24,465 nt of DNA from a virus (taxonomy: Duplodnaviria; Caudoviricetes): the IMG/VR virus record IMGVR_UViG_3300044302_000993, positions 1 to 24,465 of that record; one strand, given 5' to 3'. Below, piece after piece: positions 1-24,465 of this stretch (positions are counted from its first letter, which is position 1; every line of letters starts with the position of its first letter). The position numbers and the translations under genes are program-made. Below the pieces are notes generated by a model. It was given only the letters and a program-made list of their open reading frames with translations, searched no databases and was not told the origin of the DNA.

Positions 1-267
1 ATCAGCAGCCATGTCATGATATAACATATCAAGTTGGTCTCCTATTGCAGCGTAAGATTCTTGTCTTGCTCTCTTATAATCGTTATCTTGTGAATCTAAT
101 TTACTAGCAGCTAAGTCAGTAACGGCTTGGTCATACTCTGCGTCAGTAAATTCTCTTACTTCATTATTGACTTGAGCTTTCATGCCATCGCCACCGTTAG
201 CTGTCTTCTTTGCATCAACCTCTGCTTGAGCTTCTGCTGTAAATTGTTCTAATGTTTTAATTACCAT
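1..267 (-). CDS. Tail fibre-associated small protein (assembly/cap-like); 3'-truncated and absent from the ORF track
   Basis: Translated by hand from ATG at 267 (AGGA upstream): MVIKTLEQFTAEAQAEVDAKK...DYKRARQESYAAIGDQLDMLYHDMAAD, open to the window edge (89 codons). The Y-x-x-x-R-x-x-x-Y-x-x-I-x-DQLDML-x-HD motif is typical of small proteins encoded next to phage fibre genes. Confidence 0.75.
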   Translation of the reverse strand, partial: MVIKTLEQFTAEAQAEVDAKKTANGGDGMKAQVNNEVREFTDAEYDQAVTDLAASKLDSQDNDYKRARQESYAAIGDQLDMLYHDMAAD

Positions 268-275
268 ATTAGTTC

Positions 276-656
276 CTATTCTACCTCATCCCAAGAGGTA
301 TTGTCTTCATTCCAAACATATCTTTTTCCATCATCAGGGTAATCAACTGGTGCTTCCCATATCCATGTAGATGTATTAAGTATCCAACTATCATAAGGTT
401 TAGGTGTATAAAATACATCATTAGTTGAATCATAAGTATAACCTATACCTGCGTAGTTACCTCTAAAAGGAGTTCCTCCTAATAAATGTTCATTGCCATT
501 AGTATTATAAGAAGTTCTTTTACAAGTAGCTCCATGAAAATTTCCATACCATTCTTCCCAATCTACAGTAACTCCATCTCTTTTTTCGTCTTCGTTTTTT
601 CCAACAATAACTTGGGTTACTATATTGTTCTCATCTAAAAATGCATAATGTGCCAT
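276..656 (-). CDS. Tail fibre-associated protein, partner of the glycine-rich protein (126 aa)
   Basis: MAHYAFLDENNIVTQVIV...TSYN...FRGNYAGIGYTYD...PKPYDSW...WEAPVDYP...YVWNE. Trp-rich small protein of a type commonly found directly after glycine-rich fibre genes in aquatic phages. Confidence 0.65.
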   Translation of the reverse strand: MAHYAFLDENNIVTQVIVGKNEDEKRDGVTVDWEEWYGNFHGATCKRTSYNTNGNEHLLGGTPFRGNYAGIGYTYDSTNDVFYTPKPYDSWILNTSTWIWEAPVDYPDDGKRYVWNEDNTSWDEVE

Positions 657-660
657 ATTA

Positions 661-1665
661 CTATCCTAATGTAACCGTATCTGAACCTGCAGTAAATGTA
701 ACAACTGTATCTCCACCATCTGTAGCTGTACTTGATGTTAAACTTCCACCAATAGTAATTGAAGTACCTGTTGCATATCTAATAATAACAACACCTGAAC
801 CTCCTGCACCACCAGTTGGATTTACACCACCATCTTGTTGAGAGCCTCCACCTCCACCGCCACCAGTATTAGTAGTACCTCCATTTCCATTTCTACCCAC
901 TGATGCACCTGAATAGTTTCCGTTACCTCCACCACCGTTACCTGTTCCAGTATTACCACGACCACCTGAGCCTCCACCACCGCCTCTTTCTACTGAAGCT
1001 CCAGTTATTGAAGAAGATAATCCATCTGCACCATGCATACCAACAGTTGTAACATTAGCTACAGGTGTTTGTCCATCTGCTGAGGTTGAACCATTACCAT
1101 AAGCTCCACCTCCACCTCCACCTTGAGATGGGTTAGTTCCAGTACCATTACCGTAAGCACCGTCTCCACCTTGATTTGCTGTACCTGCACCACCGTTTCC
1201 TCTAGTACCTGAGTTTTGACCTCCACCGCCACCTGAACCTCCTGCACCACCAGCTCCACCTGCACCGCCACCTTTACCTCCGCCAACAGAAGTTACAGAA
1301 CTAAAAACACTATCACTTCCATTTGCAGCACCATTGTTAACTGAACCTGAACCACCTGCACCTACAGTTACTGTAAAGCTAGTACCTGGTAAAATTTCTA
1401 ATGGTGTCTCTGTTGAACCTTGGTCTCCTGAAGTCTCAGAAGCATAAGAATTACGATAGCCTCCGCCACCGCCTCCACCACCTGAGTCTCCACCTGCTCC
1501 ACCACCACCTGCTATTACTAGATAAGAAACCTCTAAAGGTTGTAGTTTATATTTGCCTTGACCTAATAAATCTATAACATCATTTGGTTTAAATATACCA
1601 TGATTCTGAGATGATGATTGCGTTGGTGTTGCACTATCAGGTCCTATGTATCCGTACTTACTCAT
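661..1665 (-). CDS. Glycine-rich tail fibre tip/adhesin-like protein (334 aa)
   Basis: YLVIAGGGGAG...GGGGGGG...TVTVGAGG...GSDSVF...GGSGGG...NTGGGGGG...GGSGVVIIRY pattern of phage glycine-rich (polyglycine-II-like) domains; lies in the fibre cassette. Confidence 0.75.
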   Translation of the reverse strand: MSKYGYIGPDSATPTQSSSQNHGIFKPNDVIDLLGQGKYKLQPLEVSYLVIAGGGGAGGDSGGGGGGGGYRNSYASETSGDQGSTETPLEILPGTSFTVTVGAGGSGSVNNGAANGSDSVFSSVTSVGGGKGGGAGGAGGAGGSGGGGGQNSGTRGNGGAGTANQGGDGAYGNGTGTNPSQGGGGGGAYGNGSTSADGQTPVANVTTVGMHGADGLSSSITGASVERGGGGGSGGRGNTGTGNGGGGNGNYSGASVGRNGNGGTTNTGGGGGGGSQQDGGVNPTGGAGGSGVVIIRYATGTSITIGGSLTSSTATDGGDTVVTFTAGSDTVTLG

Positions 1666-2177
1666 TATGTTGCTACCTTATATAAAATTGCACTTGCACC
1701 ACTTATAAATGTGCCACCACTTGTACCGTATAGTTCTATACCATCACTAGCACTTGCTACTTTATGAAGTCCACCGCCAATAGCACCTGCTGTTTGATTA
1801 GATACTATACAACAGTTTTCATTTTGAATAATACTATATAAAGATGATGAGTTAAAGTTATAAAGATAAAGTATTGCTTGTCCACCACCATAATCGTTAT
1901 CAACATTTTCCATAATTCTAGTAGCTGTGCCACCTGTATAACCATTATTAGTAAAACCTGTAATAGAACTTAATACTTTAGTACCATAATCATAATTTGA
2001 AGTTGAGTCAGCAGTACCTGATTTAGTTACTCGTAAATTTATTACTTCATTATTGTTTTGAGTTTGTATTAATCTTAAAGCTAATAAATATACATCATCA
2101 CTATCTATACCTGTAACTTTTAATGTTGTAGCACTTCCATCACTAACTACTTTATTTACATAAACTAATTTACTCAT
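1665..2177 (-). CDS. Putative fibre/receptor-binding beta-sandwich protein, paralog C (170 aa)
   Basis: Shares motifs with 2177..2713 and 2710..3351 (DVY, NYDY, LYNF, GGG...GIELY, final LYK strand); TAATG-coupled on both sides. Confidence 0.55.
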   Translation of the reverse strand: MSKLVYVNKVVSDGSATTLKVTGIDSDDVYLLALRLIQTQNNNEVINLRVTKSGTADSTSNYDYGTKVLSSITGFTNNGYTGGTATRIMENVDNDYGGGQAILYLYNFNSSSLYSIIQNENCCIVSNQTAGAIGGGLHKVASASDGIELYGTSGGTFISGASAILYKVAT

Positions 2178-2713
2178 TAATCTACCCTCAATCCATATAC
2201 ACTTATATAAGCAGAAAATGTATTAGAAGCATTAGAAGAATAGAAATTAATTCCTGTCATACTTACTTCTTGTTTTAAACAACCAATACCTTTTTGCGAC
2301 CTTTGTTTATTATTTGAACTATCATATCCACCTACACCCTCAAAAGTCATAAATGTATAGGCATCACTTTGATAAGGATTATAAATCCAATGAACACCAC
2401 CACCATTTTCATAATTACCAATTATTGGACCTGCATAAGAGTAAGCACCGTTTTGAAACTTATCTTCATCTTTTGTTGTTTCAGCTTTCATGTGCATATT
2501 TGCACTATCATAATTACTTGCAGTAACTATATCGCCACTTGAATTTATAAACCTTGCTTTTAAAGCAATAACATCTGTGTTAGAAACATCATAAGTAGTT
2601 CGTGCAACAGTTACTTTATAAAAATCAAAATCAGAAGAAAATACATCCTCTATAGATACACTTGATATACCTGAAGATGTTGCTGTTTGTTTTATTAATC
2701 TTAAATTACTCAT
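2177..2713 (-). CDS. Putative fibre/receptor-binding beta-sandwich protein, paralog B (178 aa)
   Basis: LRLIKQT...SSVSIEDVFSSDFDFYKV...NYDSA...WIYNPY...TGINFYS...ISVYGL; same pattern as its two neighbours. Confidence 0.55.
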   Translation of the reverse strand: MSNLRLIKQTATSSGISSVSIEDVFSSDFDFYKVTVARTTYDVSNTDVIALKARFINSSGDIVTASNYDSANMHMKAETTKDEDKFQNGAYSYAGPIIGNYENGGGVHWIYNPYQSDAYTFMTFEGVGGYDSSNNKQRSQKGIGCLKQEVSMTGINFYSSNASNTFSAYISVYGLRVD

Positions 2714-3351
2714 ATTTTTTTTACACCATGAATAGATACATCAAGAGTATTTATATTTCCTAATGTTCCACCTGAACTAATACTTCTAAACATAACACCT
2801 GTTGAAACTTCTGCAGTATCATAAACACCACCACCCATAATTGTTGTATAAGTACCATTTTGGTCAAAAAAAGTTGATGAATAAGTTACTGCTGTTCTTT
2901 CAGAAGTATCAGCACCATAAATATAAATATGTCCGTTAGCATTTTCGCCTGTACTTGAACCACCACCACCCATTATTCTTAAATAAGTTGCACTTGTAGA
3001 TTTATTTTCGCCACTACCAGTAGCTGCAGTATTATAAAAATTTGCATATTGATAGCCACTTGTTATTTCTCCACTTGCATTCTTTAATCTAAAGTAAAGC
3101 ATATTTTCATCATTAGCAGGTACAAAGTTTTTCCATTGAATTAAATAAACATCATGATTACCTACAAGACAATCATTAAATTCTAAAGTTTGTGCAGAGT
3201 TATCAGAGCTACCACTTGTAATTAATTCTAATGAGCCACCTAAATGACCTTTTGATTGTAATTCTACTACATCACTAGGTGTAAGGATTCCATCATTTTT
3301 CTTAACTTGTTTTATCTTGGTTGAAGTATCACCCAAATATCCATACGACAT
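2710..3351 (-). CDS. Putative fibre/receptor-binding protein, paralog A, with N-terminal docking peptide (213 aa)
   Basis: N-terminal YGYLG...NDGILTPSDVVEL peptide shared with 661..1665; the rest (LELI...HDVYLI...YQYA...NGHIYIY...GGGVY...TGVMF...VSIHGVK) resembles the two downstream ORFs. Confidence 0.55.
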   Translation of the reverse strand: MSYGYLGDTSTKIKQVKKNDGILTPSDVVELQSKGHLGGSLELITSGSSDNSAQTLEFNDCLVGNHDVYLIQWKNFVPANDENMLYFRLKNASGEITSGYQYANFYNTAATGSGENKSTSATYLRIMGGGGSSTGENANGHIYIYGADTSERTAVTYSSTFFDQNGTYTTIMGGGVYDTAEVSTGVMFRSISSGGTLGNINTLDVSIHGVKKI

Positions 3352-3360
3352 GGGTTACTC

Positions 3361-3696
3361 CTAATCTGTTATTTCAAGATAACTTGCAAAAAATTCTATA
3401 TCACCTGCTGTTGATGCTTTTACTTGTATTTTATCAGTAGCTTCTAATACTAACTTAGATGTACCTAATACATCTAAAGAAGTGTCAGCAGGTACTGTCA
3501 TAGTATAAGCAATATAAGCATCCTCTGAGCCTCCACCGTCAACGACTCTTACATCTATAGTTGCATCATTAGTTCCATCAACATTAGTTGCTCTTAACAT
3601 TAAGACTATTGCCTCATGGTTTGCATCTAATGCAGGAATTAAATCAGTTAATGATGTAGTACCGTTTTCCCATTGGTTTTTAAATACATTTGCCAT
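3361..3696 (-). CDS. Small beta-rich fibre connector-like virion protein (111 aa)
   Basis: MANVFKN...TNVDG...TVPADTSLDVL...KLVLEATDKIQV...SYLEIT; GAGG RBS. Type of small protein commonly seen after fibre proteins ending in -IALG in aquatic phages. Confidence 0.55.
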   Translation of the reverse strand: MANVFKNQWENGTTSLTDLIPALDANHEAIVLMLRATNVDGTNDATIDVRVVDGGGSEDAYIAYTMTVPADTSLDVLGTSKLVLEATDKIQVKASTAGDIEFFASYLEITD

Positions 3697-3706
3697 ATTA
3701 TTCCTC

Positions 3707-4357
3707 TTATCCTAGTGCTATTACTAATCCAATATCGGCATAGCCTTTGCCATCTACATAGTCTTTAACGGCTGCTGATGTTGGAATTGTTGTGTCGTTA
3801 TCGTTTGATGAGATACCTTCTGATTCTGTAACAAGTGTACCTGCAGCAATTTCTGATGCAGTAACTGATACAGTAAAAGTTAAATCATAAGGGTCTGCAT
3901 CTGTACCATCTGTAACATCTGTCCAGTCAATATCAATACCGCCACCTTCGACAAACTTTATTTCTCTTGCTGTATATACACCTGATGCAACAGCAGGAGC
4001 AATAGTAACTTCAGTACCATCTCCATCTTCTAATATAAAACCTTGTTGTATAGCATCATGTGCTTCTTCAAAATGTTGTTTAACTACAGCTAATCTAACT
4101 TTTGTACCTGACGCATGTGTAGGGTCTGTTCCATGCTTACTATCAATATCTCTTGTGACTGTAGCAGCAGCATGGTTTGTTCCTGTTGACCATAATACAA
4201 CTTCTCTTGTGCTGTCATTATCAGGGTCTATTACAAAATAAGCAGGAGAATCTACTCCTGGGTCATCTGTTAAATTCATTGAAGTACCACCACTAGCTAG
4301 CTGTGCAGCAAGTGTGGTTTCAAAAGCGTTTACTAAATTAGTCTCTCTAGCTGTCAT
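3707..4357 (-). CDS. Proximal tail fibre/anchor protein (216 aa)
   Basis: First gene after the nozzle. N-terminal beta domain (TTLAAQL...REVV...VTR...HASGTKV), fibre motif IPTSAAVKDYVD and hydrophobic C-terminus IGLVIALG. Confidence 0.6.
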   Translation of the reverse strand: MTARETNLVNAFETTLAAQLASGGTSMNLTDDPGVDSPAYFVIDPDNDSTREVVLWSTGTNHAAATVTRDIDSKHGTDPTHASGTKVRLAVVKQHFEEAHDAIQQGFILEDGDGTEVTIAPAVASGVYTAREIKFVEGGGIDIDWTDVTDGTDADPYDLTFTVSVTASEIAAGTLVTESEGISSNDNDTTIPTSAAVKDYVDGKGYADIGLVIALG

Positions 4358-4384
4358 ATCTATCTTTCATTATATACTATTTTC

Positions 4385-6325
4385 CTATCCAAATCTCATA
4401 ATTGCAAATCCATTTACACCAAGTATATCGCCTGATGTAACTGCTGCAAAAGTCTCTTGTCGAGTACCTCTGACTGTAAGTATAGCATACTGTGTCACGC
4501 TGCCAATGTTTGGATTAGATTGTATTGGATAACTTATTTTTTCTACAACACCTCTTATTACTTCTGCAGGGTCATAGATTTCAAGTGTTACTGCGCTACC
4601 TTCTTTATCTTTTAAAGATTGATAAATTGTTTCTCCTAAATTTTTAACGAGTATAGGTTTTCTATATGGTCGTTCAACTCTATCAGATAAATTAACTGGT
4701 ATCTGTACAACTACTAATTCAGGTCTTGCCAAAGCTCTAACATTAAAAGATTTAAACTTTGGAGTTGATGTACCATTACCTTTTAAAACTATTTTAGGTA
4801 CAACATATCTAGCAACTCTTGATATTTGTACTTCTTCTCCACCAATACCTGATTGTATATTAACTTCTAAATCAAAAGAACTATCGTTAGAATCATTTAT
4901 TGCTTCGTATGTATTTGATATATGTAACTCTACACTTTCACCAGTTGCAAGTTCTTCTACATCTATTTCTGCACCCACATATTGCTTAGATTCTGCTGTA
5001 AAAAAATCAGCAGGAGGTGCTATAATATAACCTTCTTCTTCATAATTACCTGTTTGTTGATAAACTCCACTACCACTAACTGTAAATAAAAACTTTTCAT
5101 CTACATGACATATACCATAAACATTTCCACCTGCACTTGCTTTGTAGTATCTAGCTATACCTGAAGTAGGTAAATAATATCTCCATAAAAATGTTGTGCT
5201 ACCTGATTCTTTTATTCCACAATAAATAGAATCTCTTGTTGTGTATAAATAATAAGGTGCATTGTCAATAGCATCTACATCCCATTGTTTAATTAATTGA
5301 TTGTTTGCTAATACATACAAGTCATCTGCAACTGTTAAATCGGCACGGTATAATCTTCCAATAACTTTGTTTCCTGTTATTTGTGTGGCTTTGGTGCCAT
5401 AAAAAATTATACCCTGTGATTCAACTATGCAAGTTGGAGATTCTCCTGTAAGTTCTGATTGACCTTTAGCAGTTAGCGTACCACTTATATCTTTAAAAGA
5501 ATATATCTTACCATCTGAAGCTGTAGCTAATACAACAGCACCTGCATCACAAACATCTGTAAATGTTTCTCCTGTTCCTAATGTAATAATTGCAGTACCT
5601 ACAGTTGTATTACCATCATAAGGGTGTATTGCACTACCAATACTTACTAAGAACTGTCCTTTAACTGACCATATCTTATCGTAAATAGCAGCAGACATTT
5701 TTTGTGATGAAGAACCAGGAGTAGCATTAGCAGTAGGAAGTAATTCTATTTCCCCTGCCGAACCATTGTTAGCAGTTATATATAAATCTGTACCATCTAC
5801 AGCTAAACCTTTTATGTGATAACCTGCTGTTAAGTTTGTAGATTGTGTACTCCATGTATCTCCACCATCAGTAGATATATATAAAGTAGCATCATCAGAA
5901 ACAAAAATATTTGTTCCTGCTACAGCTATAGAATTATCATTATCACTTGAACTTAATGCTTGTTCTAATTCTGTAGTATTTAATAACTGAACATTATATG
6001 CTTTACCTAAGTCTTGGTTAAATACATCTACACCTTCACTATCCCAAAATCTTTTAGAATCTTGTGGAGTACCATCTCGTCTATGTGCATTATCTAAATT
6101 AGAACCACCTGTAAAATTATTCCTTGAATATATACGACCAATGTTAGAAGTAAAGTCTTCTGCATTTTGTTTTACATTAACTGATTGGTCTTGAACATCT
6201 GATGACTGTATTGTCATCTGTCTTTCAGGAGCTATTGCTGCTCTGTACAGTTGATTATCAATACGAAAGTCATAACCTTTTCGTTTAGGATTAAGTACCT
6301 CTGCTTGTGTAGTTAACCTAGGCAT
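4385..6325 (-). CDS. Tail nozzle / tail tubular protein B-like beta-propeller (646 aa)
   Basis: Follows the adaptor; beta-rich repeated blades with an Asp-box/BNR motif (YISTDGGDTWS); size and position match podovirus nozzle proteins (T7 gp12 / P22 gp10 analogues). Confidence 0.6.
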   Translation of the reverse strand: MPRLTTQAEVLNPKRKGYDFRIDNQLYRAAIAPERQMTIQSSDVQDQSVNVKQNAEDFTSNIGRIYSRNNFTGGSNLDNAHRRDGTPQDSKRFWDSEGVDVFNQDLGKAYNVQLLNTTELEQALSSSDNDNSIAVAGTNIFVSDDATLYISTDGGDTWSTQSTNLTAGYHIKGLAVDGTDLYITANNGSAGEIELLPTANATPGSSSQKMSAAIYDKIWSVKGQFLVSIGSAIHPYDGNTTVGTAIITLGTGETFTDVCDAGAVVLATASDGKIYSFKDISGTLTAKGQSELTGESPTCIVESQGIIFYGTKATQITGNKVIGRLYRADLTVADDLYVLANNQLIKQWDVDAIDNAPYYLYTTRDSIYCGIKESGSTTFLWRYYLPTSGIARYYKASAGGNVYGICHVDEKFLFTVSGSGVYQQTGNYEEEGYIIAPPADFFTAESKQYVGAEIDVEELATGESVELHISNTYEAINDSNDSSFDLEVNIQSGIGGEEVQISRVARYVVPKIVLKGNGTSTPKFKSFNVRALARPELVVVQIPVNLSDRVERPYRKPILVKNLGETIYQSLKDKEGSAVTLEIYDPAEVIRGVVEKISYPIQSNPNIGSVTQYAILTVRGTRQETFAAVTSGDILGVNGFAIMRFG

Positions 6326-7326
6326 TATGAATAAGCAATATTATTTATTGTTACTGGTTCAGGATATCTAGCTCTTAAATCTTTTCTAGCTTGTTGTAAT
6401 AATGCTCTTTGATATGCAAGTAATGAGTTTCTAATTCTTGTAGCAGAGTCAACAGGAAAACTTTCTAACTCTAATTGTTCTGAAATATAATCTGATGTTG
6501 CACTAGGTATATCTCTTCCTGACATCATTTGTGCTGCAACTCCTGCCATGATAATAGGTTCATATTCATCTTCTAAACCTATTGTTGTAAGTGTGTCAGA
6601 TTCTAATGTTGGTTCTATAAACTTCTTTTTAAATGTAACATAAACTTTATGTCCTGAAGATATACCAGTAAACTGTACAGCCTTAACATTGTCAGGACCT
6701 GTTGTATAAGTTATTGTTCTTTCTGTACCTGTGTCGTCAGTATATGTAAAAGGATTAGGCAAATCAACTAACTCAACTGCAACTCCTCTATAAGTTACTG
6801 TAGTTGAATCAGCACCTGCAGAAAAATCTGTATATTGTGATATAGCTTTTATTGGTGCTACTAAATTATTATGTGTACCAGGAGCATCATATGTTCCTAT
6901 TAAAGTATAACCATCACTTACAGTTATCTCTTGTGTGTCTACTGCAAATAATGTAGGATATAAGTTTTTAATTTGGTCACATACTGCATCGAATACAACT
7001 TTCCTTGGGAATGGTGGTGCAATTTTAACTATAGCTCCACTATCATGTGAGTCTGCTGATGTACCTCTTGCACCTCTAACAACTGTTACTTGATTATTAA
7101 CTGTGTCAAGAGCTGTACAATACATTAACTCATGTTCACATTCAATAACAGTTCCTGCATCCATTGCATCTTTTTCTTCTTGGGTTAACAAATCTCCATT
7201 AAAAGATAGTGTTGTAACACTTGAGTTCATAGAAGAACTTAATGCTGTATATGATGACAAGTCATCCATAGGTTCAAGATACTCTCTAAAAACTCTATCT
7301 ACTAATCCTCTAATATTTGTACTCAT
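6325..7326 (-). CDS. Head-tail adaptor / tail tubular protein A-like (333 aa)
   Basis: Helical N-terminus (IRGLVDRVFREYL) and C-terminus (YEPIIMAGVAAQMM...YQRALLQQARKDL) around a beta core; located between capsid and nozzle genes. Confidence 0.6.
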   Translation of the reverse strand: MSTNIRGLVDRVFREYLEPMDDLSSYTALSSSMNSSVTTLSFNGDLLTQEEKDAMDAGTVIECEHELMYCTALDTVNNQVTVVRGARGTSADSHDSGAIVKIAPPFPRKVVFDAVCDQIKNLYPTLFAVDTQEITVSDGYTLIGTYDAPGTHNNLVAPIKAISQYTDFSAGADSTTVTYRGVAVELVDLPNPFTYTDDTGTERTITYTTGPDNVKAVQFTGISSGHKVYVTFKKKFIEPTLESDTLTTIGLEDEYEPIIMAGVAAQMMSGRDIPSATSDYISEQLELESFPVDSATRIRNSLLAYQRALLQQARKDLRARYPEPVTINNIAYS

Positions 7327-7520
7327 TAAGCTGCCTTATCTTCTGCGTTTACTGTTTTAGCAAAATGTGATTGTCCGAACATAGCCATACCAAAAGCAGC
7401 ACTACGTACTTCACTTACAGGTACAGCAGCTTCCATAGGATAAGATTCTTGAATAGGTGTACTACCTTTAGAATCTATATCTAAAACTCTACCTTCTTTA
7501 AGCATTAAGAGCATACTCAT
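7326..7520 (-). CDS. Small hypothetical virion protein (64 aa)
   Basis: AGGAG RBS upstream of ATG; TAATG coupling to the adaptor; contains FGMAMFGQSHFA motif. Confidence 0.6.
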   Translation of the reverse strand: MSMLLMLKEGRVLDIDSKGSTPIQESYPMEAAVPVSEVRSAAFGMAMFGQSHFAKTVNAEDKAA

Positions 7521-7528
7521 TGTTACTC

Positions 7529-7861
7529 CTAACTGTGTCTAAAGTATAATGCTATGCTTCTGTCTGCTGCTTCTGTACCATTAGATGATACTCTGATATA
7601 TCCATTACTTGCAAAAGCCCAACCTGAAGGGTCTACTCTTAATAGGTTTCCTGCTGAAACTGTGTAGCTAACTTCTGTGCCGTCTGTTTCAAAAACATCA
7701 ACCCATCCTGTGCTACCGTTCATAGAGAAATCAAATGTAATTGCAGAACCTGTCATTGCTGCAGGGAACTCAATACCGCAAAGTAACATGCCATCTGTCT
7801 TTACAGCTAGGCTATCATTGTTATCTTCTGATACATCTATTAAAGCTGTTTTACTTATCAT
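7529..7861 (-). CDS. Small beta-sandwich virion protein, possible head decoration (110 aa)
   Basis: First gene after the capsid terminator; beta-rich (GIEFPAAMTGSAITF...YIRVSS...EAADRSI). Function inferred from position only. Confidence 0.5.
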   Translation of the reverse strand: MISKTALIDVSEDNNDSLAVKTDGMLLCGIEFPAAMTGSAITFDFSMNGSTGWVDVFETDGTEVSYTVSAGNLLRVDPSGWAFASNGYIRVSSNGTEAADRSIALYFRHS

Positions 7862-7870
7862 ATCTTCCTT

Positions 7871-7880
7871 ACTATAGCAG
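7871..7880 (-). promoter_or_regulatory. Candidate extended -10 promoter (CTGCTATAGT)
   Basis: TG-n-TATAGT immediately after the terminator; 9/10 identical to CTGCTATACT at 9740..9749; only 9 nt upstream of the ATG at 7861. Confidence 0.5.
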
Positions 7881-7910
7881 AAGAAAAGGGTGGAGGTGGA
7901 GTTCCACCCT
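7881..7910 (-). terminator. Rho-independent terminator after the major capsid gene
   Basis: Minus-strand RNA AGGGUGGA-ACUCCACC-UCCACCCU-UUUCUU: 8-bp GC-rich stem plus U-rich tail, 24 nt after the capsid stop codon. Confidence 0.8.
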
Positions 7911-7934
7911 AATCTTCAATTTATTATTATAACT

Positions 7935-9059
7935 TTACGCTACTGCTTGAATCTTACAATGGTATGAAGGAGGTCCGAATTCGAATCCCATCTCCATGTA
8001 TATTGCTTTACCAATTCTTGCGTTGGCATCTTGGTCTAGGTCTCTTACAAACACAGTACCAAATCCTGGGATGTTGGTAAATACTGGTTGTATATAAGCC
8101 AAGTCTAAGATGAAAGCAGTTCCTGTTGGCATGATGTCAGGGTCAATAACCATTAGTCCTATTGCACCAAATGGAGTGACTACTGTATCAATATCAACAC
8201 CTGCAACATTTCTATCTCTAGGAATGATTGCACCTGCTATATCAACTGTACCTTTAACAAGTTCATTGTTAAGGTCTAGTAATTGTTGTGGACTAACGCA
8301 TAGTACAGGTTGTTTCATTGGAGCATGGTTGTCATACATTCTCTTTAACGCACCTGATATAGTTGCGAAAGAGATGACTTGAGCTGAACCAGTTCCGTCA
8401 CCTGAAGCGTCATTGTAGTAGCAGTTCCCACCTAATGGGTTTACTGCTGCAGAGTTGCTAGCGTTCTTGTTTAATGTAATCCATACATCAATACCGTACA
8501 TTTCTCTAGTTCCTGACCCAGGTGTTGTGTTAGCACCATCTGAGAAAGAACCATTGAATGCAAACCACTCAACTTCTCTTGCTACTTTTTCCATAGCTTT
8601 TTCAAGCTGTAAAGCAAATTCATCGTTTACTGGATTACCACCGAATAATCCTAATTTATCGCCTGCAGTTGTTGTACCATCTCCATCGGAGACATTTACA
8701 ATGTCTGCTGACAAGTCAAAAGGATTTTGGTTTCCTGTGGATGCTAAAGCTGTATAAGTCATCTGAACACCTTTATGGAAGATTTGAGTTACATAAGTGT
8801 ATGCAGCTCTGTCTCTACCAAGATATTCTGTAGGTGTAGAACCTTCTTGACCTTTAGTAGGTTCAGAAGAAATGGTTGCATTATCTTCTACTTGGACTTG
8901 CCAATATGTAGAGTTTAATGTCTTACCGCCATTCAATCCGCCAACTGCAGATAGTAAAGGAGTTCTTTGACCACCAACTTTAAACAATTCACCAGTAAAG
9001 TTATTAATATCTTGTGCATATATTGGGGTACTTGCGTTTAACCCACTTATTTCTGCCAT
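7935..9059 (-). CDS. Major capsid protein, HK97 fold, SU10/DUF5309-like (374 aa)
   Basis: Motifs RTPLLSAVG, TQIFHKGVQMT, EFALQLEKAMEKVAREVE, REMYGI, DTVVTPFG; follows the scaffold, has a GAAAGG RBS and is followed by a terminator. Confidence 0.85.
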   Translation of the reverse strand: MAEISGLNASTPIYAQDINNFTGELFKVGGQRTPLLSAVGGLNGGKTLNSTYWQVQVEDNATISSEPTKGQEGSTPTEYLGRDRAAYTYVTQIFHKGVQMTYTALASTGNQNPFDLSADIVNVSDGDGTTTAGDKLGLFGGNPVNDEFALQLEKAMEKVAREVEWFAFNGSFSDGANTTPGSGTREMYGIDVWITLNKNASNSAAVNPLGGNCYYNDASGDGTGSAQVISFATISGALKRMYDNHAPMKQPVLCVSPQQLLDLNNELVKGTVDIAGAIIPRDRNVAGVDIDTVVTPFGAIGLMVIDPDIMPTGTAFILDLAYIQPVFTNIPGFGTVFVRDLDQDANARIGKAIYMEMGFEFGPPSYHCKIQAVA

Positions 9060-9069
9060 ATTAATCTAA

Positions 9070-9092
9070 CCTTTCCGATATATTGCTATATC
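9070..9092 (-). promoter_or_regulatory. GNRA-tetraloop hairpin next to the capsid ribosome-binding site
   Basis: RNA GAUAUA-GCAA-UAUAUC (9092..9077), then G and GAAAGG (9075..9070), 10 nt before the capsid ATG. Confidence 0.45.
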
Positions 9093-9574
9093 TATTGTTT
9101 ATTTTGTTTTTTAATTTCGTCCATCATCGCAAGTTTTGCTCCGATGGTATTCTTAACAGAAGTTTCAGGGTTTCTTATATAGTTAACTACCTCCTGCATA
9201 GCTTCTACAGGCTCATTATCTATCCCTAATTTATTAAGTTGCTCTACACGTGATTGAGCTTCAACTACGTTTGTAGCAATGGTTTCATCAGTTGCAGGTT
9301 CAGCATTAATAGCATCTCCTTCACCAAATTCTTTAGCAACAAATTCTTTGATGTCTTCGACATTTGCCTTGCCATCATATAATTTTGTTACTGCTTTACC
9401 AATACCTTTATCAGGTTCAAGACCCATAGAAGTTAGCGCAGAATTCATAATTCCTTGCTTGTATTCTTTATTCTCAGCTTTGATTTTTTTATATTCATCT
9501 CTGAGTTGTTGAATACTACCTTCTTCAGGACTCTCCTGAGTATCTTCAACTTGTTGTTCTTTTGGTTCTTCCAT
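9092..9574 (-). CDS. Capsid scaffolding protein (160 aa; probable start 9574 rather than 9598)
   Basis: Acidic N-terminus, coiled coil (IQQLRDEYKKIKAENKEYK), directly upstream of the capsid gene; GGAG lies 6 nt before the ATG at 9574. Confidence 0.75.
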   Translation of the reverse strand: MEEPKEQQVEDTQESPEEGSIQQLRDEYKKIKAENKEYKQGIMNSALTSMGLEPDKGIGKAVTKLYDGKANVEDIKEFVAKEFGEGDAINAEPATDETIATNVVEAQSRVEQLNKLGIDNEPVEAMQEVVNYIRNPETSVKNTIGAKLAMMDEIKKQNKQ

Positions 9575-9733
9575 TATTTTCTCCGTTTTCTCTAGCATAT
9601 AAAAAATCCCATAACAATAATCGCTAGGTAATTAAAGGGATTGTCCACAAGGGTTTACAAATGACAAAGAGAATACCTTGGAGATTCTCTCGAATACGAC
9701 CCTATATTTAGCGTGCCGACCTCGTCAGGCACT
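9575..9733 (-). ncRNA. Candidate structured cis-regulatory leader RNA of the scaffold-capsid transcript
   Basis: Largest intergenic gap in the window. Four consecutive stems (GUGCC/GGCAC + GAC/GUC; AGAGAAU/AUUCUCU; UUGUC/GACAA; AAUCCC/GGGAUU) plus loop complementarities CAAGG/CCUUG and CUAGCG/UGCUAG. Not matched to a known family. Confidence 0.55.
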
Positions 9734-9739
9734 ATATGT

Positions 9740-9766
9740 AGTATAGCAGGTTTATCCTTCTGTCAA
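9740..9766 (-). promoter_or_regulatory. Sigma70/SigA-type promoter for the scaffold-capsid genes
   Basis: TTGACA (9766..9761), 15-nt spacer ending TGC, then TATACT (9745..9740). The spacer is short but the extended -10 is strong; predicted start ~9733 coincides with the first hairpin. Confidence 0.65.
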
Positions 9767-11002
9767 GCCTTCTACAGAACCAGTTTGCCCACGTCTAGCG
9801 CCTGTTGCAACGGATGAACCTGAGACATTTTGAGCTATTATTGCAGATTGTTCTCTCTTAGCTGCAGGGTCTTGAAATACATCAGACTGTAAAACATCTT
9901 CAAGTCCTACTTGACGTGTTCTATTCTGCTGTCTACTAAGTCTATTTAATGTAGCTATAGAATCAGCACTTCTAGCAAACAATCTAGTTGCACCTTCTTC
10001 AGTTATACCTGCTTGTAATAATCTCTGTGCTTGATTTGTATTTAAATCTAAGTTACGTAATGCTGCTTCAGCACCTAACTCTGCTATATCTATTTGATTG
10101 TTTAATATACCTACAGATACATCAGGGTCAAGTGCTGCTGCAAACACAGCATTATCTCCTAAGCTAATATTAAAGTTAGCTTCGTAGTATGCTTTTATTT
10201 CAGCTGCTTTAGGATTATCTACAAACGCTTCTCTAGTAGCGGTTACTCTACTCCTAAATTCAGGAACGCTTACATCTCCTGCTATAAGTTGAGATACTTT
10301 CCCTAAACCATCAAATATAGTTGGATTCAAACCATTCTCCAACAAAACTCTAAAATATCCTTCTCTTGTTTGTTCGTATTGTGTTTCGTTCATTCTTAAT
10401 GAACCATCATCTCTTTTAATACCAGGATAGTAAGTAGTATATTCTGCTGAGTTACGAACAGCAGCTATTGAAAAATCACCACTACCTGTAGATATATAAG
10501 TATCTGTGTATATCTGTAACAAATCACCTTTTCCTTTAAACCAAGGAACTAAGTCTTCAATTTGTTTTGGTGTTGCTACTTCTTCAGGTATATCAGGAAC
10601 CTCTGTAGGTTTACCGAAATTATCAAACATGCTTCCTAATTTATCTAAGAAGTCATCTTTGCTAGTATCTTCACCACCTCCAAGTAATTCCCAACTTGAA
10701 CCTGTCCATTGATATTGAAGACCATTAATAGTTTTGATATCTCCTACAGCAGGACCAGTTACTTCTTCTTCATCATCATCAACAGGAGGAGGAGTTTCTT
10801 CAGGAGGAGCAGAATCAGTACCTTTAACAAGTCCTGTTGTATTAGTAATAGCACCAAACTTTTCTGATTGTGCTTGTGCTTCTGCAATAGACCTCGAACC
10901 TTGTATCTTATCTTGAGCTGCTGCTCTAGTTATAGGTCCAATAATTCCATCAGCTGTAACACCTAATTCTCTTTGTAATGCTTTAATTTCTTCTGTTGTC
11001 AT
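9752..11002 (-). CDS. Putative internal virion protein with N-terminal peptidoglycan-binding domain (416 aa)
   Basis: EIKALQRELGVTADGIIGPITRAA matches the PGBD LQ-x-x-L...DG-x-x-G-x-x-T signature; Pro/acidic linker; helical C-terminal region. Confidence 0.6.
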   Translation of the reverse strand: MTTEEIKALQRELGVTADGIIGPITRAAAQDKIQGSRSIAEAQAQSEKFGAITNTTGLVKGTDSAPPEETPPPVDDDEEEVTGPAVGDIKTINGLQYQWTGSSWELLGGGEDTSKDDFLDKLGSMFDNFGKPTEVPDIPEEVATPKQIEDLVPWFKGKGDLLQIYTDTYISTGSGDFSIAAVRNSAEYTTYYPGIKRDDGSLRMNETQYEQTREGYFRVLLENGLNPTIFDGLGKVSQLIAGDVSVPEFRSRVTATREAFVDNPKAAEIKAYYEANFNISLGDNAVFAAALDPDVSVGILNNQIDIAELGAEAALRNLDLNTNQAQRLLQAGITEEGATRLFARSADSIATLNRLSRQQNRTRQVGLEDVLQSDVFQDPAAKREQSAIIAQNVSGSSVATGARRGQTGSVEGLTEG

Positions 11003-12231
11003 TAATATACTCCAGTTACTGCGCCACCTGCAATAACATTTTGAATACCACTATTCTTTAATGTGCTTGCCATTTTTGCTAATGCACCTTCATCTTGTAC
11101 ATTTAAGAAGTGCGCTCTTATCATATCAGGAATTTTTGCTGAATCATTTTCTTGTAGTATGTTCATAACTAAATCAACATCTCTACCATCTTCATCAAAG
11201 GTTCCTTCTCTTCCAATGACAGGTCTTAAACCTGCAAGAGTTGTAGAATAATTACTTCCTTTAAATCTATCAGCTACAAATCCATCCCATATACCTTGCG
11301 CTCTTGCTTGAATTTCTTCTGCTCCACCTTCTACAGCTAAAGCATTTACTAAGAAATCTTTATCCTGTGCTGTAAATCCCATAGATAAAGTATTACCAAG
11401 AGTGCTATTTAAAATACCATTTACTTGATTAAGTAATGCTTTACTTTTACCTACGCTGTAATTATTATCTGCAATGTAACCTTGTAACTCAGGGTCTCTA
11501 TAACCAGGTATCTCAGAAAATACAGCTAACTTAAATTGATTTCTTAATTGGTTTGCATCAAATTTACCTGTTAATCTCATTTCATAAAACTTTTGTATTA
11601 AGTTTTCATCCATATCAAACATGGCATATTTAGCTACAAGACCTGAAATTTCTAATTTAGCTTTATCTTCTAATACTCTTAATGATGCGTTAGAATCACT
11701 ATCTGAACCTAGCGCCCAAGCTGCTGTAAATGCTCTTTGGTCTGCTGTTAATGATTTTAAACTTGGAGCAAACTGTTCGTATTCTGCATTACCATAGTTT
11801 GTACCACTATATATATTGTCTAAATAAGCTAACAAATAAGCATACTGTCCACCTACGTCTTCTCCAAATGAATTAACTGCACCTTCAGCTTCTTGTGTTA
11901 ATAAGAAAGGATTAATTTTAGATTCTAATAATATATCATCTATTAATAATTCAAGAGGATTACCTCTAAGAGTTCCATCTATTTCTTCTATGCTTCCTAA
12001 ATTAGTAGCAAAGTCATCTATTTCGTCTATGTTAACTCTTGGTACACCTGCCGCAGGGTCATAGATTGTATCAGATGTATAGTAATAATAAGTTGTAGGA
12101 CCTGTAATTCCAAATACTTCAGGATTAATTTCCCATATGTAATATACGACCCCATCTTTTGTTGCAACGGAATCAGGTACAACAGTATTGTTTACTTGTA
12201 AATCAGTTACTTCTTCATTATCGGTTGTCAT
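11002..12231 (-). CDS. Hypothetical protein, putative internal virion protein (409 aa)
   Basis: Long acidic ORF with G-rich RBS, overlapping both neighbours; function inferred from position only. Confidence 0.5.
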   Translation of the reverse strand: MTTDNEEVTDLQVNNTVVPDSVATKDGVVYYIWEINPEVFGITGPTTYYYYTSDTIYDPAAGVPRVNIDEIDDFATNLGSIEEIDGTLRGNPLELLIDDILLESKINPFLLTQEAEGAVNSFGEDVGGQYAYLLAYLDNIYSGTNYGNAEYEQFAPSLKSLTADQRAFTAAWALGSDSDSNASLRVLEDKAKLEISGLVAKYAMFDMDENLIQKFYEMRLTGKFDANQLRNQFKLAVFSEIPGYRDPELQGYIADNNYSVGKSKALLNQVNGILNSTLGNTLSMGFTAQDKDFLVNALAVEGGAEEIQARAQGIWDGFVADRFKGSNYSTTLAGLRPVIGREGTFDEDGRDVDLVMNILQENDSAKIPDMIRAHFLNVQDEGALAKMASTLKNSGIQNVIAGGAVTGVY

Positions 12232-13102
12232 CTACCCCCCTACTCATACTGTCAGGTCTTAAAGCGTCAGCTTTTTTAATACCATGATGATATAAATATT
12301 CTAGTATTTCTCTTTGTATTATTCTTCTACCTTGAGCATCATAAAATCTTCCTGCACCTCTAACTGGGTCTTGCGTTGGTCTTTTCATATCTGTCTCAAA
12401 CCTTGCATCTTGATAGCTGCCTGCTTCTTTAGGAACTTGTGATTCAAATTCTCTTTGATTAGATTCATTAAAATAAAATCTTGCATCTTCTTTAAATTCA
12501 GGTGGTGGAGTAGTGTCAACATCAGAGTCTAATTTATCTTGGTGATAAAGTATTTGTTCATCTACATCATTTTTATGTGGTATAGCGGTAGGGTCAGTAG
12601 TTACTCTGCCTTCAAACTTTTCAATAGTTAACCAGTATAAATCTTCTAAACCTTCTTCATATGACATATTTTCATTTTGCTTTTGCCAAAATAAATTCTT
12701 AACCATAACAGCAGCTTCTTCTATATCTAAAGATTTTAGAAAGTCACTTACATAACCTCTTTGTTCTTTAGTAAATTGTCTGTTATCTTTAGTGCCTTCC
12801 CTGTTATGACTCATCTGCATTTCTTGTTCTCTTGTTGTGCCAGGTGGTAAATCATATCCTACATCTACCATTGTCTTGTATATAGCAGGACCCATAGAAC
12901 TTAAATTAACTTGTACTAAACCATACGATTCTGATTCAGGGTCTTTAGTATCTTGAACAAATATTTGTTGTTCTCCATTTACTGTTCCTCTTGATTCATA
13001 TCCAAGTATAGGAACTAATGTAGTTGCTTGTTCTTTACTAAAACCATTAGCTAATAAAGCGTTATACATTCTTCTTACTTTAAGTAATTCTTCTCTTGTC
13101 AT
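12218..13102 (-). CDS. Virion-associated lysozyme/lytic transglycosylase-like protein (294 aa)
   Basis: N-terminal YNALLANGFSKEQA...ILGYES (putative catalytic Glu) followed by SYGLVQVN, matching the GL-x-Q-[IV]-N motif of the lysozyme superfamily. Confidence 0.65.
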   Translation of the reverse strand: MTREELLKVRRMYNALLANGFSKEQATTLVPILGYESRGTVNGEQQIFVQDTKDPESESYGLVQVNLSSMGPAIYKTMVDVGYDLPPGTTREQEMQMSHNREGTKDNRQFTKEQRGYVSDFLKSLDIEEAAVMVKNLFWQKQNENMSYEEGLEDLYWLTIEKFEGRVTTDPTAIPHKNDVDEQILYHQDKLDSDVDTTPPPEFKEDARFYFNESNQREFESQVPKEAGSYQDARFETDMKRPTQDPVRGAGRFYDAQGRRIIQREILEYLYHHGIKKADALRPDSMSRGVDDNR

Positions 13103-14715
13103 GTTGATATACCTCTATCTAAACTAGCACCGCCTGTAATAGACTGTCTTGCATTTCTTGTAGACTTATAAAAGTTTTGACTAGCATTATTAATAGCAGC
13201 TCTTTTTTCATCTAATTCCATTTCAGGTTGTAATAATCTTTCAACTGCCATTTGTAATCTGTTATTAAATAAAGAAGTTCTATATGCATTTTGAGGGTCT
13301 TCACCCATTGGACCTAACTCACCAACAACTTCGGATATTTCATATTGAAATACTTCAGGATGTAATGCTTTAAGTTGTTCGTCATTTAAGTTTGGATTAG
13401 ATTCTCTAAGTTCTCTTATTTGTTGAGCTTTATCTATACCTGCAAAAGCAGCAGCTTTACTTGCTGCAACAGATTCTTTTTCTTTTATCTTTGAATCAAG
13501 ACTAACTTGTTTCATTAAACTATTTACAAGTTGTGTAGCATTTCTAATATTGTCATACTTAATTCCATATCCACCATGGTTTTGTTGTACCACATTTAAT
13601 ATTTGATATGTTGCTGATTCAGTATCAAAAGTAGGAGCTTCAATACTTAAGTCTGCTATTCTTTGTTGATTAATTTCTTCTACATCAACATCTAATTCAT
13701 TAATAAAGAAATCTCTAATTGACGCAGCTCTTTCTCCAGTAAAACCATATAAAGTAGCGTCTCTTCCTGACTCTATATTATAAAAATCCATTAAAGCACC
13801 TGCTATTTCAGGAACGTTAGGTACACGTCCGTCTTGATTATGTACCATCATTGCAGCTTCTACTGCTGTTTTTGTAGCTGTATCCCATCTTCCTGGTGTA
13901 AATTCAGTAGTTAAATATTCTGCAGCAACTAATTTTCTTTGTACTGTTTCTATAAATTTACCTCCTGATATATAATCACCAAATAAACTATCTGACATAT
14001 CAGGTAAATAAACAGGGTATTGTCCATATTTATCTTTTTCAAATTCTCCCCCAACTTGTCTTTCTTTATAACCTAAAGGATAACCTGGAGAATTAATCCC
14101 TAAAAATTGTACGTTAATTCCTAAGTCTAATAATCTAGCTATACCATCTTCGTAATTTAAAGGTTCAACATTTTGTTTCAGTTCTAATGGAGGTGTTGTC
14201 GGAGTAACACCATAATATGTTTCAGCAAGATTTGACGCAGGCATAGATACACTTGCTATTTCGTCAGGAGTAAGTGGTTTTATTGGTGGTGAACCTAAAA
14301 CAGGGCTTGGAGTCATACCAGGTCCTGCGATAGCTCCACCTCCTACAAAGATATCTTCAGGTTCTACTGGAGCTTCTCCATCATGATATACTTCTTCTAA
14401 ATCTTTATCTGTATCTACAGTAAAGGAAGTTGAAGCTCTTTCAATAGCTTCTTCAAATGTAAGATTATCAATCCCATAATAAGAAGGAGTAGCATCAGAT
14501 GCCTCTGATAGATTATCTCTGATTCTATCTACTAAGGCTTTAGGAGCTTTGCCATCACCTAATGTACCTTTAGGTATATTTATTGTTCCATCTTGTACGT
14601 GTTTATTAAATGTTTGAACAATTAAATTATCAGACTTTCCTTCTAAATTTTTTGTATACCATTCTCCTAATCCGTGAGAAACATATAATTCTTTTATAAA
14701 ATCTGTACTTGCCAT
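13099..14715 (-). CDS. Putative internal virion protein with central peptidoglycan-binding-like motif (538 aa)
   Basis: IETVQRKLVAAEYL...PGRWDTATKTAVEAAM resembles the PGBD helical signature; Pro-rich linker; coiled-coil C-terminus; AAGG RBS. Confidence 0.5.
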   Translation of the reverse strand: MASTDFIKELYVSHGLGEWYTKNLEGKSDNLIVQTFNKHVQDGTINIPKGTLGDGKAPKALVDRIRDNLSEASDATPSYYGIDNLTFEEAIERASTSFTVDTDKDLEEVYHDGEAPVEPEDIFVGGGAIAGPGMTPSPVLGSPPIKPLTPDEIASVSMPASNLAETYYGVTPTTPPLELKQNVEPLNYEDGIARLLDLGINVQFLGINSPGYPLGYKERQVGGEFEKDKYGQYPVYLPDMSDSLFGDYISGGKFIETVQRKLVAAEYLTTEFTPGRWDTATKTAVEAAMMVHNQDGRVPNVPEIAGALMDFYNIESGRDATLYGFTGERAASIRDFFINELDVDVEEINQQRIADLSIEAPTFDTESATYQILNVVQQNHGGYGIKYDNIRNATQLVNSLMKQVSLDSKIKEKESVAASKAAAFAGIDKAQQIRELRESNPNLNDEQLKALHPEVFQYEISEVVGELGPMGEDPQNAYRTSLFNNRLQMAVERLLQPEMELDEKRAAINNASQNFYKSTRNARQSITGGASLDRGIST

Positions 14716-14723
14716 ATTAATCC

Positions 14724-17700
14724 TTAAGGTAAATTACTTCCTCCTAATAATAGCTTACTTTGGTCCTCTTGTAACTGTGGTCTGAAAACATCTTCCCATA
14801 TATAAATCCATTGTGGATATTGAGTATATAGTTCTTTTGCTTTATTTTCTAGTGCTTGTCTTTGTGTATATGAAAAAAAGTTTGTTTCTACTTTAGACCT
14901 TGTACCAGTTTTACTTTCTAAACTGCTTCTCATTGCATCTAAAGATGCTAAATAAATATTTGTTGTTTCTACAAATTCACGATGTTCTTTGTAAATATTA
15001 GGGTCGAAAATCATTTTTCTTAATTGTTTTTCTAACGATTCATAATCTGTAGGACTAGCTGTTCTAGGTTTTACACCATATCCTGGAAAGATTTCTTCTA
15101 AAGATTTGTTAGCTCTAAATATCATTTCATCTCTAAGTTTTGAACTAGCTATATATTGTCTTGTATTTGAAGGGTCAGATATTGCTCTTCTAAAATTTTC
15201 CATTGCAAACTTACCTGCAACTACGTTATATAATGCTGCCCATTCATCTATACCTAAATCATATCTTGCTGTATAACCTGATATATTATCATCATCAAAT
15301 GATTCAATAAATGCTTTATAAGAAAACTCATCTATTGGAATATCAGGACTTAAATAATATGCAACGTCTGTATATTTTTCATATGCATACTGCATAGTTT
15401 TATTTGTCCTGGAATAATCAATATTATCTATAGTGTAAGGAGTTCTTATTATTTCTTTTGATTTAGATATTAATAATGCAGTTGGGTCATAGCCAAACAT
15501 GTCTCCAAATTGTTGAGTTGTTTTAACATTATCTCCATTATTTTCTGCATACATTCTATAATATTGAGACGCTAATACATTAAAAGCAAAGTATCTTCCA
15601 TCAGGGTCTAGTCCTCGTTCTCTCATCAAAGCAGGATTCATATACATTTCTCCTCCAGGAGATACAGCAGCTTCAAATCTAAAACTACCACCTGTTAAAG
15701 ATACACCTTGTGTTACACCTCTAAGAACAGTAAATATTGTTGCTTGTCTTTTAATAATTTTTAACGCTTCTAACATATCATTTTCATCATTAATAACTAT
15801 TTGTCCTGATAATATCTTTGCTTTAAGAATATCTTTAGCTGCATTAGTATATTGTCTTCTCCATGATTCAGGACCTGCATCAAAAGCACCTATTACTTTT
15901 TTTAACCATGAAGGTATAAAAGAATCTAAAACAGTTTCAGGTTCGCCATATGGAAATATAGTCTGATATATAGCATCTTTTTCTTTATCATTAGGTAATA
16001 AATATTTAGCAGGTATTTGTATTGCAGGACCAACACCTGGTATAATACCTCCTGCAACAATGTTTGCAGAAGATGTAAAACCTACAGTTCTCATTCTTAC
16101 ATCAGCACCTGTTTTTGGAAATCCTGATTCCATAAGTCCTCTTAAGTTTTCATCTGAACCTTGTAAAACACTATCTATATTATCTGCTGAAGCTGAACCA
16201 GGTACGTTAGATATTTTTTGAAACATATTATTAAATACTGTATCTACTACAGGGATTGTATATATCTCTTCTCCTGTTAATGGGTCAGTATATATAAAGG
16301 CTTGTGAATCATCAGAGCTGTCACCACCAAATGCATCAAAGTTTGTAGGGTCGCTTTCTTTCAGACTATCTACAGTTATCTGCATTTTTCTTAATTTTGT
16401 TGGATTTTCTCTAATTAACCTTGTCCATGTGCCTGCAATTTCTTTATGTACTTCAGCGAATGGGAATAGTAACTCCAATGCTTGTGAAAATTCTGAACGT
16501 TTATTCAAATTATAAAGTAATTCTTCTACATCAGTTAAAGCTGCAGCTTTCATAAGCTCATCAAAATCATTAAGATTATTTAAATTATATCCTCCTATTT
16601 GACCTGTTGCTTGTTCAAGTTCTTTAATAACTTTTTTATTAACTTTAGCTTTTCTAGCATTATCAATAATTGATTCTAATGCCCTAGGGTCTAATCTATC
16701 TGCTGCATCTGCTACATGTCTCCAGTAAAATTGTTTAAAAGCAGGAGACCTAGAAAGTTTATTAGTAGGTGCTGACATAAACAAATTAAACATTTTTTCA
16801 ACAAACTCTCTTGAACCTTGTGCTGTTTTTTCTAAAGCAGTTTTATCTAAACGTCTTGATACTTTTACTACTTCAGGACCTAATTCTGCCCTTCTACCTA
16901 ACTCTGCTTTTAATGCTTTGTAATCATTATCAGACATATTTTTTAAATTAATTTGTCTAAATACTTCTTCTCCTGAATCATCAACTCTTTGAAAGAAACT
17001 TACTCTACCTGTAGCTATACCTTCTATTATTTCTTTATTTCCTGAATCTACAATTTCATAATACATTCTTAAAGGTAGTCCTCCATCTTTACTTTTATAA
17101 GAAGCACCTAAAGGTATTTCTATTTTTTTACCATCTTTAAGAATATACTTTCTAAAAGTACCACCTGTTTTGTCAGTTATTCTAGCTGCAACACCTTCTA
17201 AAAATTCTAATGTTCTATCTTTATCAGATACAATTTGTTTTCTCATAGGACCTGATATTAAATCTCCTGATGCTCCCCAATCTTGGTAAACTCTATATAA
17301 ATCTTCTCTAAGATTTTCAGGGTTAACTAAAAAATCTGCTAAGTCATCTAAAGTATTAAAGTTCTTTCCTTTAACACCACCTAATATTTTTGCTATTTCA
17401 ACTGCTATATCATCTTCTGCTAAATGAGTTATTTCAGTTGACCAACCTTGTGCATACCTACCTCTACTTGCACTATCACCTAAAGCTATTTTCTTTCTTA
17501 CAACATCGTAAAATCTATCTATGCTTGTAGATTTTCTCATCATTATTCCTTGTGAACCTCTTGACATAGCAGCGTCATGTAAAAGAGACATTTTAATATT
17601 GCCTCCTAAAACATCTTTACTTGCCTTTTGTCCAAACGCATAAGCAAATAAAGATATAGGACTTGTCCATACATTATCTAAATCTGCTGCATACATACGT

Positions 17701-20700
17701 AATTGTTCTTCTGAAATAACTCTTGCTGTCCAAGCAAATCTTAATAGTTGAAGTGGTTTCCATAATTGAGTAACAGCATTGTTTGCATAACGTGTTAAAG
17801 CTGTATTAACTAATTTATCGTATTCATCTGCTGCTGCTCCTGTTTTTTGTCTTTTATATAAGACTCTTGCTAAACGTCTTGTTAATGCATTACTTACAAT
17901 ATTTCCTGCGTTAGCTGCATCTTGTATCATTTGTACTTCATCTAATTGTCCAAATACAGAAAGAATATCTCCATCATATTGTTGTGGTCTTTCATTACCT
18001 GTAATTCTTTTATAGTTTTCATATAATTCATCTCTTGCTTTTTGTTGTAATTTTTCTATATGTTTTCTAGGATTTTTAATTTTAGCAGTATCTATATCAG
18101 ATAACGTTGGATATTTCCAACCTGTTAAAAATTCTGCAAACTCTTTATTCTTTCTTGCTGCTATAGCAAAATCATCATCGTATACATTATCTACTAACTT
18201 AATAAATTTATTTTCTTTATCTAATATTTGAGGAAGGTCTATTCTTTTAGGCATAAACGGTAACTTATTTAAACCAGTTAACGAATATAAATTATTTCTA
18301 AAACTTCCAAGTATTCTATAAACTTCTCCCATATCAGGAAGTGGAATATTACCTGTCATCATTTCTGTCATAAGTTGTGCTGTTGGTTGTGCTACTTCAG
18401 CGTCTCCATCATAAGTTCTATAAATAAAATCTTCTATTTCATCTCTAGTTCCTTTAGATGTTAATTCATCTAATTCATCAATTCTTTGTTGTACATCAGC
18501 TAATCGTTTATGAGTAGCAGAAGGAGGTTTACTCTTAGCACCTGTAAATGCTACATCTATAACTTCATCCCCAACTAATCCAACCCAATATTTTCTTGCA
18601 TCTCTAATCTCTGCAATAAATTTTGTAACACCATTAGATACTTCTTTACCATGACCTTTAGCTGCTAGAAGTTTTGTAAGCTCATCTAAAATACCACCTG
18701 GGTCATCTTTAGAGCCAAGTAAAATATTATACATTTCTTCTGTTAATCTAATTTTTGAATATGGTTGTCCATCCATAACAGAAATATTCATACGTCTACT
18801 AGCATTTGCTAAGTCTTTATATATTTTACCTTTTTGTTTACTACTAAAAGGTAGGCTTCTTACTAATTTTTCTACTCCTTTAAATGCTAAAACATGAGAA
18901 TGTGTATTAATATTTCCAGGTGCAATTTCTTTAAACAATCTAAATAATTTGCTATCACTTGCTTTTCTTCTAGCTACAGCACCAACACCTAGAAAATCTC
19001 CCATATCAGAGAAATCAATTCTTCCTCCGTCATCTACAAGTTTGTTATTTCTATTTATATATTTACCTATTCTTTTAGATGCACCACCTTTAAATGTATA
19101 TGAATATGGGTCTAAACGTTTTGAAATATTACCTGCTCTAACTTCTTTTGCTATAAGGTCTCCAATTTCATCTGCACTTCCTGCAGTTAATATATCGTCA
19201 ATCATATCAACAGATACATCAGGCATTATTCTTCTTATGTCTTCGTGATTTAATCCACCTTTTTGAATATTGTCATGTAAAAAATTATAAATCTTTTTAC
19301 CTGTATCTATATGCCACTCTTCAAATATTGTTTTATTTAATGAAGGTCTTACCCAACTAGAAAGACCTGCTGCTTTTTTGCCAGTAAATATTTCTTTACC
19401 ATCCATATGTGTTATTAAACCTTTACCCATAGATTCATAAACACTTTCATTTAAACCTTTTTCATAAGACATTAATGCTGCTTCTTTTTTCATAGTTGAA
19501 TCAAGCGTTGCAATATCTACATCTATTTTATCTATTCTGTCTGTATAATCATTTACTCTTTTTAAATCATTGCCTTTAGGGTCATAACTTGTTCTTAATA
19601 ATATTTCATCTTTTTGTTTTTTTAAATCTATTTTTTCTTTATATAATGCTCTAACTTCTTTATCATTACCAAATGTTCTTGCAGTTTTAACTCTTTTGCC
19701 ATAAAGTTTTTGTGTTGCTTTAGTTCCTAAACCTCTATAATTTAAAATATGTTCTGCTTCATGAGCTAATATAAAATCTAATACTTCATCAGCACTTTTA
19801 AATTTCATACCATTTTCCATCATTCCAGGACCATTTGTAACAAAATCTCCTACTTCATAATTCTTAGACCATTCTGTCATCCACTTACCACCTGGGTCAT
19901 CTATTTTATATTTTGCATCTCCAACTGATTGTAAATATTTGCTTCCATCTTTAGCTTTTTTAACTTCAAATATTCTTTTGGTTTGTAATATTTCCTTATC
20001 TATAAATATTTGATGTCTACTTCCATACCTATTGTTAGCTAAAGTAGTTTTTTGTAATCCAAGACCAAAAGGTCTATATTTTAAATCTGAAACATCTTTT
20101 ACTTTTCCATCTATTAAAACATCTGCAGGTACTGCTACTCCTCCTTTATCAGCTTTAATATTCTGTGTTACTACTTTTCCATTTTTATTTCTAGCCCATA
20201 TATTTTTATTACCTGTATTTCCACCTTTACGAGATAGTTCTCTTACTTCATCCCATGTATAAATCTTTTGATGGTCTATTATTTCACTACCAACATCAGC
20301 ATGTCTTATAACAACATTTCCATTAGCATCTTTAATTTTAACTTTTTGAAATACATCAGCTTCTAATATTCTTCTAGCTTTAGCCATGCCTGCACCTTGT
20401 TCAGCAAGTTCTGCTACTTTAAATTTTCTACCTTTGCTTGTCATTCTTACAGCCCAACCTCCTACTAAATTGGCAGGGTCAAGACCTAATGTAACTACAC
20501 CATCAATAAGACCTGATAAAAATTTATATCTATCTGTACCTGGCTCTGCTAAATTCATAGCAGTTACTCTACCTGGACTAATAGTTACGCCTTTATATAG
20601 GTTTCCTTCAACAGCTTCTCTCTCTATTGCTGTAATAGGCGCACCTAATTGTTGTTGTATAACATTTTCTATTTCAGCTAATTGTTCAGGGTCTTGAATC

Positions 20701-21353
20701 TGTGCAGCAATTTCTTTATAAATTTCTGTATCTTTAGCTAATGTAGAATTACCAAAATAACCTTCTCCTAAATTTACTCTTTCACCTTTAGCTAATTGTC
20801 TTATTGCACGTCCTGCTTGTGTAGGACCAAGTTTTTTTAAATTATCTCTATACTCGTCTCCTAATCCCATTGCACTAAACATTAGTTCATCACCTTGTCC
20901 TGCACCTATAATGCTTCCAAACATTGCACCCCATGCATGTATGGGTGATTTACCTGCATCTATTAATGTTCTAGCTCCTGCTTGAAAAGGTCTTTTAACT
21001 AAATATTCTGCTAAAGAATCCATTCCAACAAAAGCTGAACGTACGAGTCCTCTACCTACTGCTCTTACTTTAGGAGCAAACTTTTTTTGATTTTCACTTT
21101 CAATTTCTAATTGTCTATTTATAAGTGCAGCTATTTCAGGATTATCTGATTTAAATCCCATAAGTGCGCCACCAATTAATATATCTCTAGGTAGTATATT
21201 TCCGTGTTTATTTGTTAAGTCTTCTAAATTTTCACCTATTTCAGGTTTTTCTTCAATGACTTTTCTTACAGCTTTGAATTGAGATTCTCTAGTTTTTCTA
21301 AGATTATAATTATTTAATTCTTGGTCTATTGGGTCGTAACCAAATATTGCCAT
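14724..21353 (-). CDS. Giant internal virion / DNA ejection protein, polyvalent-protein-like (2209 aa)
   Basis: Uninterrupted 6.6-kb, mostly helical ORF with GAGG RBS; SGLIDGVVTLGLDPANLVG segment, HEAEH (HExxH) motif, and C-terminal LFPFAEV...W segment reminiscent of large phage ejection proteins. Confidence 0.6.
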   Translation of the reverse strand: MAIFGYDPIDQELNNYNLRKTRESQFKAVRKVIEEKPEIGENLEDLTNKHGNILPRDILIGGALMGFKSDNPEIAALINRQLEIESENQKKFAPKVRAVGRGLVRSAFVGMDSLAEYLVKRPFQAGARTLIDAGKSPIHAWGAMFGSIIGAGQGDELMFSAMGLGDEYRDNLKKLGPTQAGRAIRQLAKGERVNLGEGYFGNSTLAKDTEIYKEIAAQIQDPEQLAEIENVIQQQLGAPITAIEREAVEGNLYKGVTISPGRVTAMNLAEPGTDRYKFLSGLIDGVVTLGLDPANLVGGWAVRMTSKGRKFKVAELAEQGAGMAKARRILEADVFQKVKIKDANGNVVIRHADVGSEIIDHQKIYTWDEVRELSRKGGNTGNKNIWARNKNGKVVTQNIKADKGGVAVPADVLIDGKVKDVSDLKYRPFGLGLQKTTLANNRYGSRHQIFIDKEILQTKRIFEVKKAKDGSKYLQSVGDAKYKIDDPGGKWMTEWSKNYEVGDFVTNGPGMMENGMKFKSADEVLDFILAHEAEHILNYRGLGTKATQKLYGKRVKTARTFGNDKEVRALYKEKIDLKKQKDEILLRTSYDPKGNDLKRVNDYTDRIDKIDVDIATLDSTMKKEAALMSYEKGLNESVYESMGKGLITHMDGKEIFTGKKAAGLSSWVRPSLNKTIFEEWHIDTGKKIYNFLHDNIQKGGLNHEDIRRIMPDVSVDMIDDILTAGSADEIGDLIAKEVRAGNISKRLDPYSYTFKGGASKRIGKYINRNNKLVDDGGRIDFSDMGDFLGVGAVARRKASDSKLFRLFKEIAPGNINTHSHVLAFKGVEKLVRSLPFSSKQKGKIYKDLANASRRMNISVMDGQPYSKIRLTEEMYNILLGSKDDPGGILDELTKLLAAKGHGKEVSNGVTKFIAEIRDARKYWVGLVGDEVIDVAFTGAKSKPPSATHKRLADVQQRIDELDELTSKGTRDEIEDFIYRTYDGDAEVAQPTAQLMTEMMTGNIPLPDMGEVYRILGSFRNNLYSLTGLNKLPFMPKRIDLPQILDKENKFIKLVDNVYDDDFAIAARKNKEFAEFLTGWKYPTLSDIDTAKIKNPRKHIEKLQQKARDELYENYKRITGNERPQQYDGDILSVFGQLDEVQMIQDAANAGNIVSNALTRRLARVLYKRQKTGAAADEYDKLVNTALTRYANNAVTQLWKPLQLLRFAWTARVISEEQLRMYAADLDNVWTSPISLFAYAFGQKASKDVLGGNIKMSLLHDAAMSRGSQGIMMRKSTSIDRFYDVVRKKIALGDSASRGRYAQGWSTEITHLAEDDIAVEIAKILGGVKGKNFNTLDDLADFLVNPENLREDLYRVYQDWGASGDLISGPMRKQIVSDKDRTLEFLEGVAARITDKTGGTFRKYILKDGKKIEIPLGASYKSKDGGLPLRMYYEIVDSGNKEIIEGIATGRVSFFQRVDDSGEEVFRQINLKNMSDNDYKALKAELGRRAELGPEVVKVSRRLDKTALEKTAQGSREFVEKMFNLFMSAPTNKLSRSPAFKQFYWRHVADAADRLDPRALESIIDNARKAKVNKKVIKELEQATGQIGGYNLNNLNDFDELMKAAALTDVEELLYNLNKRSEFSQALELLFPFAEVHKEIAGTWTRLIRENPTKLRKMQITVDSLKESDPTNFDAFGGDSSDDSQAFIYTDPLTGEEIYTIPVVDTVFNNMFQKISNVPGSASADNIDSVLQGSDENLRGLMESGFPKTGADVRMRTVGFTSSANIVAGGIIPGVGPAIQIPAKYLLPNDKEKDAIYQTIFPYGEPETVLDSFIPSWLKKVIGAFDAGPESWRRQYTNAAKDILKAKILSGQIVINDENDMLEALKIIKRQATIFTVLRGVTQGVSLTGGSFRFEAAVSPGGEMYMNPALMRERGLDPDGRYFAFNVLASQYYRMYAENNGDNVKTTQQFGDMFGYDPTALLISKSKEIIRTPYTIDNIDYSRTNKTMQYAYEKYTDVAYYLSPDIPIDEFSYKAFIESFDDDNISGYTARYDLGIDEWAALYNVVAGKFAMENFRRAISDPSNTRQYIASSKLRDEMIFRANKSLEEIFPGYGVKPRTASPTDYESLEKQLRKMIFDPNIYKEHREFVETTNIYLASLDAMRSSLESKTGTRSKVETNFFSYTQRQALENKAKELYTQYPQWIYIWEDVFRPQLQEDQSKLLLGGSNLP

Positions 21354-21354
21354 G

Positions 21355-21687
21355 CTACCTCATCAATGCCGTTGCTTCTTCACTACCTCCCAGTAAATCG
21401 TTTATACTTGCTAGTATAGCATTAGTCCTGTCAATACTCTCGGGTTTATCAACCTCATATCCTTCTACTGGTGGCAATTCATCTAATGGATTTATAAATG
21501 TTTTATCTGTAGTTTTAAATGCATTGCCTGCATTAGGAGAAATTTTAGTTGCATCCATCATGCCATCTGTTGCTATTAAATCATCTGTTCCTTCAAGTGG
21601 AACTTCTTTTAACATTCTTTCTCTATCTGCTGAACCTTCACCTCTTTGCATGTCTATGCCAAAAGCACCTTTAGAACCTCTACTCAT
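21355..21687 (-). CDS. Hypothetical protein (110 aa)
   Basis: GAGG RBS; overlaps the upstream ORF by 8 nt and ends 1 nt before the next ATG; low complexity. Confidence 0.65.
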   Translation of the reverse strand: MSRGSKGAFGIDMQRGEGSADRERMLKEVPLEGTDDLIATDGMMDATKISPNAGNAFKTTDKTFINPLDELPPVEGYEVDKPESIDRTNAILASINDLLGGSEEATALMR

Positions 21688-21910
21688 TTATATCTTCCTC
21701 AATCCATATCATTTGTAACCTTCCATATCCAGGAACATACATAATTGTTAAACCATCCATGTTTTCCCATTCTTCTTGTTGTTCTTTTTCTTTATTTAAA
21801 TTATCATTAAGATACAATTCTGCAACATCCATTCTGTTTATATCCCATTCTTCTGACGTCACCATTTCATGAAATTGTAAATTGTATTCATTAAAATCAG
21901 GTATTGACAT
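21680..21910 (-). CDS. Hypothetical acidic protein (76 aa)
   Basis: GGAGG RBS inside the end of the portal gene; TAATG coupling. Confidence 0.65.
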   Translation of the reverse strand: MSIPDFNEYNLQFHEMVTSEEWDINRMDVAELYLNDNLNKEKEQQEEWENMDGLTIMYVPGYGRLQMIWIEEDINE

Positions 21911-23694
21911 TATCCACCTCCTGGTGTTGGTAATGCACCTTGATTAATCATACCTAAAATATCTGCAGGGTTAGGCGGTTGTCCACCTTGTTGAGGAGGA
22001 GGTCCACCAGGACCACCTGGTCCACCCATTTGTGTTAATGCCATTTCCTGTGGATTCATTTGAGGTTCTTCTACTGTAAAAAATTTCTTTAATATAGTTG
22101 CCATTTTTCCTGGACTTGCATAAATGTCTACTAATGCCATAGATGCTTTTGCATCACCTTGACTTGCTTGAGCTAATAAAGAATCAAACATTACATCTTC
22201 TGCTTTTTCTTTTGTAATCTTTTCATTTATAGATACTAAATCTTCAAGACCATCCATTTCGCGTTGCATAGTTTCTTTATCAATAATACCTGCTTGTAAT
22301 AATTGTAAACCTGTAATAACTTTACTTGCTTCATCAAATGTAGCCATAGCTCCATACTTACGTCTTGTTGTATAGTTGCCACCTATATCTGTTGCAGGTG
22401 TATAGTTTTCTGAAAATGCAGAACCTTTAATTGTTCCAACTAATGGTTTTCTTTTATTTAAAGCTAACTCATCTAATTCTAATCTTTTAGAATCTATATC
22501 TTGCAAAGCATGTTGTAATACTGTGTGATATTCATTTACCATTGCACCAATGCCTTGATTTAATTCTTCTAGTCCTCTACCAGTTACAAAGCTGTTAGGA
22601 GATATTGCATCGTCAGTTACAGGGTAACCTGCTACAGTTCTTAAATGTCTTTCAATTCTTGATACAGATTCAAATAATTGATAAGGTAAATTGTTTACAG
22701 GTTTAATTACCTGTGAACCTGGTGTTAAATAATTAATAGCATTTCTACCTTTTCTATATTGACCTGACTCAATTTCACCAACTACATTGGTTTCTGTAAA
22801 TACAGCGTCTTCCATAGCAATAACTGACATAATGTTAATTTTTGCCATTGCGCCCATTAATCCAATGACTTGGTCAAACTGTCCTTGTATTTGGTCAAAT
22901 GCATATCTTTTAGCACAAACAAATGATGGTCCTGATTTAAGTGGATTAGGTACAAAATCAACAACTGTTTTAGAATCTACATGTGTAACGTATGTTCCTT
23001 CTTCATTAATGTATTCAACAATAATATCACCTAAATCTCCTGAATTATCCCATGAACCTGCACCTCCATCTGTGTACAAGCCATGTCTAAAAAATTCACT
23101 TTCTTCTGTACCTTTATCTTTTTTATTAAAAAATGATTTAAGTTCAGGATACATTTTAATTAAATCAGGTATTGGAACTTTTCTAATATTTACAAGTTCA
23201 TCAGCCATTTGACTGTTTCCATTGTATCCAGGGAAAGTAGAGTAAGGGTCACGTAATTCAGCACATGGATATAGATTACCTTCTGTATCAGACTTAGATG
23301 TTATAACCCAAACTACAAAACCATAACCTGGCAACCATCTTGCTATTTGTGGCATTTGTAATTCTAATTTTTGATATTGGTCGTATGATGTAACAATTCT
23401 TTCTAGTTTATCTTTTTTGTTTTTATTTCTTTCACTATCTCTTGGATTAGTAATATGAACATCTAAAGCAGGAACACGTCCTATTTTTTGTGCAAGTCTA
23501 TCTAAAGCTGATACTAATAAGTTAGGAGCAGGTAAATTTTCTGATTCTTGATTACCTGACATGTTTCCTAATAAAGCTGCTATTCCTTCAGCTCCACCAT
23601 TCATAATAGCTCTAAATCTTGCTCTATCAGGCAATGCTTCGTCATGCATTTTCTTTAGGAATAATGCCCTATCTATAATTTCATTTGTTAGCAA
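21910..23694 (-). CDS. Portal protein (594 aa, TTG start)
   Basis: Immediately after the terminase; PNLLVSALDRLAQKIG, WLPGYGFVVW, ELRDPY, VTGRGLEEL segments and a disordered Pro/Gln/Gly tail typical of podovirus-like portals; GGAG 5 nt before TTG. Confidence 0.8.
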   Translation of the reverse strand: MLTNEIIDRALFLKKMHDEALPDRARFRAIMNGGAEGIAALLGNMSGNQESENLPAPNLLVSALDRLAQKIGRVPALDVHITNPRDSERNKNKKDKLERIVTSYDQYQKLELQMPQIARWLPGYGFVVWVITSKSDTEGNLYPCAELRDPYSTFPGYNGNSQMADELVNIRKVPIPDLIKMYPELKSFFNKKDKGTEESEFFRHGLYTDGGAGSWDNSGDLGDIIVEYINEEGTYVTHVDSKTVVDFVPNPLKSGPSFVCAKRYAFDQIQGQFDQVIGLMGAMAKINIMSVIAMEDAVFTETNVVGEIESGQYRKGRNAINYLTPGSQVIKPVNNLPYQLFESVSRIERHLRTVAGYPVTDDAISPNSFVTGRGLEELNQGIGAMVNEYHTVLQHALQDIDSKRLELDELALNKRKPLVGTIKGSAFSENYTPATDIGGNYTTRRKYGAMATFDEASKVITGLQLLQAGIIDKETMQREMDGLEDLVSINEKITKEKAEDVMFDSLLAQASQGDAKASMALVDIYASPGKMATILKKFFTVEEPQMNPQEMALTQMGGPGGPGGPPPQQGGQPPNPADILGMINQGALPTPGGG

Positions 23695-23695
23695 T

Positions 23696-24465
23696 TTAAC
23701 TCCATGGTGCTTCGTTCCATTCTACTACATCAAAGTCCTTGTAGCTAGGAATGTAATCAATTCCTATCTCTGCGTATTGAGCTTTTTGTAGTTTTCTAAA
23801 TACTTTCATAGGAAACCAACTTGCCATTACTATGTCAGATTTATATTTGTTAGAACCTGACATTGCAAAATACATAAGTTGTTTTCTATACATCTCTGTT
23901 TTTACTTGAGATTCTGTGTTTCCATAAGGCAACCTAATAAGTTTATCATTAAACATTGGTGCAAGTGAAGAAACACCAAAATGACTATCCCATTTATTTT
24001 TATAAGTTTCATGCCCTTCTATCTGTACACCTGTTTTATTAGCAAATTCTTTTATTCTTGGGTCTTGTCTAATAGCTTTTTGAAAATTGTTTTCTTCAAT
24101 AACCCAATGATATAAGTCATACTTTTGATGCCATTCTTTAATAACTCTTAGAGCTTCATCAATACCACCACCTTGTTGGTTTTCTACATCTACCATTTGT
24201 AACAAGGCATCTCCACCATCATCAAGTATTGCCCATAAAAATGCAGCTTGATAACCTGTAGCAGCAGGGTCTAGTCCTGCAACTAAATAACTATTCTTTG
24301 GTATGTTTCCAATATTAATTGAGCGGTCCATACAATTAGTAATTGACTCTACATCAAAAATATTTGCACCTGCTTCACCAGGTCTATTCATATAGACCAT
24401 CTCAAATCTTTGTTGTCCACCAGTAGTCATAGCATCTCTTTTACGTGATATCAACCATTTGTCCT
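23696..24465 (-). CDS. terL: Terminase large subunit, C-terminal RNase H-like nuclease domain (5'-truncated)
   Basis: FEMVYMNRP, VAGLDPA, WVIEENNFQ and SDIVMASWF motifs. The frame stays open to the window edge (GAC AAA TGG TTG), so the TTG at 24454 is not the true start. Confidence 0.88.
   Translation of the reverse strand, partial: DKWLISRKRDAMTTGGQQRFEMVYMNRPGEAGANIFDVESITNCMDRSINIGNIPKNSYLVAGLDPAATGYQAAFLWAILDDGGDALLQMVDVENQQGGGIDEALRVIKEWHQKYDLYHWVIEENNFQKAIRQDPRIKEFANKTGVQIEGHETYKNKWDSHFGVSSLAPMFNDKLIRLPYGNTESQVKTEMYRKQLMYFAMSGSNKYKSDIVMASWFPMKVFRKLQKAQYAEIGIDYIPSYKDFDVVEWNEAPWS

Follow-up and report, generated by a model that had tools for sequence, protein, structure and literature searches.

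In a 24,465-nucleotide stretch of viral DNA (hereafter the window), the minus strand between 9732 and 9590 is predicted, from comparison with its relatives, to fold into three H-type pseudoknots in series, which extend from a promoter-like element to the ribosome site of a probable head scaffold gene (Table 1). The comparisons indicate that this leader belongs to a real RNA family that is absent from the catalogues searched and is a variant of the pseudoknot leader; arrays of three or four knots, with interchangeable units, lie at the front of the head message in a widespread marine phage family without cultured members. A first-pass annotation of the window had proposed an uncatalogued structured RNA upstream of the scaffold and capsid genes, and that proposal is borne out by covariation in relatives, by a greater tolerance of G-U than of A-C, and by the lack of an Rfam match.

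Genome context of the leader

All of the long genes in the window, which represents part of a tailed phage genome, are on the minus strand. Read in that direction they are the terminase large subunit gene, a set of long genes without family assignments, a gene of 416 codons that ends at 9752, and then, after a gap of 177 nucleotides, a 160-codon gene and an SU10-family major capsid gene with its own AU-rich ribosome site. The 160-amino-acid product is probably the head scaffold: its predicted model is all-helical (mean pLDDT 66.9), the nearest cluster bearing a Pfam family is PF06810 Phage_scaffold at 0.89 (a lead only), and the gene that precedes the homologous capsid gene in phages Bernal13 and Gaia is annotated as scaffolding. 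A Foldseek search with the scaffold model found no match. The start codon at 9574-9572 aligns in relatives; an in-frame ATG at 9598 was rejected as the start, its frame, judged by eye, not being kept in them. At the other end of the leader the extended -10 element is conserved in all six groups of relatives described below and is absent from the output of a scan for -35/-10 promoters; transcription would start at about 9735-9733.

Table 1. Features of the leader and the adjacent head genes in the window.
Feature	Positions	Strand	Details
Extended -10 promoter-like element	9740..9748	-	TG-n plus hexamer 9745-9740; conserved in all six groups
Pseudoknot 1 (predicted)	9696..9732	-	Stem 1 9732-9728/9717-9713; stem 2 9725-9722/9699-9696 plus 9720-9718/9702-9700, one bulge
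Pseudoknot 2 (predicted; middle, most conserved unit), stem 1	9646..9692	-	9691-9684/9674-9667 plus C9692-G9665
Pseudoknot 2, stem 2	9646..9692	-	9680-9676/9652-9648 plus C9681-G9646 past a one-base bulge; A-rich loop 3
Pseudoknot 3 (predicted; adjoins ribosome site), stem 1	9590..9642	-	9642-9637/9610-9605 plus 9634-9631/9621-9618
Pseudoknot 3, stem 2	9590..9642	-	9627-9622/9597-9592 plus C9628-G9590 past a one-base bulge
Shine-Dalgarno-like GGAG of scaffold gene	9581..9584	-	From the sequence
Probable head scaffolding protein, 160 aa	9092..9574	-	phrog_7813, function of phrog not assigned
Major capsid protein, SU10_MCP family	7935..9059	-	PF17236, E 2.4e-42; phrog_1328 major head protein
Long hairpin 3' of capsid gene, conserved CCAC-containing loop	7880..7917	-	Sole terminator-like match in 7300-11200

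Structure and covariation of the leader

Four scans with capsid queries yielded 251 loci; once duplicates, incomplete loci and a distant pair (L250 and L251, with capsids at about 30%) had been removed, 173 distinct leaders were left. These constitute six sequence groups – A (34 leaders, including that of the window), B (33) with B2 (21), C (2), D (2), E (51) and F (30) – between which mean capsid identity drops to about 47%, and each of which keeps three or four knots.

The first-pass annotation had drawn four hairpins, a kissing loop and a single pseudoknot; all of the stretches that it named are present where it placed them, and alignment of the 34 group A leaders (alignment A2) separates the pairings that hold from those that do not. 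The outer helix of the first hairpin, now stem 1 of pseudoknot 1, is well supported (98.8% paired, with both sides changed in 3 of 5 pairs); its inner helix is doubtful, with the three pairs kept in 33/33, 26/33 and 11/33 rows, although folding restricted to nested pairs favours it for the window sequence (0.94). Pairing of this hairpin loop with 9702-9696, which creates the first pseudoknot, had been missed. That helix, stem 2, is 91.9% paired and has five alleles; four of its seven pairs change on both sides, in 13, 3, 16 and 16 rows, and the 9720/9700 pair is broken in 14 of 33 rows. The second hairpin, stem 1 of pseudoknot 2, stands (95.4% paired, 8 of 9 pairs covarying), as do the fourth and its inner helix, which together form stem 1 of pseudoknot 3. 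The third hairpin (P3) fails, being 44.9% paired in relatives with a pair probability of 0.02, and it shares 9642-9641 with the fourth. Because this stem fails there is no kissing loop, and the pairing of 9680-9676 with 9652-9648 that had been read as one is instead stem 2 of an ordinary H-type pseudoknot, 100% paired and almost invariant within group A. The proposed pairing of 9627-9622 with 9597-9592 is retained as stem 2 of pseudoknot 3, ending seven nucleotides before the GGAG as claimed; it is 100% paired in group A and has one double change, in 5 of 34 rows, that is a single event on the tree. Knots 2 and 3 are almost invariant in group A, and their support therefore comes mainly from the other groups.

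With structures that were drawn by eye from the very sequences scored, the three-knot model is 95.6% paired over the 34 distinct group A leaders, compared with 33-44% for slid controls, and 17 of its 44 pairs change on both sides; across groups the tested helices are 92-100% paired, with slid controls at 22-50%. Four knots are present in group E (35 of 51 leaders aligned), where 98.7% of positions pair and 22 of 50 pairs are double-changed, and the last knot, which matches pseudoknot 3, has three of its six pairs changed in 13 of 35 rows. The corresponding values are 92.3% and 16 of 37 pairs for groups B and B2 combined (41 of 54 aligned), and 97.4% and 14 of 32 pairs for group F (22 of 30 aligned), the latter count leaving aside, because of register shifts, the whole of the last knot and a single stem of the third. 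In the MAFFT alignment A3 the middle knot of B2 is shifted by one register, such that helix 4 is 80.9% paired with 38 A-C and 38 G-U oppositions. Double-sided changes thus keep the pairings in several sequence groups, as the first-pass reading predicts, and both helices that define an H-type pseudoknot are kept in relatives, with double changes in the stem-2 helices included. On the scaffold-gene tree both sides change together for four of five pairs tested, and the fifth has two extra one-sided changes; recombination may be a source of the repeated pair changes on the tree. G-U outnumbers A-C by 148:10 in group A and by 81:5 in group E, an excess that indicates an RNA on the gene strand.

The expectation that the leader would fold more densely than shuffled sequence is upheld for pseudoknots and not for nested energy. 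Nested folding gives z +0.70, with 153 of 200 shuffles folding as well, in a program that cannot form pseudoknots; since nested folding is not unusual, the case rests on the relatives. A pseudoknot descriptor finds two units in the window leader and at most one in any of 1000 dinucleotide shuffles, and at least two units in 142 of 173 leaders compared with 1 of 865 shuffles, values to be read in the light of a descriptor written post hoc on sequences already seen and of a relatedness among leaders that inflates the shuffle control. It also matches 11 other single places on the minus strand of the window, so that single matches are uninformative. None of the 21 B2 leaders scores two units, because a G-C rule in the descriptor rejects their last helix, which, as read by eye, consists of A-U pairs only.

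A shared design with interchangeable units

Every group has the same order of an extended -10 element, a first knot, a conserved middle knot and a last knot, with an extra knot in groups D, E and F. The first stem begins 7 nt past the -10 hexamer in 31 of 34 group A leaders, and mostly 7-10 nt past it overall (31/34, 30/33, 20/21, 44/51 and 30/30 leaders). The last knot has the same design as the middle knot: a stem is followed by a short loop whose final base is C, then by a second helix, mostly of 5-6 pairs and usually C-first, by an A/U-rich loop 3 (mostly 70-90% A+U), and by a closing C-G pair past one bulged base. In a cross-group alignment of the middle knot, whose group B-F rows were chosen by patterns containing part of the motif, six bases are invariant (C, C, A, A, G and G), 204 of 204 cells are paired, and four of the six stem-2 pairs covary; its closing C-G pair is likewise invariant in the whole-leader alignments (34/34, 41/41, 35/35 and 22/22 rows).

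The units within a leader are not sequence repeats, and model R1, which represents the middle knot, matches one unit per leader. Mixing of units is illustrated by group C, which combines an E-type first knot with an A-type last knot. Linkers between the knots are 1-8 nt in groups A and E, and AU-rich and 5-24 nt in group B. The last knot ends 15-17 nt ahead of the start codon in four groups (A, B, C and F) and closer to it, at 8-11 nt, in most members of D and E, the two groups in which it takes the first G of the Shine-Dalgarno sequence.

Expression in marine RNA data

Twenty RNA runs, from 17 studies, match part of the region 7800-10400, and the four that were examined cover mainly the leader, scaffold and capsid genes, with little upstream. 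RNA contigs of three studies end at 9718, 9720 and 9721; in the fourth run cover breaks off earlier, in loose ends, and a low-depth contig at 9798-10057 is present in one run. The contigs show neither strand nor start, so their cover hints only weakly at expression, and the absence of cover upstream of 9722 in these four, out of 23 listed RNA runs, is not proof of a transcription start. One contig spans 9718 to 8583, from the leader through the scaffold gene into the capsid gene, although a contig is not proof of a single transcript. The position of the leader between promoter and ribosome site, with no terminator, favours the cis-acting role that the annotation had supposed.

Distribution, lineage and candidate host

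Model R1 has one copy per genome in each of four near-complete phage genomes, and within the candidate host family (65 genomes) it matches only the two phage contigs of one metagenome-assembled genome (MAG). An exact pattern occurs at 120 loci, of which 107 are immediately upstream of a scaffold homologue and two are cut-off members; the remaining 11 are chance-like, within an unrelated gene and without the first stem. The closest cultured capsids are 24-30% identical, and 22 of the 24 matching records are phages of Mycobacterium, Propionibacterium or Bifidobacterium; model R1 has no match among these cultured phages, and inspection of Bernal13 and B22 by eye showed no knot array.

Leader type maps with five changes, the fewest possible, on both the scaffold tree and the tree of the upstream gene, and with 13 on the capsid tree; it follows the scaffold and upstream-gene trees equally, and linkage alone therefore explains it. 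We note that the 13 changes on the capsid tree compared with five indicate exchange of capsid genes between lineages (loci L001-L249), and that capsids of groups A and B are up to 97% identical where their scaffolds are about 26% identical. Groups C, D, E and F have a middle knot of nearly the same sequence and scaffolds that are about 25-30% identical.

The lead to a host is provided by two related contigs binned in a 1.1-Mb marine Actinomycetota MAG, and the genome size of this MAG, together with PMC7771536, points weakly to Candidatus Actinomarina. Complete relatives were searched for whiB (0/4) and for tRNAs or other host markers, and none was found. One of these relatives (G001, L395 11175-11542) has a 369-nt gap with what seem by eye to be short repeated words, which might mark an origin of replication or a small gene missing from the annotation. 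In the candidate host family, 28 of the 31 genomes have RNase E/G, and in the one protein checked an Arg-Thr pair aligns to E. coli R169/T170, the 5'-sensor residues of that enzyme. A search for RNase J in 41 genomes of this marine actinobacterial family, which includes G005, gave a single long match, below the cut-off and containing a stop; this family, whose genomes are small and incomplete, seems to be without RNase J and to keep RNase E/G. A block to a 5'-3' exonuclease was rejected as the role of the leader, being unlikely if the host guess holds, with RNase J nearly absent. Long matches to ribosomal protein S1 are present in 26 of the 31 candidate host genomes. Two candidate host genomes (L386 and L387, at about 1400-1430) share a brief conserved stretch immediately past a promoter-like element with the S1 gene downstream; this is possibly an S1 autoregulatory leader.

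Relation to known structured RNAs

The covariance models of Rfam 15 have no match in the window (E<=1) or in the leader (E<=10), and the same search of six related loci, one per group (E 1), gave only a chance miRNA match outside the leader. The hammerhead ribozyme has a core of CUGANGA plus GAAA; a look-alike at 9728-9722 was rejected, as it varies across relatives and has no Rfam match. Type III antitoxin arrays (ToxI, AbiQ, CptI and TenpI) have near-identical repeats, a terminator and a toxin ribonuclease, whereas the units here differ in sequence, there is no terminator, and scaffold-like and capsid genes come next. The pRNA of phi29 is a separate transcript with two pairing hairpin loops, and the suggestion in the first-pass annotation of a similar loop-loop contact falls with the failure of P3; there is moreover no terminator, and an RNA contig continues into the genes. 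The upstream pseudoknot domain in the 3' untranslated region of tobacco mosaic virus has three serial H-type pseudoknots that raise stability and translation, but is at the 3' end of a plant RNA virus genome and operates with eukaryotic machinery.

A literature search found no description of such a pseudoknot array; the array is not described in the relevant parts of PMC5737381 and bioRxiv 10.64898/2026.09.22.753630, and short leader motifs have no match in part of the supplementary data of PMC10690425. Sections of PMC10690425 do report structured RNAs upstream of GP20 and capsid genes, and GP20-a (RF02991), GP20-b (RF03003) and six further motifs are alike in lying directly upstream of a GP20-type gene. 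Neither GP20-a nor GP20-b gives an Rfam match to the window leader, and the six others, from human, soil and wastewater habitats, are comparable by description only. The gene 32 leaders of T4, T2 and RB69 similarly place an H-type pseudoknot in the 5' leader of a very stable phage message, but have one knot and a long unstructured A+U tract, and bind a protein that binds single-stranded DNA (PMC3014915, in part). A layout of that type was rejected here, where there are three or four knots and, in most leaders, a distance of 8-19 nt from the end of the final one to the start codon. In the portion of PMC3014915 concerned, a 2010 review, the gene 32 knot is regarded as possibly the sole viral pseudoknot in translational autoregulation. 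The knots described in part of PMC9943677 as obstacles to RNase E are also H-type and in 5' leaders, where they protect downstream sites; they have 8-15 coaxial pairs, compared with about 12-17 pairs in each window knot, and are of viral or telomerase origin, introduced into E. coli reporters, whereas the present array is natural, serial and predicted. The standby knot of tisB is another 5'-end H-type knot in a bacterial leader, differing in that it is single and that the ribosome site of the toxin message is sequestered (PMC7708055, in part).

Proposed functions of the leader

We tentatively favour a role of the knot leader as a 5' shield that would protect the scaffold-capsid message from scanning by host RNase E, and put the probability of this at roughly 0.4. 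In E. coli, RNase E is described as scanning from a 5' monophosphate, as passing stem-loops and kissing loops, and as being slowed by H-type pseudoknots in proportion to their coaxial pairs (PMC9943677, in part); this difference between pseudoknots and hairpins would be why knots are kept here. Transcription would start 0-3 nt ahead of knot 1, leaving little free 5' end for entry of the decay machinery, and each knot would form a pairing block in line with the scanning path, such that cleavage further along, within the scaffold and capsid genes, would be retarded. Tertiary contacts stabilising each knot would be provided by the invariant C-G pairs, G-U and A-A, and the last knot, at the edge of the ribosome footprint, may also hold scaffold output below capsid output. 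Under the scanning model one would expect knots in place of hairpins, a shape conserved more than its sequence, units that can be swapped, an array beginning at the 5' end, and deployment on the head message; the shape is kept with sequence turnover in six groups, units are mixed, and their number is three or four. The geometry of the knots fits an obstacle to RNase E scanning, and blocking is predicted. Also in its favour are the closeness of the first stem to the -10 hexamer, the short linkers of groups A and E, the RNase E/G of the candidate host family, and RNA contigs that cover leader, scaffold and capsid with little upstream. The T4 gene 32 mRNA, with its pseudoknot-bearing leader, is the most stable T4 message, a further point for a shield; against it, that stability is tied to translation and not to the knot (PMC3014915, in part). 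Also against it, the AU-rich linkers of group B are possible RNase E cut sites, the host rests on two contigs of one MAG, with whiB in none of four complete relatives, and scanning was shown in E. coli and not in Actinobacteria. The CC...G(A/U)G end, invariant on two units, fits a protein- or ribosome-related role equally well, and the fixed distance of the last knot from the start codon fits translational control equally well.

A somewhat unlikely alternative is a feedback operator, in which free scaffold (or capsid) protein would bind the two matching knots through their bulged C-G end and block the scaffold ribosome site, in the manner of T4 gene 32 or of P22 scaffold autoregulation. The P22 scaffolding protein reportedly autoregulates its own synthesis, for which our literature search found no primary paper. 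GP20 is presumably the PF06810 scaffold family. Eight structured RNAs reported upstream of GP20 genes (PMC10690425, in part) and the gene 32 precedent (PMC3014915, in part) are consistent with an operator, as are the fixed position of the last knot, its taking of the first Shine-Dalgarno G in D and E, and the invariant closing C-G pair of the middle knot. The tree test (5, 5 and 13 changes) is neutral, with linkage explaining leader type; knots 1 and 2 are too far upstream to cover the ribosome site, the scaffold model has no recognisable RNA-binding fold, and the middle knot is alike in C, D, E and F despite the divergence of their scaffolds. A conserved unit beside divergent scaffolds would follow from a conserved host partner such as S1, and an enhancer of translation, in which the knots and A/U-rich loops would dock S1 and load the head message with 30S subunits in advance, is unlikely but has specific precedents: S1 has nanomolar affinity for H-type pseudoknots, and standby translation of tisB requires a 5' pseudoknot (both from parts of PMC7708055). 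The presence of S1 in most candidate host genomes and the A+U content of loop 3 agree with this, but the Shine-Dalgarno sequence is unpaired in A, B, C and F in the three-knot model, standby loading is not obviously needed, and the capsid gene has its own ribosome site out of the direct reach of the leader.

We consider it very unlikely that the leader is a tandem riboswitch, its two matching knots sharing a conserved core that would bind a small molecule and so adjust the output of head protein. The preQ1, SAM-II and guanidine-III aptamers are similar in size to small H-type knots adjoining a ribosome site, the six invariant bases could form a binding core (although tertiary contacts would also explain them), and a nested-only fold pairs the Shine-Dalgarno sequence with knot 2 bases (unpaired about 0.14), a possible off state. 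That pairing comes, however, from the fold of the window sequence, there is no Rfam match, the downstream genes are structural, and the 64 other genomes of the candidate host family have no copy. The slimmest chance is given to a separate or processed RNA acting in trans, whether as a pRNA-like packaging RNA, a scaffold for head assembly, or a decoy resembling pseudo-antitoxin repeats. Such an RNA would suit the promoter-like element, the compact stable units and the tandem pseudoknots of type III antitoxins, but no terminator precedes the scaffold gene, an RNA contig runs from 9718 into the capsid gene, the units are not sequence repeats, and P3 and the loop-loop contact both fail.

The shield, operator and enhancer roles can coexist. 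A further version, which we regard as decidedly improbable, makes the two matching knots sensors that a host metabolite or free head protein would lock, blocking RNase E and throttling scaffold synthesis; if true, this would be a phage tandem switch, built of swappable pseudoknot modules, that sets the lifetime of the head message and the ratio of scaffold to capsid. Were RNase E blocking by the shield true, the leaders would offer a naturally occurring test case for a model demonstrated until now mainly in engineered reporters, and a source of compact mRNA-stabilising parts of about 45-55 nt each. Binding of scaffold, if true, would give the long-standing question of scaffolding-protein self-regulation a defined RNA target.

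Other features of the head region

The hairpin at 7917-7880 is likely to be the 3' boundary of the head message. Among 132 distinct 3' regions, 122 have CCAC inside or beside the predicted loop; the stems turn over while the CCAC loop stays, and an extended -10 element (7879-7871) directly adjoins the hairpin. A partner for the CCAC loop was looked for in the leader, and none was found. Some group B leaders (L007 3256-3489, L008, L009, L022, L037 and L041) have a short purine-rich insert with GTGG in the gap between the middle and last knots; this insert, absent from most leaders, could pair with the CCAC loop. Upstream of the leader, the genes at 12218-13102 and 9752-11002 match domains of phage tail lysozyme and peptidoglycan-binding type weakly, below the cut-off, and we infer that their products, together with that of a 2209-codon gene, may be internal virion or ejection proteins.
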